A DNA stretch of 64,000 nucleotides, from positions 59,568 through 123,567 of the forward strand of contig CAWBLF010000001.1 in NCBI GenBank assembly GCA_963789635.1, read 5' to 3'. The stretch is from an uncultured bacterium. GTDB lineage: Bacteria > Patescibacteriota > Minisyncoccia > Phycocordibacterales > Zambryskibacteraceae. The notes under the pieces are model-generated. The model ran no database searches. It was not told the origin of the DNA and was given only the letters and a program-made list of their open reading frames with translations. The number at the start of each line of letters is the position of its first letter. Within the stretch, counting starts at the first letter, position 1. A program made the translations under genes and the position numbers. Shown here piece by piece: positions 1 to 64,000 of the stretch.

Positions 1-132
1 GCCCAAAAATTAAAAAAGGTTGGGGACATATATATAGGCCTCACGATTCCAGACCAAGCAGGTCTTCTACAGAGTGTACACTCTCAAAGAACTATTGCTG
101 AAGCGTATGCCACAATGACAAATTGTCCTTGA
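1..132 (+). CDS. 3' end of an unidentified protein-coding gene (partial at window edge)
   Basis: The frame is open from nt 1 to TGA at 130-132 (...KLKKVGDIYIGLTIPDQAGLLQSVHSQRTIAEAYATMTNCP*). No family was recognised. Confidence 0.3.
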   Translation, partial: AQKLKKVGDIYIGLTIPDQAGLLQSVHSQRTIAEAYATMTNCP

Positions 133-224
133 AACTTCTACTTCCGCGTCCTGAATTAGTATATCATTTGTAAAGGACATTACCCATGTAACTGTGGATA
201 AGAATGTCTTTGACAAAAAAGCTG

Positions 225-989
225 TCAAGAAAGGTTGAGCTCTAGAGTGAGTGGACAGTGGTCTGAACCCATAAAATAGCTCAAAATTTCAATGTTTTTG
301 ACTTTCGATATAATATCTGGCGTAACAAAAAAGTAATCAATTCTCCACCCGACATTACGATCTCTAGCATAAGTTTTCATATCCCAATACGTGTAGACTC
401 CTATTTTGTCCGGATTAAAATGACGATATACATCTACATACCCGGCGCTTACAACCTTGTCAAGCCACGCTCGCTCCTCCGGCAAAAAACCTGTGTTTTT
501 TTCATTTTCTTTGGGTCTGGCTAAATCGATTTCATTGTGAGCGGTGTTGACATCGCCACAAAAAACAACCGGTTTATCTTTTCGCAATTTTTCCGTAAAT
601 TTCAGGAACTCATCATAGAACTTTAACTTGTAAGCCAACCGAACCGGTCCACCACCGCCATTTGGAAAATATACGTTGATGAGTGCGAAGTCTTTGAAAT
701 GAGCGACAATAATCCGACCCTCTTCGTCCTTGCCGTTCATGCCATATTCTATCTTCAGTGGTTTATCCTTGGTGTATATTGCTACTCCGCTGTAACCCTT
801 TTTAAAATCCGGAGCGTTGAAATATGAAAAATACCCTTTTGGACTGCGAGCTTCTTCCGATAGTTGTTCCGGCATAGCCTTAATTTCCTGCAAACAAACA
901 ATGTCAGGAGAATCTTTAAAAATTTGATCGAACAAATTCTTTTTTTGGACCGCTCGTAGACCATTTACGTTCCAACAGAGGATTTTCAT
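225..989 (-). CDS. xth: Exodeoxyribonuclease III (AP endonuclease, EEP fold)
   Basis: The ORF 225..1220 contains MKILCWNVNGLRAV...CLQEIK...GDVNTAH...WRIDYFF...GSDHCPLTLEL, a full-length Xth pattern. The upstream 77 codons overlap the xerC-like gene, so the start is placed at ATG 989. Confidence 0.9.
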   Translation of the reverse strand: MKILCWNVNGLRAVQKKNLFDQIFKDSPDIVCLQEIKAMPEQLSEEARSPKGYFSYFNAPDFKKGYSGVAIYTKDKPLKIEYGMNGKDEEGRIIVAHFKDFALINVYFPNGGGGPVRLAYKLKFYDEFLKFTEKLRKDKPVVFCGDVNTAHNEIDLARPKENEKNTGFLPEERAWLDKVVSAGYVDVYRHFNPDKIGVYTYWDMKTYARDRNVGWRIDYFFVTPDIISKVKNIEILSYFMGSDHCPLTLELNLS

Positions 990-1008
990 AAACTTAGTAT
1001 ATTTGAAA

Positions 1009-1935
1009 CTACGATACTTTTCTATTATGAAATTGTTTGTGAACTTCTTTGAGGTGTGAATCCGTAACGTGAGTATAAATTTGGGTAGTGGCAATGTTGG
1101 CATGCCCCAAAAGCATTTGGACCGAGCGAAGGTCTGCGCCATTTTGCAAAAGATCGGTGGCAAAACTGTGCCGAATAACGTGCGGAGTGACTTTTTTTGA
1201 AATACCGGCCTTGAGCGCATAGTGTTTGACCAATCTTTCTATAGAGCGCGGGGTAAGACGCTTGTCTTCGTTGTCATTTTTATTTCTGCCGACATTTATA
1301 AACATCGCGTCTTCCAAATCGGCGCGCTTGGCCAAATATTTCTTTACGGCTTCCTTGGCCTCACCGGACAAAAAGACTACTCGCACTTTTTCGCCCTTTC
1401 CCCGAACCGAGAACTCATCTCTGGACATATCTAAGTCGCGGGGGAGGGAAGCCAATTCGGAAACACGAAGTCCGGTTGAAAAAAGAAGCTCCAAAATAGC
1501 CCGATCACGAAGCGCCTTGACACTTTCGCCCTGCGGAGCCGCTATTATTCGTTCAAGCTCATTCGAGGTAATGAGGTCAAGTGATCGTTCCGGCACTTTT
1601 GCAAGCTCAATGCGATCCGGGGCCAGGGAAGGGATATCCCGTTTCATCAAATATTTTAGAAATGCTCGCAAGGCAATGAGATAATAGTTCTGAGTCCTCT
1701 TTTTAAGAGTCTCTTTTCTGCCACCGATAACCGTCCCCGACTCTCTACGATTGAGCCAAAGACGGTATTCGCGAATCACATCATCGGTAATATCTTTTGG
1801 ATTATTTATCTTTGAATAATGAAGAAAAGTTTCAAGATAATGGCCATAATTTTCTACCGTTTTTAAACTTCTGCCTCTGCCAACTTCCAAGTCTTCCAAA
1901 AACTGTCTCGTAAGTTTGTGAAGTTCAAGTGCCAT
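1009..1935 (-). CDS. xerC: Tyrosine recombinase XerC/XerD family
   Basis: Has an N-terminal SAM-like core-binding domain. The C-terminal catalytic region reads ...TPHVIRHSFATDLLQNGADLRSVQMLLGHANIATTQIYTHV (R..HxxR..Y signature). Confidence 0.85.
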   Translation of the reverse strand: MALELHKLTRQFLEDLEVGRGRSLKTVENYGHYLETFLHYSKINNPKDITDDVIREYRLWLNRRESGTVIGGRKETLKKRTQNYYLIALRAFLKYLMKRDIPSLAPDRIELAKVPERSLDLITSNELERIIAAPQGESVKALRDRAILELLFSTGLRVSELASLPRDLDMSRDEFSVRGKGEKVRVVFLSGEAKEAVKKYLAKRADLEDAMFINVGRNKNDNEDKRLTPRSIERLVKHYALKAGISKKVTPHVIRHSFATDLLQNGADLRSVQMLLGHANIATTQIYTHVTDSHLKEVHKQFHNRKVS

Positions 1936-2083
1936 AGGATTATAGGTTAATGTCGCACAATATTATAGCATCAAAAAACGTTGTCGGGTGATAGATATTG
2001 GAATTTTGTCCAAAAACCAAATAATGGCTAAGAATGGCTAAGGGCTTGCAATATAAAAGCTTTTATGCTATTGTCTTTCAACA

Positions 2084-2356
2084 ATGATTACCAAAACAAA
2101 GAAGAATAAAATCATCAAAGAGGTCAAAATTCACGACGCGGACACCGGTTCTCCGGAAGTCCAGATATCTCTATTGACGCATCAGATCGAGGAACTTGCT
2201 TCTCATCTCAAAAAGCACCAGAAAGACAACCACTCACGTCGCGGACTTTTGTCCATGGTATCCAGACGCCAAGCTCAGATGGGATATCTGCAAAAAAGAA
2301 ATCCTAAACGTTTTAATGTTTTGATGAAAAAACTCAATCTGAAGAAGAAGGCTTAG
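2084..2356 (+). CDS. rpsO: 30S ribosomal protein S15
   Basis: 90 aa with DTGSPEVQISLLTHQIEELASHLKKHQKDNHSRRGLLSMVSRRQ, the classic S15 signature. Confidence 0.95.
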   Translation: MITKTKKNKIIKEVKIHDADTGSPEVQISLLTHQIEELASHLKKHQKDNHSRRGLLSMVSRRQAQMGYLQKRNPKRFNVLMKKLNLKKKA

Positions 2357-2524
2357 AGAAATAAGGAGTGCACGACTATATTTCTCAAGTCCCGCCCCTC
2401 ATATAACTAGTGTATAATATCAGTGGGCGTAGAAGAATTTTTTAATAAAAATAGTTATTTTTAATCTTAATAGGGGGCGGGATGGCGATTTGTATAGTCG
2501 CTTCGCTCCTTATAAATCAGCCAC

Positions 2525-3067
2525 ATGGCAGTTATCAAACACAAAGATCAGCGCGTCGGCATTTTTATTGACACTCAAAACCTTTATCACTGCGCCAAAA
2601 ACCTATACCACGCCAAAGTCAATTTTGGGCAAGTTGTCAAAGACGCTTTGGCTGGTCGCGTCCTAATTCGCGCAGTCGCTTATGTGATAACTACCGAAAG
2701 CGGGGACGAAAAAGGGTTTTTTGAAGCCTTGGAAAAAGCTGGCATCGAAACAAAAACCAAAAACCTCCAAGTGTTTGCCGGAGGAGCAAAAAAGGGTGAC
2801 TGGGACGTAGGACTGGCCATGGATGCTGTAAAAATGGGACCAAAGTTGGACACAGTCATAATCGTTTCTGGTGATGGTGACTTCGTTCCTCTTGTTGAAT
2901 ATCTCCAAAACACTCACGGGTGCCAAGTAGAAGTCGTGTCTTTTGGCAAATCATCTTCAGGCAAGCTGATAGAAGCTACTGACGACTTCCTGGATCTTGA
3001 TTCTAATCCACGCAAGTATCTTATGGGCCGTCCTCAAAAAAGAGGCCCGAGACCGACAGAAATGTAA
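2525..3067 (+). CDS. NYN-domain (LabA/DUF88-like) putative RNase
   Basis: Contains VGIFIDTQNLYH...GDWDVGLAMDAV...VIIVSGDGDFVPLVEYLQ..G..VEVVSF, the typical NYN/LabA acidic motifs. Confidence 0.75.
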   Translation: MAVIKHKDQRVGIFIDTQNLYHCAKNLYHAKVNFGQVVKDALAGRVLIRAVAYVITTESGDEKGFFEALEKAGIETKTKNLQVFAGGAKKGDWDVGLAMDAVKMGPKLDTVIIVSGDGDFVPLVEYLQNTHGCQVEVVSFGKSSSGKLIEATDDFLDLDSNPRKYLMGRPQKRGPRPTEM

Positions 3068-3086
3068 TCCATAAAAAAGTATCTAA

Positions 3087-3115
3087 CAAAACCCGCGTTG
3101 TGCGGGTTTTGTTTT
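3087..3115 (+). terminator. Rho-independent terminator after the NYN gene
   Basis: aaaACCCGCgttgtGCGGGTtttgttttg: a GC stem followed by a T-run. Confidence 0.75.
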
Positions 3116-3165
3116 GTTCAGTTCTTCAATGCCTATGATAGAATAGAATTTGTAATTTTCTATTC

Positions 3166-4530
3166 ATGCCACCCGAAAAGGAATCTCACATTGAGTTTAA
3201 TGACGACACAATAGCAAAAGCAAGCGCCGAGGCAATAAGTCTTGGTAAAAAAAGTTTTGAGGAACAAAAAAATGCTTTTGGTACGGTGCAAAACAGCATA
3301 AGTGATGGCACTAAGCAAGAAACCGAGAAGGAAAATCAACCTGTGGTCATAAAAAGTCTGCGAACTTACCAAGGTGACATCGCCGAAGCCATAAAAAATC
3401 AAAATGCGTCAGTGTTAACCATTGCAATGGCAGAACAACAAAGGGTTGGGGAGAGGGAAGATCAAAAAGAAAAGGAAGAATTCAAGCCACGAACGATTCT
3501 TCAAAGAATAAAAGGTGAAAAGCCCAAACCTCGCACCCCGACGCCAGAGTTTGTCCCTCCCCGTATTGAGCCAAAGCCAAAACAAGCACCAGCGACGTTC
3601 ACACCACCTCCCATCTTCAATGTTCCTCCTACCCAGAGCGTCAATGTAAAACCAAGCAGGCCGGAATTCCCGTCAAAGATTGTTTTTGGAGAAGCGCCAC
3701 AAAAAAAGATTAACGACGCGTTTCGACGTGACACAGTCACCATCGCGATAAGCATCCTACTTATCCTTCTCGGTGTAGGCGCTGTAGCGGGTTTTTATTT
3801 TTTACAAAAGACTCCTCCAAAACCTGCCGCTGCGCCAGCCTCTGAACTCACAATTATCCCTTATGATACCAAGGAAACTATATCGACTGCCGACCTTGGT
3901 AGAGAGTCTTTGTTGCAAAAACTGAATGCCATTCGACGCGGGGCTCCCATTGCCGACGGCTCTGTTCATTATGTGGAATTGACCAGTGGAGCGACCTCTA
4001 CCATCCCTATTTCAACCAATGATTTATTTTCAATTCTCAATACAAATATTCCGGGCAACGCTATTCGCGCCTTCGGTCCAAATTTTATGTTTGGTTTCTA
4101 TGGAATAAACGGCAACCAACCATTTATTCTCATATCTTTGAATTCATTTGAAAACGCATATGCAGGCATGCTCGAATGGGAAAAGGATATGAATACGGAT
4201 GTGGGGGCGATATTTTCTCCTTCGGCTGTGGCTCTGACACAATATGTGCCAATTAACACACCAGCGGTAGCCAGCACGAGCGGCGTCAAAAATGTCATCG
4301 CCACAGGCACTACAGCTGTCACCACTATTGCAAACCTCGGTCCGGCATCAGATAGTCAGTTTGGAGATGTCACCATTCAAAACAAAGATGCCAGGGTGCT
4401 AAAAAACTCCCGAGCAGAAACGATTCTTTTGTATTCATTCATCAATCAAAATACTTTACTCATAACATCCAACGAATCTGTGTTAAGTGCAATGATAGGC
4501 AAATTCACACAGCAACAATATACTCGCTAG
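3166..4530 (+). CDS. Hypothetical membrane-anchored protein (Pro-rich linker, single TM)
   Basis: 454-aa ORF with a Pro/Lys-rich segment (PKPRTPTPEFVPPRIEPKPKQAPATFTPPP), then the TM segment TVTIAISILLILLGVGAVAGFYFL and a large C-terminal domain. No family was recognised. Confidence 0.6.
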   Translation: MPPEKESHIEFNDDTIAKASAEAISLGKKSFEEQKNAFGTVQNSISDGTKQETEKENQPVVIKSLRTYQGDIAEAIKNQNASVLTIAMAEQQRVGEREDQKEKEEFKPRTILQRIKGEKPKPRTPTPEFVPPRIEPKPKQAPATFTPPPIFNVPPTQSVNVKPSRPEFPSKIVFGEAPQKKINDAFRRDTVTIAISILLILLGVGAVAGFYFLQKTPPKPAAAPASELTIIPYDTKETISTADLGRESLLQKLNAIRRGAPIADGSVHYVELTSGATSTIPISTNDLFSILNTNIPGNAIRAFGPNFMFGFYGINGNQPFILISLNSFENAYAGMLEWEKDMNTDVGAIFSPSAVALTQYVPINTPAVASTSGVKNVIATGTTAVTTIANLGPASDSQFGDVTIQNKDARVLKNSRAETILLYSFINQNTLLITSNESVLSAMIGKFTQQQYTR

Positions 4531-4577
4531 ACACAAAAGACCAAACAGTTTGCATATCCCGTTTTGCTTGGTATCAT

Positions 4578-4943
4578 ATGGCCATGACAGAACAATACGA
4601 TAAATTCAAAGAAAAGTTGGAAGCGGAACGAGCTCTTCTGGAAAAAGAACTGGAGAGCGTAGGCCAAAAGAATCCCGATAATCCGAAAGATTGGGAAGCT
4701 ACTCCAGCGGTTATGGACACTCTCAAAGCAGATGAAAATGAGGTGGCCGACACCATAGAAGAATACGAGGGAAACACCGCGATATTGAAACAACTTGAAA
4801 CCAGGTACAACGAAGTGCTTTCAGCTCTAAAAAGAATTGATGCGTGCACATATGGTGTCTGTAGTGTCTGTGGCAAGCCAATCGAACCGGACCGCTTAGA
4901 AGCAAACATTGCGGCCGATACCTGCAAAGAACATCTGAGTTAG
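4578..4943 (+). CDS. DksA/TraR-family C4 zinc-finger protein
   Basis: 121 aa with a coiled-coil N-terminus and the zinc finger C..C...CSVCGKPIEPDRLEANIAADTCKEH. Confidence 0.7.
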   Translation: MAMTEQYDKFKEKLEAERALLEKELESVGQKNPDNPKDWEATPAVMDTLKADENEVADTIEEYEGNTAILKQLETRYNEVLSALKRIDACTYGVCSVCGKPIEPDRLEANIAADTCKEHLS

Positions 4944-4957
4944 TTATCGTTACTCAT

Positions 4958-6490
4958 ATGGCTTTTGCAAAAGTTCACAGTGCCCAGGCTTCGTTACTCA
5001 CCGCTCACATTGTCGATATTGAAATTGATCTAGCGAAAGGCCTTCCGTCTTTTGCAATTGTCGGCCTTCCCGACAAAGCCGTGGAAGAATCGCGTGATCG
5101 TTTTTCCGCCGCGGTAAAGCATTGCGGATTTACTTCTCCCAAAAGTAAAAGTCAAAAGGTGGTTATATCACTTGCGCCGGCAGACCTTAAAAAAGAAGGG
5201 CCTGTTTTCGACTTAGGCATGGCAGTAGCGTACCTTATTGCCTCTGGAGATATCGTCGCTGATGTGGAAAAAAGTATTTTCCTTGGAGAACTGTCACTGG
5301 ACGGAAAGGTCAGAAAAATTACAGGAGTATTACCGGTGGTTCAAGAGGCCAGAAGAAAAGGGTTTACAGAAATTTTTTTACCAAAAGAAAATGCAGAGGA
5401 AGGGGCGCTAATAGACGGTATCAATATATATGGCGTAGAAACTTTGACCGAAGTTTTGGAACATGTGAGAAAGGGGAGTGAAAAAAAACTTATTCCCCAA
5501 CCAAAAACCACTGTTGATCTTGAGCATTCGCAAGAAAATGAGATGGATTTTAATGATGTCAGAGGACAAGAGCACGTCAAAAGAGGATTGGAGATTGCTG
5601 CCGCCGGCGGACACAACGTCGCCCTATACGGCCCTCCGGGAACAGGAAAAACGATGTTGGCCAAAGCGTTTATTAACATTTTGCCTAACCTCACTTTTGA
5701 TGAAATGCTTGAGGCGACGGCCATTCACTCGGTGGCCGGACTTCTAAAGGGTCCTCTTATCACCACTCCTCCTCTACGTTCACCACACCATACCGCTTCA
5801 TATGTCTCCATTGTTGGTGGCGGAGCAACGCCAAAACCAGGGGAAATTACTTTGGCCCATCGTGGGGTGCTTTTTCTGGATGAATTCCCGGAATTTGAAA
5901 GACGAGTCATCGACGCGCTACGCCAACCCTTGGAGGATCGTGTGGTATCGGTGACCAGAGCCAAGGGGAGTGCTTTGTTTCCAGCTAATTTTATTTTACT
6001 GGCCGCGATGAATCCCTGCCCGTGTGGCAATTTTGGATTTAAAGGAAAGGAATGCATCTGTTCACCAATACAACTGATGCGTTACCAAAGAAAACTTTCC
6101 GGACCAATCTTGGAACGTATAGATATTTGGCTTGATGTGCCCCGTATTGAACACGAGAAACTCTCCGGCGCTTCGGTCGGAGAATCGTCTGAGGTGGTGC
6201 GCAAACGAGTAGCCGCCGCGAGACTTCTCCAACGCGCTCGTTTCAAAAAAAATAAAAGTAAATCCACCTTTAACGCCGAAATGAGTGTGCGTGACCTGGT
6301 CGGGTCTGTAGATTTGCCTGAAGAAAGCAAAAAACTACTGAATGATTCGGCAAAAAGTCTCGGTCTTTCTCCTCGCGTTTATCACAAAGTAATAAAAGTA
6401 GCTAGAACTATCGCCGACCTTGCCGAAAGTGAACAAATTTTGCCTGAGCACATTCTGGAAGCTCTGCAATATCGTCCTAAAAAACAATAG
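4958..6490 (+). CDS. comM: YifB/ComM family Mg-chelatase-like AAA+ ATPase
   Basis: N-terminal Lon-like domain (IVGLPDKAVEESRDR), Walker A GPPGTGKTMLAK, Walker B LFLDEFPEF and a Cys cluster NPCPCG. Confidence 0.9.
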   Translation: MAFAKVHSAQASLLTAHIVDIEIDLAKGLPSFAIVGLPDKAVEESRDRFSAAVKHCGFTSPKSKSQKVVISLAPADLKKEGPVFDLGMAVAYLIASGDIVADVEKSIFLGELSLDGKVRKITGVLPVVQEARRKGFTEIFLPKENAEEGALIDGINIYGVETLTEVLEHVRKGSEKKLIPQPKTTVDLEHSQENEMDFNDVRGQEHVKRGLEIAAAGGHNVALYGPPGTGKTMLAKAFINILPNLTFDEMLEATAIHSVAGLLKGPLITTPPLRSPHHTASYVSIVGGGATPKPGEITLAHRGVLFLDEFPEFERRVIDALRQPLEDRVVSVTRAKGSALFPANFILLAAMNPCPCGNFGFKGKECICSPIQLMRYQRKLSGPILERIDIWLDVPRIEHEKLSGASVGESSEVVRKRVAAARLLQRARFKKNKSKSTFNAEMSVRDLVGSVDLPEESKKLLNDSAKSLGLSPRVYHKVIKVARTIADLAESEQILPEHILEALQYRPKKQ

Positions 6491-6523
6491 CAAACAAAAA
6501 CTCCTTTACGGAGTTTTTGTTTG
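6491..6523. terminator. Bidirectional hairpin terminator between convergent comM and M23 peptidase genes
   Basis: CAAACAAAAACTCCtttacGGAGTTTTTGTTTG: a perfect 14-bp stem with A/T runs on both sides. Confidence 0.75.
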
Positions 6524-6557
6524 CTTACATAATGAAATATTTTAATTTGGTACCAAA

Positions 6558-7610
6558 TTAAAATGGATTTGGCGCTCCGCGAATTTCAAAGTGGAGGTGC
6601 GGACCTGTCACTTTACCGGTAGCTCCGACATAGCCTATGACTTGGCCTTGAACCACATCTACACCATCGGGCACGGCTTCGCGACTCATATGTGCATATA
6701 GAGTTTGAGTGCCATTGCCGTGCTGAATGACAATATAATTTCCGTAACCACCATTCCATCCTCCCATTTTTCTTACTATTACCTTGCCCGTGGCCGCGGC
6801 CACAATCGGCGTACCGTAAGGTGGGGCTATATCCACAGCGTTATATCCATGGATACCTTGGGTTTTTGGTCCCGTTGTCGGGCGAATATAATAACCGTCT
6901 GGAGAAGCCGCTGGACCGGTGGACATAAGAGGTGGCCCATATAAGGGAGCACTCCAATTATTGCCGGAAGAGGAAGAAGAATATGTTTGAGACGAACCGG
7001 AAGTATTCATTTCACCATCCGGTACTATGACAACGTCTCCGGGATTGAGAACGGTGCTATCGGTAATATTGTTGTACTGTTCGATTTCACCTACATTACC
7101 ATTGTAAAGTTTGGCAATAGATTTGATGGTGTCACCACTTTTAACTATATGACGAACTCCGGAAACAGGAAGAATGGTTAATGTCTGTCCAGGAGAGATG
7201 GTGTTACCACTTATATCATTGCCCCAACGAATGGTATTCACCGAAACTCCAAAAAGTTTGGCAATTGAAGAAAGGGTATCTCCAGGACGCACAATATATA
7301 GACTAATCTGGTCGGAAGATGGCGTTATGGTCTGGTTGGACGACAAACCACCTGGATCGTTGTCTGCCAATAGAGCGGACCCACCGACTACCGTAATATC
7401 GCCACCGCCGGTGTTTGGGCTCGGATCAATATTGACGGGGGCCTCCAGAAGGGCAACCGACTGAGAGCTTTTGACTGAAGCAGTTTGTCCTACCGGACTC
7501 AAAAGATTTTGAACGAAGGATAACACTCCGGCATTTGCGAGAACGGGGAAAGACAGGATAAAAGCCCAAATAATAAGGTTTTTTGAGTAAAAACCAGTTA
7601 TTACTCTCAA
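6558..7610 (-). CDS. Secreted LysM-repeat / M23 family metallopeptidase
   Basis: Signal/TM N-terminus and two LysM repeats (YIVRPGDTLSSIAKLFGVSVNTIRWGN; HIVKSGDTIKSIAKLYNGNVGEIEQYN). M23 core: GYNAVDIA...GNYIVIQHGNGTQTLYAHM...TGPHLHFEIRG. Confidence 0.9.
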   Translation of the reverse strand: MRVITGFYSKNLIIWAFILSFPVLANAGVLSFVQNLLSPVGQTASVKSSQSVALLEAPVNIDPSPNTGGGDITVVGGSALLADNDPGGLSSNQTITPSSDQISLYIVRPGDTLSSIAKLFGVSVNTIRWGNDISGNTISPGQTLTILPVSGVRHIVKSGDTIKSIAKLYNGNVGEIEQYNNITDSTVLNPGDVVIVPDGEMNTSGSSQTYSSSSSGNNWSAPLYGPPLMSTGPAASPDGYYIRPTTGPKTQGIHGYNAVDIAPPYGTPIVAAATGKVIVRKMGGWNGGYGNYIVIQHGNGTQTLYAHMSREAVPDGVDVVQGQVIGYVGATGKVTGPHLHFEIRGAPNPF

Positions 7611-7876
7611 TAATATTGAATTAAATCTGTCGCGAAAACCACCTAGCGAACGTTTAAACCGTGAAATAAGCTTTCAATTATTGATAATTCTGTCTTTTCA
7701 GTAAAATATGGCTCTGTTGAGCCATAAACAAGAGTTCGGGATTTTTGATGCACCTCCAATTGTACCAGTTTCACTCTGTTGGTCAACGACTGTGGGGATA
7801 TGGTGGGGACAGTGAAAACTAACAAATTGGCACCAATTTTTTAGTTTATAGTGATCCTTCTGGTATAGTAGGCAGT

Positions 7877-9823
7877 ATGACTAGGGTAAACGAGCTAAAT
7901 TCGCAACAAAAAAAAGCTGTGGAGACCACAAAAGGGCCTCTTCTTATTTTGGCGGGGGCCGGCGCTGGAAAAACTAAAACACTAACTGAACGCATAGTCC
8001 ATATTGTTAGTGGAGGTGTATCGCCGAAAGAGATACTGGCCATCACTTTTACCAACAAAGCGGCCAGTGAGATGAGAGATAGGGTGTTTAGCCGGCTGGC
8101 TGATGAAAAAACTTTAAATAACCCAGTTTCTATAACCGAAAAGCCTTTCATCTCTACTTTTCACGCTTTGGGTGTCCACATACTTAAAGAAAATGCTACC
8201 CTGCTTGGGTTACCGCGCCATTTTGGAATTTTTGATAAAGATGATTCAAAAAAGGCTGTCCGAAACGCCATTCGCGATCTAGACTTGGATCCAAAGCAGT
8301 ACGAACCGGGCAAAATCCTTTCCGCAATATCAAGAGAAAAAGGAAACGGGGTTTCATACGAAGAATTTGCGCTTAGGGCGCAAAATGATTTTTGGTCCGG
8401 CTTGATAAGCCAAGTCTGGCGCAAATATGAAGAAACCTTGAAATACGAAAAAGCTTTGGACTTTGATGATTTACTTTTGCGCACAATGAAAATTTTGGAA
8501 GATAAAAAAGTCAGAGAACATTATCAAAATATTTGGAAATACATTCATATCGACGAGTATCAGGATACAAACGGAGTCCAATATCATATTGCGAAATTAC
8601 TTTCTGAAAAAAACAGAAATATTTGTGTGGTGGGCGATATAGATCAAAATATTTATAGTTGGCGGGGGGCGCGCTTGCGTAATATTCTTGATTTTGAAAA
8701 AGATTATCCGGAAGCAACGGTGGTAACGCTCGAGGAAAATTATCGCTCCACCCAAACTATTTTGCACGTGGCCAATCACATAATTCAAAAAAATAAATTT
8801 CGTAAAGAAAAAAATCTTTTTACAAAAAATGTTTCAGGGGAACCACTTTCACTTTTTGAAGGGTTCGATGAGGTGTCGGAAGCGGAGTTTGTGGCAACAC
8901 AATGCGAAAAATTGATTCTGTCCGGGGTCTCTCCAGAGCAAATTGCTGTTTTATACAGGGCAAACTTTCAGTCGCGCGCGCTTGAAGAAGCGTTTTTGGC
9001 CTACGGGGTAAAATATCAGCTTCTCGGAACAAAATTTTTTGAACGCAAAGAAGTAAAAGATGTTCTTTCTTACATTAGGGCGGCTCTTGAACCCAAAAGT
9101 CTTACCGACCTAAAACGAATACTAAATGTTCCTCCTCGCGGTATAGGTAAGGTTTCACTCCTTAAAATTTTTGAAGGTCGTACGGATTCGTTGCCCATTG
9201 GTGTGCGTGGTCAATATCAAAATTTTATTATTTTATTAAAAACAATCGGGGAAGCGGCCCGTAATCTGTTGCCTAGCGAGACTGTAAGAATAGTTTTGAA
9301 AGAAAGCGGTTTGGAAAAACTATTGATGTCCGGGGGGGAAGATGATCGTGAGCGTTTGGAAAACATCCGTGAACTTGTGACACTGGCCAAACGCTATGAC
9401 AATAATCCCGGGGAAAAGGGTATTGAGGCGTTTTTGACAAATGCCGCTCTACAGAGCGATCAAGACGCGCTCGAAAAACCGCAGGAGGGAGTAAAACTAA
9501 TGACCGTACACGCTTCAAAAGGTCTTGAATTTGATTATATTTTTATTACCGGATTGGAAGAAAATCTTTTTCCGCACATGGGTATGGAAGAGGATGAAGT
9601 GGCTACCGAAGATGATGAGGAAGAACGAAGGCTTTTTTATGTCGCTATCACTCGCGCGCGCAAAAAAATTTATCTTTCCTATGCCAAAACGCGAATGCTT
9701 TACGGGTCGCGCCAAGTCAACATACCGTCGGAATTTGTTTTTGATGTTCCACAGGATATGATAGTCCGTGAAGAAGGAACATACGGACTGCTACGAAAGC
9801 CTATGTTTAAAATAGACTTTTAG
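7877..9823 (+). CDS. pcrA: UvrD/PcrA-type ATP-dependent DNA helicase (SF1)
   Basis: LNSQQKKAVE, Walker A LAGAGAGKTKTLTERI, DEYQDTN, YRS, and the C-terminal VHASKGLEFDYIFI...RRLFYVAITRARKKIYLSY. Confidence 0.9.
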   Translation: MTRVNELNSQQKKAVETTKGPLLILAGAGAGKTKTLTERIVHIVSGGVSPKEILAITFTNKAASEMRDRVFSRLADEKTLNNPVSITEKPFISTFHALGVHILKENATLLGLPRHFGIFDKDDSKKAVRNAIRDLDLDPKQYEPGKILSAISREKGNGVSYEEFALRAQNDFWSGLISQVWRKYEETLKYEKALDFDDLLLRTMKILEDKKVREHYQNIWKYIHIDEYQDTNGVQYHIAKLLSEKNRNICVVGDIDQNIYSWRGARLRNILDFEKDYPEATVVTLEENYRSTQTILHVANHIIQKNKFRKEKNLFTKNVSGEPLSLFEGFDEVSEAEFVATQCEKLILSGVSPEQIAVLYRANFQSRALEEAFLAYGVKYQLLGTKFFERKEVKDVLSYIRAALEPKSLTDLKRILNVPPRGIGKVSLLKIFEGRTDSLPIGVRGQYQNFIILLKTIGEAARNLLPSETVRIVLKESGLEKLLMSGGEDDRERLENIRELVTLAKRYDNNPGEKGIEAFLTNAALQSDQDALEKPQEGVKLMTVHASKGLEFDYIFITGLEENLFPHMGMEEDEVATEDDEEERRLFYVAITRARKKIYLSYAKTRMLYGSRQVNIPSEFVFDVPQDMIVREEGTYGLLRKPMFKIDF

Positions 9824-9827
9824 CTCT

Positions 9828-9848
9828 CCCAGGAGCTCAGCTCCTGGG
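9828..9848. repeat. REP-like hairpin copy 1 (5' flank of RAYT-like gene)
   Basis: CCCAGGAGC-tca-GCTCCTGGG. It lies within the 23-nt string TCTCCCAGGAGCTCAGCTCCTGG that is shared with copy 3. Confidence 0.8.
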
Positions 9849-9870
9849 GTGGTGGTATAATATTGAAATT

Positions 9871-10527
9871 ATGCGAAAGGTTACTTTTTCAGAAAATGAG
9901 TTCTACCATATTTATAATCGTGGGGTAGACAAAAGAATCATTTTTTCAGACGAAACTGATATTGGTAGGTTTTTTGAAAGTATGAGTTTCTTTAACACAA
10001 CAGACACAATGGGAAGTCTGCGCGACAAACACCATCCGACAAAAAATCTCAGGAGCCCAGCTCCTGAGACAAAGCTTGTTGAATTTACTGCATATTGCCT
10101 AAATCCAAACCATTATCACTTCATATTAAGACAAGTAGCAGAAAAGGGAATTGAGAAATTCATGCACAAACTGGGAACAGGATACACGAATTACTTTAAT
10201 ATAAAAAACAAAAGAACTGGTTCATTATTTCAGGGGAGATTCAAGGCAATTCACATTGACTCAAACGAATACCTTTTACATTTAAGCGCGTATGTGAATT
10301 TGAATAACTTGGTACACAAACTAGAAAATTCAACGCTAGTAAAAATCAGGTCGAGTTTTGGTGAATACGTAGGAACAAACACCAATAGCATTTGTGAAAA
10401 GGATATTGTGTTAAGTCAATTTTCAAACAAAGAAGAGTATTGCAAATTTGCAAACAATGCCCTTGAAAATATTCTTGAAAGAAAGGACGAATTAAAGGAA
10501 ATTTCTAATTATTTACTTGAACAATAA
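9871..10527 (+). CDS. IS200/IS605-type Y1 (HUH) transposase-like protein, REP-associated tyrosine transposase (RAYT)-like
   Basis: FYHIYNRGVDKRIIF, HUH motif NPNHYHFIL, GTGYTNYFNIKNKRTGSLFQGRFKA, and YLLHLSAYVNLN (candidate catalytic Tyr). The gene is bracketed by identical hairpins. Confidence 0.75.
   Translation: MRKVTFSENEFYHIYNRGVDKRIIFSDETDIGRFFESMSFFNTTDTMGSLRDKHHPTKNLRSPAPETKLVEFTAYCLNPNHYHFILRQVAEKGIEKFMHKLGTGYTNYFNIKNKRTGSLFQGRFKAIHIDSNEYLLHLSAYVNLNNLVHKLENSTLVKIRSSFGEYVGTNTNSICEKDIVLSQFSNKEEYCKFANNALENILERKDELKEISNYLLEQ
10047..10069. repeat. REP-like hairpin copy 2, inside the RAYT-like coding sequence
   Basis: TCTCAGGAGC-cca-GCTCCTGAGA. It has the same core as the flanking hairpins, with CC and GG removed symmetrically from the two arms. 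Translated in-frame as NLRSPAPETK. Confidence 0.7.
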
Positions 10528-10530
10528 AAT

Positions 10531-10562
10531 CATCTCCCAGGAGCTCAGCTCCTGGGAGATGA
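10531..10562. repeat. REP-like hairpin copy 3 (3' flank of RAYT-like gene)
   Basis: CATCTCCCAGGAGC-tca-GCTCCTGGGAGATG: a 14-bp perfect stem located 4 nt after the stop codon. Confidence 0.8.
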
Positions 10563-10572
10563 TGGGGTAAAA

Positions 10573-11392
10573 ATGAAAACATATTTTCAAAAAAAGAAGT
10601 CACTCGGACAAAATTTTCTTAGAAGTACGGCTGTCGTGCGTAAAATGGTGAAAGCTGGAAAGGTCAAAGCCGGTGACACGGTTTTAGAAATTGGCCCAGG
10701 CAAAGGGATCCTGACAAGGGTGCTTCTTGATGCCAGAGCAAATGTCGTGGCTGTTGAAAAAGATGACCGACTGGTTCCCGATACTAAAAAAAACGTTTGA
10801 AAAAGAAATCGCTTCTGGGCAAATCATTATAATTCACGGGGATATTTTAAATATTGAAGTAAAAAAAATACTCGGAAGCCGAGCTTCCAAATATAAGGTG
10901 GTCGCCAATATTCCTTACTACATTACAGGTCAGCTGTTTAGAATTTTCTTAGAAAGTGAAAACCAGCCCGTGACCATGGTGGTGCTTGTACAAAAAGAGG
11001 TGGCACAAAGAATCGTAGCTAGCGATAACAAAGAAAGTATTTTATCGATGAGTGTAAAAGCATACGGCACTCCAAAAATAGTTCAGAAGGTCAACAGAAA
11101 ATTATTTAATCCGGAACCAAACGTCGATTCTGCAGTACTGCTTGTCACTGATATTTCAAAAAGTTTTTTCGGAGATATTTCTGAAAATGAATTTTTTGAA
11201 ATTGTAAAAAAAGCTTTTTCGCAGAAGAGAAAGCAACTAGGAAAATCGCTGAAAAGTATGCTTGGTGAAAATGCTCAAAAAATATTTGAAATGAGTAATA
11301 TAAAGAGCTCCGAGAGACCAGAAAAACTTAAAACGAAAGATTGGAAAAAACTTGTTTTAGCTTGTGGCAACCTGATCCATAAGGCCCATTGA
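10573..11392 (+). CDS. rsmA: 16S rRNA (adenine1518/1519-N6)-dimethyltransferase RsmA/KsgA, interrupted by one +1 frame change near 10780
   Basis: ORF 10573..10800 gives KKSLGQNFL...VLEIGPGKGILT...VVAVEKDDRLVP. ORF 10727..11392 continues ILKKTFEKE...IHGDIL...VANIPYYITGQL. The join ...DDRLVP|ILKKTF matches the family pattern (B. subtilis DQRLLPILKDTL). Confidence 0.85.
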
Positions 11393-11795
11393 CGGCAAAG
11401 GTAGACAAGCGGTACCGACATACATCATGCAGGATCCAACGTCGGGAACATAAGTGCCCAACTCCCAAGTGAGAGGGATAGTGATTTTGTAATTTTTATA
11501 CAGGGTTGTGCGTGCCGGCGAATATACCAAAGCGCCAACAATCTTAAGGTTCACGCCGACTGTAGCGTTTACCGATGAGCCAACAATAGGAAGAGTAATG
11601 CTGTAGAAAAGAGGTGTATACCAAATCCAAAAAGAACCCGGACTGCAAGTACATGGGAGAGAGTAGCTCTGACGTCCTCCGAATCCTGAGTGGGTCAGCG
11701 CCTGAGCATTATGTATCGGTACAAATAACGAAATCAACGTCAGCAATAAAATAACGTTTAGAAAGCTGAGGATGATTGAAAATTATTTTTTTCAT
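11357..11795 (-). CDS. Small secreted hypothetical protein (start region needs one frame correction)
   Basis: The ORF 11357..11746 starts at TTG inside a signal-peptide-like stretch. ATG at 11795 plus removal of one T from a T4 run gives MKKIISIILSFLNVILLLTLISLFVPIHNAQA, a canonical signal peptide. Confidence 0.55.
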
Positions 11796-12903
11796 TGTTG
11801 AGTGTTTCTTATCTGCATAAGGTAACCTGTCCTGTCAACTCCACTCGAATTTTGAACAGTGAGCCACAGAGGGAAAGGGTTCATCCGCAATACTTCCTTC
11901 TATTTTACTAATAAACGGAAAGGAGGAAATGCGAAACAACAATTGTCTTACCGTCTTTTGAGGCCATGTTATCAACTGTTCCTAATGTTGAATAAATATT
12001 GTTGCCGGTGGTGGAAAAATTATCTCCGCTGATGGTAATGGTGCCAGAAGTTGGCGTGCTTGTCGGACTTACAGAAGTTATCTGTGGCTCTGGTTGCGGG
12101 TTGTTTGTAATTATGAAACTGATCGAGTTTTGAATATTACGACTTGAGCCATTTGAATTTGTAACCCACACTTCGTAATTTCCTGGGGTTAAAGAACTGG
12201 GCAAGACGACAGTAATGATAGAACCATCAGAACTTTTTAAATTTGGGACAAAGGAAGTCGGTCCGATAAAAACTGTATTGGTCGAATCGAGATTAAAAGA
12301 TGCGCCGTGCAATGTAATCGTGCTGTTTGGCATGGTTTGATACGGATCAACAAAAAATAGCTGTGGTGAGGGGTCTGGTTTTGGCAAAATCGCCGGACCG
12401 GTAAAGGAAAATCCTGAAAATATTCCTTGAGAAATTTGGCTTGGAATCTGATCCTGAACCAATGTGGAAAATGGGTTTGTTGGGACACTGTTTGTTTGGC
12501 TGGAAGTCGCGGGGAGCAAGTTCTTCACGGAGCCTGCGGATGTTTGGCTCGATGGCGCGTGGGACGACAAACTTTCCAGTTTTGCTCTGGTTCTTTCACC
12601 GACATATCCAGTACCTGAATAAAGACCGGACGGCGCCAAAATGTCGTTTGAGTATAATTCCTGAAATCTAATTACTGCATTTTGGGTCACGGGACCAAAA
12701 TAGTCTGTCTCGTTCCCGGGTGAGCCAGGGCCTGTTTGGGTCAATCTGGTAGCAGTATTTTCGTTAAGAGTTACCTGAAGTGAACGCACATCTGCGCCGA
12801 CATCTCCAAGTTTCAAGTCGCGTGAAAAAGTTTCGGCATTGGCAAAAGTAAAAGCGCCCATAAACAAAACCAAAAGCATGAGGAAAATATTGAACTTTTT
12901 CAT
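11792..12903 (-). CDS. Secreted protein with peptidoglycan-binding (PG_binding_1-like) domain and IPT/TIG-like repeats; C-terminus needs two +1 frame corrections
   Basis: Signal MKKFNIFLMLLVLFMGAFTFANA and PG-binding-like LKLGDVGADVRSLQVTLN...YFGPVTQNAVIRFQELY. Repeats read ITSVSPTSTPTSGTITISGDNF. The ORF track stops at 11908, but shifted frames continue ...ISSFPFISKIEGSIADEPFP / LWLTVQNSSGVDRTGYLMQIRNTQQ* to TGA 11792-11794. Confidence 0.65.
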
Positions 12904-12993
12904 ACACCCCAATTATATAGAATATTTGCCGGCCTACATAGGGAGTATATAAAACCAAAAAAATTAGAGCAATAATTTGTTATACTTTAGCCA

Positions 12994-13830
12994 ATGAACA
13001 GCCCGCGACGTGTCTTGCCGTCAAAGCGCCTTTATTTATTTTTCATTCCGGTTATTCTCGGACTGATTATTTTTGCGGTATACCAAAATAGTCAAATAAA
13101 TGTCGCCAACTCAAACAACCAAAATCAACTTACATCTATAGTAGATTCCAATAATTCAACATCGCCAGGAAATATTCCGTACGGTGAAATTTCTTCAAAC
13201 AATGGGACAGCGAGTGTCGCTACTACCACTTTCACCGAACAGATAGCACAAAAACTTTATTTAGGCTCTTTGTCGCTACAACAAAACGGTGCCGATAACT
13301 TGGGTAATTTTCAGAATTTGATATTGAGTACGGCAAACGATGTTCTGGCAAGCTCAACAAATAACACATATACCAGCAATGATTTAAATATCATTCCGGC
13401 ACCATCCGGAATCACGGCTTTTCTTTCTTTTGCAAATGCTTTTTTGCTCAAATCCAATCAAGTAAACCGTGATGTGCAAACCATTGGCATAATCGGAAAC
13501 TTGGCGGATCCGACGGCTCCTTATTTTGGTGAAACAATGGTAGCTGTATCAAAAACATACAAAAATTTCACCAGTGATTTACTACTAATAGCTGTGCCTC
13601 AAGAAATTGTGGAACCATATTTACTTTTAATAAATAACTACGCCAGTTTGGCAGAAGATTATGCGGGTGTCGGGGCTGAAAATGTAGATCCCTTGCTTTC
13701 TGTGGTTGCCATAAACAGAATTAAGAGTGATGAAGCAAAACAACAAACTATTGCCCAAACTTTAGGTAATTATCTCCAAACCCACGGAGTTGTTTATTCA
13801 AGTAAACTTGGTAAATACATTTTAAAATGA
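12994..13830 (+). CDS. Hypothetical N-terminally anchored extracytoplasmic protein
   Basis: 278-aa ORF with the TM segment LYLFFIPVILGLIIFAVY and an Asn/Ser/Thr-rich ectodomain. No family was recognised. Confidence 0.55.
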   Translation: MNSPRRVLPSKRLYLFFIPVILGLIIFAVYQNSQINVANSNNQNQLTSIVDSNNSTSPGNIPYGEISSNNGTASVATTTFTEQIAQKLYLGSLSLQQNGADNLGNFQNLILSTANDVLASSTNNTYTSNDLNIIPAPSGITAFLSFANAFLLKSNQVNRDVQTIGIIGNLADPTAPYFGETMVAVSKTYKNFTSDLLLIAVPQEIVEPYLLLINNYASLAEDYAGVGAENVDPLLSVVAINRIKSDEAKQQTIAQTLGNYLQTHGVVYSSKLGKYILK

Positions 13831-13944
13831 GTGGATTTTAAGTGAATGTGGCTAGCTATCTGTTTGTTTGTTGAAAACTTAATATAACCTGATTAACTCG
13901 TGATACAATTATCCTATAAGTATTATCTATATTTTCCAATAAAA

Positions 13945-15688
13945 ATGGGTAAGGAGAAAAAACTTAATAAAAGAAGAATCCTCATCGGCTGTATGGCTCT
14001 GTTTATTTTTCTGAGCGCGTCTTGGCCAACCGTTTCCCATGCGTTATTAGTTTGCAATGGTCTTCCTCCTGCTTCGGTCGGTTCAGCGGTAGGTACTGCA
14101 CAGGGGCAGTCGGTATTGGCGGTACCGTACCGGTCGCAGAGTCCGGACCTGTTAAGAATCTAATAACACAGGTCTGCGGGGATACAAATACCGTTTCAAT
14201 TGATACTACATTACAAAAAAATAAAAATGTTTCAATCGCTCCAAATATTTGTTTGTTTAATTTCTGCGCACCACCGTTACCCGCCCCATCTCCTACAGGA
14301 AGCTGGGATTCGTGGGCTTACTTTGCGGCACAAACTGCGCTTCGAGCAATGACAAATCAAATCGATAGCTATATTAATCAGAGTAATAAGGGAGGACCAG
14401 CTTTTGCGACTGATCCGGAACAATTTTTCCAACAAGATGCTGATAATGTAGCCATGGCTTTTATCAATAGCGCTCAAAATGCTGCTCTTGCACCAGGAGC
14501 TGCCCCCTATCAATCACAGGTAAACACAGCAGTTTTTCAAAATTATTCGGATAGTCGGCTTGTTTCAGCTAGCACTACGGGAGATAGAACTCCGTACCTG
14601 GCAAGCAATCCATTGTCTGGAACAACTCAAAGTCAACAAGCTTTTCTAAATGGAGATTTTAGTCAGGGTGGCTGGGACCAATGGTATGCTATGACACAAA
14701 ATGGAGGCAACGCTTATTCTGCTACTATCGATGCTCAAACTCAGTTAAGCACAAGGGTACAAACTTCACAACAGACACAACAATCGTTATTGAACTGGGC
14801 AAATGGTTTCATTGGCAAATCAATATGTATAGAAAAGGATGACAACGGTAACTGCACCAAAAACGGGCCGGTGCTTACTCCGGGTTCAACAATCGCAACA
14901 GAGCTGAGCTCAAGACTTGCAAACACTACTGGTGCATTGGAAAATGTTCACAACTGGAATGAGCTGCTGGTCCAGGTTTTTTCTACGATAGTGGACAAAG
15001 CAATATCAGGAGGGGGTCTTTTTACCAGTAGTCGCAACCAGCCAACCTCGGAAAACCTTCAACGGGAAACTCGAACGGTTCAAGCCTACGTTCCAACAAT
15101 GACACTGCTCGGAGATAATCCGATGACATTAATAGTGGGACAGCTATCAGGAACCGGGATATTCGGCCACAGACCCCAACGATGGATTAATTACCAACAG
15201 GTTGTCGTTACTGGTCCATTCCGCAATAATCTAATCCCCAAGCCGGGTCATCTGTCACCATTACGTACACCGTCACAGACTCTTCCGGGTTGACGGCCAC
15301 CCAAACAAGAACTGTCAATGTAATCTCGGCGACAAACCCGACATCTCCGTCGACACCCGGTAGTGTGCCTATAATTACTTTAATCGGGTCTGCAACAATA
15401 AATCTGACTGTTGGTGCCACCTTTACTGATCCGGGGGCAATAGCGGTGGATGTTGATGGCAGTAATATTAGCGGAAGCATAGTCGTGTCTGGGACAGTCC
15501 CGACAGACGCCAACGGAATCACCACCACGGCCGGAAGCTACACTCTGACATACAACGTTACTGACGCCAACGGACTTAGCGCCACGACGGTCACAAGAAT
15601 TGTGAACGTTTCTCAACCGACAAATGGTACCGGTAATACTGGCGGAGTAGGTAGCGGTGGAACTGCGGGTGGAAATGCGACTCAATAA
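13945..15688 (+). CDS. Large secreted protein with C-terminal Ig-like (DUF5011-type) repeats; broken into three ORFs by at least four frame changes
   Basis: ORFs 13900..14163, 14022..15293 and 15290..15688 read through as one protein. Features: signal/TM ILIGCMALFIFLSASWPTVSHA, a Gln/Asn/Ser-rich body, then PTMTLLGDNPMTLIVG..SYQEPGYSATDPNDGLITN..VVVTG...GSSVTITYTVTDSSGLTATQTRTVNV and a second repeat PIITLIGSATINLTVGATFTDPGAIAVDVDGSNISGSIVVSGTV...GSYTLTYNVTDANGLSATTVTRIVNV. Confidence 0.65.
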
Positions 15689-15691
15689 AAA

Positions 15692-18019
15692 ATGAGTAAA
15701 TTTAAAAAAATAATTCCATATGTGCTGATACTTACTGCGCTAGTGGGGTTGTTTAGCCCTGCATCGGGCACAGTTCCGCAAGCATATGCGGCCCCTATAT
15801 TGGGAAGCTGCAAATTAGCCAATGGTACCGTCACCCTAAATGTGACTGATGCTGCTTGCTTCCAGCTAACATCAGCCAACCCAGTTCCATGGACCGCAAA
15901 CGGGTCACCTGCCGGTCAATATGGTTACACGTTTAGTTCAACTACCGACAATAGTAATAGTGGATTTTGTGGCCATTGGGGCGCTGGCACCATATGTGCT
16001 GCTTTCGCCGACTTACTAATGATTCCTATGATTCTTACCAGCTGGGTGTTGTGGCTTGGCGGGGTGGTACTTAATCTTGTCCTCAATTACACTGTCACCA
16101 ATTTGGCAGGGAACATACAAGCAATTAGCGGTATAAGTCTTGCTTGGTCAACCATACGCGATCTATTTAATATTTTGTTTATATTTATCCTCTTGTATGT
16201 AGCCATAGGCACCATTATCGGAATGGAAAAAGTGAATTGGAAAAAGACTCTTACTAGCGTGGTCATCGCAGTCATATTCATAAATTTCAGTATGTTTTTT
16301 ACTGAAATAATAATAGATGCTTCTAATGTTGTAACTCTTGGTTTTTATAACCAAATAGTGCCGTCGGCGTCGGTCTTAACCGGATTATCAAATGCGATAA
16401 TGCAACCATTGGGCTTGAACACTTTATGGCACCCTTCGCAAGGAAGCGATCTGCTCCATAATTTGGGGGATAGTTTATCAAAAGTGGCCGTGGTGTCCCT
16501 AGGCAGTTCGGCATTTTTTATTGTAACAGCGTTTGTGTTTGTTGCTGTGGCAATTATGTTTATTGTCAGATTTGTGACATTCATATTTCTACTGATTTTG
16601 TCGCCAATAATGGTAATGGGCTCTGTCTTGCCTCGTTTGGGAGCACAATCTGCCAAATGGTGGAAACAGCTTTTCGGGCAAGCAATATTTGCTCCGCTTT
16701 TTATGATTATGATTTGGGTAGTGCTAACCATTATTAATTCGCCGGCTTTCTTTTGTCCAGGAGGAAATATGACTGCCATTTTCACAGGAGCAGTGAACGC
16801 CCCTGCCGCCACCGCCAATGCCGTTTCCAGTGGCGCAGTGGGTAGCGCTTGTGCCGGAGGAAACATTGGGCTGATTATGAACTACATTATTGTCATATCT
16901 TTCATTATTGGAGCGCTAACCATTTCAAAAGAAGTCTCCGAACAAGGCGGTAGCGCAGCGCAAAAAATTGTCGGTGGCGCACTCGGTTTTGGAGCCGGAG
17001 CCGTCGGTTATGCAGGAAGGAGAACAATTGGGACTGCCGGCAGAGCGTTGTCTGATAATGAAAAATTGAAAGAAACCGCTTCTAAAAAAGGGCTTACTGG
17101 ATTGGCATCGCGAATGGCTCTTAAGGGCGGTCAGAAAGCGGCCGCAGGAAGTTTTGATGCTCGCTCAAGCAGGTTTGCAGGCATGGGTAAATCTCTGGGA
17201 GTGGGAGATCTGGGTATCGGTGGCAAAGCCGGTGGAAAGGGTGGATATGATGCGTACACGAAAAAGAAAGCTGAGGATATAAACAAGTTTGCCAACTCTC
17301 TCAAACCTTCGGATATAGAAATTGATGCGGCACAACAAGCGGTTAAAAATACTAAGGAGGGGACTCCTGAAAGAGCCGCTGCTCAAGCAAGACTTGATAA
17401 GCTCAAAGGGGTATCAAAAAATGAAGTAATAAATAGGATCCAAAATGAAAAAAAGGCAAAAATAAAGGAAGCAACCGAAGCGTCTGGGCTTAATGAAGCT
17501 CAACAAAAAGAAAAGGAGCTACAGGATGAAGTGGCAAAACTACAAAAAGAAATAGACACAACTATACTTCCAGAATTAAAATCTCAAAAAGAAACCGAAT
17601 TAAAAACAATTAAGGAAAACCTCGCGACTCAGACAAAAAAACGGGAGGATATTGAAAATAGTCTTAACGAGCAAACAAAAACAATCAACGCTAACTATGC
17701 TAACCAGGAAAGTAATGCAAAGGAAATATCGAGCGCAGAAAAAAATAGAAAGGAAAGTTACGCAAGCGTAATATCAAAACCTGGAATAATCAGCACATAT
17801 CGAGTTGGGTTTGTTGGTAAAGTAAGAAAACAAAACTTACAAGCCGCCGCTCAAATGAGAGGTGCGGGGGGCAAAACCGATGAACAAAAATTTGTTGATA
17901 TGGCAATAAAATTAAATAAGAAAAAAATCGAGGAGAAAAGTGAGGAAGATAAAGAAGAAACTGGGAAGGATGAACCAACGCCAACAACTCCCCCCACAAA
18001 ACCAGAACCAACCACGTAA
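15692..18019 (+). CDS. Polytopic membrane protein with Lys/Glu-rich coiled-coil tail (VirB6/TrbL-like candidate of the T4SS-like cluster)
   Basis: 775 aa with a signal peptide, about 8 hydrophobic segments (ILTSWVLWLGGVVLNLV..., FIFILLYVAIGTII, VVIAVIFINFSMFFTEIII, etc.), then a KEA/KKE-rich C-terminus ending in PTPTTPPTKPEPTT. The assignment rests on architecture and context only. Confidence 0.5.
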   Translation: MSKFKKIIPYVLILTALVGLFSPASGTVPQAYAAPILGSCKLANGTVTLNVTDAACFQLTSANPVPWTANGSPAGQYGYTFSSTTDNSNSGFCGHWGAGTICAAFADLLMIPMILTSWVLWLGGVVLNLVLNYTVTNLAGNIQAISGISLAWSTIRDLFNILFIFILLYVAIGTIIGMEKVNWKKTLTSVVIAVIFINFSMFFTEIIIDASNVVTLGFYNQIVPSASVLTGLSNAIMQPLGLNTLWHPSQGSDLLHNLGDSLSKVAVVSLGSSAFFIVTAFVFVAVAIMFIVRFVTFIFLLILSPIMVMGSVLPRLGAQSAKWWKQLFGQAIFAPLFMIMIWVVLTIINSPAFFCPGGNMTAIFTGAVNAPAATANAVSSGAVGSACAGGNIGLIMNYIIVISFIIGALTISKEVSEQGGSAAQKIVGGALGFGAGAVGYAGRRTIGTAGRALSDNEKLKETASKKGLTGLASRMALKGGQKAAAGSFDARSSRFAGMGKSLGVGDLGIGGKAGGKGGYDAYTKKKAEDINKFANSLKPSDIEIDAAQQAVKNTKEGTPERAAAQARLDKLKGVSKNEVINRIQNEKKAKIKEATEASGLNEAQQKEKELQDEVAKLQKEIDTTILPELKSQKETELKTIKENLATQTKKREDIENSLNEQTKTINANYANQESNAKEISSAEKNRKESYASVISKPGIISTYRVGFVGKVRKQNLQAAAQMRGAGGKTDEQKFVDMAIKLNKKKIEEKSEEDKEETGKDEPTPTTPPTKPEPTT

Positions 18020-18039
18020 TTGTCAGTAACAAAAAAACT

Positions 18040-18626
18040 ATGGACCAAACGAACAGATAATAGAAGAACAAATAGAAAATGCCCCGCCAGAGATTAGAAA
18101 TTTTCTGGCAGATGATAGTTGGCGAAAAACGGTTGCTGATATCGCTCAAAAAAATAATCTTTCTCCGGAACAAGCGGTGTCACTTGAAAACGAAATACTA
18201 TTTGTACTGCTTGCGATGGAACTAAGGACGGATCTTCAGAAAAACATCACTAATAGTGTTGGCCCTTCAAAAGAAATTGCAAATTCAATTGCTAATGAAT
18301 TGAACTTGCGTGTATTTGGCGGTATTACAGAGTGGCTTCCCACAGAATTCGAAGAAGGCCCCGTCCCAAACAAACCACAAACACTAGACCAAGCGGAACT
18401 CGTGGGCGCCACAGATGTCTTGACCACCCCCAATCTGCCAAACGATGCCACTGTGGAGGAAACTCCTTCGTATAAAACTACAGCGCTTGATGAAAAAATA
18501 AATCCGTTAATAGGGACTCCAGGAGAAAAGGTGAATTGGGAACAGAGAAAACAACAAGTCGCGAACAAAATAGTCAGTGGTAGCAATTACGGAGAAAATG
18601 ATCCGTATAGGGAACCAATTAAATAG
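18040..18626 (+). CDS. Hypothetical protein (start region needs one frame correction)
   Basis: The frame of ORF 18177..18626 is open back to 18030 and encodes coherent sequence (NEQIIEEQIENAPPEIRNFLADDSWRKTVADIAQKNNLSPEQAVSLENEILFVLL...). The only nearby ATG (18040) lies in a different frame. Confidence 0.5.
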
Positions 18627-18657
18627 ATTTTAGAAGTTAGACATTAGATGTTAGTAA

Positions 18658-19020
18658 ATGCAACCAAAATACAAATCATTCAAAGACCTGATCGTTTGGC
18701 AGAAAAGTAAAAACTTGGTAATACTGGTGTACAAACTTACCTCTTCTTTTCCAAAAGAGGAGGTGTATGGTATAACTTCTCAAATCCGAAGATGTGCCGT
18801 GTCCATTCCTTCCAATATCGCAGAGGGTAGTATGCGTGGTACTCAAAAAGACTTTAAACATTTTTTGAAAATGGCTCTTGGTTCAGCCGCCGAACTTCAA
18901 ACCCAAATTGATATTGCAAAACTATTATTATTTGGGAAGAAAGAGGATTATAATGGGATAGAGAAATTGACTGAAGAAGTTATCAAGATGCTTCATGGAT
19001 TATCTGGAGCAATTAACTAG
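18658..19020 (+). CDS. Four-helix-bundle protein (23S rRNA intervening-sequence protein family)
   Basis: FKDLIVWQKSKNLVILVYKLTSSFPKEEVYGITSQIRRCAVSIPSNIAEGS...FLKMALGSAAELQTQIDIA, the family hallmark. Confidence 0.85.
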   Translation: MQPKYKSFKDLIVWQKSKNLVILVYKLTSSFPKEEVYGITSQIRRCAVSIPSNIAEGSMRGTQKDFKHFLKMALGSAAELQTQIDIAKLLLFGKKEDYNGIEKLTEEVIKMLHGLSGAIN

Positions 19021-19050
19021 CATCTAACCTCTGAAAACTAACCACTACCC

Positions 19051-19485
19051 ATGCGCTTTCAAGTCCCACAATTCATAGAGGTTGAAGATAAACTCATTGG
19101 TCCATTGACCTTCAAACAATTCGTCTACCTGGCCGGAGCGGGGGGTATAACGCTGGGGGCATTCAGTTTCTTCCCAAAAATTGTCGCCTTTTTGGTCTCC
19201 GCACCTATTGTCGTATTGGGGCTTGCTTTGGCCTTTTACAAAGTCAACAATCGACCATTTGTCATTGTGTTGGAATCTTTTGCCAGATACATTTTTAAAG
19301 AAAAACTTTATATTTGGAGAAAAGATGACAAAAAAGTGATAAAAGGGGGCGGATCCAACGCAGAAAACCCGATGGTTTATGTGCCCCGATTATCAAACAG
19401 CAAACTGAAAGATATGGCATGGAGTCTGGATGTGAGTAAAGGGGAAGCGGCTGACAACGAAGAAGGAATACCGAATAAAAAATAA
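19051..19485 (+). CDS. PrgI-family protein (small two-TM T4SS component, VirB3-like role)
   Basis: MRFQVPQFIEVEDKLIGPLTFKQFVYLAGAGGITLGAF followed by a second TM. This is the characteristic PrgI N-terminus, and the gene sits upstream of a VirB4-like ATPase. Confidence 0.75.
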   Translation: MRFQVPQFIEVEDKLIGPLTFKQFVYLAGAGGITLGAFSFFPKIVAFLVSAPIVVLGLALAFYKVNNRPFVIVLESFARYIFKEKLYIWRKDDKKVIKGGGSNAENPMVYVPRLSNSKLKDMAWSLDVSKGEAADNEEGIPNKK

Positions 19486-19491
19486 GGGGTG

Positions 19492-19593
19492 TTTCATGAA
19501 TATCTAATGCGGGCACGAAAGCGAATGGTGATTTAGACAATTATTGTTCTTGATTCGTTATTCGATTGTCCTCATTCAATATTCATTATTCAG
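19492..19593. repeat. GAATA/TATTC-rich palindromic intergenic element (copy R1)
   Basis: The right arm carries ATTCAATATTCATTATTCAG (19574-19593), 16 nt before the ATG at 19609. The left arm is a partial inverted copy (ATGAATATCTAAT). Confidence 0.5.
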
Positions 19594-19608
19594 TGTTAGA
19601 ATATATCT

Positions 19609-20256
19609 ATGGCATCAAAAGCGCGCGCCACACAAGAATTCGTTCCAATTGAAGAAATAAGGGACGGCATCATAATGATCAAAGACGGAGGGATGAGAGC
19701 TCTCGTCTTGGCTTCTTCCGTAAACTTTTCATTAAAATCCGATGATGAAAAAGCAGCTATCCTACTCCAATTTCAAGATTTCTTGAACTCTCTTGATTTT
19801 TCGGTTCAAATTTTTATCCAATCACGCAGACTGGATATACGGCCATACTTGGCTCTTTTGGAGGAGCAAAAGAAACACCAGATCAACGACTTGATGAAAG
19901 TTCAGATTAACGAATACATCGGGTTCATCAAAAATTTTACCGAAAACACAAACATAATGACTAAGAATTTTTTTGTTGTAATACCATACTCTCCAGCGCC
20001 ACTGCAGGGAAAATCAAACCTCCGCAACACCATAATGCCCCAAAAAAAATCGGAAAAGGCGAGTGCTTCAAAGGAAGAGAATTTTCAAGAAAACAGAACT
20101 CAGCTCGAACAACGTATTTCCGTGGTAGAACAAGGTTTGGTCCGCTGTGGTGTAAGAGTAGCGCGGCTAGGAACAGAGGAAATCGTTGAGCTTTTTTATA
20201 AAATATTTAACCCGGGAGACACGGAAAAACCTATTACTCAAGCGGCTCAACAATAA
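19609..20256 (+). CDS. Hypothetical protein of the T4SS-like cluster (precedes VirB4-like ATPase)
   Basis: 215 aa: QEFVPIEEIRDGIIMIKDGGMRALVLASSVNFSLKSDDEKAAILLQFQDFLNSLDFSVQIFIQSRRLDI. Its stop lies 4 nt before the ATPase start. No catalytic motif was found. Confidence 0.55.
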   Translation: MASKARATQEFVPIEEIRDGIIMIKDGGMRALVLASSVNFSLKSDDEKAAILLQFQDFLNSLDFSVQIFIQSRRLDIRPYLALLEEQKKHQINDLMKVQINEYIGFIKNFTENTNIMTKNFFVVIPYSPAPLQGKSNLRNTIMPQKKSEKASASKEENFQENRTQLEQRISVVEQGLVRCGVRVARLGTEEIVELFYKIFNPGDTEKPITQAAQQ

Positions 20257-20259
20257 TCT

Positions 20260-22086
20260 ATGGGAATCTTTGATTTTTTAAAAAGTAAAAAGAAAGGCGG
20301 CATGCCAACAGGAGGCGTCTCTATCTTGCCGCACGAGATATACGAAGCAAACACACTGGACTTAAAAGATATCATCGCCCCTTCGGCTCTCAAAGTAAGT
20401 CCGAAAGAATTGAATCTCGGTGAAAAAATTATTCGCACCTTTTTTGTTATTTCTTATCCGCGTTACCTAGGGGAAAGCTGGTTTGCGCCGATTATAAATC
20501 TCGACAGGGTTTTCGATGTTTCTATTTTTATCCACCCGATTGAAACTTCCAAAGTTTTGAAACAATTTCAAAAAAAGGTGGCGGAAGTCCAAAGCCAAAT
20601 TCATGAGAGGGAAGCCAAGGGCATTGTGCGTGACCCCATGCTTGATGTGGCCTATCAAGACCTGGAAAATTTGCGCGACAGTCTTCAACAAGCTCAAGAA
20701 AAGCTTTTTGACGTCGGTTTGTATATTTCAATATATGCAGAAAATGATCTAGAGCTGGACAAAATTGAGTCTGAAATAAAATCCATTCTCGAATCCAAAC
20801 TGGTTTACGTAAAACCGGCACTCTTCCAGCAAGAACAGGGGTACCGAAGTATTGTGCCGTTGGGAGATGACCAGCTTTCGGTGCATTCCAAACTAAACTC
20901 TTCTCCTCTTTCATCCTTGTTTCCGTTTATCTCGTTTGACCTTACTTCCGACAAAGGAATCCTCTACGGCATCAACCGACACAATTCATCTCTGGTCCTT
21001 TTTGACCGATTTAGTCTGGAAAACTACAATTCCATCACTTTTGCAAAGTCCGGTTCCGGTAAATCATACGCCACCAAACTGGAAATATTGCGCACGCTGA
21101 TGTTTGATGCTGATGTCATGGTCATCGACCCCGAACGTGAATATGAATACATGGCGGAAGCAGTGGGAGGAAGATATTTTAAGATTTCACTCAATTCCGA
21201 ACACCACATCAATCCGTTTGAATTGCCACCCATAGGCGAGGAAGAGTCCGGTGCGTCGGTCTTGCGTTCAAACATTATCAATCTTGTCGGATTGTTTCGA
21301 CTGATGCTCGGAGGACTTTCGGCGGAAGAGGATGCCATTGTCGATAGAGCCATTACTGAAACTTACGCCTTAAAAGACATTACCGCTGAATCCGATTTTA
21401 CCAGCGTGGAACCGCCTCTTCTCTCGGATTTTGAACTGGTACTATCGGGAATGGAAGGGGGAGAATCACTGGCTCAAAGACTAACAAAGTACACCCGTGG
21501 AACATGGGCTGGGTTTATCAACCAGCCGACAAACATCGATATAACCAAAAAATTTATTGTATTTTCTTTGCGTGATATGGAAGATGAGTTGAAGCCCATA
21601 GCAATGTACATAGTCATGCACTACATATGGAGCGCTGTGCGTAAAGAATTAAAAAAGCGGCTATTGGTCATTGATGAAGCCTGGTGGATGATGAAATCAG
21701 AAGACACGGCTTCATTCCTACTAAACCTAGCCAAGCGCGGACGCAAGTATTACCTGGGTTTGGCGACTATCACACAAGACGTTGACGACTTTATGAAATC
21801 ACCATATGGAACTCCAATTATTACAAACTCTTCAATTCAGGTTTTGTTGAAACAATCGCCGACCTCTATAGACAGACTCCAGCAAATATTTAACCTGACG
21901 GACGAAGAAAAATATCTTTTGCTCGAATCGGATGTCGGGGAGGGAATATTTTTTGCCGGACTCAAACACGTGGCTATCAAAATCATTGCTTCGTATACAG
22001 AAGATCAGATCATTACTTCCGACCCGTCACAAATACTGGCTATTCAAAAAGCAAAAAAGGATTTGGAAGAAAACGGTGGAAAATAA
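20260..22086 (+). CDS. VirB4/TrbE/TraC-like type IV secretion ATPase
   Basis: 608 aa with Walker A FAKSGSGKSYATK, Walker B LLVIDEAWWMM and LGLATITQDVDDF. The N-terminal domain carries the IIAPSALKVSP..L..G....RTFFVISYPRY pattern typical of Gram-positive-type VirB4 proteins. Confidence 0.85.
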   Translation: MGIFDFLKSKKKGGMPTGGVSILPHEIYEANTLDLKDIIAPSALKVSPKELNLGEKIIRTFFVISYPRYLGESWFAPIINLDRVFDVSIFIHPIETSKVLKQFQKKVAEVQSQIHEREAKGIVRDPMLDVAYQDLENLRDSLQQAQEKLFDVGLYISIYAENDLELDKIESEIKSILESKLVYVKPALFQQEQGYRSIVPLGDDQLSVHSKLNSSPLSSLFPFISFDLTSDKGILYGINRHNSSLVLFDRFSLENYNSITFAKSGSGKSYATKLEILRTLMFDADVMVIDPEREYEYMAEAVGGRYFKISLNSEHHINPFELPPIGEEESGASVLRSNIINLVGLFRLMLGGLSAEEDAIVDRAITETYALKDITAESDFTSVEPPLLSDFELVLSGMEGGESLAQRLTKYTRGTWAGFINQPTNIDITKKFIVFSLRDMEDELKPIAMYIVMHYIWSAVRKELKKRLLVIDEAWWMMKSEDTASFLLNLAKRGRKYYLGLATITQDVDDFMKSPYGTPIITNSSIQVLLKQSPTSIDRLQQIFNLTDEEKYLLLESDVGEGIFFAGLKHVAIKIIASYTEDQIITSDPSQILAIQKAKKDLEENGGK

Positions 22087-22109
22087 ACGTTTACTTATAA
22101 CGACACAAT

Positions 22110-23039
22110 ATGGATAGTGAAAAAGAACTGGAAGGATTGGAGAGGGAGGAAGCCAGTGAAAAGCTTGCTGGCAGTTCTTTGCCACCGGAAATGATGGCCC
22201 GACTTACCCGCGCTAGAGAAACGAGAAAAGTTTACGAATTAAACAAAAACAAAAGAATTCTTTATGAGGGTGGCGCTGGTGGCGCTTTCGGAACCGACGA
22301 ACAAATAACAAACAACAAGCGACCAACCAAAAATCTGGGGACACCAGCAGACAGTGATGACATAAAAAAATCTGTAGGAAATAATGGCAATTATCAATCG
22401 CCTTATGAAGGAAACAGTAGGTCATCTCAACAAACAAGTAACGATGATTACCCAACGACCAATAGAAAAAACAAACAAGGAGCCGAGGTCAGGAACCAAG
22501 AAGATCAGGAAAAAATTGAAGCAAATCGATGGACAAAAACGGGTGGAACAACAAGATCTTACCCCGGGAGTGAAGGCGAAAAGAAAAACAGGGAACCTAA
22601 AGCGATTGAAAAAACGACTGTCGGAAAATTTTTTAATGTTTATGGAAACATAAAAAAGGGTAGGGCGGTTCTTGGAACCACTAGTGTGTTCCTCATGCTA
22701 TCAACCTTCTTACTTTTTGATCTTACTCAAGCTGTGCTTAACCTTACTTTTGTGGGGGTTGTGCTTGTGCCAATCGTGGACATCGTAGCCATATTGACTA
22801 TGTATGTGTGGTTTAGGGGGAAAGGCGTAAATTTGGCTTCCCCCAAAAGACTAAAGAGAATGCTCGTTGGCGCGCTTATAGACGTGGTTCCTGTTTTGGA
22901 CGCCTTGCCCGTGTGGACCGGTACGGTTATATCCATAATGGGGACGCTCGAGGCAAAACCTCAAAAACAAGTACCAGTTGTAAATTCAAGATTAGAAACA
23001 AAAAATGTCGGACAAGAACAATATAAACAGGCCGCTTAA
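22110..23039 (+). CDS. Hypothetical membrane protein (charged N-terminal half, 3 C-terminal TM segments)
   Basis: 309-aa ORF with a low-complexity Lys/Glu/Asn-rich N-terminus. TM segments: VLGTTSVFLMLSTFLLF, FVGVVLVPIVDIVAILTMYVWF and ALIDVVPVLDALPVWTGTVISI. Confidence 0.5.
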   Translation: MDSEKELEGLEREEASEKLAGSSLPPEMMARLTRARETRKVYELNKNKRILYEGGAGGAFGTDEQITNNKRPTKNLGTPADSDDIKKSVGNNGNYQSPYEGNSRSSQQTSNDDYPTTNRKNKQGAEVRNQEDQEKIEANRWTKTGGTTRSYPGSEGEKKNREPKAIEKTTVGKFFNVYGNIKKGRAVLGTTSVFLMLSTFLLFDLTQAVLNLTFVGVVLVPIVDIVAILTMYVWFRGKGVNLASPKRLKRMLVGALIDVVPVLDALPVWTGTVISIMGTLEAKPQKQVPVVNSRLETKNVGQEQYKQAA

Positions 23040-23066
23040 GCATGTGAATTGTTCCTTTTTCTTTGA

Positions 23067-24089
23067 ATGGGCAGATTGTATAATGAGATGAGGATGAAAT
23101 TACTAACAGTATATTTTTTGTGTTTAGTTGCATTGTTTGGCACCCCAGTTTTCGCTTTTGCCCAGCAATTCCTGACCCCAAATACATTTATTCAAAACAT
23201 AGACGCTACGATTTCGCCCGAAATACCCGGCTCAAATCAACAAGTAACAATAAGTATTCAGGATTATTCTATAGACTTGAATGCGGCAATGATTGTTTGG
23301 TCCATAAACGGAAATAAAGTGTCGCAGGGTGTGGGTTTGACACAGTTTACTTTTCAAACCGGAAACAACGGAGTGACGTCCGATGTAAACGTCAGTATAA
23401 CCCCCAACGGGGCGCCCACTTTCACAAAGGATTTTATTTTTACTCCGTCGGATATCAATTTAATTTGGCAGGCCCTGACATATACTCCGCCATTTTATGA
23501 AGGAAAAGCGATGTTTCCCAACCAGTCAAAATTCACGATTGCGGCGTTACCGACATTCATTGAAAACGGCAAACTAATACCGAAGGAAAATCTTATATAT
23601 AATTGGAAACTAAACGGTGATGTTCTCCAGGCAAAATCCGGATACGGAAAATACTTTGTGACATTGGTGGGAGGATTTTTTGGAGGACCTCAATCGGTCG
23701 AGGTGGATGTCAGTTCTGTAGATGGGACACTTCAGGGAAGTGAGACTGCAACAATAAATCCATCACCGACAGAAATCATCGTTTACCAAAACCATCCTCT
23801 GTATGGGATACTGACAAACAATGCCATCACAAACTCATTCCAAATGACAGACAAGGAGGTTTCGTTCGTAGCTGAACCATTTTTCTTTAGCAATAATTTT
23901 GGCGTAGACCCAAACATTACTTTGAACTGGACGGTGAACGGCGAACCTGCCGGATCTGGAGCAAATGGTAATATGATTACTTTAAGACAAAACACCAATC
24001 AGACCGGAACATCTATGGTTGGGATTACCGCGAATGACAATTCCGGGACATTACAGCAGGCGGTAAGTCAATTTTCTATCACCTATTAA
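23067..24089 (+). CDS. Secreted hypothetical protein (beta-rich)
   Basis: The signal peptide MKLLTVYFLCLVALFGTPVFAFAQ begins 7-9 codons into the ORF. Repeated ...NW.LNG/NWTVNG segments follow. No family was recognised. Confidence 0.55.
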   Translation: MGRLYNEMRMKLLTVYFLCLVALFGTPVFAFAQQFLTPNTFIQNIDATISPEIPGSNQQVTISIQDYSIDLNAAMIVWSINGNKVSQGVGLTQFTFQTGNNGVTSDVNVSITPNGAPTFTKDFIFTPSDINLIWQALTYTPPFYEGKAMFPNQSKFTIAALPTFIENGKLIPKENLIYNWKLNGDVLQAKSGYGKYFVTLVGGFFGGPQSVEVDVSSVDGTLQGSETATINPSPTEIIVYQNHPLYGILTNNAITNSFQMTDKEVSFVAEPFFFSNNFGVDPNITLNWTVNGEPAGSGANGNMITLRQNTNQTGTSMVGITANDNSGTLQQAVSQFSITY

Positions 24090-24092
24090 AAT

Positions 24093-25142
24093 ATGAAATT
24101 ACTATTATCTTTTCTATTGGTATCATTCATAACTTTGTGTTTTGCCACCATTCCGGCTCATTATGCGATGGCAGTGGATAATTCCACTGGAAATTACACA
24201 CCGCTGGCGCCTCTTCCGGGAACTACAGTGGACACAGCGTGTAATCCGGCACAAACCAACCCTCCCGATCCCAAATGCCAAACCAATTTGACTACTTATC
24301 TGCCAGGAATTTTCAAACTTGCTATCGGTATAGCGGGAGTGCTTGCCGTAATTATGATTGTAATAGGAGGAGTCCAATACCTATCAACTGACGCCATCAG
24401 TGGCAAAAGCGATGGTAAGGAAAAAATTACAAATGCCCTCATAGGACTGCTCTTGGCCATAGGAGCATTCGTCATTTTGAATACCATTAATCCGGGGACT
24501 CTGAGCCTAACATTGGGTCTCAAGCCCATATCTCTTACGCCTACAGGACAGCCATTAACACCGACAACGCCGTCGACACCAAGTGCAAACGGTGGCGCCC
24601 TCACCGCCAACTGTCCGTTACCTAAGTCTAAGGGTGGTGGAACGGTACAATGTACCTGTAGTAGCAATTGTGTCAATGGATCATCAGCCCTTGTCTTTAA
24701 ACCTGGTCCGCAAACAAATACCGACTTGTCATCGACCTTGCTTAACAAACTTTCGCAAGTGCCAAATGACACAACAGTCAATCTGCCGAGCGCAGCCAAT
24801 GGGGGCGCTGGTTATAGTGTTTATATAAGTTGGCAAGTTACAGAGGCATGGCCTCCAACAGTGGGACACAAAGATCTTTGTCACTTTATCGGCACTTGTG
24901 TTGATTTGAACACAATACCGGCATTTGTCTCCGGTTCCAAACCGTCTCAATATGTAGTCTTACAATTGGCCGCATTGGCAAACCAACTAAAAAATCAGGG
25001 GTTTAGCGATGTTATTTATGAAGTATCTCAGTCCGACTACAACGCTTTAATGAGTGCCGGAAAATTGTATCAAGTGGATATGAGCTTCCTGCATTTGGAA
25101 TATGACACCACAACCGCGCCAAGTTTTCATGTGAAATTATAA
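24093..25142 (+). CDS. T4SS-pilin-like (TrbC/VirB2-type) N-terminal domain fused to a LAS/M15-like peptidase-like C-terminal domain
   Basis: Signal peptide, then YTPLAPLPG...LTTYLPGIFKLAIGIAGVLAVIMIVIGGVQYLSTDAISGKSDGKEKITNALIGLLLAIGAFVILNTINPG (two-TM pilin-like module). A PT linker follows. The C-terminal domain carries CHFIGTCVD (H-x2-G-x3-D spacing as in SxHxxGxAxD) and a terminal FHV. Confidence 0.55.
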   Translation: MKLLLSFLLVSFITLCFATIPAHYAMAVDNSTGNYTPLAPLPGTTVDTACNPAQTNPPDPKCQTNLTTYLPGIFKLAIGIAGVLAVIMIVIGGVQYLSTDAISGKSDGKEKITNALIGLLLAIGAFVILNTINPGTLSLTLGLKPISLTPTGQPLTPTTPSTPSANGGALTANCPLPKSKGGGTVQCTCSSNCVNGSSALVFKPGPQTNTDLSSTLLNKLSQVPNDTTVNLPSAANGGAGYSVYISWQVTEAWPPTVGHKDLCHFIGTCVDLNTIPAFVSGSKPSQYVVLQLAALANQLKNQGFSDVIYEVSQSDYNALMSAGKLYQVDMSFLHLEYDTTTAPSFHVKL

Positions 25143-25146
25143 TAAT

Positions 25147-26373
25147 ATGAATAAGAAAACCATATACATAATAATCGGTTCGGTCGTCATAATAGCCTTT
25201 GGTTTGATAATTTATTTTTGGCTGAACAGTTCAAAACCAAACACATCGACCCCAAGCGGTTCTCCCTTTGGTAATGGCGGGGCCAATGCATCGGCAAATC
25301 AAAACCAGCCGTCAAATAGTGGCGCAAGCGGAATTCAAACTTCATCAAGCAGTAGCACCCCTGTTTCGGGATTGCGAGAGATTGCTGTTGGTCCGGTGTC
25401 GGGCGCGACTATTTTTGCGGGCGCCAGCTCCACCACAGTCCGTTACGTTGATAGAACTACCGGAAATATTTATGAATACAACACCGAAACAAACGCAACA
25501 AACCGAATCACAAACACCACTATGCCAAAAATCGTAGAAGTGGCGTGGGGTAACAAAGGCAACAGCATGGTTATGAGGTTTCTCAACGGATCAAAGATTG
25601 AAAGCTATTTCGGGATAGTTTCCCCGATGACGGCTACAACTACGAATGATTCGCTGGCTGAACTCTCGGGCAACTACCTGCCGGAAAACATAAACGCGCT
25701 ATTATTTTCTCCTCTGAAAGACAAGATTTTCTACACCGTGCCGTCAGTTGTCGGTATTGACGGGTTTGTTGCTGATAAAAATGGGAGCAACGCTAAAAGC
25801 GTATGGCAATTCCCAACGACAGAATGGATGCCACAGTGGGTAACAGAAAACAGCCTGTCGCTTACAACAAAGGCTTCAAACGGGGTCCCAGGAAGCTCAT
25901 TTATACTCAATTTGAAAACCGAGGCCTTTTCCCCGATCATTTCTAACCTCCCGGGACTTACCACATTAGTAAATCCTGATGGAAACTTGGTATTGTATTC
26001 CCAATCTCAAGGTTCAAATATTTCACTTTATCTTTACAATACAAAAAATGACCAAACTGCAGAAATGCCGTTTGTCACTCTCCCGGAAAAGTGTCTCTGG
26101 GAAAACATTTCGACCTTCTTTTGCGCCGTACCAAATAGCGGGATGGGTGGGGACATCCCTGACGCATGGTATCAAGGGCTCACTTCGTTTAATGATTATA
26201 TCTGGCAGGGAACGGTGTCGGAGACAAGTTCAACGAAAAATACCGCTTCTGTAATAAGCACCATGGAAGGCAATTCCATTGACGCCATAAATCTCGCATT
26301 AAGTCCTGACAACAAAACTCTTATTTTTGAAAACAAAAAAGATTATTCTTTGTGGTTGTTGCCAATACAATAA
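25147..26373 (+). CDS. N-terminally anchored hypothetical protein (probable beta-propeller ectodomain)
   Basis: 408 aa with the TM segment IYIIIGSVVIIAFGLIIYFWL and a Ser/Asn-rich linker. Repeated strand-like segments follow (VRYVDRTTGNIYEYN..., LVLYSQSQGSNISLYLYN...). Confidence 0.5.
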   Translation: MNKKTIYIIIGSVVIIAFGLIIYFWLNSSKPNTSTPSGSPFGNGGANASANQNQPSNSGASGIQTSSSSSTPVSGLREIAVGPVSGATIFAGASSTTVRYVDRTTGNIYEYNTETNATNRITNTTMPKIVEVAWGNKGNSMVMRFLNGSKIESYFGIVSPMTATTTNDSLAELSGNYLPENINALLFSPLKDKIFYTVPSVVGIDGFVADKNGSNAKSVWQFPTTEWMPQWVTENSLSLTTKASNGVPGSSFILNLKTEAFSPIISNLPGLTTLVNPDGNLVLYSQSQGSNISLYLYNTKNDQTAEMPFVTLPEKCLWENISTFFCAVPNSGMGGDIPDAWYQGLTSFNDYIWQGTVSETSSTKNTASVISTMEGNSIDAINLALSPDNKTLIFENKKDYSLWLLPIQ

Positions 26374-26400
26374 ACCCCGTTGGGAAATGATATTGAAAAT

Positions 26401-27132
26401 TTAGACTTTCTTATTTCTTCTGGCTCTTCTCAAAGATATTTCTTGAGCCATAGTAAACACGTTGCTAGTAAACCAGTATATGGCCACTACTCCAGATATT
26501 GAATAAGAAATAAAACCAACAACAAAAGGGTAGATGTAACGCATTTGCATATTCATACTTCTGGCCAAGTCATCTTTAAAAGACGGTTCTGACCCTTGGG
26601 CTCTTTTTGGAGTGGGTGGCATAGAATAGCGCATTTGGAAAAAACTTGAGAGCGCGGCAATGACAGCCAAAGTAATACTTTTTTGGGTGATGTTTATCAA
26701 TCCCAAAAAATTCATATTGATATTGAGGTTGTGTGGAGCAAACGAATACAAAAGGTCCGTGTTTAGGGTGGGGAAACCGGTACGGAGAAACACAAAATAT
26801 AAAGCAAGAATGATTGGAATTTGAATAAGTATCACCACTATGCTTGAAAATGGATTTATCTTTTTATCCTTATACAAAGCCATTGTAAGTCTGGCTTGTT
26901 CCTGTTTGTTGTCTTGATATTTATCCCTGATGGCCTTGAGCTCCGGCTCAATAGCCTTGAGCTCCATCTGGGCATATACAGCTTTGCGGGAAAGGGGAAA
27001 GAGGGCTAACTTTACCAAAATTGTAAAAATGATAATGATAACTCCCGCATCAAACCACGGCAAAACACTCATCAATACGATGAAGGCGTTGTATAGTGGT
27101 CTCAGGAGGATGGTTGTGAATAGGGCTCCCAT
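26401..27132 (-). CDS. yidC: Membrane protein insertase YidC (short form)
   Basis: 243 aa with five TM segments and the pattern ILVKLALFPLSRKAVYAQMELKAIEPELKAIRDKY...NPFSS. It lies in the conserved position next to rnpA-rpmH. Confidence 0.9.
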   Translation of the reverse strand: MGALFTTILLRPLYNAFIVLMSVLPWFDAGVIIIIFTILVKLALFPLSRKAVYAQMELKAIEPELKAIRDKYQDNKQEQARLTMALYKDKKINPFSSIVVILIQIPIILALYFVFLRTGFPTLNTDLLYSFAPHNLNINMNFLGLINITQKSITLAVIAALSSFFQMRYSMPPTPKRAQGSEPSFKDDLARSMNMQMRYIYPFVVGFISYSISGVVAIYWFTSNVFTMAQEISLRRARRNKKV

Positions 27133-27168
27133 ATAATGAATACAATATTACCTTAATATTAGAAGTAA

Positions 27169-27507
27169 TTACAGAAGCCCCGCGGAAACAAAAATCTTCT
27201 TCAGATGATTGTGAATTTCCGCAGATGACAGATTTTTCACTTCCGCTTTTGGATACAAAAGACAAACAAATCCAGGTTTGCTTTTTAAAATAAACTCTCT
27301 TGCTGTGCCGAGAATTTTGCGACGAATACGATTGCGAACTACCGCTCTCAACGCCACTTTTTTTGAAACCACAACACTGAGACGCGTCGGTTCGGTAATT
27401 TTGTTTCTTACCACACGAAGAGTGATTGGTCCACTAAAAAAACTTCCGGAAGGATTTCGAAAAAGAGGAAATAATGATTTCGAAACACGTCGGTGTCGCG
27501 CAAGCAT
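27169..27507 (-). CDS. rnpA: Ribonuclease P protein component
   Basis: 112 aa, basic, with ...VSKKVALRAVVRNRIRRKI (RNR motif). It sits between rpmH and yidC. Confidence 0.85.
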   Translation of the reverse strand: MLARHRRVSKSLFPLFRNPSGSFFSGPITLRVVRNKITEPTRLSVVVSKKVALRAVVRNRIRRKILGTAREFILKSKPGFVCLLYPKAEVKNLSSAEIHNHLKKIFVSAGLL

Positions 27508-27512
27508 AGGTT

Positions 27513-27647
27513 CTAGACGGAAACCTTTTTTCTTCCTTTTTGCATTCGTCGTTTAAGGGTTTTTCTTCCGCCCGGGGTGGCGCTGCGCTTCAAAAAACCG
27601 TGGGCTCGAGCTCTTTTTCTTTTTTTTGGTTGATATGTTTGTGACAT
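27513..27647 (-). CDS. rpmH: 50S ribosomal protein L34
   Basis: Not in the ORF track (44 aa). My own translation gives [44 protein letters not shown], a canonical L34. Confidence 0.9.
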
Positions 27648-27860
27648 GGCGTACATAGTAACAAATAATTGATAACTTACAACTGGTTACTGATAATAAG
27701 AAACACCCTATTGATTTTTGTTACAAGTTGTTGGTTATTGATTAAAAAGTTATTTATTGTCCCCAACTTATCAACATAATTTTGTGTTGTGGACAAGTTT
27801 TCGGGCTTTTTATTCGGTATATACTAGTGGATACAAAGTTAATGAAACTCTAAAAACACT
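27648..27860. promoter_or_regulatory. rpmH-dnaA intergenic region with DnaA-box-like 9-mers (dnaA promoter / oriC part 1)
   Basis: TTATCAACA (27768-27776), TGTGGACAA (27788-27796; reverse complement TTGTCCACA) and AGTGGATAC (27826-27834). Confidence 0.6.
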
Positions 27861-29216
27861 ATGGATCACACACAACTTTGGAATAGTGTTTTGACAGAAA
27901 TGGAACTGGCTGTTTCCAAAGCCAACTTTCATACTTGGTTTAAAGATACGCAAATTACCAAACAAGAAGAGAGCACCGTCTTTTTGAGTGTCCCAAATGC
28001 TTTTGTTAAAGAGTGGCTTATGAACAAATATCATGGCGCCATTTTGAAATACATCCGTGACAAAGCCCCAAATATTCACTCGGTAGAATACATCATTTCC
28101 AAAGACGATGGAAAGCCGAGAGACGGCCAGAAAGCTGCAAATATTGGCTTTTTGGCCCCTGTCAGAGGGGAACTGCCTCTCAGTGAATACTACATAAACA
28201 AGGAAAACAACCTTAACCCCCGCTATACTTTTGAAAACTTGGTTGTTGGATCATTTAACGAGTTTGCCAACGCTGCCGCGCAAGCGGTCGTCAAAAAACC
28301 CGGAATCGTATACAACCCGCTCTTTATTTATGGAAATACGGGCCACGGCAAAACCCACCTTATCCAAGCTGTAGGAAACGCCATCAAACAAGCAAACAAA
28401 GATGCTCGAGTGCTTTACGTGACCTCCGAACGTTTCGCGTCAGACATAATAACGGGGTTGCAAACTGGAAAAATCAATCAAGCGAAGGAAAAATATCGCA
28501 CTTACGATGTTCTAATAATGGATGATGTGCAGTTTTTCTCAAAAACAGAAAAAAGTCAGGAGGAACTCTTCCACCTATTCAATACTTTGTATGAAAATAA
28601 TCGCCAAATTATTTTTTCCTCCGATAAACACCCAAATCTCATCCCAGGCATCGAGGATCGCTTAAAATCACGCTTTGGGGCCGGAATGACAGTGGATATT
28701 CCAGCCCCAGACCAGGAATCAAGGGTGGCGATACTCAAAAGCAAAGCTAGAGCCCACAATCTTGATCTTTCACCGGAAATTTTGGAATACATGGCCCACA
28801 CTGTGGTAGGAAATATAAGAGACTTGGAAGGAGCTCTCAACTCCCTTATGTGCCAGATCCAGCTCAAAGGCAGGGATCTTTCCCTAAACGAGACGCGAAA
28901 CTTCATAAAAATAAGCGCCAAACCTAAAAAAATGATTTCTATCAAAGAGATAGTAAAAATTGTGGCCGATTACTACCAAATTGGTGAAGAAAGTATTTAT
29001 GAAAAGACTCGACGCAAAGAAATTATTAAACCGCGTCAGGTCGCGATGTATTTGTTGAGAGAAGATTTTAATATTTCATATCCTTCTATAGGACAAAAAA
29101 TGGGTGGGAGGGACCACACAACCGTCATTCACTCGTGTGAAAAAATTAAAAAGGAAATCAAGATGGACGCGGCCCTTCTTCGAGAGTTGAATGAGCTTCG
29201 ATCGATGATTGTATAA
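27861..29216 (+). CDS. dnaA: Chromosomal replication initiator protein DnaA
   Basis: Walker A GNTGHGKTHL, LIMDDVQFF, box VII/sensor region and the C-terminal DNA-binding helix RQVAMYLLRE...SYPSIGQKMGGRDHTTVIH. Confidence 0.95.
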   Translation: MDHTQLWNSVLTEMELAVSKANFHTWFKDTQITKQEESTVFLSVPNAFVKEWLMNKYHGAILKYIRDKAPNIHSVEYIISKDDGKPRDGQKAANIGFLAPVRGELPLSEYYINKENNLNPRYTFENLVVGSFNEFANAAAQAVVKKPGIVYNPLFIYGNTGHGKTHLIQAVGNAIKQANKDARVLYVTSERFASDIITGLQTGKINQAKEKYRTYDVLIMDDVQFFSKTEKSQEELFHLFNTLYENNRQIIFSSDKHPNLIPGIEDRLKSRFGAGMTVDIPAPDQESRVAILKSKARAHNLDLSPEILEYMAHTVVGNIRDLEGALNSLMCQIQLKGRDLSLNETRNFIKISAKPKKMISIKEIVKIVADYYQIGEESIYEKTRRKEIIKPRQVAMYLLREDFNISYPSIGQKMGGRDHTTVIHSCEKIKKEIKMDAALLRELNELRSMIV

Positions 29217-29438
29217 TGTGTGGATTGGTTGTTAAAAAAGATGAAATTTTGGGGAATAGAAAAGGATAAGAATCACCACGTTTCCGCAAAAAAAATATTT
29301 ATCCCTAAATTATCAGAAACTATCCACAGAGTTTAAAAATTAAAATTGTTATATGAACAAGACAGTGAATAGTAAAATAGACTTATCAACATTGTCCACA
29401 GATCTAATAGTAACTATAAGTATTTAAATAAATAATCT
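29217..29438. other. Candidate oriC (dnaA-dnaN intergenic DnaA-box cluster with AT-rich tract)
   Basis: Boxes: TGTGGATTG (29219-29227), GGATAAGAAT (29264-29273), TTTATCCCT (29298-29306), CTATCCACA (29320-29328), and TTATCAACA (29383-29391) immediately followed by TTGTCCACA (29392-29400). An AT-rich stretch sits at 29329-29375. Confidence 0.65.
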
Positions 29439-30539
29439 ATGAATATAGAATGTGTAAAAGATAAATTTCTGGAGGCTGTTCAAAAGATTGACAAAATAAC
29501 CGGCAAGAATCTTTCTCTGCCAATCCTTTCTTGTGTTTCGCTTGAGGCGAAAGGGGGAGAAATACTTCTCAAGGCCACAAACCTTGATATGGGAATTGAA
29601 ATTTCCTTTCCAGCAAAAGTAATCTCTCCAGGAAAAGTGGCAATTCCAAACAACATACTGCTCCAATTTCTTTCCAACCTGTCCACAAACGAGAAGATTT
29701 CACTTCAAGTTTTGGACGGAATGGTTCACATAACTACAAAAAATATTTCTACAAAAATAAAAACCCAACTGCACGAGGAATTCCCTATCATTCCCAAGAT
29801 AGCCGACGGAATGGCGTTTGAGGTCGAGCCAGATGGTTTTGTTTCAGGACTACGAAGTGTGTGGTATAGCTCGGCGGTAAGCAGTATGAAGCCAGAATTG
29901 GCATCGGTGTATATCTACAGCTCGGATGATTTTCTGGTCTTTGTTGCCACAGATTCGTTTCGACTGGCGGAAAAAAGAATAAAGGCCAAAAAAATAAAAG
30001 ACTTCGGAAACATCCTTATTCCTTTTAAAAATGTCTCTGAGATTATTAGAATTTTGGAATCGGCCCACGATCTAGTGGAAGTGGTTATAAATCAGAATCA
30101 GATTTCATTTTCATGGAATGGTGTTTATTTGGTGTCCAGAATAATCGACGGCGTTTTTCCGGACTACAAGCAAATTATTCCCAAAGATCCAAAAACTGAA
30201 GCAGTCGTACTAAAAGAAGACTGCGTTCAGGCCTTAAAAAGAGCCAACATTTTTTCTGACACCTTTCATCAAGTGACCTTTCGCATTGAACCCAAAGAAA
30301 AAATTTTTGAAGTAAGTACTCGTAACAACGATGTTGGTGAAAACCACGAACAGGTTGATGGAGTTCTAAAAGGTGAAGGGGTCTCCATTAGCTTCAATTA
30401 CAAGTACTTGAGTGATTGTTTCCAATCGATTAACGTAGATAGTCTGAGCCTCAGTTTTGAAGGTTTGGGACGACCTTTGGTCATTAGGGGGGTTTCCGAT
30501 CAGTCATTTTTGTATTTGGTAATGCCAATGAACAAATAG
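29439..30539 (+). CDS. dnaN: DNA polymerase III beta subunit (sliding clamp)
   Basis: 366 aa, three-domain length and the position after dnaA. Ends ...RPLVIRGVSDQSFLYLVMPMN. Confidence 0.9.
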   Translation: MNIECVKDKFLEAVQKIDKITGKNLSLPILSCVSLEAKGGEILLKATNLDMGIEISFPAKVISPGKVAIPNNILLQFLSNLSTNEKISLQVLDGMVHITTKNISTKIKTQLHEEFPIIPKIADGMAFEVEPDGFVSGLRSVWYSSAVSSMKPELASVYIYSSDDFLVFVATDSFRLAEKRIKAKKIKDFGNILIPFKNVSEIIRILESAHDLVEVVINQNQISFSWNGVYLVSRIIDGVFPDYKQIIPKDPKTEAVVLKEDCVQALKRANIFSDTFHQVTFRIEPKEKIFEVSTRNNDVGENHEQVDGVLKGEGVSISFNYKYLSDCFQSINVDSLSLSFEGLGRPLVIRGVSDQSFLYLVMPMNK

Positions 30540-30644
30540 CTATAGTTTTAGAATACTTTAAAATAGGCATCTTAAATAAGAAGCAACAAAAACCACCCAC
30601 TATTGTTAATCGACAAATAAACTGCTTTATATTTGCGTCAAACC

Positions 30645-30896
30645 ATGAACAACCTAGAACGGTATCTTAAAAAGTTCAAAACAATTATTGGAGACAAAGC
30701 GGAAGAGAAACGCACTATTCAAGAAGTTTTGAAGTCGGAAATCAACCTAGATGTTCTTTTGGACCAGATTAGAATTGACAAAGGGGTCGTTGTTTTTGAC
30801 CTCAGCCCGATAGAGAGGGGAGAGATCATTATGCACAAAAAAACAATATTAGAATCATTTTTAAAAAAGGGGCTTAGGGTTATTGATTTGCGTTGA
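30645..30896 (+). CDS. Small hypothetical protein downstream of dnaN
   Basis: The ORF 30633..30896 has a likely ATG at 30645 (MNNLERYLKKFKTIIG...). The position is reminiscent of DUF721/YaaA-type small proteins, but no motif was confirmed. Confidence 0.4.
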   Translation: MNNLERYLKKFKTIIGDKAEEKRTIQEVLKSEINLDVLLDQIRIDKGVVVFDLSPIERGEIIMHKKTILESFLKKGLRVIDLR

Positions 30897-33429
30897 CGTT
30901 AAACTGTGTGTCGGATTCAACAGAGTTGAACACGGAATCATTTAATACCACCTTCAGAACGTTGGTGTTGGTGATGAAAGGAAAGTCTTTAGGAGTGAAA
31001 GTTAGAGAAAACGGTGGGGTGGTAACTTTTCCTATCAAATTATCATTTACATAATAATCAATTTCTTTTACCGGAAATTGATCCGTGTATGTAATTGCGG
31101 TAGTAATGGGCTGTTCCTGTCCAAAAGTACTGCCTTGAGCTGGATTTGAAATTGTAAGTGTGGGTTTGTTGCTTTGCAAATGAACGTTATCGTAACCAAC
31201 CGGAAGAACCGGGTCCGGTGGCTGGCTAATTCCTTGTTGGGTAAGCCATCGATCCAACGCAAACTCCCAATATTTAAACTGGGGGTCGTTGTTTGGGTCT
31301 GTCGGGGCCGGGCCTCTAGGGTCATCTTTGTTTAACCAGTACAAAATGGAGTGAATGCCACCAGAAAGAAGCTCTTCGGTACTTGCGACGGGTGTGAAGG
31401 TGGTTGCGTTTAGACCACTGACTTTGTCAACAAGGTGAGAAATTCCACCTTGCCATTTTCCACGTAGTACGGGTTTCAGATCAAAAGAATTATCCGGTGG
31501 GGGTTGGGCGAATGTTTCCACAGGTACCGTCGCCAGTATTTTGTCCATAAAAGCACGCCACATTGGCGCCACGATAAGTCCGGCAACCTTTTTTTGCATC
31601 GGTGTATTGTCGTTGTTGCCTGCCCAAGCGCCAAGAGCCACCGAAGGAGTGTATCCGATAATCCAGGCGTCTCGGTAGTCGTTGGTCGTTCCAGTTTTTA
31701 CTGCAACATCACGGTTTGGAAAATATAGGGCGGACGTTTGTCCATAGGCCGGTTCTCGAGCAACGTTGTCTGAGAGAATATTTGAAATTTTATCTACAGT
31801 GTCCTGGGGCAACACCTGTTGTTCACTGTCTTTGTAAGACTCCAAAACATTACCCTCACGATCATCCACCTCAAGAATGGAGTTGTAAGGGTGTCGCACC
31901 CCTTCATCCGCAAAGACACCATAAGCGCTTGTCATGTCTAGCAATGATACCTCCCCACCTCCAAGCACCAAAGTCAGTCCGTATTGGTCAGCTCCTTTGA
32001 GACTTTGTATTCCCATATTTTCCGCGACATTGAGCGCATTATCAATTCCAGCGAGATACAGAACTTCAACGGAAGGAACGTTTATTGATTGCGCCAAAGC
32101 GTCTCTCAAGGTCATAGGCCCACGAAATTTTCCATCATAATCAACCGGAGAGTAACACCCGTTTTCGTTGGAGGTGCTGTCCGGTGAGCAACTGGTGGAA
32201 AATTGCGTCGGCACATCAAAAAGGACGGTGTCGGGCGTGTAACCCTTATTAAATGCAGCAGCATAAACAAATGGTTTGAAAGTTGACCCCGGTTGGCGAT
32301 AGGCGGTGGCTATATTGAAGTTGCCATCAATTGTTTTGTCAAAATAGTTTCTAGAACCAACCATCGCCAGTATCCCACCAGTTTTTGGGTCAATCACAAC
32401 AAAAGCGGCGTTTGAAGCGTTGAAATTTTTTGTATTTTGCAGAGCGTATTGGTCGGCAATCTGTTCGCCTTCCTGTTCTATGTTGTAGTCAAGCGTTGTT
32501 ATGACTTTGAGTCCGCCGTTTTGCACAAGGTCAGTGCCGTATTTTTGTTCCAATTCACCCAAGACATAAAAAACAAAATGAGGCGCTTTGATTCCACCAC
32601 TTTGTTGGGGTAAAAAGGTGACTTTTTCTGCCATGGCCTGATTGTACTGATCTTGGGTAATAAATTTGTTTATCAACATTTCCTGCAAAACCAAATTTTT
32701 TCTTTCTTCCAACTTATCTCTATGCGCTCCGTACGGAGAATAATAGGATGGCGCTTGAGGAAGAGCAGCCAAGTATGCCGATTGGGCAAGGGTGAGGTCG
32801 GAAGCGTGGACACCAAAAAAAGTTTCGCTGGCCTCTTCTACGCCGTAAATAGTCCCGCCGTATGGAATCTCATTCAGATACATATTTAGAATCTGATCTT
32901 TGGTGTAAATTTGTTCCATTCTAATAGCGAGCACAATTTCCTTTATCTTTCTTGATATTGCTTTTTCTGAGCTCAAAAGGGAATTTTTTACAACTTGTTG
33001 AGTGATAGTAGAGCCACCCTGACTAAAACTCATCGTTGTAATATCCGCCAAGAGCGCTCGGAAGAAAGAGGTTATGTCGATACCACCGTGTTGATAAAAG
33101 TTTTTATCCTCTATCGCGATGGTGGCATTTTTCACGTTTTGAGAAATCTGATCAAAAGAAACCACTGTGCGCTGGGTGTTTTGGTTGGCGTCGTATAACA
33201 GTATTTTGCCGGTTCGGTCATAAATTTTGGTGGACTCAATAATCTGTCTGTCAGAAAAATCCTGCAAAGTGGGGATTTTCAAGGTCGAAACCCAAATCAA
33301 CAGTAGGCCTGAAAGAAAAATGACAACCGCCATAAGCAGAAGCCCAAGATTTTTCCACTGTCTTTTGCTAATACCGCTAAGGCGGTTTTTTACGGTTCTA
33401 CCTTGCTGTTGCATACTATGTTTGGCCAA
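30880..33429 (-). CDS. mrcA: Bifunctional penicillin-binding protein 1A (GT51 glycosyltransferase + transpeptidase) with C-terminal extension
   Basis: N-terminal TM. GT51 motifs: AIEDKNFYQHGGID, GGSTITQQVVKN and RKIKE. Transpeptidase motifs: GSTFKP, SINV and KTGTTND. Confidence 0.9.
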   Translation of the reverse strand: MAKHSMQQQGRTVKNRLSGISKRQWKNLGLLLMAVVIFLSGLLLIWVSTLKIPTLQDFSDRQIIESTKIYDRTGKILLYDANQNTQRTVVSFDQISQNVKNATIAIEDKNFYQHGGIDITSFFRALLADITTMSFSQGGSTITQQVVKNSLLSSEKAISRKIKEIVLAIRMEQIYTKDQILNMYLNEIPYGGTIYGVEEASETFFGVHASDLTLAQSAYLAALPQAPSYYSPYGAHRDKLEERKNLVLQEMLINKFITQDQYNQAMAEKVTFLPQQSGGIKAPHFVFYVLGELEQKYGTDLVQNGGLKVITTLDYNIEQEGEQIADQYALQNTKNFNASNAAFVVIDPKTGGILAMVGSRNYFDKTIDGNFNIATAYRQPGSTFKPFVYAAAFNKGYTPDTVLFDVPTQFSTSCSPDSTSNENGCYSPVDYDGKFRGPMTLRDALAQSINVPSVEVLYLAGIDNALNVAENMGIQSLKGADQYGLTLVLGGGEVSLLDMTSAYGVFADEGVRHPYNSILEVDDREGNVLESYKDSEQQVLPQDTVDKISNILSDNVAREPAYGQTSALYFPNRDVAVKTGTTNDYRDAWIIGYTPSVALGAWAGNNDNTPMQKKVAGLIVAPMWRAFMDKILATVPVETFAQPPPDNSFDLKPVLRGKWQGGISHLVDKVSGLNATTFTPVASTEELLSGGIHSILYWLNKDDPRGPAPTDPNNDPQFKYWEFALDRWLTQQGISQPPDPVLPVGYDNVHLQSNKPTLTISNPAQGSTFGQEQPITTAITYTDQFPVKEIDYYVNDNLIGKVTTPPFSLTFTPKDFPFITNTNVLKVVLNDSVFNSVESDTQFNVNANQ

Positions 33430-33499
33430 TTATAACACGATAGTCTCGTTTAGACTTCTTTCTGTGTCCGCCAATCAGAAAATGTGTTAGATTAGTCTT

Positions 33500-34879
33500 A
33501 TGTCTCAAGTTAAAAATGAACTAGTCATAGATGAGCTTCTGACCAGAGGGGTAGGCGAATTCATCGACCCCGATGGATTGTTTCGTAAAAAAATCCTGGA
33601 AAACCCCAAAAAGGTGGTTATTAAATTCGGCGTGGACCCCACCCGCCCCGATATTCATCTTGGGCACGCGGTAGTGTTGCGAAAGTTAAGAAAATTCCAA
33701 GACCTCGGTTGCAAGGTGATATTTCTTATAGGAGATATCACAGCCCTTATCGGCGACCCATCCGGCAAAACCAAGGTGCGTCCGGAAGTTGAACAGGAGG
33801 AAATTCAAAAAAATATGGAAACTTATCTTTCTCAGGTAGGCAAGATTCTTTTGACGAACAACGAAGTTTTTTCTTGGACCAAAAATTCTGATTGGCTTCT
33901 GTCGGTAAACGACGTTGAAGCAAAAGATAAAACCACGATTAAAATGCAGGCAGACGGCAAAGAAATCACTCTACCCGAATTACCCCAAAACAATGTGTTG
34001 GTAAAAGCGTTTGTTTGGGAAACAACCCGAATGCAAAAAGGTAGGGTGGTCAGTTATTCTTTCCTGAACATACTTTCAATACTGCGTAAGGTAACGTACG
34101 GTAGGCTTATTACCCGTGACCTTTTTCAAGAAAGAATAAAAGATGGCGGTGAGCTATATATGCACGAGATGTTGTACCCAATTCTTCAAGGGGTTGATTC
34201 AAGCGCTTTGGCTCAAATCTATGGTTCATGCGATTTGGAAGTGGGGGGTACAGACCAAACCTTCAATATGCTCATGGGTAGAGATATTATGAAAATTAAC
34301 AAACAAGAGCAGCAATCGGTGTTGGCTTTTGAACTTCTGGTCGGCACAGACGGTAAGGAAAAAATGAGCAAGAGTCTGGATAATTATATCGCCATTACAG
34401 ACACCCCTGCCGATATGTATGGCAAAGTCATGTCTATCCCTGATTCTTTGATCCCGTCATATTTTACTTTGTGCACCTATACCCCGACCGGCGATATCTC
34501 TTCCATTGAAGAAAATTTAAAGAAAGGAAAAGAAAATCCCCGCGACATAAAGATGCGCCTGGCCAGAGAAATAGTCGAGATGTATCACGGTAAACAAAAA
34601 GCCAACGAAGCGGAAGACAGCTTCGTAAAAATTTTCAGCAAAGGAGGAATTCCGGAATCGATTCCGATGGCAGAAGTCTCAATCGGTACCTTGCTTATAG
34701 ATGTGCTCGTTGATCATGGCTTTGTCACCTCAAGAGGGGAGTTCCGTCGTTTGATAGAAAGCAAATCGATTGAACAAATGGAATCCAAAAGCATTGTCTC
34801 GGCCACAGATATCGCGTTGAAAGAATCAGGCACCTACCGCATTGGCAAAAAACGATTTATTAAGATTGTTGTGACCTAA
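33500..34879 (+). CDS. tyrS: Tyrosine--tRNA ligase (with internal insertion and C-terminal S4-like domain)
   Basis: HIGH-type motif PDIHLGHAV, GDPSGK, KMSKS (EKMSKSLDNYI) and a C-terminal S4-like segment SRGEFRRLIES. Confidence 0.85.
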   Translation: MSQVKNELVIDELLTRGVGEFIDPDGLFRKKILENPKKVVIKFGVDPTRPDIHLGHAVVLRKLRKFQDLGCKVIFLIGDITALIGDPSGKTKVRPEVEQEEIQKNMETYLSQVGKILLTNNEVFSWTKNSDWLLSVNDVEAKDKTTIKMQADGKEITLPELPQNNVLVKAFVWETTRMQKGRVVSYSFLNILSILRKVTYGRLITRDLFQERIKDGGELYMHEMLYPILQGVDSSALAQIYGSCDLEVGGTDQTFNMLMGRDIMKINKQEQQSVLAFELLVGTDGKEKMSKSLDNYIAITDTPADMYGKVMSIPDSLIPSYFTLCTYTPTGDISSIEENLKKGKENPRDIKMRLAREIVEMYHGKQKANEAEDSFVKIFSKGGIPESIPMAEVSIGTLLIDVLVDHGFVTSRGEFRRLIESKSIEQMESKSIVSATDIALKESGTYRIGKKRFIKIVVT

Positions 34880-34881
34880 AC

Positions 34882-34907
34882 AAAACCCCCGCGCAAGCGG
34901 GGATTTT
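34882..34907. terminator. Bidirectional rho-independent terminator
   Basis: aaaaCCCCGCgcaaGCGGGGatttt lies between convergent tyrS and a small acidic ORF. Confidence 0.75.
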
Positions 34908-34908
34908 G

Positions 34909-35055
34909 CTATTCATCGATATCGTCAAAACCGTCTAGCTCTTCATCTTCGTCGACTTCAACGTCTTCGTCATCAGGAGTGATTGCTCCCGGTGGTTTCG
35001 CCAAAAGATCTTCATCATCCGGCTCCACAGGGTCGATAGCATCATCATCAGGCAT
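34909..35055 (-). CDS. Candidate 48-aa highly acidic protein
   Basis: Not in the ORF track. My own translation gives MPDDDAIDPVEPDDEDLLAKPPGAITPDDEDVEVDEDEELDGFDDIDE*. The stop abuts the terminator and no clear SD sequence is present. Confidence 0.35.
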   Translation of the reverse strand: MPDDDAIDPVEPDDEDLLAKPPGAITPDDEDVEVDEDEELDGFDDIDE

Positions 35056-35222
35056 GTTACTTTTTTTATGTTAGTAATTCTGATAAAAAAGTCTTTGTAG
35101 GACCATCCTTGTTTAGGATTTCATATTTGTATCAAATCTGTTTGTCTTTGCAAGTGGTCAATACACATCCTGTGGATAAGAATTCAACCATCATTGGATG
35201 GAAATATATAAAAGACACAAGC

Positions 35223-35747
35223 TCACCTGTTTCTATGAATTGCAAAGCAGGTGAGAGCTACGGCGATAGCGTCGTATTCGTCATCAAGCATTTTCTTTGT
35301 TGATACCCCGATTAGGCGCGGAATCATAGCAATCATTTGTTTTTTATCGGCTCTACCGTCACCAGTAACGGCAACTTTTATTTGAAGTGGAGTAAATTCA
35401 CGAACGGTTAACCCCAAAAGTGTTCCGGTAACCAGTATTACTCCGCGTGCCTCGGCCACACGCATAGCGGTTTTTTGATTCGACTCAAAAAATAGGGTTT
35501 CCACGGCAAGAATGTTAGGTCTATACTTTTTTATCTGATCCTCCAAATTTTTGGCAATAATTTTCAGCCGTTCCGGATGAGAAAATTTTTTGTCGGTGCG
35601 TATGCAGTCAGAATAAATAAGAATTTCTTTGCCTCGAACATCTTTTTCCACAATAGCAACACCGACCCGCTCATACCCAGGATCGATTCCCAAAACACGG
35701 TAGGTGTTGTCTTTAATTAACGAAAGCTTTTTTGTTTTTTGGGCCAT
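35223..35747 (-). CDS. ruvC: Crossover junction endodeoxyribonuclease RuvC
   Basis: VLGIDPGYERVGVAIVE..., ...LAVETLFF..., ...DEYDAIAVALTC. The start is chosen at the internal Met (MAQKTKK...) of ORF 35223..35816. Confidence 0.85.
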   Translation of the reverse strand: MAQKTKKLSLIKDNTYRVLGIDPGYERVGVAIVEKDVRGKEILIYSDCIRTDKKFSHPERLKIIAKNLEDQIKKYRPNILAVETLFFESNQKTAMRVAEARGVILVTGTLLGLTVREFTPLQIKVAVTGDGRADKKQMIAMIPRLIGVSTKKMLDDEYDAIAVALTCFAIHRNR

Positions 35748-35828
35748 ATACTTTGAAAAAGGAGTCGAATAAAACGAATAAGGATTTGATTTTGCTCGCT
35801 GTTCAACATTCATCATTCGTTGCTTGTT

Positions 35829-36356
35829 CTATTCCGCGTTTGTGAACACCTCCTGCACCTCATCATTCTCTTCCAATTCATCCACCAAATCCGAAAGTTT
35901 TAAGCCATCCTCATCCGAAAGAGGTATGGTGGTTTTCGGGACCCAACCCTCATGCGTTTTTTCAAATGCCCACGTGGCGCTTCCCATGCCGGCAAGAGAG
36001 AGACCATGATTGGATAGAATAAATTTTATTTCTTGTGCCGCTTTGTTTCGGTTTTCGGTCAGGGCTTCTATAACAATGGCGCATCCACCGGGACCGTATG
36101 CTTCGTAGGTCACTGACTCCATAGTGGCACTTGATTCACTGGCTTTCTTGACCGCGCGGTCAATGTTGTCAGATGGCACGTTTTCAGCCCGTGCTCTTTC
36201 TATCGCGGCACGCAAACTCGGAGACGATAAATTACCACCAACCTTTTTGGCTTCCACAGTAATGAGGCGAACAAACTTGCCGTAAATCTTGCTTTTCTGG
36301 GCATCAGTTTTTTCTTTCTGACGCTTTATTTTTGACCATTTATTGTGTCCCGACAT
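35829..36356 (-). CDS. yebC: YebC/PmpR-family transcriptional regulator (short form)
   Basis: MSGHNKWSKIKRQKEKTDAQKSKIYGKFVRLITVEAK...SPSLRAAIERARAENVPSDNIDRAVKK...YEAYGPGG..IVIEALTENRN. Confidence 0.85.
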   Translation of the reverse strand: MSGHNKWSKIKRQKEKTDAQKSKIYGKFVRLITVEAKKVGGNLSSPSLRAAIERARAENVPSDNIDRAVKKASESSATMESVTYEAYGPGGCAIVIEALTENRNKAAQEIKFILSNHGLSLAGMGSATWAFEKTHEGWVPKTTIPLSDEDGLKLSDLVDELEENDEVQEVFTNAE

Positions 36357-36430
36357 TGGATTGGGTGTTAGCTAATAGGTTATAGCTGATAGCTTAATAA
36401 AACTATCAATCAAAGTCCAACAACGGATCT

Positions 36431-36943
36431 TTAAACTTTGTACTTTTCGTACATTTCTTTCGTTCCATCTTCAAGACTACTTAAACCCATTACCTTTCTT
36501 CTTTCATCGACGGCCTCTCTATTTTCAATTGGCCTTGGCACAAATTTTCCACCCGTTTCAGTATATTGTGTTCCATAAACTTGATATTTGCCACGGTTTA
36601 TTCTTGTTCTGTCCTCTAGATATGCAATGTCGTGAGGGCTTACTTCACCAGGAGGTTCTTGTTTCATTAGATTTAAACAAAGCTCTTGAAAATCAACATC
36701 ATGGTCTGCGTGTTGAACCAAAAGCCAGGCATTTTCTGAACCAGCTCCCCCAACCTTAGATATTGTCGGCCAGCCAATCTCTTTCACAATTTCTTTCATT
36801 CTTTTTGTGTTTTCGATATCAATTGAATAATCTGCTGGACCCTCACCTTTTAGGTGTTTTATTCTTGCGGTTTGGTCGCGTTCTACCATTGCCATCATTT
36901 CTTCAGCAACTGATTGGAATTTGATTTGTTCGGGACCCTCCAT
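36431..36943 (-). CDS. Hypothetical protein
   Basis: For ORF 36431..36988, starting at Met16 (36943) avoids overlap with the ruvB stop. Sequence includes ...AWLLVQHADHDVDFQ... No family was confidently recognised. Confidence 0.5.
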   Translation of the reverse strand: MEGPEQIKFQSVAEEMMAMVERDQTARIKHLKGEGPADYSIDIENTKRMKEIVKEIGWPTISKVGGAGSENAWLLVQHADHDVDFQELCLNLMKQEPPGEVSPHDIAYLEDRTRINRGKYQVYGTQYTETGGKFVPRPIENREAVDERRKVMGLSSLEDGTKEMYEKYKV

Positions 36944-36944
36944 G

Positions 36945-37988
36945 TTATAAAAGTTTTTCTTGTAAATTTTTGAGTGGTTTTTTACCAATGTGTTTGTAGG
37001 CGTGTTCCGTCAGCGTGCGCCCGCGGGGGGTGCGTTCAATGAAACCAATTTGGAGTAAATACGGTTCGTTGAATTCTTCAATGGTATCCTCTTCTTCCGA
37101 TAGAGCGGCTGAAAGGGTATTGAGCCCCACCGGGCCACCAGAAAATTTGACCGCAATCGCTTCCAGTATGGCCCTATCCGATGCGGCAAGGCCCCGTTCG
37201 TCGACACCCAAAAGCTCCAGTGCCTCCATAACAAGAGCTTCATTGAGCGGACGTTTGTTGACTTGTGCATAATCTCGGACACGCTTCAGGAGATAGTTGG
37301 CGGTGCGTGGAGTGAATCGGCTTCTTTTGGCAATTTCCGATATGGCTTCCGGTTCCACTTTTACCGCAAGAATTTTCCCCGAACGGTCCAATATTTTTTC
37401 TATCTCATCCTGGGTGTAAAATTCCAGGCGAAAAACACCACCCGAAAAACGTGAACGAAGCGGGGAAGAAATCAATCCGACTTTCGTGGTAGCGGCAATC
37501 AAAGTGAAGGGGGGTAGATCGAGCTGGATGGTGCGGGCCGACGGGCCTTTGCCGATAATGATATCGAGTACACCAGATTCCATCGCGGGGTAGAGCACCT
37601 CCTCAATGGCTTTGTTGAGACGATGAATTTCATCAATAAACAAAATATCTCCGGGAGAAAGGTTGGTGAGAATGGAGGCGAGGTCCCCGACTTTTTCAAT
37701 GGCGGGACCAGAAGTGACTTTCATTTGTGAACCGGTTTCTTTAGCGATGAGATGAGCCAGAGTAGTCTTGCCGAGACCGGGAGGGCCATAAAAAAGAATA
37801 TGTTCAGGAGGATGTTTGCGTTCGGAAGCGGCGGTAAGCAGAATTTTTAGGTTATCTTTGATGTTTTTCTGGCCGATGTATTCGTTCCAACGCGAAGGCC
37901 GGAGTGTCTGATCCAAAAAACCGACATCCTTGTCTTCATCATTTGATGAATCTCTTTTTTTACCCTCTTTTTTTGCAGTTTTTGGCAT
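36945..37988 (-). CDS. ruvB: Holliday junction branch migration helicase RuvB
   Basis: LRPSRWNEYIGQ, Walker A GPPGLGKTTLA, Walker B LFIDEIHRL and a winged-helix C-terminus ...EPYLLQIGFIERTPRGR. Confidence 0.95.
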   Translation of the reverse strand: MPKTAKKEGKKRDSSNDEDKDVGFLDQTLRPSRWNEYIGQKNIKDNLKILLTAASERKHPPEHILFYGPPGLGKTTLAHLIAKETGSQMKVTSGPAIEKVGDLASILTNLSPGDILFIDEIHRLNKAIEEVLYPAMESGVLDIIIGKGPSARTIQLDLPPFTLIAATTKVGLISSPLRSRFSGGVFRLEFYTQDEIEKILDRSGKILAVKVEPEAISEIAKRSRFTPRTANYLLKRVRDYAQVNKRPLNEALVMEALELLGVDERGLAASDRAILEAIAVKFSGGPVGLNTLSAALSEEEDTIEEFNEPYLLQIGFIERTPRGRTLTEHAYKHIGKKPLKNLQEKLL

Positions 37989-38041
37989 GCTTTTCGTCTG
38001 AAGCCTATTATAGCGAAAAAAAGAGAGAAGCGCTTAACCAC

Positions 38042-38070
38042 TTGACAGAAAAATTGTTATATGCTAGACT
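38042..38070 (+). promoter_or_regulatory. Sigma70-type promoter in front of the sRNA candidate
   Basis: TTGACA (38042-38047), a 17-nt spacer, then TAGACT (38065-38070). No protein-coding gene lies downstream on this strand. Confidence 0.5.
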
Positions 38071-38076
38071 ATTCGG

Positions 38077-38292
38077 TGATATAGGAAAGGGTAAAAGACA
38101 AGCAATTCTCCCAGCTTCTTTGGAATCCAAAATATAAATCTCTAAGCAACGAGGCTCTCGGGCTTACCAGACGTTCCTTCAAGGACGTCCTGGCTGGACT
38201 TGTTCTATGCTGGGGCTATCCTCAGAGTTACGCCGGACTTTCAGTATGATTATTGAAAGTGTTGCTTAGAGATTTATGTTTTGGATTTTTTT
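38077..38292 (+). ncRNA. Candidate structured small RNA (unassigned family)
   Basis: A 25-bp closing stem pairs 38126-38150 with 38261-38285. Its single non-Watson-Crick position is G-U only on the + strand, and it is followed by T7 (38286-38292). Internal hairpins: CCAGACGTTCC..GGACGTCCTGG and ACTTTCA..TGAAAGT. The start is inferred from the promoter. Confidence 0.5.
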
Positions 38293-38361
38293 GTAACCAA
38301 AACACTCTCTAGCCCCATTATTCATAAAAGAAAATTGCAGGCAATAGAAAAAAACAATGTG

Positions 38362-40050
38362 TCACTCTTCTTTCTCCAGGTCAATAACTCTTGCCAATTC
38401 TGCCATTGATGTCGTACCTTGAAGCACTTTTATAATACCGTCTTGTTTCATAGAGAGTATGTTTTGAGGAGCGGCCACCTTTCTTATCTCCCTTTCACTC
38501 GGGTTTGTCAGTACGACTTTTTCAATAGCTTCGTCCGCCAAAATTGCCTCAAAGATACCGATTCTGCCCACAAAACCCAACATATTGCATTTTTCACATC
38601 CGACCGATTCCCAAACCTTTTCTCTTTGTATTCCATCCAAATATGATTTGTCTGTCACACTTTCGAGTGTCGTCTCTATGATTTTTTTGTCAGCATCTCC
38701 GGCTACAACTTCTTTTTTGCAGTAAGGGCAAAGGACACGAACCAATCTTTGGGCTATGGAAATGTTGATAGCGGAAGTAATCACTTTCGGGTTTACTCCC
38801 AAGTCCATGAGACGAGGGAATGACCCCGCGGCGTTGTTTGTGTGTAGTGTCGATAAAACCAAGTGACCGGTGAGGGCAGCGTTTATGGCTGTCTCAGCGG
38901 TTTCATTGTCACGAATTTCACCGACCATAATGACATCTGGGTCTTGTCTCAGAGCGGCGCGCAATCCAGCGGCGAATGTATAATTTGTATCCTCGTTTGT
39001 TTGTGTTTGCACGATACCTTGCAAATGATATTCAATAGGATTTTCAATAGTTATCACTTTTATCTCCGGATTGTATATTTTTTTCAAAAAAGCGTAGAGG
39101 GTAGTAGTTTTTCCAGAACCGGTAGGGCCGGTGACCAATATCATCCCGTTTGGTTTGTTTATTTCATGAAGAAATATTTTTAATAGTCTGGGGTGTATGC
39201 CTCGTCCCTCGAGATCTACGGATGTGGCTTTCGGATTGAGCAATCGCAAAACCACGGATTCGGTGTAAGCGCCCGGCAGTAGGGAAGTACGAACTTCCAC
39301 ATCACCGTCGGGAATTTTGATTGAGAAGCGACCATCTTGAGCTCCGGTGACGTTTAGTTTCAGATCAGAAATAAGTTTTATGCGGGAAAGAAGGAGTTTG
39401 AAAGTTTCGTGGTCAAAATACAAAATGTCGGTGAGAACTCCATCCAAACGATACCGTAAACGCACCTGGACCTCTTCGGGCTCAATGTGTACGTCTGACG
39501 CTTTCATCGCCAAGGCTCCGGCAAGAATAATTTCAAAAATTTTCGATATGCGATAACTTTTTTTTGCTGAGAGGACCTTGTCAATTTCGTTTTTAAGCGA
39601 ACCGACGTTTGTAACATTTTTTAGAAGATTGGCAATTTCTTCGTTTGAGATATCCAAGGCGCCACCTTGTGTTTCAAATGAATAGGAAAGGTCTTTGTAG
39701 CGGTTCCACACTTTGTTCAGACTCTCGTGAGAAACCATATAAATGGTAGGGATATATCCTGCTTCTTTGAGCTTGCTCACAGCTTCTTGGGTTTCCGAAC
39801 TTTCGGGCGCCAACACAGCCACGTCAATTTTTTTATCGATTACGTTAAAGACCGCAACCTTGGCGGCGCGAGCATCTTCTTCACGGATAACCCTGAGCGC
39901 GTCAATGTTTATAGGTACAGCGGATAGGTCCAAGTAGGCCACGCCATATTTGGTGGAGAGCATTTGAGCCAGGTCCTCTTCTTCCTTTTTTTTAAGAACC
40001 TCAAAGCTTTTTAGTTGTTTTTCTTCGTTGAATTCTGGAAGATCTGGCAT
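38362..40050 (-). CDS. pilB: Type IV pilus assembly ATPase PilB / GspE family
   Basis: Walker A GPTGSGKTTTLY, Asp box, Walker B VIMVGEIRD, His box LTGHLVLSTLHTN and a tetracysteine motif CPYC...CEKC. The start is placed at MPDLPEF (40050) inside ORF 38362..40131. Confidence 0.9.
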   Translation of the reverse strand: MPDLPEFNEEKQLKSFEVLKKKEEEDLAQMLSTKYGVAYLDLSAVPINIDALRVIREEDARAAKVAVFNVIDKKIDVAVLAPESSETQEAVSKLKEAGYIPTIYMVSHESLNKVWNRYKDLSYSFETQGGALDISNEEIANLLKNVTNVGSLKNEIDKVLSAKKSYRISKIFEIILAGALAMKASDVHIEPEEVQVRLRYRLDGVLTDILYFDHETFKLLLSRIKLISDLKLNVTGAQDGRFSIKIPDGDVEVRTSLLPGAYTESVVLRLLNPKATSVDLEGRGIHPRLLKIFLHEINKPNGMILVTGPTGSGKTTTLYAFLKKIYNPEIKVITIENPIEYHLQGIVQTQTNEDTNYTFAAGLRAALRQDPDVIMVGEIRDNETAETAINAALTGHLVLSTLHTNNAAGSFPRLMDLGVNPKVITSAINISIAQRLVRVLCPYCKKEVVAGDADKKIIETTLESVTDKSYLDGIQREKVWESVGCEKCNMLGFVGRIGIFEAILADEAIEKVVLTNPSEREIRKVAAPQNILSMKQDGIIKVLQGTTSMAELARVIDLEKEE

Positions 40051-40194
40051 GGTGGATAGTATGTGGATATTGTAGCATTTTACAGTCTCCGTTCCACTCC
40101 TTTTGACGCTGTACTTGACAATTTTGGGCAAAGTATGATATAATAGACAGAGTAAAGAAGGGCATCAGGAGTCCATCTTATCGTGGAGGTCTCA

Positions 40195-40581
40195 ATGTTT
40201 CGCCCAAATAAGCTCATTCTCGTGTTGTTCGCGGTGGCCACAGCCGGCTGTGGCGGAAGTATCGGCATTACTGGTGTGGGAGGGGTAATCAACATCGGTT
40301 TTGCCCAACCCATGCCCGTCACCAACTTGGTGTCAAGGCAGCAGGTGACCTTCGTGGATGTGGTAAATCCATGCAACCCCGCCAAGACGGTGTTGCGACT
40401 CACACTGTCGGAGGGGGGTAACATTTACCCCTCCAAGTTCAACTGTTACTTACCATATAGTTTTCAACTGATGGCCAAGGGCTATCTTGTTGAAGGAGAC
40501 ACGGTTTACGTCGGGTACGCGACGACGTACGTAAACCGTCAATACCCACAGGCGTGGAACATCACCTACCTGTGGCAGTAG
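40195..40581 (+). CDS. Putative lipoprotein
   Basis: MFRPNKLILVLFAVATAGCGG (lipobox ATAG|C), with GGAGG located 5-9 nt upstream of the ATG. Confidence 0.6.
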   Translation: MFRPNKLILVLFAVATAGCGGSIGITGVGGVINIGFAQPMPVTNLVSRQQVTFVDVVNPCNPAKTVLRLTLSEGGNIYPSKFNCYLPYSFQLMAKGYLVEGDTVYVGYATTYVNRQYPQAWNITYLWQ

Positions 40582-40583
40582 AA

Positions 40584-40617
40584 AAAGGGGGCGCGCAGTC
40601 ATCACGGCGCGCCCTTT
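40584..40617 (+). terminator. Rho-independent terminator-like GC hairpin
   Basis: aaaGGGGGCGCGCagtcatcacGGCGCGCCCttt. Confidence 0.6.
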
Positions 40618-40640
40618 CATATTGCCAAAATTTAACTAAA

Positions 40641-41096
40641 ATGAAGGAAACACACATGAAAACGACTGTTTCAAAAAATATTGAGGATACCCGCAAGTTG
40701 GCAGTTACTTTTTTGCAAAATCTCAAAGCATCCCAAAAAGGAGCCACCGTAGTATGCTTATCTGGAGATTTGGGTTCCGGCAAAACCGCTTTCGCAAAAG
40801 AAGTCGGTGACATTGTCGGTATTCCGCGTGATGAAATCACCAGCCCCACGTTTGTCATAATGAAAATATTTGATATACAGCACCCAGACTTTAAACGTTT
40901 GATTCACATTGATGCTTACAGGCTTCAAAAAGAAAACGAACTGATAAATCTAGGTTGGAATGAAATAATTGATGAACCGAAAAATCTTATTCTTATTGAA
41001 TGGCCGGAAATGGTGCGGGGACTTATACCAAAAGACGCGCAGACGATAAAGTTTACTTTTGTTGATGAGCAAACAAGAGAAATAAAAGTTGAATAA
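40641..41096 (+). CDS. tsaE: tRNA threonylcarbamoyladenosine biosynthesis ATPase TsaE (YjeE)
   Basis: VVCLSGDLGSGKTAFAKEV...ITSPTFVIMKIF...HIDAYRL...GWNE. The start is taken at MKETHMKTT (40641). Confidence 0.85.
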   Translation: MKETHMKTTVSKNIEDTRKLAVTFLQNLKASQKGATVVCLSGDLGSGKTAFAKEVGDIVGIPRDEITSPTFVIMKIFDIQHPDFKRLIHIDAYRLQKENELINLGWNEIIDEPKNLILIEWPEMVRGLIPKDAQTIKFTFVDEQTREIKVE

Positions 41097-41157
41097 CGAA
41101 TGTCGAATAGTGAATGAACGAAAAATCATTATTCTTAATTCCATATTCATTATTCAA
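41097..41157. repeat. GAATA/TATTC-rich palindromic intergenic element (copy R2)
   Basis: Left arm: CGAATAGTGAATGAACGAA. Right arm: ATTCCATATTCATTATTCAA (41138-41157), 21 nt before the polA ATG. Confidence 0.55.
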
Positions 41158-41177
41158 ATCCAGGTAACAAAAGTTTT

Positions 41178-43591
41178 ATGCCCACACAAGAAATAAAGAA
41201 AAAAAATTCAGCAAACAATAAACGCAGGCTTGTGTTGCTCGACACTCACGCTATTTTGCATAGGGCTTACCACGCCCTGCCGGAGTTTTCTTCGTCAAAA
41301 GGCGAACCTACTGGGGCATTGTATGGGCTTGTCGCTATGCTCATAAAAATTATCGGCGAGCTCAAACCGGATTATGTGGTCGCTTGCTATGACCTGCCTG
41401 GCCCCACCTATCGTCATGAAGCGTATGAAGGTTACAAAGGCACCCGCAAAGAAATTGAAAGTGATCTGGTGGCTCAGATCAAGCGCTCAAACGACGTATT
41501 TAATTCCTTTCACATCCCCATATATTCATCCCCCGGTTTTGAAGCGGATGATATTCTCGGCACCATTGTGGAAGAGACAAAAAATGACAAAGACTTGGAA
41601 GTTGTGATTGCATCCGGTGATATGGACACATTGCAACTTGTAAATGGCGAGAAAGTGAAAGTTTACACTTTGAAAAAAGGGATTAACGACACGATTTTGT
41701 ACAACGAAAAAAAAGTGCAAGAAAGATTTGGTTTTCCGGCAAAACTTTTGCCGGACTACAAAGGGCTTCGAGGTGATCCATCGGACAACATCATCGGCAT
41801 AAAAGGGATCGGAGAAAAAACAGCCACTACTCTCATAACCACTTTTGGGGCCATTGAGAATATGTATAAACTTTTAAAGAAAGACAGTGAACCTTTCAAA
41901 AAAGCTGGAATTACACCGCGGATAATTGAGCTTTTGAAAAACAACGAGGAGGAAGCCATCTTTTCCAAAATGTTGGCGACCATTCGTCGTGATGCACCAA
42001 TCTCTTTTTCTTTGGGGAAGCCGTGGAGAGAGTCATTCTCTCAAACTGATGCCGAGGCCCTGTTTTTGGATTTGGATTTTCGCACCCTAAGTCAGCGTTT
42101 GTCTTCCGTCATGAATCTTGAAACCAAAAGTAGTTCGCCGGTTCAAGCGTCACTGACCGCGACACTAGACAGAATCGATAGACGGGCAAGAGCTGGAAGA
42201 GACGACTTTGGCATTGTGGGTGGTTGACTCCAATTTTACCAACCCTACCCAAGATGATGTTTTGCGTTTTGCAAAGACGAACGACTTTAAAAAAGCCAAA
42301 GAAATTATTTTTGCAGAGCTCAAAAAAAGAGGTGGGGAATTTGTTTATTATGAAATTGAAAAGCCCCTGATTCCGATTGTGAGACAAATGGAAGAGACGG
42401 GAGTGAAGATAGATAAAATTTATCTGAAGGAACTTTCGCGTAATTATCACAAAAAGCTCGATGCTTTGGAGAAAAAAATTTGGGCGTTGGCTGGAGAAGA
42501 ATTCAATATCAATTCCCCCAAACAAGTGGGGAATATCCTTTTCGACAAACTGCAGCTCACGGCCAAAAATATGAAGAAAACAGCAGGCGGGGAGAAATCG
42601 ACTCGGGAAAGCGAGCTCGAAAAACTAAAAGACCTGCACCCGATTATTCCGCTCATTCTTGAATACCGCGAGTTTCAAAAACTTCTCTCCACATATATAG
42701 ATAATATTCCGGATATGCTGGACAAAAACGATCGTCTGCATACCAGCTCTGCGCCAGGCGGGCACCACTACCGGCAGAATGTCTTCTACAAATCCGAATC
42801 TTCAAAATATTCCAATTAAGACCGAACTCGGAAGAAATATTCGAAATGCTTTCGTGGCCGAAGAAGGATACTCGTTTGTGTCATTTGATTATTCACAAAT
42901 TGAATTGAGAGTGGCGGCCATTCTTTCCGACGATGAAAAACTTTTGGAAATTTTTCGCAACGGAGAGGATGTCCACACCGCGGTGGCGTCGCAAGTCTTC
43001 GGCGTGCCGTTTGATAAAGTCGATAAGGAAATGCGTCGCAAGGCCAAAGTCATCAATTTTGGGATTCTTTACGGCATGGGCGTCAACGCTCTGAAGCAAA
43101 ACTTGGGAGGAACCCGCGAAGAAGCCCAGATTTTTTACAACGAATACTTTGCCAAATTTGAAGGAATTTCCAAATACCTGGACAGAATTAGAGCCGAAGC
43201 TACTCGAAAAGGGTACACAGAAACCCTTTTTGGAAGGCGTCGTTATGTGGAAGGTATTCAATCAAAGATTCCATACATTCGCTCAGCCGCAGAAAGGATG
43301 GCAATCAATGCGCCAATTCAAGGCACGGCCACCGGTGATATTATGAAACTTGCCATGAAAGCTATCGCCCAATTTATTAAAGATAAAAAACTTGGTAAAG
43401 ATGTAAGAATGCTTTTGCAAATTCATGACGAGTTGGTATTTGAAATTAAAAAAGAAAAAGTTAATACCGTCATGCCAGAAATAAAAAAACTAATGGAGAA
43501 TGTCCTTACGCCGGAACAATCCAAAGGAGTGGTATTGGTTGCCAACGGTGAAGCAGGCAAGAATTGGGGAGACGGAGTGGAAATTAACTGA
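41178..43591 (+). CDS. polA: DNA polymerase I (5'-3' exonuclease + family A polymerase; no recognisable 3'-5' exonuclease motifs), split into three ORFs by two +1 frame changes
   Basis: ORF 41178..42227: LLDTHAILHRAYHA...YKGTR...GFEADDILGT...GIKGIGEKTA. ORF 42208..42819: ...YYEIEKPLIPIVRQME.TGVKID...LILEYREFQKLLSTYID...RLHTS. ORF 42779..43591: (GTTTGR)MSSTNPNLQNIPIK...FDYSQIELRV...KVINFGILYGMG...QIHDELVFE. Confidence 0.9.
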
Positions 43592-43619
43592 TGTCGATTT
43601 TGGGATTGATAAACAATTT

Positions 43620-44345
43620 ATGATTTACCTCATTTACGGAAATAAAAATGATGAGATTCGCGACAAAGTGCACTCGATAGTGGCTACCCAGGTGGCCAAA
43701 AAACTGGACGCCCTCCATTTTCGAGTGGATAGGGAAAACTGGGAAAAGACCAATCTTGAAGAGCTTTTACAAGGTCAGGGGTTGTTTGTCCAAAAATATA
43801 TCGTGATTTTTGACCATCTGCTTAAGGAAAAAGGTGAGGAGCAAAGAGACGAGGCCTTATTGGGAAGATTGGCCGACTTCGCAAAGTCAGAACATATTTT
43901 TATATTTGCCGAGGGGGAATTGACCAAAGAAATTTTGAAAAAATTTGAAAAGAAAGCAGAAAAAGTCCAAGAAATTTCTAACGCAGAAAAAAATGGTAAA
44001 GAAAAATTTAATATTTTTTCCCTGACAGACGCTTTTGGAAATCGTAATAAAAAAAACCTATGGGTGCTTTATCAGAAAGCGCTGATGGCGGGCGTGATAC
44101 CGGAAGAAATACACCCTGTGCTATTTTGGCAGGTGAGAGCCATGCTGGCTTCCTCCCGATCGCATTCTGCTGTCGAATCCGGTTTGAACCCTTATGTCTA
44201 TAACAAGGCCAAAATGTTTGCAGGGAATTTTTCTGGGGAAGAACTTCGAAAATTATCATCAAAACTTGTCACTCTTTATCACGACACCCGCAGGGGAAGG
44301 GTTGAATTTGATAGCGAGATGGAGAAACTTATTTTGGCATTGTAG
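43620..44345 (+). CDS. holA: DNA polymerase III delta subunit-like (HolA-like)
   Basis: MIYLIYGNKNDEIRDKV...LLQGQGLFVQKYIVIFDHL... and C-terminal LFWQVRAML. The assignment is weak and based on length, pattern and its position after polA. Confidence 0.55.
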   Translation: MIYLIYGNKNDEIRDKVHSIVATQVAKKLDALHFRVDRENWEKTNLEELLQGQGLFVQKYIVIFDHLLKEKGEEQRDEALLGRLADFAKSEHIFIFAEGELTKEILKKFEKKAEKVQEISNAEKNGKEKFNIFSLTDAFGNRNKKNLWVLYQKALMAGVIPEEIHPVLFWQVRAMLASSRSHSAVESGLNPYVYNKAKMFAGNFSGEELRKLSSKLVTLYHDTRRGRVEFDSEMEKLILAL

Positions 44346-44420
44346 GTAAATATAGACAAAACAAAATATTTTCGCTATAGTTTTGTTCATGTTTTGAGAG
44401 TTTTCCTTTTTTCTCAATTC

Positions 44421-44623
44421 CAATTAAATATGCGCCCATAGCTGTTTTGGTAGGTATACAGGGAATGTGGTAAGTTTGAAAAGTAAATAAATTATGCGCC
44501 CATAGCTGTTTTGGTAGGTATACAGGGAATGTGGTAAGTTTGAAAAGTAAATAAATTATGCGCCCATAGCTGTTTTGGTAGGTATACAGGGAATGTGGTA
44601 AGTTTGAAAAGTAAATAAATTAT
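44421..44623 (+). repeat. Tandem 64-bp repeat (3 units) made of the tRNA-Lys 5' end fused to a conserved core, directly abutting the tRNA
   Basis: Units start at 44432, 44496 and 44560 (period 64), and the true tRNA starts at 44624. The unit is GCGCCCATAGCT+GTTTTGGTAGGTATAC+agggaatgtggtaagtttgaaaagtaaataaattat. Confidence 0.9.
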
Positions 44624-44696
44624 GCGCCCATAGCTCAGCTGGTAGAGCAGATCCCTCTTAAGGATAAGGTCGTAGGTTCGATCCCTACTGGGCGCA
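44624..44696 (+). tRNA. tRNA-Lys (anticodon CTT)
   Basis: Hand-folded cloverleaf: acceptor GCGCCCA/TGGGCGC, D arm GCTC-AGCTGGTA-GAGC, anticodon loop CT-CTT-AA, T arm GTAGG-TTCGATC-CCTAC. Confidence 0.9.
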
Positions 44697-45029
44697 CAAA
44701 ATACAGAAACATCCCGCCTGCGCGGGATTTTCTGATTCTGTGCGAGGCGCAGACATGTTTTGTAGTAACAAAACAGTCGAGCCGGGGTCGCGAGATTTTT
44801 CTGCAGAAAAATACTTGTGACCACAAATACAGAAACATCCCGCCTGCGCGGGATTTTCTGATTCTGTGCGAGGCGCAGACATGTTTTGTAGTAACAAAAC
44901 AGTCGAGCCGGGTGAGAGCGAACACTCGGAGCTTTGCAAGACCTTGAGCGTTTTGTATTCAAAATGCGAAAGGTGTACAGATCCTGTAAGGATCGCGGAA
45001 ATTTTCAGTAGAAAATTATCTGTGACCAC
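44695..45029 (+). repeat. Two tandem copies of the tRNA-trailer composite element (H1-H2-H3-GTGACCAC); the second copy carries an ~85-nt insertion
   Basis: Copy 1 spans 44695-44824 and copy 2 spans 44822-45029. The first ~90 nt are identical (period 126). See findings for the hairpin structure. Confidence 0.85.
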
Positions 45030-45036
45030 TAGACAC

Positions 45037-45444
45037 TTACAAAGGCAAATCAAAAGCGAGGAAACCGGCGCCAGTGAAAAGAAGTGACAGAGCGATGACA
45101 AAGATAAGAAGATAAAATGCCATATCGCGTTTCATCAAAGTCTCTTCGTGGTATTCAATAAACATTTCTATGCCGTTGAGAATAACGAAAACTAGCGCAG
45201 CAATTTGGGTGTAGAAACCGACAATAAGAGCGACACCGCCAATAATCTCAATCGTGCCGACAATAACAGTGCCAAATTCTTTTTGTTTGTTAAGACCGAT
45301 GAGCTTAAAAATGGTCTCCCAACTGTCTCTTTCACGGGTGAGCTTGAGGTAGCCGAGGTTGGCCAAGATGAAGCCGATAGTGACCCGTAGAAAAAACGGT
45401 CCGATAAGAGAATATGTCAATAAGTCTGGAAATGGATTAAGCAT
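45037..45444 (-). CDS. DoxX-family membrane protein
   Basis: 135 aa with four TM segments: LIGPFFLRVTIGFILANLGYLKL...GTIEIIGGVALIVGFYTQIAALVFVIL. Confidence 0.7.
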   Translation of the reverse strand: MLNPFPDLLTYSLIGPFFLRVTIGFILANLGYLKLTRERDSWETIFKLIGLNKQKEFGTVIVGTIEIIGGVALIVGFYTQIAALVFVILNGIEMFIEYHEETLMKRDMAFYLLIFVIALSLLFTGAGFLAFDLPL

Positions 45445-45461
45445 AGGAAGATAATAACATA

Positions 45462-45548
45462 ACGAATAATGAATATCGAATAAGGAATATTGGGAGAAGC
45501 CAAATCGTTATTTGCTTTCATCCCCCGCATTCTTTATTCTTGATTCAA
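45462..45548. repeat. GAATA/TATTC-rich palindromic intergenic element (copy R3)
   Basis: ACGAATAATGAATATCGAAT (45462-45481) is the reverse complement of ATTCGATATTCATTATTCGT. A degenerate forward copy, ATTCTTTATTCTTGATTCAA, lies at 45529-45548. The element sits between divergent doxX-like and trmH-like genes. Confidence 0.55.
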
Positions 45549-45597
45549 AAATAATCAAAAACTTTTCAAAACCAATTCTTTCCGCTATAGTTCGCAC

Positions 45598-46074
45598 ATG
45601 AAAAAGGATAAACTTTCCTACCTAGTTCTTCATAATATAAGAAGCTCACAGAACGTCGGGTCGCTTTTTCGCACTGCCGACGCAGCCGGAATTACAAAGG
45701 TTTTTTTGACGGGTTATACTCCGGCGCCTCTCGACCGATTTAACCGTCCGGTAAAGGAAATCGCGAAGACAGCTCTAGGCGCCGAAAAAAGCGTACCTTG
45801 GGAGAAAACCACTTTCACAAAATGTGTGGAAAAATTGAAAAAGGAAAAAACATTTATTGTCGGCATCGAGCAGGACAATAAATCGATTCCATACAAAAAA
45901 ATAAAAATTAAATACCCTACTGCCTTTGTGTTGGGTAATGAAGTAGAAGGACTTGATGGCAAGGCCCGCAAAGCCTGTGACACCCTTGCGGAAATTCCCA
46001 TGAGGGGCTCCAAAGAATCGCTCAATGTTTCTGTGGCTGGTGGAATAGCAATGTTTCAAATACTCGGGGTCTAG
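45598..46074 (+). CDS. SpoU/TrmH-family RNA 2'-O-methyltransferase
   Basis: NIRSSQNVGSLFRTADAAG, FVLGNEVEGL, IPMRGSKESLNVSVAGGIAMF (SPOUT motifs 1-3). Confidence 0.85.
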   Translation: MKKDKLSYLVLHNIRSSQNVGSLFRTADAAGITKVFLTGYTPAPLDRFNRPVKEIAKTALGAEKSVPWEKTTFTKCVEKLKKEKTFIVGIEQDNKSIPYKKIKIKYPTAFVLGNEVEGLDGKARKACDTLAEIPMRGSKESLNVSVAGGIAMFQILGV

Positions 46075-46991
46075 AGCATTTTCTGATGTGCCGGGCAAAA
46101 ATGAGCGCTACGGCCACCGACTTTGATGCGGTGAATAATTCCTTTGCACCCGCACTTGGGGCAGGGTTTGCCAGTTCGACGGTATGCGTTGTGGTGAAGC
46201 TGAAATTTTCCCAGTTTACCCTCGAGGTTGCGGTAGTCGGACATTGAGTCGCCACCGAAATCTATTCCTTTGCGTAAAATCCTTTTTGTATTTTTCCAGA
46301 TATTTTGAAAGTCTTTTGATTTGAGTTTGGACACCTTGGTCAAGGGATGAATATCCGAAGCCCAGAGAATTTCATCGGAATAAATGTTTCCTATGCCGGC
46401 AAGGACAGTCTGATCCATAAGTACGGTCTTGATTTTGCCGTTCGGTTTTGTTTTCAATCTTTCAGCTAAAACCTTAGCGGTAAAAGATTTTTCCAAGGGC
46501 TCCGGTCCTATCGTTGAAAGGTCATCCGATTGAAAAAGTTCGCCAGTCGGAATGAGTGTCACTTTGGCGAAACGTCTCATATCCGAAAGGACAAGATGTT
46601 TGCCGTTTGAAAAGGAAATGACAAAACGAATGTATTTATTGAACGGGTCGCGAAGCGGACCGGTTTTCAAAACCGGATCCCAAGGGTCTTTGTCTCGAGT
46701 AGTCTTTCTGTATTTGCCGTACATCACATGACCGGTCATCTTCATATGAATAAGTATAGTTTTGCCGTTTGAGAGTTCTATTAAAACGTTTTTGGCACGT
46801 CTATCCGCTTTGATAATTTTTGCCCCAATTACTTCCTTTTTAAATTTGGCAAAAAATAATTTATTTTTGATGTGTTTTTTGCCTTCGTATTGCAAAGAGC
46901 CGTAATCGGTCCAGACGTCCGCTATACGCAATCCTTTTGCATATTTGTTTATTCCATTTACTGTAGTTTGGACTTCCGGAAGTTCGGGCAT
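46071..46991 (-). CDS. mutM: Formamidopyrimidine-DNA glycosylase (Fpg/Nei family)
   Basis: N-terminal MPELPEV, H2TH region LMDQTVLAGIGNIYSDEILW and a C-terminal zinc finger CPKCG...HFCPAHQ. Confidence 0.9.
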   Translation of the reverse strand: MPELPEVQTTVNGINKYAKGLRIADVWTDYGSLQYEGKKHIKNKLFFAKFKKEVIGAKIIKADRRAKNVLIELSNGKTILIHMKMTGHVMYGKYRKTTRDKDPWDPVLKTGPLRDPFNKYIRFVISFSNGKHLVLSDMRRFAKVTLIPTGELFQSDDLSTIGPEPLEKSFTAKVLAERLKTKPNGKIKTVLMDQTVLAGIGNIYSDEILWASDIHPLTKVSKLKSKDFQNIWKNTKRILRKGIDFGGDSMSDYRNLEGKLGKFQLHHNAYRRTGKPCPKCGCKGIIHRIKVGGRSAHFCPAHQKML

Positions 46992-47063
46992 GCGATTGAT
47001 TTTAAATGAGTTTAACGAATATTAAAATCATCGTCCCGAGCCGTTTGAGCGAGGGAAACGATT

Positions 47064-48365
47064 TTATTGAAATCTTTTCTCCAATGCTTCCCGTGCAATT
47101 TCCGCATCGTCCCACGGGATTTTTTTGCCACCAGATACGCACATGTATTGTTGTGAGCCCATGCCGGTGATTAGAATCACATCATTTGGTTTGGCAATCA
47201 AGATTGCTTCCCGCACAGCTTCACGGCGATCAATAATTATTTTTGGGATATGTCTTGTGATGCCCGGCATCATGTCGTCAATAATGTGTCTAGGATCCTC
47301 GTCGTATGGATCTTCGGTTGTCAGAATGATGGTGTCGCAAAAAGTGTCCGCAACCTTGGCCATACCCGGGCGTTTCCACGTATCACGACCACCGCCGGTG
47401 TTGCCCAATACGCAGATCAATTTCTTTTTAGAAATTGATCCCGAGTTTTCACGCGGGATAGAATTACTGAATGATTTATAAAGCGCTTCGAGCGATTCAA
47501 TGGTATGCGCATAGTCAACAACAACATCAAAGTTTTGTTGGTCACCAATCTTAACGTGTTCACCGCGTCCACGAATGACAGACAGTTTTGAAATACCATG
47601 CGAAATTACTTGCAACCCAATTCCAAAAGCTTCAGCAAATGATATTGCTGCCACAAGATTTGAAACATTGTAGTCACCTTTTAATGGAGAATGCATTGTT
47701 ACTCCTTTGTAATGAAGTGTTATTCCGTTTTCATTACTAACAAAAGGTTTTGCGTTTTCCAATGAATAACGAACGACTTCTGTGGCTTTTCTCGGAACAA
47801 AAAAATCTGCCGCTTTGTCATCAGCATTGATTATTGCCACCCGGCGTTTTTTGGGTGATTCGGAAAGAAGCTTGGCGATACGCTGTTTGTGTTTGCTATA
47901 TTTCTCAAATGAGCCGTGTGACTCTATATGCTCCGGCGCCAAGTTTGTAAAAACAAAAGCATCAAGGTAAATAAATTTGTGACGAAATTGTTTTGCCCCC
48001 TCCGAAGTCATTTCAATGACCGCCCAGTCACATTTTTCGTTTATCGCCTTTTTCAGAAATTTTTGTAAATAAGAAAGCCCCGGCATACTCATTCCAAAAT
48101 TATTCAATTCCGATTTGTTTCCGATTTTGAACCGAAGGGACCCACTAAGCGCTGTTTTGTAGCCCGCTTCTTCCAGTATGGCGTTTATCATTTCTGCGGT
48201 GGAAGTTTTGCCTTTAGTTCCGGTGATGGCCACTACACGTAAATTGCGAGAAGGGAAGCAGTAGTACGTGGCTCCGAAAAAAGCAAGAAAGTAGTGATAA
48301 GCAGGTTGAAAAAACTTAAAAATTTTCTTTGGTATGAGATGACGAAGAAATTCTTTGATGCTCAT
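47064..48365 (-). CDS. Mur ligase family protein (MurE-like)
   Basis: P-loop AITGTKGKTSTAEM, central and C-terminal Mur ligase domains (...VDYAHT..., ...GNTGGGRD...). Substrate specificity is not assignable from sequence alone. Confidence 0.7.
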   Translation of the reverse strand: MSIKEFLRHLIPKKIFKFFQPAYHYFLAFFGATYYCFPSRNLRVVAITGTKGKTSTAEMINAILEEAGYKTALSGSLRFKIGNKSELNNFGMSMPGLSYLQKFLKKAINEKCDWAVIEMTSEGAKQFRHKFIYLDAFVFTNLAPEHIESHGSFEKYSKHKQRIAKLLSESPKKRRVAIINADDKAADFFVPRKATEVVRYSLENAKPFVSNENGITLHYKGVTMHSPLKGDYNVSNLVAAISFAEAFGIGLQVISHGISKLSVIRGRGEHVKIGDQQNFDVVVDYAHTIESLEALYKSFSNSIPRENSGSISKKKLICVLGNTGGGRDTWKRPGMAKVADTFCDTIILTTEDPYDEDPRHIIDDMMPGITRHIPKIIIDRREAVREAILIAKPNDVILITGMGSQQYMCVSGGKKIPWDDAEIAREALEKRFQ

Positions 48366-48940
48366 TAATTTTTATTTCCAAGAATTTTTAGGGAATGTTT
48401 TACTCTTTCGCCGGTGTCGGTGATTTCTTTGGGCACTTTTTTCATGGCCTCGCGGGCTTCTCTTTGGGAGTATCCCAGAGCGGTCAGCGCCTCGATGACA
48501 TCACTATCATCGGTAATTGCCGTCTCGTCGCCCGCTACCGCCGGTCCCAATTTACCAGAAAGTTCCAAAACAATCTTTTCCGCATTCTTTTTGCTTAGGC
48601 CAGAAACTTTGGTGAGCTCGGTCGTATCCTCGGTAAATACGGCGTTGCGGAGCATTTTGATACTGGCCACATTCAGGATTGCCAAAGCTGTTTTCGGACC
48701 AATGCCGGAAATCGTAATAAGTAGTTCAAAAAAATCCAAGGTTTCTCGATCGGCAAAGCCATAAAGGTCTAGCGCCGTTTCTCGGACAGCCAAATAAGTC
48801 CAAAGAGAAGCAGTTTGTCCTTCGTGAAGAGTCGAAAGGAGTTGGCCGGTGGCGCTTATTTTGTAGCCCACGCCGTGAACATCGAGCACAACCCCGTGCG
48901 TGTTGACTGATATAACCGTGCCTGTAAGGTGAGAAATCAT
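48365..48940 (-). CDS. ruvA: Holliday junction DNA helicase RuvA
   Basis: MISHLTGTV...VLDVHGVGYKI, HhH motifs LLITISGIGPKTALAIL and TKVSGLSKKNAEKIVLEL, and the C-terminal domain EALTALGYSQREA. Confidence 0.9.
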   Translation of the reverse strand: MISHLTGTVISVNTHGVVLDVHGVGYKISATGQLLSTLHEGQTASLWTYLAVRETALDLYGFADRETLDFFELLITISGIGPKTALAILNVASIKMLRNAVFTEDTTELTKVSGLSKKNAEKIVLELSGKLGPAVAGDETAITDDSDVIEALTALGYSQREAREAMKKVPKEITDTGERVKHSLKILGNKN

Positions 48941-48994
48941 GATACGAATTATAGCGAATAAGGACGAATGATACGAATGACTCCGGGCCTAATA

Positions 48995-49054
48995 CCGAAT
49001 AATGAATATCGAATGAATCCAATCGTTATTCGTAATTCCTAATTCACTATTCGT
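48995..49054. repeat. GAATA/TATTC-rich palindromic intergenic element (copy R4)
   Basis: CCGAATAATGAATATCGAAT (48995-49014) faces ATTCCTAATTCACTATTCGT (49035-49054), between divergent ruvA and rpsT. Confidence 0.6.
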
Positions 49055-49098
49055 TCTAAAACTTGCGTTTGAGCAAGGTTTCGGGTAGTATCTCCTTC

Positions 49099-49362
49099 AT
49101 GCCAATTACCACATCAGCCAAAAAGGCCCTACGAAATTCCAGACGAAAACGGGATTTTAACCTTGCCCGTAAAAAAACTCTCACTCTTTCAGTCAAAACA
49201 CTGAAGAAGCTTATCGGAGAAAAGAAAGTAAAAGAGGCCAGAGCATTTTTCCCAACGGTTCAGCAGGCGTTTGATAAAGCAGTAAAAACAAATCTTATAA
49301 AAGCAAAGACATCTTCCCGTAAAAAAACTCGTTTGGCGGCAGCAATAAAAAAGATTTCATAA
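49099..49362 (+). CDS. rpsT: 30S ribosomal protein S20
   Basis: MPITTSAKKALRNSRRKRDFNLARKKTL...AFDKAVKTNLIKAKTSSRKKTRLAAAIKK. The ATG at 49099 lies inside the TTG-initiated ORF 49063..49362. Confidence 0.9.
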   Translation: MPITTSAKKALRNSRRKRDFNLARKKTLTLSVKTLKKLIGEKKVKEARAFFPTVQQAFDKAVKTNLIKAKTSSRKKTRLAAAIKKIS

Positions 49363-49363
49363 C

Positions 49364-49392
49364 AAAAAACCGGACATGCGTCCGGTTTTTTG
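49364..49392 (+). terminator. Rho-independent terminator of rpsT
   Basis: aaaaaaCCGGAcatgcgTCCGGtttttt. Confidence 0.8.
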
Positions 49393-49431
49393 TTTGCATC
49401 TGAGTAGGAGTATCTCCTTCGACTAAATTAT

Positions 49432-49572
49432 GTGGTCACGAATAATTTTTGTTTCGTCAAACAAAAATTTTCTCGACCCCGGCTCACCATAGCCAATTGC
49501 TATTGGCTATATGTTTGCGCCTAGCACAGAATCAGAAAATCCCGCGCAGGCGGGATGTTTCTGTATTCTGTG
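49432..49572 (-). repeat. tRNA-trailer composite element copy (3' of tRNA-Arg-GCG)
   Basis: On the tRNA-sense strand: H1 identical to the 44.7-kb copies, H2 = ATAGCCAAT-agca-ATTGGCTAT, GAGCCGGGGTCG, H3 = AATTTTTGTTT-gacg-AAACAAAAATT, and the end ...TTCGTGACCAC. Confidence 0.85.
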
Positions 49573-49642
49573 CTCCCAGTAGGAATCGAACCTACATTTT
49601 AACTTCCGCAAAGTTATATCCTATCCATTGAACGATGGGAGC
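49571..49642 (-). tRNA. tRNA-Arg (anticodon GCG)
   Basis: Hand fold: acceptor GCTCCCA/TGGGAGC, anticodon arm TAACT-TT-GCG-GA-AGTTA, T arm GTAGG-TTCGATT-CCTAC. The D stem relies on G-U pairs and the variable loop is 4 nt. Confidence 0.75.
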
Positions 49643-49647
49643 AATAC

Positions 49648-49670
49648 TTTTGTCGACTACGTCGACAAAA
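49648..49670. terminator. Bidirectional hairpin
   Basis: TTTTGTCGAC-tac-GTCGACAAAA lies between the tRNA-Arg 5' side and the 3' end of the beta-helix protein gene. Confidence 0.5.
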
Positions 49671-49808
49671 TATGACTAAAAATGCTTTTACATTATAAAC
49701 CAGTTTGCAAATTATCCGCAAAAAAACAAAATTTTTTTGGCCAACATTTATGCTTGTCGCATGAACTCACGATACTATCACAACAAACGGAAATTTGTTA
49801 GGTTTGAA

Positions 49809-51944
49809 TTATTGGCTGACACTCCTTTTGGTTAAGCTACCAAAATACCCAGTAGGATTTATGCCAACACTTTTTTGATATTCAATTAGCGCGGCTTTGG
49901 TCAACTGTCCGAAATATTTTGTGGCCCCGTGCATTTTTAGTTCCAAAGATCTCGGTCCCGCATCTTTGTTCATCAAAAAACTCTGGAGAGCAGTCACATC
50001 CGGTCCGGAAAGTCCCAAGTAGAGATCGCGGGTATAAGCGTATGTGGATACGGTGTTTGTGCCCGACGATGTCGTGGCAGGCAAGGTGCCAGTGTCAAGA
50101 ATCTGAATAAGACTTGATGGAACATATATGCCTTTTGCCTGAGCTTCCAAAATCAAAGCCTTGTTTGCAATTATCAGGGAAATTATTTGCTGTTTCAAAG
50201 CCGTAGCAGAAACATTCGAATTGGTGACGCCACTACTACCAGATGTCGGTGGTATTGAATACGAACTACCACCACCGCCACCCCCGCCACCACTTGAGAC
50301 TGTGGGCGTCGGAGTGGGCGCTGATCCTCCTCCACCGCCACCAGAGACGACTGGGGTTGTGACGACTGGAGCGGGCACTGTGACTGGCGGAGTCACTACA
50401 GGAGGGGTGGTTGGGGTGACAGGTGTAACGACCGCAGGGGCGGGGGCAGTAGGCAAGCTTGGCGGAGTCACTGAGCCGGCGCCCATATCTGGGCAGACGC
50501 CAGAGTCAATGAGGCTGTAATTGTTTGATGAAGGACTGACAAAGATTTTTGTAGGGTCCGATTGGATAATGAATTTGGAATTGGTATCGAATCCGTAGAG
50601 CCGATTTGCTGTTGTGTAATTGTCAAATTCTGATGGGTTACCGGTGTTCCAATTTCTTTTGACAAACAAAGTGTCTGAGCTTGGAGTAATGAAACAATTC
50701 TGGTCTGAATGAGTCTTCTGAAGAATGGAAAGTGCCGGGCTCACAGGATCCGAGGCGACATAACTTTTACTAATATACGCCGGCGTATCCCAACCCGCGC
50801 CAGTGGTTTCACCGTTCATTCCGAAGAATATATTGTTTGATATTACATTTCCCTCACCGCTACCGATATTCATAATATTATTCAGTCCCACGAATGTGTT
50901 GTTTTGAATTATTTCATTTTGTCCTTCTATGGCCTCGATGTTTGGGTCGGTGGACTCTTGGAATCCGAGCCCCCAGAATCCATCGGGAACCGCATAGACT
51001 AGGTTGTGGTTGAAGTGAACATTGGAAGCATCGGCTAAAGCAATAGTGTCAGAATCGTGAATGATGTTGCCGTGTATTTCTATCGGTCCATCCATCGGAT
51101 TTTTGAAGAAAAAGGCTTGGGGGAGGTTGTACATTTCATTTCCAGTAATTTCAATGTAGCCCGTGCCACCTGCGGCAAAGTTGACATAGACTTGAGCCGA
51201 CAAAACTGTCACCGCGCCATAGTGCTGGAAGTCAGCGACGCCGTGCCATACTCCCGGATTCGAAGGATCGGACATCCCGTGAAATTTGTTGTTGCTGATA
51301 AAAATATTGTATGCGCCTCCCTTATCGGCACGATCGATTTTTATCATCCCGACATTGTTACCACTTCCTCCGTATGACACAAAATCGTGAATATTGTTGT
51401 TCTCAATAATGATGTCGTGCGAATTGCCGGTGATATAAATATCTGAAGTATTTTTTTCCTGACTTCCGTCGATGTCAAACCCACTAATAGTCCAGTACGA
51501 TTTATCAATATTGATGTGTGATGTCTGGGTAAACATCGGAACTTCTCCAGGATAGTTTTTGATTGTAATCGGTTGCCCCGGCAAACCATTACGAACAGTG
51601 TATTTCGGAATGGTGCTGCCCCAATAGTCTTGAATAGATATCATCACTTGCGATTGCTGGCTAGCATAATAGCTGACATAGAGCATGGAGTTTGCAGAAG
51701 TGTAAGTTCCTCCACGCGCATAAATGAAATCTCCCGGCATAGCCGCAATAATGGCGGGTTGGAAGGTTTTGAACGGCGCGCCAAAAGTACCGGCGTTGGA
51801 ATCACTCCCGTCAGGCGCAACGTAGTAACAGTGCGCCGGAGCGACAGCTTCGCATATGCCTGTATCAGCTAAAACACGGGAAGATGAAAAAAAGAACAAC
51901 GGGATGGTGAGGAGAAGGAGAGCGACGTGTCTATAATGTTTCAT
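49809..51944 (-). CDS. Secreted right-handed beta-helix protein with Pro/Thr and poly-Gly linkers and C-terminal peptidoglycan-binding domain
   Basis: Signal LLLLTIPLFFFSSSRVLA and repeated NN.I.. / GN.I..N beta-helix rungs (IIIENNNIHDF, IFISNNKFHG, IEITGNEMYN, IIQNNTFVG, VISNNIFFG). Linkers: PAPAVVTPVTPTTPPVVTPPVTVPAPVVTTPVVSGGGGGGS...SSGGGGGGGGSS. C-terminal PG_binding_1-like segment: LGLSGPDVTALQSFL...YFGQLTKAALIEYQ. Confidence 0.7.
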   Translation of the reverse strand: MKHYRHVALLLLTIPLFFFSSSRVLADTGICEAVAPAHCYYVAPDGSDSNAGTFGAPFKTFQPAIIAAMPGDFIYARGGTYTSANSMLYVSYYASQQSQVMISIQDYWGSTIPKYTVRNGLPGQPITIKNYPGEVPMFTQTSHINIDKSYWTISGFDIDGSQEKNTSDIYITGNSHDIIIENNNIHDFVSYGGSGNNVGMIKIDRADKGGAYNIFISNNKFHGMSDPSNPGVWHGVADFQHYGAVTVLSAQVYVNFAAGGTGYIEITGNEMYNLPQAFFFKNPMDGPIEIHGNIIHDSDTIALADASNVHFNHNLVYAVPDGFWGLGFQESTDPNIEAIEGQNEIIQNNTFVGLNNIMNIGSGEGNVISNNIFFGMNGETTGAGWDTPAYISKSYVASDPVSPALSILQKTHSDQNCFITPSSDTLFVKRNWNTGNPSEFDNYTTANRLYGFDTNSKFIIQSDPTKIFVSPSSNNYSLIDSGVCPDMGAGSVTPPSLPTAPAPAVVTPVTPTTPPVVTPPVTVPAPVVTTPVVSGGGGGGSAPTPTPTVSSGGGGGGGGSSYSIPPTSGSSGVTNSNVSATALKQQIISLIIANKALILEAQAKGIYVPSSLIQILDTGTLPATTSSGTNTVSTYAYTRDLYLGLSGPDVTALQSFLMNKDAGPRSLELKMHGATKYFGQLTKAALIEYQKSVGINPTGYFGSLTKRSVSQ

Positions 51945-51982
51945 TTTTATTGATGATAGCTATTTATTAAAATAAATGCTCT

Positions 51983-52450
51983 TTAAAACCCGATGTATTC
52001 CATCAGCTTGTGAAGGACCGATTCATTGTGAAATACTTCTGGCAGATGATGTAAAAGATACTCGTGGACATCGTCCGGGTCGGCATCGCTAATCGGCAAA
52101 ATGATATAAGGCATCACAAGCCGCTGGGATTTGATAAGGACTCTGGAACTCGCCTCATTTTCCTCGAGCCAGAATGATTCAAGGGTGTGATACGGATAAA
52201 ATACTTTCTCCACGCGAACACCTTTTTCGTTCAGGGTAATATCAATCTCTTTTGGCGGCCGTGCCGCGTATAAGGACAGGACAAAACCGGAGAGGACAAT
52301 GACGAAAGCAAAGAGCACATCGTGGAGAATGATAGCCGTTATGGATAATGCAATGGTAATGATGCCCACTGCCCAAAACCAATCAGGGCTTCGTTCGTGG
52401 TAATCGTATTCCATCGCCTGCCATCCCAATTCGTTATTTTTTTTCGTCAT
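51983..52450 (-). CDS. Hypothetical two-TM membrane protein
   Basis: 155 aa: WFWAVGIITIALSITAIILHDVLFAFVIVLSGFVLSLY. No family was recognised. Confidence 0.5.
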   Translation of the reverse strand: MTKKNNELGWQAMEYDYHERSPDWFWAVGIITIALSITAIILHDVLFAFVIVLSGFVLSLYAARPPKEIDITLNEKGVRVEKVFYPYHTLESFWLEENEASSRVLIKSQRLVMPYIILPISDADPDDVHEYLLHHLPEVFHNESVLHKLMEYIGF

Positions 52451-52488
52451 ACAACTTTGAATTATATCATGACTTCACTTTAGAGGGG

Positions 52489-52938
52489 TCAGCGCAGTGC
52501 CATCAAAAGGTCTAAAACTTTGGTATTTGCTATAAACAAAGTCAGGATAAAAATGACCGTGCACATGAGGGCGGAAAAAAGGCACCAAGTGCACCAGTGT
52601 TTGATGACAAACATTTGTATTGACGTGAGATACATTGAAAAAAGGAATCCGCACAAGCATACTCCGACGATAAGATAAGGCCCAAAGTAGGGCATCTGAG
52701 AGGGCAACAAAACAAAAAATGCATAGAAAACAAAGATGAATGAGTAATAAATCATTCCAAGGATTTCAACATTAAGTCCAAAAATTTTGGAGTAATCACT
52801 ATGGACCACTCTTTCACAGCTTCCCTCGAGTGGGCAGACTAGAGGGATGTCCGCTTTTTTGGTGGCGTGGATGTAGGCTGCGATAGTGAAACCGGCGGCA
52901 GAGAATGTCAGGGCCAATATTTCCGCGAGGAACGTCAT
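52489..52938 (-). CDS. Vitamin K epoxide reductase (VKOR) family protein
   Basis: Four TM segments, loop cysteines VCPLEGSCERV, YSKIFG..VEILG and the CxxC active site HWCTWCLFSA. Confidence 0.8.
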   Translation of the reverse strand: MTFLAEILALTFSAAGFTIAAYIHATKKADIPLVCPLEGSCERVVHSDYSKIFGLNVEILGMIYYSFIFVFYAFFVLLPSQMPYFGPYLIVGVCLCGFLFSMYLTSIQMFVIKHWCTWCLFSALMCTVIFILTLFIANTKVLDLLMALR

Positions 52939-53098
52939 TGCAATAAGTTTATCACAGAAAAATCGTACTGACGCGCAAAGGTGTGCGCTTTTTTGTCGCG
53001 CGTATTCGGATAACCCGATTTGATAATTGCCAAAATTTTAAAATTGAAAAAAGTGGTGAATTGTGTCAATATTTCAAAGCAATTTAAGTGTGTAATAC

Positions 53099-53185
53099 GG
53101 AGGAGTGGCAGAGTGGTCTATCGCACCGCTCTTGAAAAGCGGAAGGCTCGAAAGGGTCTCGTGAGTTCGAATCTCACCTCCTCCG
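53099..53185 (+). tRNA. tRNA-Ser (anticodon TGA)
   Basis: Acceptor GGAGGAG/CTCCTCC, anticodon arm CCGCT-CT-TGA-AA-AGCGG, a long variable arm, and T arm GTGAG-TTCGAAT-CTCAC. Confidence 0.9.
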
Positions 53186-53337
53186 CAATGATCCGCGAAA
53201 ATGTCTGGGAGACATTTAAACGGAGCATCATTTCTAGAGGAGGTGAGATTCGAAAGCCATAGGCCAGCGTAGGCTGGCGAGGCGGGGTAGCGGAAATTTT
53301 CAGCAGAAAATTATCCGTCGCCGAATCTCACCTCCTC
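53186..53337 (+). repeat. tRNA-Ser trailer element variant, ending in a 16-nt direct repeat of the tRNA 3' end
   Basis: An inverted 18-nt copy of the tRNA 3' end sits at 53237-53254. H2-like hairpin: GCCAGC-gtag-GCTGGC. Then GAGGCGGGGTAGCGG, H3 AAATTTTC-agca-GAAAATT, and the direct repeat CGAATCTCACCTCCTC (53322-53337 = 53168-53183). Confidence 0.8.
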
Positions 53338-53381
53338 AACCAACCAGAGATAGGTTATTGTGCTCGAGAAGCATTAAAACA

Positions 53382-53513
53382 ATGATATATAAAGAGTTAC
53401 CATCGGACTGGAAAGATTTACAGCAAAAAGTAGCCAATATTTTTCTTGATGTTGGTTTTTCTGACGTTGGTATTGAAAAGAGTATAAAAAGTGCCAGGGG
53501 AACAATAAATTAG
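53382..53513 (+). pseudogene. 43-codon ORF resembling the N-terminus of a PD-(D/E)XK (Mrr-like) nuclease, apparently truncated
   Basis: MIYKELPSDWKDLQQKVANIFLDVGFSDVGIEKSIKSARGTIN* stops just where such nucleases continue with the catalytic (I)D(V/I) strand. A CTCCG..CGGAG+T-run terminator follows. The family call is pattern-based and weak. Confidence 0.3.
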
Positions 53514-53747
53514 GCCACTCCGTATTCTCGGAGCGGTTTTTTCTTATCTGAGGAATGGCTTTGGATACTAGTGATGACGACTTTTTTGTTGTTGTTGTAA
53601 TTTTTAAACCATGAAGCAGTTACTCGTTTATATACGTTGTTTATAACTTTTTTAGTAAATTCTTGCCCCGAAATGCTTACCAGATAACTATTAACGTGTA
53701 GTTGTGTTTGTGTTTGGAAGACACATTATTAGCCTAGCCAAAAAAAT

Positions 53748-55439
53748 ATGAAATTAAACAAAAAATATATGAATGAGGTTAGGGAATTAAACATAAACCA
53801 CTCCGAAGAGAGACAGCGAAGAATTATTTATTCGCTTCTAGTTGCTTTGGTCTATGTATTACTCCCGTTGAGTTTTGGAAATATTGTTTTTGCAGAACAA
53901 CAAGGCAATGGACAGATCAATGGAAATTCAAATTATGGTTCTGGCTTAAACGCCGGAGGAAATGCTTCTAATTTTGGTTCTGGTGTGGGTGGTAATACTG
54001 ATAGTGATGGTGGCAGTAGTGGAGGAAGTGTAAACTCCGGAAGCAGTAGCGTAGATACTTCTGTATCAGAATCAAGTAGTAATAATTCTGGTGGAGTTAA
54101 TGCGGGCGGGGTAAACTCAGGAGGGGGAAGCGGTGGTACCGGTGGTTCAAAAGGTGGGGGTGGAGAAGTGGAAACTACCGCAGGGAATAATCTTTCGTTT
54201 CCTACGATTGCTGGCGATGGATTTGCCATTGTTCCCATATCACAAACATTGTTTACTAAGCAATACAGCGGTCTTTATGTAGGGCTTACGGCAGAGGAAA
54301 TCGCTTCCCTTCAAGGATACGAGTGGTATGCCCAAAAAACTGATGGAAATATATGGCAAGCTGGTTATTTCCTAAATCCATCTGGAACTCGCATAAATAT
54401 TTTCGGTGTTGATTGGGGTGATAATGTTGAATCGGTCAATCCTCTTCTTGGTCAGCCGTTTAGGTTGGAAGTGACACTTTATACGAAGCCAACCACACTG
54501 ATGATCGGATACAACATGAGAGCGCTTGCAAATCCAAGTAGTCCAGATGAGATTCAGGGGACAAACAAGGTAACATATGAAAGTTTGTTTGCGACAGTGG
54601 CTTCCCCGCGCCCAACTATGGTTATTCAGCATATTCTAGATGCGAGCGCAACTTCTAGTTTGGTCTGGAATGGGACAGCATGGACTAAGGATGGATTAGT
54701 TATTCCAACAACGACCATTAGTTTCGGACCTGAGCTCAATGTTGCAGGTAAATATGTATATGGTGCATCGAGTGGGGGATGGAGACCCGTTGAAGATGGT
54801 CTTTATCGTTTGACCTTCTATGCCCCTGCAAGTGACATATCATTTCGAGATGCAGTCGTAGGTAACCTTGCAGACTGGAGTACAACAACAGAAGTTGCAA
54901 CCGAAACAGAAACTGGCGTAGCGAAGCCGGTAATTGATGTGGCGGATAATCTCACATATATAGACACAACGGTTGTCTCTGGTCGTACGGGCCAAAAACC
55001 TGCAAGTACCAGTGGGTCAGGAAGTAGTTCAGGCAATACGGGCGGGGGGAGTGGTGGGCAAACTTCATCTACTCTGCTAACCGCAAGTGTTTTGAGTAGT
55101 GTTGATGCTAGTACTGACAGTACAAACACAAACGGAAACAATAACTCTAAATGCGAGCCATACCTTACAGATTATTTGAGTCCTACCAAACAAAATAATC
55201 CATATCAAGTTATTTTGCTTCAGGAATTCTTAAATGAAACACTGGGTACAAATATTCCATTAACCGGTGTTTATGGAAATCAAACTATAAATGGAGTAAA
55301 TCTTCTTCAGACAACATATCCGGATGAAATACTAAAGCCATGGGTTGATGCTGGACACGAAGATGTTTCTCTTGTAAAAGGTACGGGCAATGTATATGTG
55401 ACAACTCTTGCCAAAATAAATGGTATGAAGTGTCACTGA
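53748..55439 (+). CDS. Secreted Gly/Ser-rich surface protein with C-terminal PG-binding-like domain
   Basis: TM/signal IIYSLLVALVYVLLPLSFGNIVFA and long GS/GN low-complexity regions around a central globular domain. C-terminal segment: CEPYLTDYL...QVILLQEFLNETLG...LTGVYGNQTINGVNLLQ. Confidence 0.6.
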   Translation: MKLNKKYMNEVRELNINHSEERQRRIIYSLLVALVYVLLPLSFGNIVFAEQQGNGQINGNSNYGSGLNAGGNASNFGSGVGGNTDSDGGSSGGSVNSGSSSVDTSVSESSSNNSGGVNAGGVNSGGGSGGTGGSKGGGGEVETTAGNNLSFPTIAGDGFAIVPISQTLFTKQYSGLYVGLTAEEIASLQGYEWYAQKTDGNIWQAGYFLNPSGTRINIFGVDWGDNVESVNPLLGQPFRLEVTLYTKPTTLMIGYNMRALANPSSPDEIQGTNKVTYESLFATVASPRPTMVIQHILDASATSSLVWNGTAWTKDGLVIPTTTISFGPELNVAGKYVYGASSGGWRPVEDGLYRLTFYAPASDISFRDAVVGNLADWSTTTEVATETETGVAKPVIDVADNLTYIDTTVVSGRTGQKPASTSGSGSSSGNTGGGSGGQTSSTLLTASVLSSVDASTDSTNTNGNNNSKCEPYLTDYLSPTKQNNPYQVILLQEFLNETLGTNIPLTGVYGNQTINGVNLLQTTYPDEILKPWVDAGHEDVSLVKGTGNVYVTTLAKINGMKCH

Positions 55440-55526
55440 ATTCACCAAAGGTAGGGGAGGTGTGCAAATTCCAATTCGTTGCAAGACATCGTTCGAGGAT
55501 AAGAACCTAACTCTGTGTTTTAGCGC

Positions 55527-55562
55527 AAGACTCTCGCTTGGCTTTGGCCAAGCGAGAGTCTT
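55527..55562. terminator. 16-bp perfect hairpin after the surface-protein gene
   Basis: AAGACTCTCGCTTGGC-tttg-GCCAAGCGAGAGTCTT. There is no strong T-run, so terminator function is uncertain. Confidence 0.45.
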
Positions 55563-55653
55563 AGTTCAAAGTGTGTTTGCGGATCTAGCATGAGGGAGCT
55601 TGGTAGTACAAAAAATGGTATTATCTACAGATAACAGTTAATAATTTAAATTT

Positions 55654-55950
55654 ATGTGGAATACTTATGATTCTTTTGGATACGGCATGCACATGACTTC
55701 CTTTTTTGGTCTTTTTGCGCCGATTATCTTGGCCTTTGTTCTGATAGTGATTGCCCTCAAAGGTTACACTTTGTGGCACGCGGCAAGGCGAGATGAGAAG
55801 TGGTGGTTTATCGCTCTTCTCATCATAAACACAGCAGGCATTCTGGAATTGATTTATATAATCTTCTTTTTGAAAAAATTCTCGGTAAAAACTGAAAACC
55901 AAACACTCAAAGAAGACCACAAGGTTGAACATCAGAACGAATCGAAATAA
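55654..55950 (+). CDS. Small membrane protein (DUF5652-like)
   Basis: 98 aa: LKGYTLWHAARRDEKWWFIALLIINTAGILELIYIIFF, a pattern seen in small CPR membrane proteins. Confidence 0.6.
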   Translation: MWNTYDSFGYGMHMTSFFGLFAPIILAFVLIVIALKGYTLWHAARRDEKWWFIALLIINTAGILELIYIIFFLKKFSVKTENQTLKEDHKVEHQNESK

Positions 55951-55961
55951 AAGTTTACAAA

Positions 55962-56345
55962 ATGAAACTGCTCGGAATTGACTATGGAGCGAAACGCGTA
56001 GGCATCGCCATATCCGATGATGGAGGAAGTGTGGCTTTTGCCAAATCGGTTTTGCCGGCGGGGCGAGAGCTTGTTTCCGAGATTCAAAAAATATGTGCCG
56101 AAGAAAAAGTGCAAGGAATTGTCATCGGAGAGTCTAAGGATTATTCGGGAGCCGAAAATCCAATAATGAAAGAAATTCACGAATTGAAGAAAGAATTTGA
56201 GGAAAAACTTAAACTTCCTGTATATTTTGAACCAGAGCTTATGACCAGTGTTGAGGCCCAGCGCATTCAGGGACAGAATGAGATGAACGACGCATCGGCG
56301 GCGGCAATAATCCTACAAAGTTACATAGAAAGAAATAAAAAATAA
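55962..56345 (+). CDS. ruvX: Pre-16S rRNA nuclease / Holliday-junction-resolvase-like YqgF (RuvX)
   Basis: MKLLGIDYGAKRVGIAISD...VIGESKDYSG...DASAAAIILQSY. Confidence 0.85.
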   Translation: MKLLGIDYGAKRVGIAISDDGGSVAFAKSVLPAGRELVSEIQKICAEEKVQGIVIGESKDYSGAENPIMKEIHELKKEFEEKLKLPVYFEPELMTSVEAQRIQGQNEMNDASAAAIILQSYIERNKK

Positions 56346-56462
56346 GAAATAATATGATGATAAATAAAACTAAGGCGTCGGACGTCCAAAAAATGGAAAC
56401 CGTGCGGACAACTTCTCAACTCCAGATTCGTGTCACTCGATCTTATTCGCTATAATTAGTCC

Positions 56463-56789
56463 ATGATTTCCTTTGACGATTTTAAAAAAGTAGAAATGAA
56501 AATAGGAGAGATTCTTTCGGCCGAAAGGGTAGAGGGGTCGGAAAAGCTACTTAAGTTGTCCGTAAACTTTGCCGAGGAAACGCCACGACAAGTCATCTCC
56601 GGTATAGGCAAATATTTTACTGATTTAAACACGCTTGTTGGAAAACATTATGCTTTTGTCACAAATCTTGAGTCTAGAAGCATAATGGGGTTTGAAAGTC
56701 AGGCGATGATTGTGGCCGCAAATACCGATGAAGATATTGCATTTTTTGATGCGGGACAAAAGATTCCTCCCGGAACATTGCTCAAGTAA
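56463..56789 (+). CDS. tRNA-binding domain protein (CsaA/EMAP-II OB fold)
   Basis: FDDFKKVEMKIGEILSAERVEGSEKLLKLSVNF...RQVISGIGKYF...LVGKHYAFVTNLE. Confidence 0.8.
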   Translation: MISFDDFKKVEMKIGEILSAERVEGSEKLLKLSVNFAEETPRQVISGIGKYFTDLNTLVGKHYAFVTNLESRSIMGFESQAMIVAANTDEDIAFFDAGQKIPPGTLLK

Positions 56790-56867
56790 ATAATCAGCCG
56801 GAACTTTTCATTTTAGGGGACAATTAGCAACTTTTGGTATCAAATTTTGTTGTATAATTCAGATGTA

Positions 56868-57917
56868 ATGTCCAAAAGCTTCTTTGATTTTTTCCCCACC
56901 CCAAAATTTCTTGAAATGCCTGCCCCCGGTATGGCGCTTACAGACGCAGGCATCACTTTCATAGAATTTGGCTATCACAATGACGAGCTTGAAATAGAGC
57001 GGTATGGTTCGGCTGACCTTCCTCAAGGCCTGATAGTCGGAGGAGTAATAAAAGACCAGGAGCATTTTGTTCACGCTCTAGAAAATTTTCGTAAAAGCTT
57101 TAAGTTGCAACATATTCGTACCTCATTTCCAGAAGAAAGAGCGTATTTGTTTCAAACGACAGTGCCGGATGTAGGCACCGGCGAACTTCGTGACGCGGTG
57201 GAGGCGACCATCGAAGAAAATGTTCCACTTTCTTTGGCGGAAATTGTTTTTGATTACAATGTTTTGCCCCAAACAGACACCACCTTGGAAGGCAAGATAA
57301 ACGTCTCCGTATCCGTGGTGCCGGAAACGGTAGTGCTTGAATATTTGTCTGCTTTTAGAACAGCCGGTTTCATACCGCTTCACTTTGATGTGGAATCACA
57401 GGCAGTTACCAAAGCTCTAGTTTCACCCAACGACGCGGGGGTAAGCCTGATTGTGAATCTCAACACGACCAAAGCGGGCATTTATATTGTTTCCGATAGC
57501 GCGGTGACATTTAGCTCTATTATCAATGTCGAACCGCCAAACAAACCACGTACACATTTTTCTAAAATCCAAAACAAAAATGTAGAGATGTCTCAAGTTG
57601 ACATACTTTCGGATTATTCCGGACTCCCATCGCTGGTCCAAGAAATAAAAAAAATATTTTTGTATTGGCAAGCGCAAGCGGACAGACTCAACCAAAGACC
57701 ACGACAAATAGAACGTATCATTTTGTGTGGAAATGAAGCCGGCAGACCGGGGATAACGGAATATATAGAGAGCGAGACAAAACTTAAAACCGAGCTTGGT
57801 AATGTGTGGCGCAATGTTTGCACATTTGAACATTACATACCACCCATTCCTTTGGCCGAGTCTTTGGCTTATGCAGGAGCTGTGGGACTGGCTCTTCCAC
57901 ACCAAGATATTTCTTAG
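56868..57917 (+). CDS. pilM: Type IV pilus assembly protein PilM-like (actin-like ATPase fold)
   Basis: ~350 aa immediately upstream of PilN/PilO-like genes, with the pattern ...GLALTDAGITFIEF...IVFDYNVL...LIVNLNTTKAGIYIV... ATG 56868 lies inside the TTG-initiated ORF. Confidence 0.65.
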   Translation: MSKSFFDFFPTPKFLEMPAPGMALTDAGITFIEFGYHNDELEIERYGSADLPQGLIVGGVIKDQEHFVHALENFRKSFKLQHIRTSFPEERAYLFQTTVPDVGTGELRDAVEATIEENVPLSLAEIVFDYNVLPQTDTTLEGKINVSVSVVPETVVLEYLSAFRTAGFIPLHFDVESQAVTKALVSPNDAGVSLIVNLNTTKAGIYIVSDSAVTFSSIINVEPPNKPRTHFSKIQNKNVEMSQVDILSDYSGLPSLVQEIKKIFLYWQAQADRLNQRPRQIERIILCGNEAGRPGITEYIESETKLKTELGNVWRNVCTFEHYIPPIPLAESLAYAGAVGLALPHQDIS

Positions 57918-57934
57918 TTTTTATATTTATTGTC

Positions 57935-58474
57935 ATGTTCAACCTTCTTCCAGAACCAGAAAAAAAGCAAATACTCGATGAATATAAACTTCGTCGTTTG
58001 ATAGTCCTTTTGTTTTTCATTTTTGTCATCGGACTTGTCGCTCTCATCTCTATATTCCCTTCATATATTCTGGCTTCCGCGAAGATCAACGAAGCGCAAG
58101 GCAATCTGCTTTCGGTGAAAAATTCCCCGATTTTTTCAGAAGGAATCGCTCTTACAAACCAAATTACACAAGTAAATCAAAAGCTTGTAGCTCTACAACC
58201 ACCACCGGGTGAGGCGTATGTGGAAGATATTTTCAACGCTGTAATTAAACACAAAATACCTACTGTGCGCATAAATGGGCTGTCGTTTGCCAGGGGCACT
58301 TCCGGTGGCAGTGATCTCGTAGTGAGCGGGGTAGCGAGTTCACGAGATGCACTTTCGGCTTTTGTGGACGCTTTGAAACAAGAACCTCTTTTTAGCAACG
58401 TGAATTTGCCCGTGTCTAATTTTGCCCAAGACGTCAACGCCGATTTTTCCGTAGACATAAAGGGAAATTTTTAA
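57935..58474 (+). CDS. pilN: PilN-like fimbrial assembly protein
   Basis: MFNLLPEPEKKQ (the INLLP-type N-terminus), a single TM LIVLLFFIFVIGLVALISIF and a periplasmic domain. Confidence 0.65.
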   Translation: MFNLLPEPEKKQILDEYKLRRLIVLLFFIFVIGLVALISIFPSYILASAKINEAQGNLLSVKNSPIFSEGIALTNQITQVNQKLVALQPPPGEAYVEDIFNAVIKHKIPTVRINGLSFARGTSGGSDLVVSGVASSRDALSAFVDALKQEPLFSNVNLPVSNFAQDVNADFSVDIKGNF

Positions 58475-58478
58475 TGAC

Positions 58479-59069
58479 ATGAAAAACAGTACACCGACAA
58501 AAAAAATATTGGAAATGGCGATTGCTCTGAATGTTTTGGTTTTTGGCGCATACGGTTTTCTTTTTTGGAGCATTCAGAATAAGGAGGCACAAGCCGGAGT
58601 GATTTTGTCGGAAGTGGTGCAAAACAACGCAAGGAACGATTCGCTAATAGCCATAAAGTCGTCACTCAGTGAAAACCAAGATTTCATTTCGCAGATTGAT
58701 TCGCTGTTTATCCCGAGCGATGGGGCAGTGGCTTTCATAAATATGCTTGAGACGCTTGGGCAACAAAGTGGCGTAAAGGTGTCCATCAATTCTGTGGGAG
58801 TGACTCAAGATCCAAAAATTGCAAAGGATTTTAAGCAGACTCTCCACCTGAATCTGATGACCGATGGTTCGTGGAGCAACACATTCGCATTTCTTTCAAT
58901 TGTTGAAAACTTGCCATATCGTATCCAATTTGAACAGGTGAACCTCACTCTTTCCGGTGGGGCTGACAGCATATTGTATAAGGGTGCAAACATGAACAGT
59001 CCACGGACCAGGGCGGCAAACGAATCATGGAACGGTATATTTGATGTTACAGTTTTGCAACTACAATAA
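58479..59069 (+). CDS. pilO: PilO-like pilus assembly protein
   Basis: Single N-terminal TM (AIALNVLVFGAYGFLFW), a coiled segment and a ferredoxin-like C-terminal domain. The assignment rests on position and architecture. Confidence 0.5.
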   Translation: MKNSTPTKKILEMAIALNVLVFGAYGFLFWSIQNKEAQAGVILSEVVQNNARNDSLIAIKSSLSENQDFISQIDSLFIPSDGAVAFINMLETLGQQSGVKVSINSVGVTQDPKIAKDFKQTLHLNLMTDGSWSNTFAFLSIVENLPYRIQFEQVNLTLSGGADSILYKGANMNSPRTRAANESWNGIFDVTVLQLQ

Positions 59070-59070
59070 A

Positions 59071-59403
59071 ATGAAAAAAATTAACTTTAAAAAATTAATC
59101 TCACAGATACACCTACCGAAAAAGAAGGAGTATCGGACTATAAGCGGAAAGGCGCAACACGATTGGAAAATATTATCGATAGGCTTTATGGTTGTTGCCC
59201 TTATCGTGATTGGAGTAAATACACTTTTATTTTTCAAAGTGAACAACCCAGGACCTTCACAGGGCGCGTCTGCCCAAGATATGACAAGCGGTGTCATCAG
59301 CAAGAAAAACCTTGATGATACGGTTCAATTTTTTCAAGCAAGGGCTACACGCCTAACCGAATTGAAACTGAATAAGCCGAACGTCCCAGATCCATCTCTA
59401 TAA
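59071..59403 (+). CDS. Hypothetical single-TM protein, last gene of the pilMNO operon
   Basis: MKKINFKKL... with the TM segment ILSIGFMVVALIVIGVNTLLFF. The start is taken at ATG 59071 within ORF 59041..59403. Confidence 0.5.
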   Translation: MKKINFKKLISQIHLPKKKEYRTISGKAQHDWKILSIGFMVVALIVIGVNTLLFFKVNNPGPSQGASAQDMTSGVISKKNLDDTVQFFQARATRLTELKLNKPNVPDPSL

Positions 59404-59406
59404 TTG

Positions 59407-59497
59407 TGGTCAGTGGTTTCGTCTACAGACGAAACATTACTTAGCTCGGCACAGAATCAGAAAATCCCGCGCAGGCGGGATGTTTCTGTATTCTGTG
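59407..59497 (-). repeat. Short tRNA-trailer element copy (3' of tRNA-Arg-TCT)
   Basis: On the tRNA-sense strand: canonical H1, CCGAGCTAAGTAAT, the hairpin GTTTCGTC-tgta-GACGAAAC, and the end CACTGACCAC. Confidence 0.8.
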
Positions 59498-59567
59498 CCC
59501 CCGGTAAGAATCGAACTTACATTGACGGCTTAGAAGTCCGCAGTTCTATCCATTGAACTACGGGGGC
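59496..59567 (-). tRNA. tRNA-Arg (anticodon TCT)
   Basis: Acceptor GCCCCCG/CGGGGGC, D arm GTTC-AATGGATA-GAAC, anticodon loop CT-TCT-AA (the stem has one G-U pair and one A/G mismatch), T arm GTAAG-TTCGATT-CTTAC. Confidence 0.8.
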
Positions 59568-59623
59568 ATGCATAACTAATCTTACACAAAAGCGTTATAT
59601 ATTAAAGCAAAAATATTGTGTTG

Positions 59624-59705
59624 TGGGCACGGAGAGATTTGAACTCTCAAGCCTTGCGGCATACGCTTCTGAAGCGTACGCGTATACCAGTTCCGCCACG
59701 TGCCC
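59624..59705 (-). tRNA. tRNA-Leu (anticodon CAG)
   Basis: Acceptor GGGCACG/CGTGCCC, anticodon arm TACGC-TT-CAG-AA-GCGTA, a long variable arm (TGCCGCAAGGCT), T arm GAGAG-TTCAAAT-CTCTC. Confidence 0.85.
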
Positions 59706-59763
59706 ATTATCTACCTACTTATCATATCAGTGCTTTATAATACGCATAACAATCGTGCATTTG

Positions 59764-59783
59764 TACCAGTTCCGCCACGTGCC
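59764..59783 (-). repeat. Orphan 20-nt copy of the tRNA-Leu(CAG) 5' end (tRNA nt 2-21)
   Basis: TACCAGTTCCGCCACGTGCC at 59764-59783 is identical to 59685-59704 inside the tRNA. The copy lies 58 nt upstream of the tRNA in the tRNA orientation. Confidence 0.85.
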
Positions 59784-59794
59784 AAAATGTGTTT

Positions 59795-59930
59795 GTGGTC
59801 ACAGATAATTTCTTTGCCGTCGCAAAGAAATTTACGCGACCCCGCCTCGCGGTTTTGCGTACTCGCAAAACATCGCTGTGGCTCCCACAAAAGCACAAAA
59901 TCTGCCGAAGGGAGGTCTTTGTGTCTTTTG
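59795..59930 (-). repeat. tRNA-trailer composite element copy (3' of tRNA-Val)
   Basis: On the tRNA-sense strand: a divergent H1 (CACAAAAGACACAAAG...CTTTTGTG), H2 = GTTTTGCG-agta-CGCAAAAC, GAGGCGGGGTCGCG, H3 = AATTTCTTTGC-gacg-GCAAAGAAATT, and ...TCTGTGACCAC. Confidence 0.8.
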
Positions 59931-60003
59931 TGGGCGGTAGAGGATTCGAACCCCTGACATCTTCAGTGTAAATGAAGCGCTCTACCAACTGAGCTAACCG
60001 CCC
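59931..60003 (-). tRNA. tRNA-Val (anticodon TAC)
   Basis: Acceptor GGGCGGT/ACCGCCC, D arm GCTC-AGTTGGTA-GAGC, anticodon arm CTTCA-TT-TAC-AC-TGAAG, T arm AGGGG-TTCGAAT-CCTCT. Confidence 0.9.
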
Positions 60004-60251
60004 GTTACCTGCGTATACCTACCAAAACAGCTAATCGCCCGCTTACGTATACCTACCAAAACAGCTAATCGCCCGCTTACGTATACCTACCAAAACAGCT
60101 AACCAAACACAACACCTGCGTATACCTACCAAAACAGCTAACCAAACACAACACCTACGTATACCTACCAAAACAGCTAACCAAACACAACACCTGCGTA
60201 TACCTACCAAAACAGCTAACCGCCCATCACTCACGTATACCTACCAAAACA
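60004..60251 (-). repeat. Array of 7 copies of the 22-nt unit TTAGCTGTTTTGGTAGGTATAC (tRNA-sense strand) with short recurring spacers, directly 5' of tRNA-Val
   Basis: Plus-strand copies of GTATACCTACCAAAACAGCTAA lie at 60013, 60047, 60081, 60120, 60159, 60198 and 60235 (the last truncated). Spacers: tcgcccgcttac (x2), ccaaacacaacacct[g/a]c (x3) and ccgcccatcactcac. Confidence 0.9.
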
Positions 60252-60326
60252 AACGACTATGTCTGTACAACTTACAACAAAACTACTCTTAATGCCAGAT
60301 TATCAAATTTACTATATATTAGACGC

Positions 60327-61115
60327 ATGTCTATTTTGGATGAAATAAAAATTCTTTATGAGGATGATAATATTTTGGTGATCAATAAACCGGCTGGCCT
60401 TGCCGTGCACGCTGATGGCCGGACAAAAGAAGAAACGCTTGCCGACTGGGTGCTGGCCCATTATCCGGAGATGAAAGATGTGGGGGAGCGCGCGAGGCCG
60501 AGTAACGAATTACGAATAACGAACGATGATTCAATATCCAATTCTAAATTCGAAATGCAAAATTCTAATGTTTTGCGACCGGGAATAGTTCACCGTATTG
60601 ACCGCGACACTTCCGGAGCACTTATCATGGCCAAAAGCCAAAAAGCATTTGAATTTTTGAAGTCTCAATTTAAAAATCGATCCGTCCGCAAGGAATATCA
60701 CGCTTTTGTCTATGGCAACATTGATGAAAACTTTGGCACCATAGATAAGCCGATCGGCAGAAGCAGAAGTGATTTTCGCAAATGGTCGGCAGAAACAGGA
60801 GCCCGGGGGGAACTTCGGGATGCTCTGACTTATTTTGAAGTTATTAAGCGAGGTAAAGACGCCACTTTTATACGGGTGTTGCCCAAGACCGGTCGGACGC
60901 ACCAGATACGCGTGCATTTCAAAGCAATACATCACCCAATAGTGGCCGATGCGCTCTACGCTCCAAAAAAAGATAAACTTTTGGGATTTCAAAGAGTGGC
61001 TCTTCACGCATATTCGTTGGAGTTCAAAGACTTGTCCGGCAAAACTGTCGTAGTAACCGCTCCGTATCCTGCCGATTTTTTGCACGCAATGGAAGAATTT
61101 GATAAGAAAAGCTAA
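60327..61115 (+). CDS. RluA-family pseudouridine synthase (no S4 domain) with a ~30-aa insertion before the catalytic motif
   Basis: DDNILVINKPAGLAVH, catalytic HRIDRDTSGALIMAKS, and TGRTHQIRVH. Extra segment: ERARPSNELRITNDDSISNSKFEMQNSNVL. Confidence 0.85.
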   Translation: MSILDEIKILYEDDNILVINKPAGLAVHADGRTKEETLADWVLAHYPEMKDVGERARPSNELRITNDDSISNSKFEMQNSNVLRPGIVHRIDRDTSGALIMAKSQKAFEFLKSQFKNRSVRKEYHAFVYGNIDENFGTIDKPIGRSRSDFRKWSAETGARGELRDALTYFEVIKRGKDATFIRVLPKTGRTHQIRVHFKAIHHPIVADALYAPKKDKLLGFQRVALHAYSLEFKDLSGKTVVVTAPYPADFLHAMEEFDKKS

Positions 61116-61158
61116 AGTTGCATAACCGGCAATGCTGTGATAATGTGGTTTCCATTCT

Positions 61159-61587
61159 ATGAATACAAAATCAATAAAAATTTCTCCGGTCAATATGGCA
61201 AGCCGAGCGAAACTCGCGCTTCGGGCCGGTGACACGGTCAAGGTTTCTCAGAAGATTCAGGAAAAAGGTAAAACCAGACTTCAGATATTCGAAGGACTTG
61301 TCCTCGCCGTCAAGCATGGCAAAGAAGCCGGCGCCACTTTCACTGTGCGCAGGGTAGCTAGTGGGGTAGGAGTAGAAAAAATTTTCCCTTTGTATTCTCC
61401 AATGATAGACAAGATTACAGTTACAAAAAGTTCTGAAGTTCGACGTTCCAAGCTTTATCATATTCGTGAGAAGGCCGCCAAAGAAATCAAGCGACAAATG
61501 CGCAACGCCCGTTTTGTCGCGCCTGCGGAAGAGGAGACAGAAGAAGTTATTGTAGAAGTGCCCGTTGAAGAAGCCAAAACCGAATAA
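61159..61587 (+). CDS. rplS: 50S ribosomal protein L19 (with acidic C-terminal tail)
   Basis: GDTVKVSQKIQEKGKTRLQIFEGLVLAVKHGKEAGATFTVRR.ASGVGVEKIFPLYSP.IDKI.V......RRSKLYHIREK. Confidence 0.9.
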   Translation: MNTKSIKISPVNMASRAKLALRAGDTVKVSQKIQEKGKTRLQIFEGLVLAVKHGKEAGATFTVRRVASGVGVEKIFPLYSPMIDKITVTKSSEVRRSKLYHIREKAAKEIKRQMRNARFVAPAEEETEEVIVEVPVEEAKTE

Positions 61588-61671
61588 ATTAAAGATTAGT
61601 AAACCCTCCAAATATTTTCACGCGGATTTTCATTTGAAAAATAACACTTTTTACATATAATGTTCTGACTT

Positions 61672-61753
61672 GCCCGGGTGGAGAAATTGGTAGACTTACT
61701 ACCTTGAGGTGGTAGCGCCGAAAGGCATGCAGGTTCGAGTCCTGTCCCGGGCA
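61672..61753 (+). tRNA. tRNA-Leu (anticodon GAG)
   Basis: Acceptor GCCCGGG/CCCGGGC, anticodon arm CTACC-TT-GAG-GT-GGTAG, a long variable arm, T arm GCAGG-TTCGAGT-CCTGT. Confidence 0.85.
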
Positions 61754-61801
61754 CAGAATGCAAAAACATCCCACACAAACGGGATGTTTTTGCATTCTGT
61801 G
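61752..61801 (+). repeat. H1-type trailer hairpin variant (perfect 21-bp stem) abutting tRNA-Leu(GAG)
   Basis: CACAGAATGCAAAAACATCCC-acacaaac-GGGATGTTTTTGCATTCTGTG. It shares the CACAGAAT/ATTCTGTG base and ATCCC/GGGAT top with the canonical H1, while the middle segment differs on both arms. Confidence 0.85.
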
Positions 61802-61904
61802 CCTGAAAGTATGCTTTTGAGTTTACATAGCTATTTCCTGGTGTAGTATTAAGAAGCAGAGATATAAGATAAACATATTTATATTATCAGATTTATTTTA
61901 AATT

Positions 61905-63278
61905 ATGATTAACCAACAGTTGCTTGATTACATCAAGCAACAACTGCAGCAGAATACAAGTAAAGAACAAATTAGAAGTACTCTAATAACTAATGGTTGG
62001 CAACCGCAAGATGTAGACAACGCTTTTTCATTTATATCGAACCCTGTTAATCCACCATTGCCAGCCCAACCACCAACACAAACCATTTCTACCTTGCCAA
62101 GCGCCACTGCGATTCTCGGTCAATCATGGTCGTTATATAAGCAAAGACTTGGGACCTTTTTGGGAATAATGATAATCCCAGTGCTAGTAATAATTATGCT
62201 TTTTGCCATTTTGGCAGTAGGTGGATCTTTGTTTGTTGTTTTATTTTTGTCAAAACTTGCATCTGGTGGTCTTGGTTTAATACTGCTTTTATCAATTTTA
62301 ACCTTTTTATTTTTGATAGTTATTTTTTTAGTTCAAGTTTGGGGACAGACAGCACTGCTTTATGCAATTAAAGATAGCCAAGAAGGAATCGGAGTGGTGG
62401 AATCGTACAGACGGGGATGGCATAAAATATTACCTTATTGGTGGATAATTTTGTTGTCGATGGTTATTACTGCCGGAGGTTTTATTCTTTTGGTTGTTCC
62501 TGGAATTATTTTTGCAATTTGGTTCAGTTTGGCGATATTTGTTTTGATTAGCGAGGACAAAAAAGGAATGAGTGCTTTGTTGAAAAGCAAGGAGTACGTG
62601 AAAGGTAAATGGGGTGGTGTACTTTGGCGTTTATTTTTTATTAGTGTGACGTCTTTTATAATTTCTTTAGTTGTTGCTTTTATTTTTGGTATTCTGAAAG
62701 TTCCTTTTGGTTCGCAAATTAGCAACCTTATTATTGTATTATTTGTAACGCCGTTGGTGGTAACATACTCGTTTTTGATCTACAGTAACCTCAAAGCTAT
62801 CAAGGGCGAAATTGTTTTTGCGCCGACAGCGAGAAAAAAAGCAACCTTCATTATTATTGGTATAATTGGACTTCTGGTTATTCCAGCTATTGGAATTTTT
62901 TCATCCGTAATACTTGCCAGTCTTAACACCTCTCGTGCAACTGGGACAAATAACGCCATAAAGACAAACTTAGGAAATATGCGAGCTCAGGCTGCGATAT
63001 ATTATGATAGTAATGCTGGTAGTTATGGAATTGCGCAAAACGATTCTTGTGTGAACACCCCAGGCACATTGTGGAATGACCCAATTACGCAAACGATTAT
63101 CACTGCAATTACGAACGCTGACGTAATTCCTGTGTGTAACAGTGCGGCAACAGCATGGGCAATGTCTGCTACCCTAAAAGTACCAGAAACAGGGGGTTCA
63201 TATTGGTGTGTTGATTCTACCGGAGTCTCAAAAGGTGAGAGTACAAATCTTGGCTCCGGGGTTGTGGCTTGTCCATAG
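61905..63278 (+). CDS. Polytopic membrane protein with C-terminal type-IV-pilin-like domain
   Basis: N-terminal soluble helix (QLLDYIKQQLQQNTSKEQIRSTLITNGWQPQDVDNAF) and about 7 TM segments. The C-terminus reads ...IGIFSSVILASLNTSRATGTNNAIKTNLGNMRAQAAIYYDSNAGSYG...C...C...YWCVDSTG...C, a pilin-like alpha1 helix, globular domain and Cys pairs. No G|FTLIE prepilin cleavage motif is present. Confidence 0.55.
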   Translation: MINQQLLDYIKQQLQQNTSKEQIRSTLITNGWQPQDVDNAFSFISNPVNPPLPAQPPTQTISTLPSATAILGQSWSLYKQRLGTFLGIMIIPVLVIIMLFAILAVGGSLFVVLFLSKLASGGLGLILLLSILTFLFLIVIFLVQVWGQTALLYAIKDSQEGIGVVESYRRGWHKILPYWWIILLSMVITAGGFILLVVPGIIFAIWFSLAIFVLISEDKKGMSALLKSKEYVKGKWGGVLWRLFFISVTSFIISLVVAFIFGILKVPFGSQISNLIIVLFVTPLVVTYSFLIYSNLKAIKGEIVFAPTARKKATFIIIGIIGLLVIPAIGIFSSVILASLNTSRATGTNNAIKTNLGNMRAQAAIYYDSNAGSYGIAQNDSCVNTPGTLWNDPITQTIITAITNADVIPVCNSAATAWAMSATLKVPETGGSYWCVDSTGVSKGESTNLGSGVVACP

Positions 63279-63390
63279 TTATTTTATTTATTACTGGGTT
63301 CTTGAGCTAGCAGATTAGTTATTAAATATCTTCACTAGTTTCAATTTCTGAATTCTGTGGTATAAATGGGGAGCTTTATCTGAAGCATAT

Positions 63391-63463
63391 GGTGCCTATG
63401 GTGTAATGGTTAGCACTGAAGTTTGTGGAACTTCCAGTTCGGGTTCAAATCCCGATAGGCACC
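63391..63463 (+). tRNA. tRNA-His (anticodon GTG, with encoded G-1)
   Basis: G-1 plus acceptor GTGCCTA/TAGGCAC, anticodon arm GAAGT-TT-GTG-GA-ACTTC, T arm TCGGG-TTCAAAT-CCCGA. Confidence 0.9.
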
Positions 63464-63590
63464 CAAGAGACATTTTTCCTCGATAAACATTTATTTTGAA
63501 GATTGTTTGTGGTTCTGATCGACAGGTTGCCGAAAGGCGTTTATAAGAACATACTTAACGGGTTAATTTAGCAGTCTAACTTTTAACTAT

Positions 63591-63764
63591 ATGCACTCAC
63601 TCACCGTGTTTTTTGTCGGCATTGCCGTCGCTCTCGCTATTGTGTTGTGCCTCACATATTTCATCAGGGGTGGCACTCGTTTCAATAGCACTGTCATATT
63701 TGTCGCCGGTTTTGTCATAGGTATGCTCACCTTGTATATTAAAGTTAAATTGTTGGGTTTTTAG
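63591..63764 (+). CDS. Candidate 57-aa two-TM membrane peptide
   Basis: Own translation: MHSLTVFFVGIAVALAIVLCLTYFIRGGTRFNSTVIFVAGFVIGMLTLYIKVKLLGF*. It falls below the ORF-track cutoff. Confidence 0.35.
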   Translation: MHSLTVFFVGIAVALAIVLCLTYFIRGGTRFNSTVIFVAGFVIGMLTLYIKVKLLGF

Positions 63765-63878
63765 TCAAGTAATAGTGGTTTCGTGCACAGGGTTAAGTGC
63801 TGGGGTATAAAATGAGATCCTTTTGGCCATTAGTTTAAGTGATACAATTAGATTGTTATTATCGATAACAAAATTTCA

Positions 63879-64000
63879 ATGTCTCGTAATCACAATCTTC
63901 GCGAGATCGCAAAGTTTCTTTCTGGTCTAGTGGTGGGAGACTTTTTTTGTGGTCTTTGGTTCTCGGCGTACCAAGTATTACCCGTCAATTTTTTCGGCGT
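63879..64000 (+). CDS. 5' end of a hypothetical membrane protein (partial at window edge)
   Basis: ATG 63879: MSRNHNLREIAKFLSGLVVGDFFCGLWFSAYQVLPVNFFG... The frame is open to the end of the window. Confidence 0.35.
   Translation, partial: MSRNHNLREIAKFLSGLVVGDFFCGLWFSAYQVLPVNFFG

Follow-up and report, generated by a model that had tools for sequence, protein, structure and literature searches.

The stretch of DNA analysed here, which we call the window, comprises 64,000 nucleotides from an uncultured bacterium (GCA_963789635.1 CAWBLF010000001.1:59568-123567). It carries five full copies of a structured element, situated behind tRNA-Lys (two copies, in tandem), tRNA-Arg(GCG), tRNA-Ser and tRNA-Val (Table 1). 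A preliminary, sequence-only reading had described a composite of three hairpins (H1, H2 and H3) at 44695-45029, duplicated in tandem and found again after other tRNA genes, and direct inspection of the sequence bears this description out. ARAGORN places tRNA-Lys(CTT), tRNA-Arg(GCG), tRNA-Ser(TGA), tRNA-Arg(TCT) and tRNA-Val(TAC) directly 5' of the copies that had been listed, on the same strand, and the tandem second Lys module is evident as an 88-nt perfect direct repeat (44699-44786 and 44825-44912, at a spacing of 126 nt). The shortened copy reported behind tRNA-Arg(TCT) is indeed there, as a deleted copy in which the third helix (P3, below) is mostly missing and which gives no match to our covariance model. 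A perfect hairpin resembling H1 also stands alone, with no core, after tRNA-Leu(GAG), and is either a core-less site or a remnant. Full copies are missing from half of the window's tRNAs: three are bare and one has the deleted copy only. CCA is not encoded in the tRNAs of the window.

The core sequence GAGSCGGGGTMGMG has four exact matches in the window, always at modules and nowhere else, and with up to two mismatches it occurs five times, against 0.63 expected. When copies from other genomes alone were used to build a covariance model, this found exactly five cores in the window, with E-values of 3e-13 to 9e-8. The predicted folds of the window copies are more stable than those of shuffled sequences, with z-scores of -7.1 to -10.6.

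Table 1. Positions of the element copies and their parts in the window
Feature	Position	Strand	Remarks
tRNA-Lys(CTT)	44624..44696	+	No encoded CCA; last bases GCAC are the base of P1
Lys unit 1, P1 (H1)	44695..44742	+	~21-bp hairpin, apical part terminator-like
Lys unit 1, J1 (CGAG), P2, J2 (GG)	44743..44785	+	GGC/GCC closes internal loop, plus hairpin H2
Lys unit 1, P3	44786..44822	+	GGTCGCGAG...CTTGTGACC, G·U wobble, bulged A
Lys unit 2, P1, J1 and P2	44822..44909	+	100% identity with unit 1 over 88 nt
Lys unit 2, optional extra domain	44913..44990	+	Also in L006
Lys unit 2, P3	44991..45027	+	From covariance model
Unit after tRNA-Arg(GCG)	49434..49573	-	P1 49524-49573, J1 and P2 49481-49523, P3 49434-49478
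Xc1, tRNA-Ser(TGA) T-loop to acceptor 3' strand	53168..53183	+	CGAATCTCACCTCCTC
Own hairpin of Ser copy, between tRNA and X'	53187..53232	+	
X' of Ser copy	53239..53254	+	GGAGGTGAGATTCGAA, reverse complement of Xc1 and Xc2
Core of Ser copy: J1, P2, GG, P3	53255..53322	+	Model match, 60.8 bits
Xc2, 16-nt direct repeat of tRNA-Ser 3' part	53322..53337	+	Begins at last C of P3
Deleted copy after tRNA-Arg(TCT)	59406..59498	-	P1 59449-59498, J1, P2 hairpin, ...CTGACCAC
Unit after tRNA-Val(TAC)	59797..59933	-	P1 59885-59933, J1 and P2 59844-59884, P3 59797-59841
P1/H1-like hairpin alone after tRNA-Leu(GAG)	61752..61801	+	Perfect hairpin, no core
Cores found by covariance model	44739-44824, 44958-45029, 49432-49528(-), 53249-53324, 59795-59889(-)		Covariance model

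Fold and covariation

Folding gives one architecture for all window copies, namely P1 (corresponding to H1), a joining strand J1, P2, GG and P3. J1 is usually GAAAG or GAG. P2 consists of a three-pair closing helix, GNC/GNC, around an internal loop with the variable hairpin H2 on top, and takes the form GNC-GSAG-hairpin-GAG-NC across the family. P3 is a long helix with a conserved base (GGTCGCG...YGTGACC), a conserved G·U wobble and a bulged A; its top is H3, as in Lys unit 1, where a conserved G-rich stretch precedes the third hairpin and ...GTGACCAC follows it at the end of the unit. The stretches between the hairpins had been taken for linkers, but they are instead helical, GGC/GCC closing H2 to make P2 and GGTCGCGAG/CTTGTGACC lengthening H3 to make P3. 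The Lys and Arg copies close P2 with GGC/GCC and the Val and Ser copies with GCC/GGC, a compensatory change within the window itself.

The covariance model was seeded with 21 gap-free copies, all from genomes other than that of the window, and accepted 160 copies (136 + 24) among the loci listed together with the window. In the 136-row alignment, 96.9% of pair cells form pairs, against 78.5% after shuffling and 35-48% with slid partners, and 20 of the 23 pairs have changes on both sides. Because the pattern used to collect loci dictates several core bases, sequence conservation is overstated; this bias does not extend to covariation in the free columns, and the rows unbiased by the pattern number only 27. 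G·U pairs outnumber A·C pairs by 239 to 18 overall and by 43 to 6 in those 27 rows, and for the fifth P3 pair 21 of 24 unselected rows show G·U and none shows G-C. Since G·U so far exceeds A·C, the structure is assigned to the strand co-oriented with the upstream tRNA. The proposal of a structured element is thus upheld, the model and the pair counts over 136 rows agreeing on strong covariation on the tRNA-sense strand.

The target-complementary strand and the limits of the unit

The strand immediately 5' of J1, which we call X', is the reverse complement of an upstream stretch, X, that usually runs from the T-loop of the tRNA to its 3' end. In most of the copies linked to tRNAs, X is then repeated directly after the final ...GTGAC of the element. 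A direct repeat of at least 10 nt of the copy's own upstream region lies in the 3' flank of 46 of 125 copies, against 2.2% in mismatched controls, and 34 of these 46 repeats have the last C of GACC as their first base. For X', 42 of 125 copies show an exact upstream complement 9 nt long or longer (controls, 1.1%). In cases of a difference between the two copies of X, X' fits the upstream one seven times and the downstream one twice.

Repeats linked to tRNAs begin in the T-loop (C|GAATCC), take in the acceptor 3' strand and the discriminator, and include as much as ~10 nt of trailer, reaching 27 nt, and flanking direct repeats across the family measure 3 to 32 nt. X itself starts most often in the T-loop (TT|CGAAT...) or in the last acceptor bases (G|CACA...) of a tRNA or tmRNA. 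Both forms occur in the window. The Ser copy represents the T-loop form and differs in layout, its own hairpin being followed by X', the core and a 16-nt repeat of the tRNA 3' part. In the other form, to which the Lys, Arg and Val copies belong, X is short and starts at the last bases of the tRNA (GCAC A...), P1 is the local hairpin H1, and only a brief repeat follows the unit (CAC, CACAAAT). Taken together, the X/X' matches and the repeat boundaries define a coherent unit that runs X ... X'-J1-P2-GG-P3, with X/X' as its P1. The folded strand forms a three-way junction at which the ends of this unit (5' of X and 3' of GTGAC) meet. On paper, removal of the segment from the first copy of X through GTGAC would restore the host gene.

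Optional domain and the first hairpin

The second Lys copy does contain the extra segment that had been described as an insertion of ~85 nt between GAGCCGGG and TCGCGG. The segment measures ~80 nt, however, and it is a conserved, optional domain of a larger variant of the family. Its hairpin has the loop GCGAACACTCGGAGC and is accompanied by an AAG joiner, a small helix and the motif AAGGTGTACAG..CCTGTAAGG. This set of parts recurs at the corresponding place in L006 (L006:5595-5720), behind the tRNA-Lys(CTT) of an unrelated MAG, and the hairpin-loop motif of the domain serves as P1 in copies of L039, L063, L083 and L096.

When we looked for a G+C-rich stem followed by a T run, only the apical part of P1 in the window had the features of a terminator (ATCCCGC-CTGC-GCGGGAT TTTCTGATT). 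P2 and P3 are not terminators, P1 elsewhere often lacks the T run (L010, L012), and the stretch from tRNA to copy is free of terminators in L006, L010 and L012. L078 holds an orthologous copy at tRNA-Arg(GCG), in which P1 is nearly identical to that of the window and the core has diverged; the copies at tRNA-Lys(CTT) all share the same form. Given that P1 in the window resembles a terminator and is far better conserved than the core in this comparison, the host probably uses at least P1. Some copies appear to be old and vertically inherited, which fits a host function too. Some are clearly old and decaying, among them the window copy at tRNA-Arg(TCT), as are many downstream X repeats.

Distribution

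A scan of species-representative genomes with a reverse-complemented core pattern returned at least 120 loci. Among the matches listed, the lineages named in record titles all belong to the Patescibacteria/CPR, bar one record titled Gammaproteobacteria. They include Paceibacterota, Nomura-, Kaiser-, Adler-, Zambryski-, Yonath-, Taylor-, Lloyd-, Niyogi-, Harrison- and Moranii-bacteria, Minisyncoccia and many records auto-labelled "Saccharibacteria". The family is specific to Patescibacteria, non-coding and widespread. The same pattern had no matches in viral contigs, so the element is not a phage att region. The loci listed include no near relative, the best match having ~70% identity. Many MAG contigs among them end at or beside a copy, as is typical of a multicopy repeat, and copies stand in tandem arrays in L006, L007, L013, L040 and L047 as well as in the window. 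Clustering of the ORFs in 120 loci of 8 kb revealed no protein family enriched near copies (the maximum was 9 of 120 loci, all housekeeping families) and no integrase, transposase or RAYT genes.

Rfam 15 contains no family that matches the element, either in a run over the whole window at gathering thresholds or in runs over three regions at permissive E-values; the matches in those runs were to tRNAs, tmRNA and rRNAs only. The suggestion that the element is new therefore stands with respect to Rfam 15. A literature search, in which the core sequence was also sought as text, found no description of it, and it goes unmentioned in a paper that treats the group I introns of Patescibacteria tRNAs. 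The element has apparently not been described so far.

Target range and displaced gene ends

One hundred of the 160 copies lie within 330 nt 3' of a tRNA or tmRNA on the same strand, which makes the originally noticed placement the commonest one. The remainder comprise 19 at locus edges, five just upstream of a tRNA and 36 elsewhere. The tRNA targets cover 19 amino-acid specificities (31 anticodons in one count) and one suppressor-type tRNA, and copies follow tmRNA in L026, L040, L050, L079 and L117. Other copies follow a topA-like gene (L014, L019, L043), lie antisense beside 5S rRNA together with a partial 5S copy (L002, L039), or sit ahead of an intact tRNA in a partial copy of a tRNA 5' part that breaks off in the D-arm (L024, L037, L069, L118). 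One is within a tRNA-Trp gene, in the D-arm (L086), and one is within a uvrC-like ORF that reads through it in frame without stops (L008, a single case). A strict preference for tRNA 3' ends had been proposed as one possibility; the tmRNA, topA, uvrC and tRNA-Trp sites, the copies ahead of intact tRNAs and those antisense to 5S rRNA or a tRNA contradict it. Antisense copies in partial tRNA copies are seen in L045 and L063. Copies antisense to 5S rRNA or tRNA are hard to reconcile with co-transcription.

The order at the three topA loci is X, gene end, stop, terminator, X', core, X and a second gene end, with X lying ~25 codons ahead of the stop. In L014 the two topA ends are identical over their first 32 nt and thereafter show mostly synonymous differences. 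We considered a target-site duplication by staggered cuts and rejected it, because 32 nt of identity gives way to dense divergence; a unit bearing a foreign gene end fits this pattern. The topA unit brings a diverged replacement for the last ~25 codons. At several tRNAs (L009, L061, L064, L075), a native terminator that differs from the first one stands behind the displaced tRNA 3' copy, as would be expected if a unit with its own hairpin had entered between the T-loop and the native 3' part. The downstream X repeats are in many cases degraded. The sequence-only reading had also suggested a small RNA or processing module derived from tRNA trailers. The element is structured, as that suggestion requires, but X', the direct repeat of the target and the displaced native 3' ends, none of which that reading had noted, make it more than a trailer-derived sRNA.

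Discussion

In the current study, we describe a structured element of Patescibacteria that carries a strand complementary to its target. We are inclined to think, on the evidence of the sequences compared here, that it is a non-autonomous mobile element, active as a single strand, whose targets are selected through guide pairing. X' would be the guide, selecting an insertion point immediately 5' of a genomic sequence identical to the element's own X. The unit would be processed in single-stranded form, with the three-way junction bringing its ends together, and it would carry its own X together with whatever follows X (gene end, trailer, terminator). Since the unit supplies its own copy of X and of the gene end, the interrupted gene would stay intact and the native 3' part would be displaced downstream, there to decay. 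Tandem copies would reflect either renewed insertion once X has been regenerated or unequal crossing-over between X repeats. That X' directs insertion is something we infer from these arrangements. In copies with a local P1 hairpin (L024, L069, L008), X' is not complementary to the 3' flank, so guide pairing would not explain every insertion.

We slightly favor RNA co-transcribed with the tRNA, over folded single-stranded DNA, as the active form. This leaning comes from the co-orientation with the upstream gene, the conserved G·U wobble, the bulged A and the copies with no terminator between them and their tRNA. An RNA route back into DNA requires a reverse transcriptase. Such enzymes are usually carried by group II introns, and a survey of 95 complete Patescibacteria genomes detected no group II introns (PMC13011429). 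It is conceivable, albeit unlikely, that the three-way junction is a new small ribozyme, or a substrate of a universal RNA-repair or tRNA-processing enzyme such as an RtcB-type ligase, RNase P or RNase Z, with cleavage 5' of any helix formed by X'. The unit would then be excised from the transcript and its flanks rejoined, making it a benign, programmable "intron" with a spare downstream exon, and insertion 5' of matching sequences at other sites would be due to this activity too. A tRNA-like minihelix (P3 + ACA, or X'/X as an acceptor-T helix) may also act as a processing signal by mimicry.

How far could these features be explained without guided insertion? The main alternative is a cis-acting RNA module of the host in the trailers of stable RNAs, with P1 terminating transcription, P2 and P3 serving in processing, stability or protein binding, and the copies passed on vertically; local duplications would then be a by-product, and a role in, for example, 3'-end maturation of CCA-less tRNAs could be imagined. 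The prevalence of co-oriented copies behind tRNA or tmRNA (100 of 160), the terminator-like apical part of H1 in the window, the deep conservation of fold and core over many candidate phyla, the orthologous retention at tRNA-Arg(GCG) and tRNA-Lys(CTT) and the lack of CCA in the tRNAs of the window all agree with such a module. It leaves unexplained, however, the exact target repeats that begin at the last base of the element, the displaced and diverged topA ends, and the copies within the uvrC ORF, within tRNA-Trp and antisense to 5S rRNA or tRNA. Nor do decayed or deleted copies such as that at tRNA-Arg(TCT), or the fact that half of the tRNAs in the window manage without a full copy, sit well with a host module, and we regard this explanation as doubtful.

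T-loop-to-3'-end repeats and a diverged replacement for a gene 3' end, both seen here, are also classical marks of integrases, namely the T-loop-class integrases and those of e14 and phage 21 in icd. The element could accordingly be pictured as a miniature double-stranded integrative element, an att-only satellite mobilized in trans by the tyrosine integrase of a phage or island, with the direct repeats as attL and attR, crossover in the T-loop and the core as a protein-binding arm region. Like the integrative elements of tRNA and tmRNA genes, our element is flanked by direct repeats of the tRNA or tmRNA 3' part from the T-loop onward, provides a replacement 3' end and accretes in tandem at the same site. 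Unlike tyrosine-integrase islands or e14 and phage 21, it spans merely ~100-250 bp, has no cargo and no integrase (none in the 120 loci of 8 kb), and has no copies in viral contigs. A single core serves more than 30 targets, each with a matching X' for which an integrase has no need, and P2 and P3 covary, vary in length and are strand-asymmetric, which is unexpected of double-stranded protein sites; an att satellite therefore strikes us as quite improbable. We give still less credence to an ordinary DNA repeat of the MITE, REP/BIME or RPE type, spread by a transposase for which the hairpins serve as recognition sites only. The element does behave like a repeat or mobile element, as had been supposed when a mosaic related to BIME/REP was suggested for it. 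It is small, non-coding, multicopy, modular, intergenic and rich in hairpins that are sometimes terminators, in common with REP/BIME, RPE and Correia/BOX repeats; MAG contigs often break at it; and the one apparent in-frame insertion in an ORF may recall the Rickettsia palindromic elements, which occasionally lie in frame within ORFs. The likeness to REP and BIME goes no further, since there is no GTAG/CGTC head, no alternation of orientation and, in the 120 loci, no nearby RAYT or linked transposase; REPs are imperfect palindromes of 20-40 nt with such a head, whereas our units are 85-210 nt long with three helices on headless feet. A MITE would have constant terminal inverted repeats, and here these are absent, the X'/X inverted pair differing from locus to locus and matching the local target. 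The flanking repeat, instead of being a fixed target duplication, is 3 to 32 nt long and derived from the target on one side only. Orientation tied to the target strand, the target-complementary strand itself, strand asymmetry and phylum-wide conservation, over many candidate phyla, with compensatory changes likewise set the element apart from REP, RPE, Correia and BOX repeats.

The guide-bearing mobile element that we prefer also invites comparison with known RNA and single-stranded DNA systems. Group I introns are common in Patescibacteria (PMC13011429), and group I and II introns share with our element a conserved scaffold beside a variable segment complementary to a flanking "exon" (compare EBS-IBS and the internal guide), as well as tRNA, tmRNA, rRNA and occasional protein-coding targets. 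In contrast to these introns, the element has a core of ~70-100 nt with no group I or II catalytic core, no terminal G and no GUGYG...AY ends, and rather than interrupting an exon it carries a copy of the downstream one. Group I introns are marked by a conserved P3-P9 catalytic core, a guanosine-binding site and a terminal G, but here RF00028 gave no match at E <= 10 or <= 1, only two helices make up the core, and ...GTGAC(C) closes the unit. Theta (minimal HDV-like) ribozymes lie 3' of phage tRNAs (PMC10879173) and, like the element, are small structured RNAs directly 3' of a tRNA, with a first helix that starts at the tRNA end. They differ in being nested double pseudoknots rather than three-way junctions, and the element resides in bacterial chromosomes and in none of the viral contigs. 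Rfam models of HDV-like/theta, hammerhead, twister, hatchet and pistol ribozymes gave no match at E <= 10 or <= 1. We tried reading J1 (UGAUGAG...GAAAG) as a hammerhead, k-turn or box C/D motif and discarded these readings, the junction order and strand lengths being unfit. We likewise considered TIGR arrays (PMC12045711) for the 5' tandem repeats and set them aside, since each unit is a partial copy of a tRNA, the "spacers" are identical and a dual-spacer layout is absent.

Folded single-stranded DNA sites (attC, the attP of CTX phage and the ends of IS200/IS605) resemble the element in that structure counts over sequence and bulges or mismatches mark one strand. As in IS608, bases internal to the element pair with the target, and the tandem arrays are cassette-like, as in integrons. 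Folded single-stranded DNA would give the same strand asymmetry, without a reverse transcriptase. The element is distinguished from these sites by a guide of 8-19 nt instead of 4 nt, by having no R/L box consensus and by the lack of an identified IntI, Xer or TnpA partner. Because the mechanism is one that we infer, our confidence that the element lies outside the known kinds is moderate.

If the guide reading is true, an element of ~100 nt, with no protein gene of its own, would move to targets chosen by base pairing and would be present through a whole super-phylum of bacteria with reduced genomes. It would then join group II introns, IS200/IS605, the bridge RNA of IS110 and CRISPR-associated transposons as a new kind, and could serve as a very compact programmable scaffold. 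On a conservative reading, it is among the most widespread structured non-coding elements of Patescibacteria that are absent from Rfam. The element accounts for partial duplications of tRNAs, tmRNA and gene ends and for the frequent contig breaks in CPR MAGs, and annotation of tRNA and tmRNA genes in these bacteria should allow for it.

The 5' flanks of tRNA genes in the window also carry repeated sequence (see the table for coordinates). Every unit of the tandem arrays that precede tRNA-Lys and tRNA-Val opens with 7-12 nt matching the 5' end of the tRNA, after which comes a common sequence, GTTTTGGTAGGTATAC. A 21-mer, TAGCTGTTTTGGTAGGTATAC, which occurs 9 times in the window, is absent from all 121 loci compared. 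The element core (J1-P2-GG-P3) was not found in these two arrays. In their arrangement, they look like a mirror of the element's 3' duplications. A partial 5' copy also precedes tRNA-Leu(CAG), at a distance of 35 nt from the real gene, which makes it the third such case among the tRNAs of the window; copy and gene diverge within the D-loop.

At the opposite end of the genes, CCA is not encoded in seven of the eight window tRNAs, where CA(A/G)A comes directly after the discriminator. The P3 helix of the element terminates in GACC-A-CA; this terminus resembles an acceptor end in appearance. A canonical bidirectional terminator is present just past the tRNA-Arg(GCG) element, so the genome of the window does make use of ordinary intrinsic terminators. 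The window also contains another, AT-rich repeat family (CGAAT/GAATA), intergenic and distinct from the element.

Features of the window and of compared loci
Feature	Location	Strand or orientation	Details
Canonical bidirectional terminator, AAAAAACCGGAC-gcat-GTCCGGTTTTTTG	window 49385-49415		just past Arg(GCG) element
Degenerate copy of tRNA-Leu(CAG), first 44 nt	window 59740-59783	-	77% identity
Tandem array directly 5' of tRNA-Lys	window 44425-44635	+	64-nt unit, 3.3 copies
Tandem array directly 5' of tRNA-Val	window 60007-60251	sense of - strand	34/39-nt units, 6.6 copies
CGAAT/GAATA repeats	window 45459-45490, 48944-49055, 19454-19599, 41093-41158, 56426-56460, 60502-60524	both	AT-rich, intergenic
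Region of the apparently interrupted L024 tRNA-Asn	L024 about 6370 onward (oriented coordinates)
Region grouped with that of the L024 tRNA-Asn	L037 7526-7598 (oriented coordinates)
Optional modules of element	L039 3660-3830, L051 1881-1961, L006 5595-5720

In locus L024, a tRNA-Asn gene downstream of a 5'-type element copy (one within a partial 5' tRNA copy) appears to be broken after the anticodon. The interruption is probably a group I intron; such introns are on record in Patescibacteria tRNAs (PMC13011429).

Element copies lie at or beside the end of the Logan contig from the window's own genome (L121) and of many MAG contigs (L003, L011, L016, L044, L060, L068, and L072), and short-read assemblies of CPR genomes are broken by this repeat. 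Since family members contain further conserved optional modules, including TATGAGCGGAGCGAATT...GAAGTACTCTTGTGGTGA and AAGGTGTACAG..CCTGTAAGG, our comparison suggests that larger and more complex variants of the element exist.

Follow-up and report, generated by a model that had tools for sequence, protein, structure and literature searches.

Among described RNAs that border bacterial tRNAs, the closest comparisons come from Escherichia coli. RtT occupies the 3' trailer of the tyrT tRNA operon as tandem units that end in a copy of the tRNA 3' terminus and are released by tRNA processing, and it is limited to enterobacteria and to a single locus. 3'ETS-leuZ is a functional RNA cut from a tRNA precursor trailer, a short sponge with little structure whose pairing partners are small RNAs. 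T-box and RNase P RNAs read the tRNA 3' end by Watson–Crick pairing with nucleotides that covary with the tRNA (the T-box discriminator contact is UGGN:NCCA, that of RNase P RNA GGU:CCA).

Here we analysed a 64,000-nucleotide stretch of DNA (the window) from an uncultured patescibacterium, in which a hairpin-rich stretch at 49.4 kb proves to be one copy of a conserved folded RNA that follows many Patescibacteria tRNA genes and is apparently undescribed. Like RtT, this element lies in tRNA trailers, forms tandem units (44.7–45.0 kb) and has units that close with a duplicate of the tRNA 3' end (15 nt in a serine unit, 17–20 nt in loci L052, L067 and L075 of the genome survey below); the likeness is one of analogy and not homology, and RtT (RF00391) gave no match in the Rfam scans. 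Unlike RtT, it follows many different tRNAs phylum-wide and combines a covarying three-way junction with isoacceptor-specific pairing to the acceptor strand. It differs likewise from 3'ETS-leuZ, which has no conserved multi-helix core and does not pair with its own tRNA. The reading of a tRNA 3' end by covarying Watson–Crick pairs is shared with T-box and RNase P RNAs, but the element pairs in cis with acceptor positions 70–72 of the precursor rather than in trans with the mature NCCA; it is not upstream of any gene, as a T-box would be, and no T-box or RNase P family of Rfam matched it. When the window was searched with the 4227 covariance models of Rfam 15, among them every known small ribozyme as well as T-box, RtT and tRNA-like families, only seven tRNAs passed the gathering thresholds. 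In E-value scans of positions 44600–44960 and 59380–60020 against Rfam, the element drew only tRNA and chance-level matches, the best non-tRNA match being RsmY (20.6 bits, gathering score 57). The searchable full-text literature, which holds little on Patescibacteria RNA biology, describes no Patescibacteria tRNA-trailer RNA; papers on Patescibacteria tRNA introns deal with an unrelated matter, group I introns in the anticodon loop.

Five copies with the conserved core, one being the 49.4 kb element, and two partial copies are present in the window, all directly 3' of tRNA genes and on the tRNA strand. The tRNA that precedes the 49.4 kb element and the remaining copies are given below, H1 being the long hairpin with which a copy begins.

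49570–49642, minus strand: tRNA-Arg(GCG), from ARAGORN, the Rfam tRNA model (60.5 bits) and sequence.
44695–44828, plus strand: copy 3' of tRNA-Lys(CTT), H1 and core (core 44739–44828), from a covariance-model match of 87 bits and the fold.
44822–45033, plus strand: tandem second unit behind the Lys copy, from model matches 44865–44964 and 44965–45033.
53187–53337, plus strand: copy 3' of tRNA-Ser(TGA), from sequence and a model match at 53249–53328 (37.5 bits).
59791–59933, minus strand: copy 3' of tRNA-Val(TAC), H1 and core, from a model match of 85.4 bits and sequence.
59405–59496, minus strand: partial copy 3' of tRNA-Arg(TCT), from sequence, its H1 apex the same as in the Lys and Arg-GCG copies.
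61753–61805, plus strand: lone H1-type hairpin 3' of tRNA-Leu(GAG), without core, from sequence, with no model match.

The units span 90–210 nt and contain no open reading frame. The tandem unit at 44822–45033 is composite, combining the standard element ('type A') with a second trailer module ('type B'): its order is H1, the 5' strand of helix P-x, H2, GAGCCGGG, an inserted domain of ~65 nt terminating with GAAAGGUGUAC and a hairpin with a UGUAA loop, and then the basal helix and H3, an architecture that recurs in loci L084 and L105. The Ser(TGA) copy has a closing helix P1 of 15–16 bp, whose 3' strand (53323–53337) is a 15-nt duplicate of the tRNA 3' end (53169–53183) and whose 5' strand (53237–53251) is the complement of that 15-mer. 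The partial Arg(TCT) copy has H1, H2 and ...CUGACCACA, and is without GAGSCGGGGU, the basal helix and H3. A weak match at 40356–40406 was rejected (E = 0.07, within an ORF, no tRNA). ARAGORN called only the eight true tRNAs of the window and the Rfam tRNA model only seven; the core, with a three-way junction and no D or anticodon arms, was not recognised as tRNA or tRNA-like by either. Only the basal helix with its A-C-A looks like an acceptor end. By Pfam, the genes nearby are ordinary chromosomal ones (S20, RuvA, Mur ligase, Fpg, SpoU methylase, PilM).

RNAfold of positions 49420–49572 on the minus strand gave −65.6 kcal/mol (z = −8.6) and recovered the fold proposed in an earlier note on this DNA; the antisense strand folds well too, if less well than the sense strand (−59.1 kcal/mol, z = −7.3). 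The earlier note had missed helix P-x and the closing helix P1, and had overlooked that H1 is terminator-like and that the acceptor 3' strand is paired in an isoacceptor-specific manner. In the revised fold, H1 starts inside the tRNA 3' end and is followed by a three-way junction of P1, P-x with H2, and the basal helix with H3.

49525–49574, minus strand: H1, long hairpin, from the minimum-energy fold, a terminator-like scan match at 49556–49539 and the pairing of columns 1–7 with tRNA N75–N70.
49519–49521, minus strand: 5' strand of P-x (GGC), from RNAalifold columns 8–10 with 74–76.
49486–49514, minus strand: H2, from fold and covariation, with a lower stem of 2–3 bp, a bulge and then AUAGCCAAU-AGCA-AUUGGCUAU.
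49481–49483, minus strand: 3' strand of P-x (GCC, within GAGCCGGGG), followed by the junction GG, from RNAalifold and covariation.
49434–49478, minus strand: basal helix into H3, from fold and covariation, all 16 pairs changing on both sides in some copy.
49431–49433, minus strand: 3' ACA, which can form the closing helix P1 with U1-G2-U3 (49526–49528), from P1 covariation in copies without ACA.

The tRNA-Arg(GCG) gene does not encode CCA, its 3' end reading A70 G71 C72 A73 and then C74 A75, and the 3' ACA of the element is the same trinucleotide as A73-C74-A75. The 5' strand of H1 consists of tRNA A70–A75 and then CAGAAUACAGAAAC, its apex is AUCCCGC-CUGC-GCGGGAU, and its 3' strand is UUUUCUGAUUCUGUG followed by C and U. 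Between H2 and P-x lies an internal loop with RSA on its 5' side and GA on its 3' side; the basal helix, GGUCGAGAA / UUCGUGACC, includes a G-U pair and a bulged A, both conserved, and H3 is AAUUUUUGUUU-GACG-AAACAAAAAUU. The hairpin variants from which the earlier note argued are present in the sequence, both the four of H3 and those of H2 (Lys GTTTTGT-AGTA-ACAAAAC, Val GTTTTGCG-AGTA-CGCAAAAC, Arg-GCG ATAGCCAAT-AGCA-ATTGGCTAT, Ser GCCAGC-GTAG-GCTGGC and Arg-TCT GTTTCGTC-TGTA-GACGAAAC), as are the two G-T pairs of the basal helix GGTCGCGAG/CTTGTGACC and the change of its inner pairs from GAG/CTT to GAA/TTC (49.4 kb) and GGA/TCT (45.0 kb). The 45.0 kb copy, which had been taken as insertion-bearing, is the conserved composite variant and is found in other genomes as well. 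The blocks described as conserved and unpaired are in part paired: the S in GAGSCGGGGT has an upstream S, complementary to it, as its partner, and GGT and GTGACC are the two strands of the basal helix. One of them, GTGACCAC, is not invariant as claimed, the Ser copy reading GTCGCC. Hammerhead, HDV-like and K-turn readings of the junction, judged by eye, are not supported by the conserved positions, and a promoter inside H3 was rejected, its consensus matching the antisense strand only and being lost in G+C-rich lineages.

The criterion for an intrinsic terminator (a G+C-rich stem-loop plus a U-rich tract) is met by H1 only and not by the core, and a terminator-like scan flags all four H1 copies, with the apex ATCCCGCCTGCGCGGGAT followed by TTTCTGATTC. 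H1 thus resembles the intrinsic terminators that follow tRNA genes in its G+C-rich apex stem, the U-rich tract behind it and the flanking A-tract, but it differs from them in having a conserved core downstream of the U-tract, in sitting also between tRNAs that must be co-transcribed, and in extending three base pairs into the acceptor stem. If H1 were an efficient terminator, the core would be made only through read-through.

Outside the window, an exact-pattern scan of 185,579 species genomes yielded at least 120 loci. Among the 120 matches listed, about 109 are true, all in Saccharibacteria or Paceibacterota/Parcubacteria, and 11 were rejected as coding-sequence matches outside Patescibacteria (Proteobacteria, Actinobacteria, Clostridia and others). 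From the true loci we derived a covariance model, which finds about 170 copies in 0.93 Mb (8-kb loci); nearly all true copies score above 35 bits, against 20–27 bits for the five non-Patescibacteria loci that the model reports. The sole viral-contig match (L121) was rejected, with 21 bits, no tRNA and a resemblance to the proteobacterial false positives. Partial tRNA duplications flank some copies and hint at rearrangement at the DNA level.

The fold of the element is not due to chance. Across 149 distinct copies, which come from about 100 genomes, pairing holds in 94.7% of base-pair cells, compared with 74.3% for shuffles (0 of 500), and the covariation score is 0.515, against 0.149 when shuffled and at most 0.08 with slid partners. 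Changes on both sides are seen in 24 of the 25 pairs. The alignment was fitted to the model, and its loci were fetched by an exact pattern for two conserved blocks, so ascertainment is biased. All four modelled helices (P1, P-x, lower H2 and basal/H3) have covariation support. The middle pair of P-x is CG in 50 and GC in 43 of the 93 copies in the RNAalifold alignment, and other P-x variants read ACC/GGU, GAC/GUC and GUC/GAC. P1 is only about 3 bp in most copies, and its shuffle test is uninformative because UGUG/CACA is common to most of them; the evidence for it comes from the 30 copies without ACA, in which it covaries (UUUG/CAAA, AUUG/CAAU, CUCG/CGAG, UUCG/CGAA, UGGG/CCCA). Non-helical positions are also strongly conserved, namely G4 (140/149), the 3' GA (146/149), the junction GG (140/149) and the bulged A (146/149), with GGA in 84 and GCA in 44 copies on the 5' side of the H2/P-x internal loop. 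A possible three-way covariation of the first G of GGGG with basal-helix position 6 appears in only 5–6 sequences. One G-U pair is nearly invariant (144/149), and a second alternates between G-U (76) and G-C (53). These two pairs are compatible only with the tRNA-sense strand and thereby support an RNA transcribed with the tRNA. The strand asymmetry of G-U pairs in the earlier note holds overall (270 G-U versus 36 A-C cells), but two columns supply most of it and elsewhere the counts are 50 versus 35.

The position of the copies points the same way. Among 134 evaluable copies, 98 lie at most 80 nt downstream of a same-strand tRNA and 18 stand in tandem behind another copy, while none has only an opposite-strand tRNA nearby. 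At 21 loci the element lies between two tRNAs (tRNA1-H1-core-tRNA2), with shortest gaps to the next tRNA of −1 to 13 nt; the gap is at most 13 nt in eight of these, which leaves no space for a separate promoter. Copies of one genome have diverged like those of different genomes and are still paired. The view that selection acts on an RNA transcribed with the tRNA is therefore supported by orientation and position, the inter-tRNA layout, the strand-specific pairs and this independent maintenance. Transcription together with the tRNA is itself inferred from gene layout, without expression data. At variable columns, same-genome copies share an identity of 0.52 and copies from different genomes 0.51, same-anticodon copies from different genomes reach 0.556, and an identity of 90% or more is seen in only one of 76 same-locus pairs. 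The element is not a recent repeat, its copies within a genome being no closer than those between genomes.

The pairing with the tRNA is specific to the adjacent isoacceptor. Core columns 5 and 7, the two variable positions ahead of P-x, pair with tRNA N71 and N70 in 91 of 98 copies each (56 and 45 expected from shuffles), and column 1 follows N75 in 91 of the same 98 (71.5 expected); the pairing ends at N69 (3/98). In the 14 copies whose tRNA starts GGG (the alanine pattern, with U at 70), the element has A and not G opposite position 70, which indicates base pairing and not copying of the tRNA 5' end. Behind tRNA-His the element terminates in CCA, matching C73-C-A; in genomes that encode CCA its end is still ACA, an imperfect mimicry of the tRNA 3' end. 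Genes ending in N73-CA account for 99 of 110 tRNAs with the element and 101 of 141 without. Some tRNA types bear it seldom or never (Pro 0/19, Leu 5/39, Gly 1/13, Cys 2/13, Ser 2/13, Phe 0/4), and since so many tRNAs lack it, 3' maturation cannot depend on the element in general. The same tRNA pairs carry it in distant lineages (Lys-CTT then Leu-TAG; Val-CAC then Pro-CGG).

The anatomy that emerges is clear: the 5' strand of H1 is the tRNA's own 3' end (N70–N75) plus trailer, its 3' strand leads straight into the three-way junction, the junction nucleotides are nearly invariant, and the stretch linking H1 to P-x is matched to each isoacceptor. Our preferred reading, to which we give somewhat less than an even chance, is that the element is a structured, Patescibacteria-specific 3' trailer domain of pre-tRNA that acts as a clamp on the tRNA 3' end, probably so that this end can be processed; this function is inferred and has not been demonstrated. 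The linker between H1 and P-x can disrupt the first three base pairs of the acceptor stem and seat the tRNA 3' end against the conserved core, and the trinucleotide behind the basal helix, which repeats N73-C-A of the tRNA, is a competitor for the same UGU strand. The domain would then serve as a cis-acting maturation module for CCA-less tRNA genes, presenting the tRNA 3' end, in a defined helix beside the core, to an endonuclease or to a catalytic core of its own, and would afterwards be cut out by normal tRNA processing at both flanks.

It is unlikely, in our judgement, that the trailer merely houses the gene of a stand-alone small RNA, in which case tRNA processing would free a stable product of ~100–140 nt that works in trans, for example as a scaffold for proteins or a sponge, much like RtT or 3'ETS-leuZ. 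The fold is discrete and very stable, the conserved single-stranded and non-canonical positions would suit a protein- or RNA-binding surface, several diverged copies are each maintained per genome, and the tandem units with tRNA 3'-end copies recall the tyrT/rtT repeats. Such an RNA, however, would not explain the fit of columns 5 and 7 to N71/N70 of the adjacent tRNA, or a start that always falls inside the tRNA 3' end, and neither RF00391 nor any other Rfam small RNA matches.

A bolder form of the cis-acting idea, for which we see only a small chance, is a new catalytic or switch RNA class in which the guide strand U-G-U-G-N-N pulls N70–N75 from the acceptor stem onto the junction core, where the RNA or a recruited Patescibacteria-specific factor cuts or gates CCA-less tRNA 3' ends. 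Its catalytic version would be a self- or tRNA-cleaving ribozyme with the junction as catalytic core, H1 and its extension as substrate helix, and an inferred cut at or near N73. The tRNA stands in cis with every copy, the guide-like strand complementary to N70–N75 varies with it, and the near-invariant junction nucleotides, the conserved G-U pair and the possible three-way covariation are what a catalytic core might show. We nevertheless consider a ribozyme improbable: the covariation comes from so few sequences, no Rfam 15 ribozyme family is similar, the proposed cut region is a regular Watson–Crick helix and lacks the internal loop that small ribozymes typically have, and the element is missing from many tRNAs.

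Decidedly improbable is a non-autonomous mobile DNA that targets tRNA 3' ends, whether an IS200/IS605 or REP-type relic or a miniature integrase-type insert, with the hairpins as recognition structures in single-stranded DNA, which would tolerate G-T pairs too. Like REP/BIME and IS200/IS605-derived miniatures, the element is a short, hairpin-rich, multi-copy intergenic repeat after genes with strand-specific folding; it occurs in tandem arrays, and partial tRNA 5' duplicates adjoin some copies. Direct repeats of the tRNA 3' part flank a minority of copies (Ser 15 nt; L052 and L067 about 20 nt), whereas most share only CACA. Unlike REP/BIME, it has no near-identical copies within a genome, so that, by the identities given above, the families of such copies that recent transposition of a miniature transposon would leave are absent and no recent spread is seen; its single-stranded blocks are conserved phylum-wide, and individual loci keep compensatory changes. 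The fit of each copy to N70/N71 of its flanking tRNA would be unexpected for a transposon, and the same tRNA pairs recur with the element across distant lineages. The units, of this size and without an open reading frame, carry no integrase or cargo genes, and the only viral-contig match is a chance one.

Very improbable is a ligand- or factor-sensing switch, in which UGU-G-N-N pairs with either the tRNA 3' end (the H1 extension) or the element's own 3' ACA (P1) and a ligand or protein bound in the junction would select one of the two states and thereby gate maturation. Conserved nucleotides in a three-way junction that a short P1 closes are typical of aptamers, and A73-C74-A75 of the tRNA and the ACA of the element are identical competitors for one UGU strand; yet these competitors differ in CCA-encoding genomes, P1 is short in most copies with an uninformative shuffle control, and there is no candidate ligand or gene association. 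The absence of any dedicated function, with an intrinsic terminator followed by decaying duplicated tRNA pieces, is effectively refuted, for although H1 fits the terminator consensus and tRNA fragments are common near these loci, decay cannot yield the observed pairing, covariation and near-invariant junctions across two classes of a phylum.

The Patescibacteria, ultra-small bacteria of the candidate phyla radiation, account for much of bacterial diversity; their genomes are minimal, and most of them have not been cultivated. In them, the element constitutes a new RNA family that is phylum-wide, multi-copy, strongly covarying and coupled to tRNA genes, and is found neither in Rfam 15 nor in searchable papers. 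To our knowledge, isoacceptor-specific pairing with acceptor positions 70–72 has no precedent among bacterial tRNA trailers, and it offers a concrete and testable handle on the maturation of CCA-less tRNAs in Patescibacteria. A covariance model would improve the annotation of tRNA loci in metagenome-assembled genomes and pick out RNAs derived from trailers in metatranscriptomes, and it could also be used to mark lineages. If the core were catalytic or ligand-responsive, it would represent a new ribozyme or switch class tied to tRNA biogenesis; in these very reduced genomes, an RNA would then take over part of the work of the machinery that processes tRNA 3' ends.

A covarying structure in tRNA sense is conserved in two classes of Patescibacteria. 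In the copy at 49.4 kb, read on the tRNA strand, the element consists of a 48-nt hairpin (H1) followed by UAGGCGCAA, then H2 (AUAGCCAAU-AGCA-AUUGGCUAU), GGU-GAGCCGGGG, and H3 (AAUUUUUGUUU-GACG-AAACAAAAAUU) enclosed by a basal helix, with the 3' end GUGACC-ACA. RNAfold gave -65.6 kcal/mol (z = -8.6), with the H1, H2 and basal helix-H3 layout as described in the earlier note, whose hairpin sequences and basal-helix variants were all found in the window. None of the eight tRNA genes of the window encodes CCA, and C-A follows the discriminator base in all eight; this encoded N73-C-A end, not N73-C-C-A or an unrelated trailer, also occurs in 200 of 251 tRNAs of the fetched loci. Trailers related to the element follow six of the eight genes.

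Features of the window
49432-49572, minus strand: studied element, trailer of tRNA-Arg(GCG), located from the sequence
49570-49642, minus strand: tRNA-Arg(GCG) gene, with the element directly 3'
tRNA-Lys(CTT) trailer: one full copy and a second, composite unit in tandem
tRNA-Arg(GCG), tRNA-Val(TAC) and tRNA-Ser(TGA) trailers: a single copy at each
tRNA-Arg(TCT) trailer: copy without the second half
tRNA-Leu(GAG) trailer: H1 alone
49063-49362, plus strand: ribosomal protein S20
48365-48940, minus strand: RuvA
47064-48365, minus strand: Mur ligase
56847-57917, plus strand: PilM, type IV pili

The flanking genes are all of ordinary chromosomal kinds, which fits a Saccharibacteria-like chromosome better than a phage or plasmid.

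Further loci were obtained by scanning 185,579 species, each represented by one genome, for TGTGGTCAC-N18-48-CGACCCCGSCTC, which spans two conserved blocks and was matched exactly, with 8 kb fetched per genome. Because the loci were fetched by exact match and the 120 listed are a minimum, block conservation and taxonomic range are biased, lower-bound estimates. Eleven loci, from lineages outside Patescibacteria (Proteobacteria, Actinobacteria, Clostridia and others), were rejected as coding-sequence coincidences, five of them reported by the covariance model at 20-27 bits; the single match in the viral collection was a chance hit. Among the matches listed, the other 109 loci come from Patescibacteria or bins titled just 'bacterium', and all named ones are Candidatus Saccharibacteria or Paceibacterota/Parcubacteria (the latter as Nomura-, Kaiser-, Adler-, Zambryski- and Taylorbacteria), names being those given by submitters. 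The covariance model, built on 93 cores, recovered 157 copies within 781 kb, and the rest of the loci yielded 13 more true ones. The scan pattern is absent from 47 of 150 aligned copies, which are therefore free of pattern bias.

The core of the element is a three-way junction, in which four helices are supported by RNAalifold and pair counting.

Helices of the core
P1: short closing helix, 3 nt 5' of the invariant G with 3 nt 3' of GACC
P-x: 3 bp, S of the upstream RGSCG block with S of GAGSCGGGG
H2 lower stem: 3 bp below a variable upper hairpin, two-sided changes at 3/3 pairs
Basal helix and H3: 16 modelled pairs, two-sided changes in some copy at 16/16

The middle pair of P-x is CG in 50 and GC in 43 of 93 copies and is never unpaired, and ACC/GGU, GAC/GUC and GUC/GAC variants were seen later. 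P1 is UGU/ACA in the majority, and the 30 copies missing ACA carry UUUG/CAAA, AUUG/CAAU, CUCG/CGAG, UUCG/CGAA, CUUG/CAAG or UGGG/CCCA. Over all modelled helices, two-sided changes occur at 24 of 25 base pairs, paired cells amount to 94.7% vs 74.3% in shuffles (0/500), and the covariation score is 0.515 vs 0.149 shuffled, with slid partners at 0.08 or below. The alignment behind these figures was fitted to the model and is biased toward structure; a MAFFT-only alignment gave the same picture. Since the copies are related to one another, shuffle counts are not probabilities. The non-helical positions of the junction core are nearly invariant: G4 (140/149 copies), the GA on the 3' side of an asymmetric internal loop (146/149), the GG of the junction (140/149) and a bulged A between basal helix and H3 (146/149); one G-U pair is kept in 144/149. 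Three size classes exchange loop types between arms: short (H2 loop GACG, H3 loop AGCA), medium (H2 loop AGYA, H3 apex GAGC-GACG-GCGA) and long-H2 (internal loop within H2, H3 loop GUCA). Six copies have A as the first base of GGGG, with C-G at basal-helix position 6 becoming U opposite C (four copies) or U opposite A (one), at columns 87, 95 and 174 of the model-fitted alignment (about 49480, 49473 and 49439 in the 49.4 kb copy). This co-change may reflect a tertiary contact or base triple, on a very small sample.

The proposal of the earlier note that the element is transcribed with its tRNA is supported by several observations together, expression itself not having been observed. Among 134 evaluable copies, 98 lie within 80 nt 3' of a same-strand tRNA, 18 lie behind another copy, and none has an opposite-strand tRNA as the sole tRNA nearby. 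The element lies between two tRNAs in 21 loci (typically Lys-CTT then Leu-TAG, Val-CAC then Pro-CGG, or Arg-GCG then Arg-CCG); in eight of them only -1 to 13 nt separate ACCACA from the following tRNA, so that its transcription must run through the element. The antisense strand of the 49.4 kb element folds more weakly by 6.5 kcal/mol. The claimed strand-specific G-U pairs hold as an overall excess (270 G-U vs 36 A-C cells), but two columns give most of it, and elsewhere the counts are 50 vs 35.

The element is co-linear with its tRNAs, and one of its strands is tRNA-specific, being complementary to N70-N75 at the tRNA 3' end. The 5' strand of H1 begins within the tRNA, and its 3' strand continues into the core as U1-G2-U3-G4-N5-N7. 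The H1 apex and U-tract match the intrinsic-terminator consensus; despite these features, H1 is also found between tRNAs that must be co-transcribed.

Pairing of core columns with tRNA positions in the 98 copies adjoining a tRNA
Column 1 with N75: paired 91/98, shuffled 71.5
Column 4 with C72: paired 98/98, shuffled 98.0
Column 5 with N71: paired 91/98, shuffled 56.2
Column 7 with N70: paired 91/98, shuffled 45.1
Column 8 with N69: paired 3/98, shuffled 3.5

These counts indicate an isoacceptor-specific strand able to substitute for the first three base pairs of the acceptor stem. In 14 copies the tRNA starts with GGG and has U at position 70, as in the alanine pattern, and A rather than G stands opposite position 70, which points to selection for 3'-strand pairing, not copying of the 5' strand. 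The trinucleotide 3' of the basal helix, ACA, equals A73-C74-A75 of the tRNA, and the element after tRNA-His ends in CCA, in line with C73. Elements that follow Ser, Cys, Gly, Leu and some Val tRNAs end in 15-20 nt that repeat the tRNA 3' end from the T-loop on, and P1 is then a long helix resembling the T-stem plus acceptor stem. In the minority of genomes that encode CCA, the H1 3' strand has GGUG in place of UGUG and so matches the tRNA, whereas the element still terminates in ACA.

The H1 apex ATCCCGC-CTGC-GCGGGAT is identical in four trailers of three different tRNAs (44711-44728, 44837-44854, 49539-49556 and 59464-59481), whose cores differ, and in many other Saccharibacteria H1 again has a CUGC loop with a closing C-G pair. 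From this, H1 appears homogenised or under separate constraint. Another conserved module of the trailers, type B, reads ...UCGAAAACC...hairpin...GAAAGGUGUAC with a further hairpin whose loop is UGUAA. What comes next on its 3' side is either 17-20 nt repeating the tRNA 3' end or, in composites, the main element's basal helix/H3. The window copy that the earlier note called insertion-bearing is such a composite, and two other genomes have the same one.

Type B modules and truncated tRNA duplicates
Type B: window 44913-45033, plus strand; locus L084, about 4030-4215; loci L105, L052, L054, L075, L079, L029 and L020
Truncated 5' duplicates of the downstream tRNA (Glu, Leu-GAG, Ala), preceding some copies: L083, 4467-4650; L032, 2760-2960, minus strand; L046, 3830-4070, minus strand

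L083 has an inverted T-arm fragment in addition, and these three loci suggest repeated partial duplication or rearrangement. Tandem repeats lie immediately 5' of tRNA-Lys (three 64-nt units, 44432-44623, plus strand) and tRNA-Val (seven units of 34-39 nt, 60004-60255, minus strand). Every unit opens with about 12 nt, intact or degenerate, from the 5' end of its tRNA and continues with a common 16-mer, GTTTTGGTAGGTATAC (10 exact copies vs 0.44 expected). Stacked promoters are one possible reading, truncated duplications of tRNA 5' ends another. A 20-nt duplicate of the tRNA-Leu(CAG) 5' end, GGCACGTGGCGGAACTGGTA (59764-59783, minus strand), sits just 3' of the Val trailer element, about 60 nt 5' of the actual tRNA-Leu.

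In this biased locus set, the element is frequent after Lys (24/27), Ile (10/11), Tyr (3/3), Glu (6/8), Val (15/23), Ala (16/27) and Arg (25/45), and rare or absent after Pro (0/19), Leu (5/39), Gly (1/13), Cys (2/13), Ser (2/13) and Phe (0/4).

Five other readings were ranked. A released small RNA acting in trans comes first, and a ribozyme second. Third is a relic of mobile DNA, against which copies in one locus are no closer than copies from different genomes (mean identity 0.52 vs 0.51 over 67 variable columns, and 0.556 where copies from different genomes share an anticodon). Only one of 76 same-locus pairs reaches 0.9, and a single genome can carry different size classes. Same-locus identity so near the between-genome value, with few near-identical pairs, implies copies that are old and individually maintained, and such divergence argues against recent mobility. 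A conformational switch ranks fourth, and debris without function is excluded by the covariation.

No Rfam 15 family matches the element, and a full-text literature search found no description of it. RtT/tyrT trailer repeats and 3'ETS RNAs of E. coli lie in tRNA trailers and are freed by processing; they are among the nearest analogues, in location and in the release inferred for the element. Likeness to intrinsic terminators is confined to H1, and the T-box and RNase P, in contacting the tRNA 3' end, share the principle of reading it through pairing. None of these has the fold of the element, nor do any of them show cis pairing with acceptor positions 70-72.

A protein nuclease, RNase P or Z, or the element's own RNA may act at the tRNA end, a choice that computation cannot make. 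The reading we prefer is inferred: the element would be part of the pre-tRNA, excised when the 3' end of the tRNA is processed and, where another tRNA follows, when the 5' end of that tRNA is, and its role would be in 3'-end maturation, with the tRNA end presented beside the conserved core.

What the first reader, a model, noticed from the sequence alone, without database searches (positions are those of the whole stretch)
53166..53513. tRNA-Ser is followed by inverted and direct copies of its own 3' end, a trailer-element variant and a truncated nuclease-like ORF
**Repeats of the tRNA 3' end**
- An 18-nt perfect inverted copy of the T-loop/acceptor 3' strand (GAGGAGGTGAGATTCGAA, 53237-53254) can pair with tRNA nt 53166-53183. 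With flanking partial complementarity this forms a long hairpin that would sequester the tRNA 3' half.
- A 16-nt direct repeat (CGAATCTCACCTCCTC, 53322-53337) lies 138 nt after the gene, like an attL/attR pair enclosing only the trailer-like module.

**Downstream remnant**
- A 43-codon ORF just downstream looks like the N-terminus of a PD-(D/E)XK (Mrr-like) nuclease cut off before the catalytic strand. A non-coding stretch follows up to 53747.

**Interpretation**
- Together this resembles the decayed edge of an integrated element at tRNA-Ser.
- It links the trailer-element family to integration at tRNA 3' ends.
Basis: partly seen in the sequence, partly recalled or inferred. Interest (0 to 1): 0.55.

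Follow-up and report, generated by a model that had tools for sequence, protein, structure and literature searches.

The report
RtT-like RNA cassette behind tRNA-Ser
The copies of the tRNA-Ser 3' end are the two arms of the closing stem of a small structured RNA cassette that Patescibacteria carry behind many tRNA genes; its only described counterpart is the little-understood E. coli RtT RNA, and the short ORF next to it is a truncated Mrr-type nuclease gene.

Summary
All parts of the observation are real. The 18-nt inverted copy (53237-53254) and 16-nt direct copy (53322-53337) of the tRNA-Ser 3' half are exact. The 43-codon ORF is the N-terminus of a Mrr_cat nuclease, cut just before the catalytic strands.

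The two copies also pair with each other. They close a three-way-junction core (53255-53322) that scores 55 bits (E 3e-11) with a covariance model of the window's trailer family.

The family is Patescibacteria-wide: over 120 loci, 96.5% of cells paired and 18 of 23 pairs covarying. It lies downstream and same-strand of tRNAs of any identity, and of tmRNA. An inverted and a direct copy of the neighbour's 3' end flank the core throughout the family, so this locus is a typical member.

At the orthologous tRNA-Ser, relatives have no cassette, or the same arms around a different core.

E. coli RtT (RF00391) has the same architecture, and its annotated RNA ends at the CCA of the copy. The cassette is not an RF00391 member.

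Best reading: a co-transcribed, RtT-like trailer RNA with a tRNA-minihelix mimic, gained and lost through its repeats. The "decayed island edge" reading is only partly supported. Function is unknown.

The parts
53044..53073 (+). Promoter-like site (TTGAAA, 18 nt, AATATT) upstream of tRNA-Ser
   Evidence: Consensus scan only. Weak evidence.
53099..53186 (+). tRNA-Ser(tga); no CCA is encoded
   Evidence: ARAGORN; Rfam RF00005, 53.9 bits.
53166..53183 (+). DR1/X: T-loop, T-stem 3' strand and acceptor 3' strand of the tRNA. This is the segment that is copied.
53187..53232 (+). Hairpin 1: the Ser-type trailer hairpin (AATGAT..GAA..hairpin..TAA..ATCATT). It is not terminator-like.
   Evidence: It folds. 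The same hairpin follows tRNA-Ser in 9 other loci, with 12 of 15 pairs covarying. No terminator was called here.
53237..53254 (+). X': inverted copy of the tRNA 3' half. It is the 5' arm of closing helix P1 and can alternatively pair with the real tRNA.
53255..53322 (+). Type-1 trailer core, a three-way junction. P2 is 53256-58 with 53281-83, enclosing hairpin 53263-78. P3 is 53286-53322 with bulged A 53313.
   Evidence: Model R1, 55.4 bits, E 3e-11. Family covariation. This copy has lost some family invariants: ATA for GGA at 53259-61, GTCGCC for GTGACC at 53317-22, and A for C at 53289.
53322..53337 (+). DR2: direct copy of tRNA nt 53168-53183; the 3' arm of P1
53338..53346 (+). AACCAACCA tail after P1. 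It resembles a discriminator plus CCA. This is not a general feature of the family.
   Evidence: Read from the sequence. Only a few other copies have CCA here.
53382..53513 (+). Truncated Mrr-type (PD-(D/E)XK) nuclease gene: the N-terminal 43 codons plus the stop codon
   Evidence: No continuation in any frame.
53515..53545 (+). Terminator-like hairpin with a T-run. It is the first one downstream of the tRNA.

Best explanation
**What it is (shown)**
- Positions 53187-53346 are one copy of a family of small structured cassettes that Patescibacteria carry behind tRNA and tmRNA genes.
- The cassette has a trailer hairpin and a conserved three-way-junction core.
- The closing helix of the core is built from an inverted copy (X') and a direct copy (DR2) of the neighbouring tRNA's T-loop, T-stem and acceptor 3' strand.
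- This Ser copy is a typical 'long-arm' member, not an oddity.

**How it most likely works (inferred)**
- The cassette is transcribed with tRNA-Ser. There is a promoter-like site at 53044-73, and the first terminator-like site is at 53515-45.
- X' can pair with the real tRNA 3' half or with DR2. When it pairs with DR2, the tRNA is free to fold, and the cassette closes into a mimic of the tRNA's acceptor/T-arm minihelix (6 + 5 + 5 bp, then AACCA).
- That mimic lets the enzymes that trim tRNA ends also release the cassette RNA and set its 3' end.
- E. coli RtT RNA is the precedent. It has the same architecture, and its annotated 3' end is the CCA of the tRNA-Tyr copy.
- What the released RNA does is unknown. 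Its invariant junction and bulged-A hairpin look like a protein-binding site.

**Evolution (inferred)**
- The direct repeats make cassettes easy to lose, duplicate in tandem or swap. This would explain the empty sites and the different cores at the same tRNA in relatives.

**The ORF**
- The truncated Mrr gene is a separate neighbour: a pseudogene in the variable segment between tRNA-Ser and ruvX.
For: **This copy**
- The core is identified by model R1.
- The two folds of the precursor are nearly isoenergetic: -113.1 versus -109.5 kcal/mol.
- There is a promoter-like site upstream and no terminator-like site before 53515.

**The family**
- The core motif was found in at least 120 stretches of genome contigs, almost all Patescibacteria.
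- R1 gives 123 hits in 98 sources.
- 96.5% of cells are paired versus 79.9% in shuffles; 18 of 23 pairs have double changes; slid controls reach at most 53%.
- G-U pairs occur in 120 of 123 and 49 of 123 sequences at two positions, which points to the tRNA-sense strand.
- An upstream tRNA or tmRNA is on the same strand in 73 hits and on the opposite strand in 2.
- An exact direct copy of 10 nt or more occurs in 24 of 73 copies versus 0 of 73 controls. An inverted copy of 10 nt or more occurs in 33 of 73 versus 1 of 73.
- Both pairings are stronger than mismatched controls (p 5e-11 and 5e-7).
- The same arrangement follows tmRNA.

**Relatives**
- At the orthologous tRNA-Ser, L183 and L189 have no cassette. 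L184 and L187 have X' and DR2 around a different core.
- The tRNA-Arg(gcg) locus shows the same turnover.

**E. coli RtT**
- Each unit contains a complement of the tRNA-Tyr T-stem, then GAUGAGAA, a core and a 19-nt copy of the tRNA 3' end.
- Rfam draws exactly that closing stem.
- The annotated rttR ends at the CCA of the copy.
- 18 of 122 CPR cores share the GAYGAGAA junction.
Against: - There are no expression or processing data for any CPR copy. Co-transcription rests on consensus scans only.
- In the short-arm class, hairpin 1 looks like an intrinsic terminator. That would keep the core out of most transcripts.
- Behind 5S rRNA the core lies antisense, inside a partial 5S copy. This does not fit a purely co-transcribed RNA.
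- In 16 copies DR2 extends to the exact tRNA end while X' covers only the T-stem. Pairing alone does not explain that identity.
- X' pairs better with the real tRNA than with DR2 in 53 of 65 copies.
- This particular copy has lost several family invariants, so it may be inactive.
- The CCA-like tail is not general.
- The window does not match Rfam RtT. The link to RtT is architectural, not demonstrated homology.
Confidence: 0.5

Rival explanations
1. A miniature, non-autonomous mobile DNA element. It inserts at the T-loop-to-3'-end of tRNA and tmRNA genes, and into loops of other stable-RNA gene copies. The direct copy is a target duplication or att-like repeat. The conserved core is what a trans-acting recombinase, transposase or reverse transcriptase recognises, with no RNA role needed.
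For: - There are empty sites and different cores at the same tRNA in relatives.
- Tandem and nested copies exist.
- DR2 often ends exactly at the tRNA end and is longer than pairing requires.
- Cores sit inside duplicated 5' fragments of tRNAs, and antisense inside a 5S fragment.
Against: - Target duplication does not create the inverted copy.
- Copies within one genome share only the core. Their hairpins differ by compensatory changes, so there are no near-identical bursts.
- The orientation bias follows the tRNA strand strongly.
- No transposase or integrase was seen next to the copy examined.
- The core motif is absent from 2.9 million viral contigs, apart from one chance hit.
- Arms matched to every tRNA identity would need re-specification at each move.
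Confidence: 0.2
2. One reading: the repeats are attL/attR-like scars at the decayed edge of a larger element integrated at tRNA-Ser, and the nuclease fragment is its remnant cargo.
For: - The ORF is a truncated Mrr nuclease gene.
- The tRNA-Ser to ruvX interval has different genes in every relative.
Against: - The direct repeat lies only 136 nt after the gene and encloses just the cassette.
- No other copy of the repeat exists in the 64 kb.
- The same inverted-plus-direct arms flank the core at many tRNAs and tmRNAs.
- The two nuclease homologues whose loci were examined are not near tRNAs or cassettes.
- No integrase domain was found in the flanking ORFs tested.
Confidence: 0.1
3. A cis-acting switch on tRNA maturation. 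The trailer's inverted copy sequesters the tRNA's 3' half (18 bp plus hairpin 1) until the decoy copy is transcribed. This times or gates 3'-end processing or quality control of tRNA-Ser.
For: - The two mutually exclusive folds lie within about 4 kcal/mol of each other.
- X' is complementary to the real tRNA across the family, and more strongly than to DR2.
- In short-arm copies the 5-nt complement covaries with the last 5 nt of the tRNA in 5 of 5 window copies.
- The tRNA-Leu(gag) trailer has this complement without any core.
Against: - It does not explain why a conserved three-way-junction core is needed.
- It does not explain why different cores substitute for one another.
- It does not explain why relatives do without the cassette at the same tRNA.
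- It does not explain cores inside 5S or 5' tRNA fragments.
Confidence: 0.12
4. A largely neutral by-product. Hairpin-rich trailers undergo quasi-palindrome (fold-back) template switching and slippage, which repeatedly copy the constrained tRNA end into both arms. The arms therefore carry no function of their own.
For: - The arms are perfect in this copy although its core has lost invariants.
- Arm lengths range continuously from 4 to 25 nt.
- Some X' have a non-complementary spacer of acceptor-strand length.
Against: - The arms are significantly matched across deep lineages and across several core types.
- E. coli RtT keeps the same design.
- A shared GAYGAGAA junction next to the arm suggests selection.
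Confidence: 0.08

Closest known systems
RtT RNA (rttR; Rfam RF00391) of the E. coli tyrT-tyrV operon
   Same: - Checked here on NC_000913.3.
- Units follow a tRNA on the same strand.
- Each unit holds an inverted copy of the tRNA's T-stem/acceptor (GGGGAAGGAT), a GAUGAGAA junction, a multi-helix core and a 19-nt direct copy of the tRNA 3' end that starts in the T-loop.
- Rfam's consensus closes the RNA with exactly those two arms.
- Units occur in tandem.
- The annotated RNA ends at the CCA of the copy.
- A preprint (10.1101/2024.07.17.603846) describes rtT as involved in processing of the adjacent tyrT transcript and as probably modulating the stringent response.
   Different: - There is no detectable sequence or covariance-model similarity. 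RF00391 does not hit the window at E up to 10, nor any CPR locus at gathering score.
- The core fold differs.
- The RtT copies examined here (E. coli K-12) all lie in the tyrT-tyrV operon. From my own knowledge, not tested, the family is confined to enterobacteria and to that tRNA.
- The CPR family sits behind tRNAs of about 20 identities and behind tmRNA.
- It comes with at least 3 core types and is spread over a whole phylum.
attL/attR duplications made by integrases that target tRNA genes (prophages, genomic islands)
   Same: - A direct repeat runs from the T-loop to the 3' end of the tRNA, so that the gene stays intact.
- There is presence/absence polymorphism at the same tRNA.
- A variable gene segment lies next to the tRNA.
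   Different: - The repeats are 136 nt apart and enclose no genes.
- There is an additional inverted copy.
- No integrase was found.
- The interior is a conserved structured RNA with covariation.
Hairpin-forming miniature repeats (MITE-like: Correia/NEMIS, ERIC, RPE, REP/PATE). This comparison rests on general knowledge.
   Same: - They are small (about 100-170 nt) and non-coding.
- They are closed by inverted arms.
- They are co-transcribed with neighbours.
- They occur in tandem and nested copies, with variable presence among relatives.
   Different: - The arms are copied from the neighbouring gene rather than constant terminal repeats.
- Copies within a genome are not near-identical.
- They are strictly associated with the ends of stable-RNA genes.
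- Sequence and structure are conserved across a phylum.
tRNA-like structures cut by tRNA-processing enzymes (mascRNA of MALAT1, viral 3' tRNA-like structures, the tRNA-like domain of tmRNA). This comparison rests on general knowledge.
   Same: An acceptor/T-stem stack followed by an NCCA-like tail could recruit RNase P, RNase Z or the CCA-adding enzyme.
   Different: - There is no T-loop. The helix continues and opens into a three-way junction.
- The mimic copies its own neighbour.
- Processing is untested.
Mrr-family restriction endonucleases (Pfam PF04471). This applies to the ORF only.
   Same: The ORF is 52-60% identical to the first about 43 residues of Mrr_cat proteins of about 245 aa.
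   Different: - The ORF ends before the catalytic D...E-X-K strands.
- It is a fragment and cannot be an active nuclease.

Membership tests
Type-1 tRNA-trailer cassette of Patescibacteria (defined here by model R1) | Three-way-junction core: P2 with a GGA/GA internal loop, a GG junction, and P3 (GGUCGCG..AU-rich stem with bulged A..CGUGACC) | tested here: met
   R1 hit at 53255-53322, 55.4 bits, E 3e-11. Three invariant positions are altered in this copy.
Type-1 tRNA-trailer cassette of Patescibacteria (defined here by model R1) | Lies 25-150 nt downstream of a tRNA or tmRNA gene on the same strand | tested here: met
   The core starts 68 nt after tRNA-Ser on the + strand. Across the family, 73 are same-strand and 2 opposite.
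Type-1 tRNA-trailer cassette of Patescibacteria (defined here by model R1) | The core is flanked 5' by an inverted copy and 3' by a direct copy of the neighbouring tRNA's 3' region | tested here: met
   18-nt and 16-nt exact copies. Family statistics.
RtT RNA (Rfam RF00391) | Match to the RF00391 covariance model at its gathering score | tested here: not met
   No RF00391 hit in 53000-53800 at E up to 10, nor in the window at gathering score. The same search finds 4 copies in E. coli at 133-137 bits.
RtT RNA (Rfam RF00391) | Architecture: tRNA, then an inverted copy of the T-stem/acceptor, a core, and a direct copy of the tRNA 3' end from the T-loop, with the two copies forming the closing stem | tested here: met
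   Window. E. coli.
Island integrated at a tRNA gene by an integrase | An integrase or recombinase gene inside the element | tested here: not met
   No integrase domain in the flanking ORFs tested. Between the repeats there is no room for a gene. The whole window was not scanned.
Island integrated at a tRNA gene by an integrase | A distal direct repeat of the tRNA 3' end bounding a multi-kb segment | tested here: not met
   The only copies of the repeat lie at 53168, 53237 (inverted) and 53322.
Island integrated at a tRNA gene by an integrase | Presence/absence polymorphism at the same tRNA in relatives | tested here: met
   Cassette and gene content both vary, but no full island with att repeats was seen.
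MITE / IS200-IS605-derived palindromic element | Constant terminal or subterminal repeats, many near-identical copies, and a short fixed target duplication or none | tested here: not met
   The arms are tRNA-specific. The window copies share only the core and, in three copies, a 32-nt stretch of hairpin 1. Repeat length varies from 4 to 25 nt.
MITE / IS200-IS605-derived palindromic element | An autonomous partner encoding the transposase | not tested
   Complete genomes could not be scanned with these tools.
Intrinsic terminator (for hairpin 1 of this locus) | A G+C-rich stem followed by a U-run | tested here: not met
   No terminator-like site between 53187 and 53514. Hairpin 1 of the short-arm copies does look terminator-like.
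tRNA-like minihelix substrate of RNase P, RNase Z or the CCA-adding enzyme | A stacked acceptor and T stem of about 12 bp with a 3' NCCA | tested here: met
   6 + 5 (+5) bp made of tRNA-Ser's own stems, followed by AACCA. This is seen by sequence only.
tRNA-like minihelix substrate of RNase P, RNase Z or the CCA-adding enzyme | A T-loop, and actual cleavage or CCA addition | not testable with these tools
   The T-loop is replaced by a helix extension and the junction. Enzymology is needed.
Mrr_cat (PF04471) nuclease (the ORF) | Homology to the domain | tested here: met
   There is no direct Pfam hit. Its phmmer homologues (E 5e-5 to 6e-4, 52-60% identity over residues 1-43) all carry Mrr_cat at E 1e-9 to 1e-13.
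Mrr_cat (PF04471) nuclease (the ORF) | Catalytic D...(E/Q)-X-K strands present | tested here: not met
   The ORF ends at ..ARGTIN*, immediately before VDV...ECK of the homologues. No frame continues.

The most novel reading that the evidence does not exclude
- The cassettes (types 1-3 here, and RtT in enterobacteria) would be one undescribed class of element.
- Such an element builds its own closing helix by copying the end, or a loop-flanking arm, of the adjacent stable-RNA gene. This would be a target-templated, self-propagating RNA or DNA cassette.
- Alternatively, they would be the RNA subunit of a phylum-wide RNP that mimics tRNA and acts on tRNA or tmRNA 3' ends.
- Either way, this would be a new piece of tRNA biology in the Candidate Phyla Radiation.
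Probability: 0.3. Interest if true: 0.85.

Novelty: new variant of a known kind. Interest (0 to 1): 0.62.

Why it matters
- RtT has been an isolated curiosity. The copies examined here lie in a single E. coli tRNA operon, and its function is unclear.
- The same design recurs behind tRNAs of all identities and behind tmRNA across Patescibacteria. It has strong covariation, several interchangeable cores and rapid turnover.
- This turns RtT into a general class and offers hundreds of natural variants for working out what such trailers do.
- It bears on how the reduced CPR genomes mature CCA-less tRNAs.
- It bears on whether tRNA mimicry is used to process or stabilise small RNAs.
- It bears on why tRNA 3' flanks are hot spots of genome change.
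- It warns annotators that copies of tRNA ends are not always integrase scars.

Tried and rejected
- **Rfam:** searches at gathering score and at E-value threshold on the window and on 12 related loci found no family for any of the three core types.
- **Literature:** five searches (topics, and the core sequence itself) found no description.
- **Known ribozymes and motifs:** I compared the core by eye with hammerhead, HDV-like, twister, k-turn and box C/D. Junction lengths and conserved bases do not fit. The GAUGAGA/NUGA resemblance to boxes C and D is left as unexplained.
- **IS200/IS605-type element or TnpB-like guide:** rejected, because the arms are tRNA-specific, a direct repeat is present, and what precedes DR2 differs between core types (ACC, GAG/GGG, CGG).
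- **Origin of DR2 from mature tRNA by reverse transcription:** only 2-3 copies carry CCA where the gene lacks it, so this was not pursued.
- **Cassette as a tRNA intron:** I removed the element with all boundaries within a window in 15 loci and re-ran ARAGORN. No spanning tRNA was found. Those cases are cores inside duplicated 5' fragments.
- **Metagenome scan:** a scan with the tRNA-Ser 3' 31-mer returned 61 loci, mostly unrelated bacteria, and none with this trailer. Orthologues were obtained instead through the neighbouring VKOR gene.
- **Peptide:** the word-indexed protein search found nothing. Only the exhaustive phmmer search did.
- **Viral contigs:** one chance hit inside coding sequence.
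Full report
**1.

tRNA-Ser(tga) lies at 53099-53186. An exact 18-nt inverted copy of its T-loop, T-stem 3' strand and acceptor 3' strand lies at 53237-53254. An exact 16-nt direct copy lies at 53322-53337. The 16-mer occurs three times in the 64-kb window, all within these 172 nt. With up to 3 mismatches allowed, 0.29 matches are expected.

Together they form a hairpin of -60.8 kcal/mol, z = -8.

**2. What the arms enclose**

The interior is a copy of the window's trailer element. I built covariance model R1 (63 positions, 23 pairs) from 63-nt cores found elsewhere. Three of the 23 seed rows were natural 65-nt cores that I shortened by one base pair; all later statistics use natural sequences only.

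R1 hits 53255-53322 at 55.4 bits, E 3e-11. The other window hits lie behind tRNA-Lys (44745-44822 and 44964-45027), tRNA-Arg(gcg) (49434-49495) and tRNA-Val (59797-59867). Every hit is on the strand of its tRNA.

The Ser copy has lost some family invariants:
- ATA instead of GGA at 53259-61;
- GTCGCC instead of GTGACC at 53317-22;
- A instead of C at 53289.

**3. The family**

Almost all are Patescibacteria, including Saccharibacteria, Paceibacterota and the Nomura-, Kaiser-, Adler-, Taylor-, Zambryski- and Moranbacteria groups. Two are evident chance hits.
- R1 then found 123 copies in 98 sources.
- On that alignment 96.5% of cells are paired, against 79.9% in shuffles. Eighteen of 23 pairs show double changes, and slid controls reach at most 53%.
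- The alignment is fitted to the model, so these counts lean towards the structure. The slide control and the many pair types are still strong.
- Near-invariant G-U pairs point to the tRNA-sense strand.
- A tRNA or tmRNA lies upstream on the same strand in 73 copies and on the opposite strand in 2. Seventeen further copies are cut by contig ends.
- Neighbours include tRNAs of about 20 identities and tmRNA.
- The motif is absent from viral contigs apart from one chance hit.
- No Rfam family matches.

**4. The copies of the tRNA end are a family-wide feature**

Just 5' of the core lies a complement of the neighbour's 3' region (X'). Just 3' of the core lies a direct copy of it (DR2).

| Feature | Adjacent tRNA | Mismatched control |
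|---|---|---|
| Exact DR2 of 10 nt or more | 24 of 73 | 0 of 73 |
| Exact X' of 10 nt or more | 33 of 73 | 1 of 73 |
| Mean duplex energy, X' with the real tRNA | -19.6 kcal/mol | -12.8 kcal/mol |
| Mean duplex energy, X' with DR2 | -14.7 kcal/mol | -10.3 kcal/mol |

Two classes grade into each other.
- **Long arms.** This is the class of the Ser copy. DR2 starts at T-loop position 56-58 and often runs to the exact tRNA end, including CCA where it is encoded.
- **Short arms.** X' is GTGNN, complementary to the last 5 nt of the tRNA. It covaries in 5 of 5 window copies. The element ends in ..GTGAC-CAC, -GAC or -CAT, copying the last 3 nt of the tRNA.

At 18 and 16 nt, this locus is at the long end of a continuous range.

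**5. Relatives**

Orthologous loci were reached through the adjacent VKOR gene. Synteny is PilM, tRNA_bind, RuvX, a variable segment, tRNA-Ser(tga), VKOR, DUF5673, tRNA-Arg(gcg).

| Locus | Downstream of tRNA-Ser(tga) |
|---|---|
| Window | Ser-type hairpin, X', type-1 core, DR2 |
| L183 (VKOR 76% identical) | A protein-coding gene 48 nt after the tRNA; no cassette |
| L189 | Only the first 18 nt of the Ser-type hairpin, then ruvX |
| L184 | Ser-type hairpin, X' (GAGGAGAGATTTGAA), a different "type-2" core, DR2 |
| L187 | Long hairpin, X' (GAGGTGAGATTCGAA), type-2 core, DR2 |

The type-2 core has the signature ..GGTGTACTG-RCC-TGTAAGG...

A third core type with the same terminal copy appears in metagenome loci L154 and L145. 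The tRNA-Arg(gcg) locus shows the same turnover. The window and L183 both have type-1 copies there, in which every stem differs yet is kept.

Hairpin 1 (53187-53232) is a conserved feature of tRNA-Ser trailers, independent of core type. Twelve of 15 pairs covary in 10 sequences.

**6. The ORF**

The 43-aa product has no Pfam, PDB or word-index hit. Exhaustive phmmer against 1.84 billion representatives finds 10 proteins at E up to 1e-3. Five of them are 162-263 aa long and align from their first residues at 52-60% identity. All five carry Mrr_cat.

The ORF stops immediately before their VDV...ECK strands, and no frame continues. The two homologues whose loci were examined lie near no tRNA and no cassette. 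The fragment is therefore a neighbour of the cassette, not part of it.

The tRNA-Ser to ruvX segment differs in gene content in all five genomes. A variable islet next to the tRNA is therefore real.

**7. Transcription and folding**

A promoter-like site precedes the tRNA (53044-73). The first terminator-like site on the + strand is at 53515-45. The tRNA, the cassette and the ORF fragment may therefore be one transcript; this is an inference.

Two mutually exclusive folds are nearly isoenergetic:
- X paired with X', which unfolds the tRNA: -113.1 kcal/mol;
- native tRNA plus a self-closed cassette: -109.5 kcal/mol.

**8. Closest known**

I checked E. coli K-12 directly. The 19-nt 3' end of tRNA-Tyr (AATCCTTCCCCCACCACCA, starting in the T-loop) occurs six times: in tyrT, in tyrV, and at the end of four RtT units (RF00391, 133-137 bits).

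Each unit also contains GGGGAAGGAT, the complement of the T-stem and acceptor start, followed by GAGAA. Rfam's consensus closes the RNA with exactly these two arms. The annotated rttR RNA ends at the CCA of the copy.

Eighteen of 122 CPR cores have the same GAYGAGAA junction, a two- to three-base change of the T-loop complement. The architecture is therefore the same. Membership in RF00391 was tested and not met.

**9. Mechanism**

- **Shown:** the structure, its conservation, its position and strand, the neighbour-derived arms, the alternative pairing, the turnover in relatives, and the architectural identity with RtT.
- **Inferred:**
  - the cassette is co-transcribed with the tRNA;
  - the closing helix, which here reproduces the acceptor and T stems of tRNA-Ser and is followed by AACCA, lets tRNA-end enzymes release the RNA and set its 3' end, as the RtT annotation suggests;
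  - DR2 keeps X' from unfolding the tRNA;
  - the repeats mediate loss, tandem duplication and swapping.
- **Unknown:** the function of the released RNA.

**10. What does not fit**

- Hairpin 1 of the short-arm copies looks like a terminator.
- Cores lie antisense inside partial 5S copies.
- Cores lie inside duplicated 5' fragments of tRNAs.
- DR2 is often longer than X'.

These points keep a DNA-level mobile element as a serious rival. Neither target duplication nor an att site, however, explains the inverted copy.

**11. Verdict**

The finding is real and its details are accurate. The repeats are the arms of an RtT-like cassette, not an island scar. The nuclease fragment and the variable segment are genuine but separate.

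The family is undescribed in Rfam 15, and the papers I could search do not describe it. I class it as a new variant of a known kind.

Noticed in passing
window 44905-45027 (+): Nested chimera behind tRNA-Lys. The second tandem type-1 copy is interrupted after GAGCCGGG by a GTGAGAGCG..GCAA module plus a type-2 core (GACCTTGAG..GAAAGGTGTACAGATCCTGTAAGGAT). It then resumes with the type-1 P3, ending CTGTGACCAC. R1 scores 42 bits at 44964-45027.
   Followed up: partly
window 59764-59783 (-): A 20-nt copy of the 5' end of tRNA-Leu(cag) (GGCACGTGGCGGAACTGGTA) lies 60 nt upstream of the real gene (59623-59705), just after the tRNA-Val cassette. It resembles the duplicated 5' tRNA fragments that hold cores in L091 and L056.
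   Followed up: partly
window 61755-61803 (+) and 59406-59494 (-): The tRNA-Leu(gag) trailer hairpin pairs with the last 5 nt of the tRNA (GTGCC) but has no core. The tRNA-Arg(tct) trailer has hairpin 1, one further hairpin and ..CTGACCAC, but lacks the GAGSCGGGG core. The complement of the tRNA end can therefore exist without the core.
   Followed up: partly
L078 4264-4326 (-) and L003 981-1043 (-): Just downstream of 5S rRNA (L078 4109-4215 +, L003 838-943 +) the type-1 core lies antisense, inside a partial sense copy of 5S. This is an exception to the same-strand rule.
   Followed up: partly
L069 about 2730-2835 (+): A tRNA 5' half (GGGGGTATAGCTCAGCTGGTAGAG) runs directly into a GTGAGAAGCG module plus a type-1 core, and the remainder of a tRNA follows after GTGAC. 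It may be a tRNA gene interrupted by the cassette. The stretch is partly N-masked, so this is unresolved.
   Followed up: no
L184 3080-3255 (-), L187 3560-3792 (-), L154, L145: Two further small cores occupy the same place between an inverted and a direct copy of the tRNA-Ser 3' end. Type 2 has ..GAAAGGTGTACYG, a hairpin with a TGTAA loop, then AG. Type 3 has ..GTTCGCGTWGGAG..ACGG. Neither is in Rfam.
   Followed up: partly
L063, L065, L049, L108, L038, L067 (3' of the core): An optional extra hairpin (for example CCTGCCTGCCGGCAGGCAGG) is inserted inside the direct copy, between the T-loop part and the T-stem/acceptor part, and the latter stays intact.
   Followed up: no
window 53748-55439 (+) and the tRNA-Ser to ruvX interval in L183-L189: The window has a 563-aa Gly/Ser-rich protein with an N-terminal hydrophobic segment. 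Relatives have unrelated genes in this interval: a 321-aa protein, PdaC-like, DUF2805/flavin reductase/DPRP, or nothing. This is a hot spot of gene turnover next to tRNA-Ser.
   Followed up: partly
L001 (Logan contig, window 49588-53210): A 99.9%-identical short-read contig breaks inside tRNA-Arg(gcg) at one end and in the loop of the Ser trailer hairpin at the other. Cassette hairpins may fragment assemblies.
   Followed up: no
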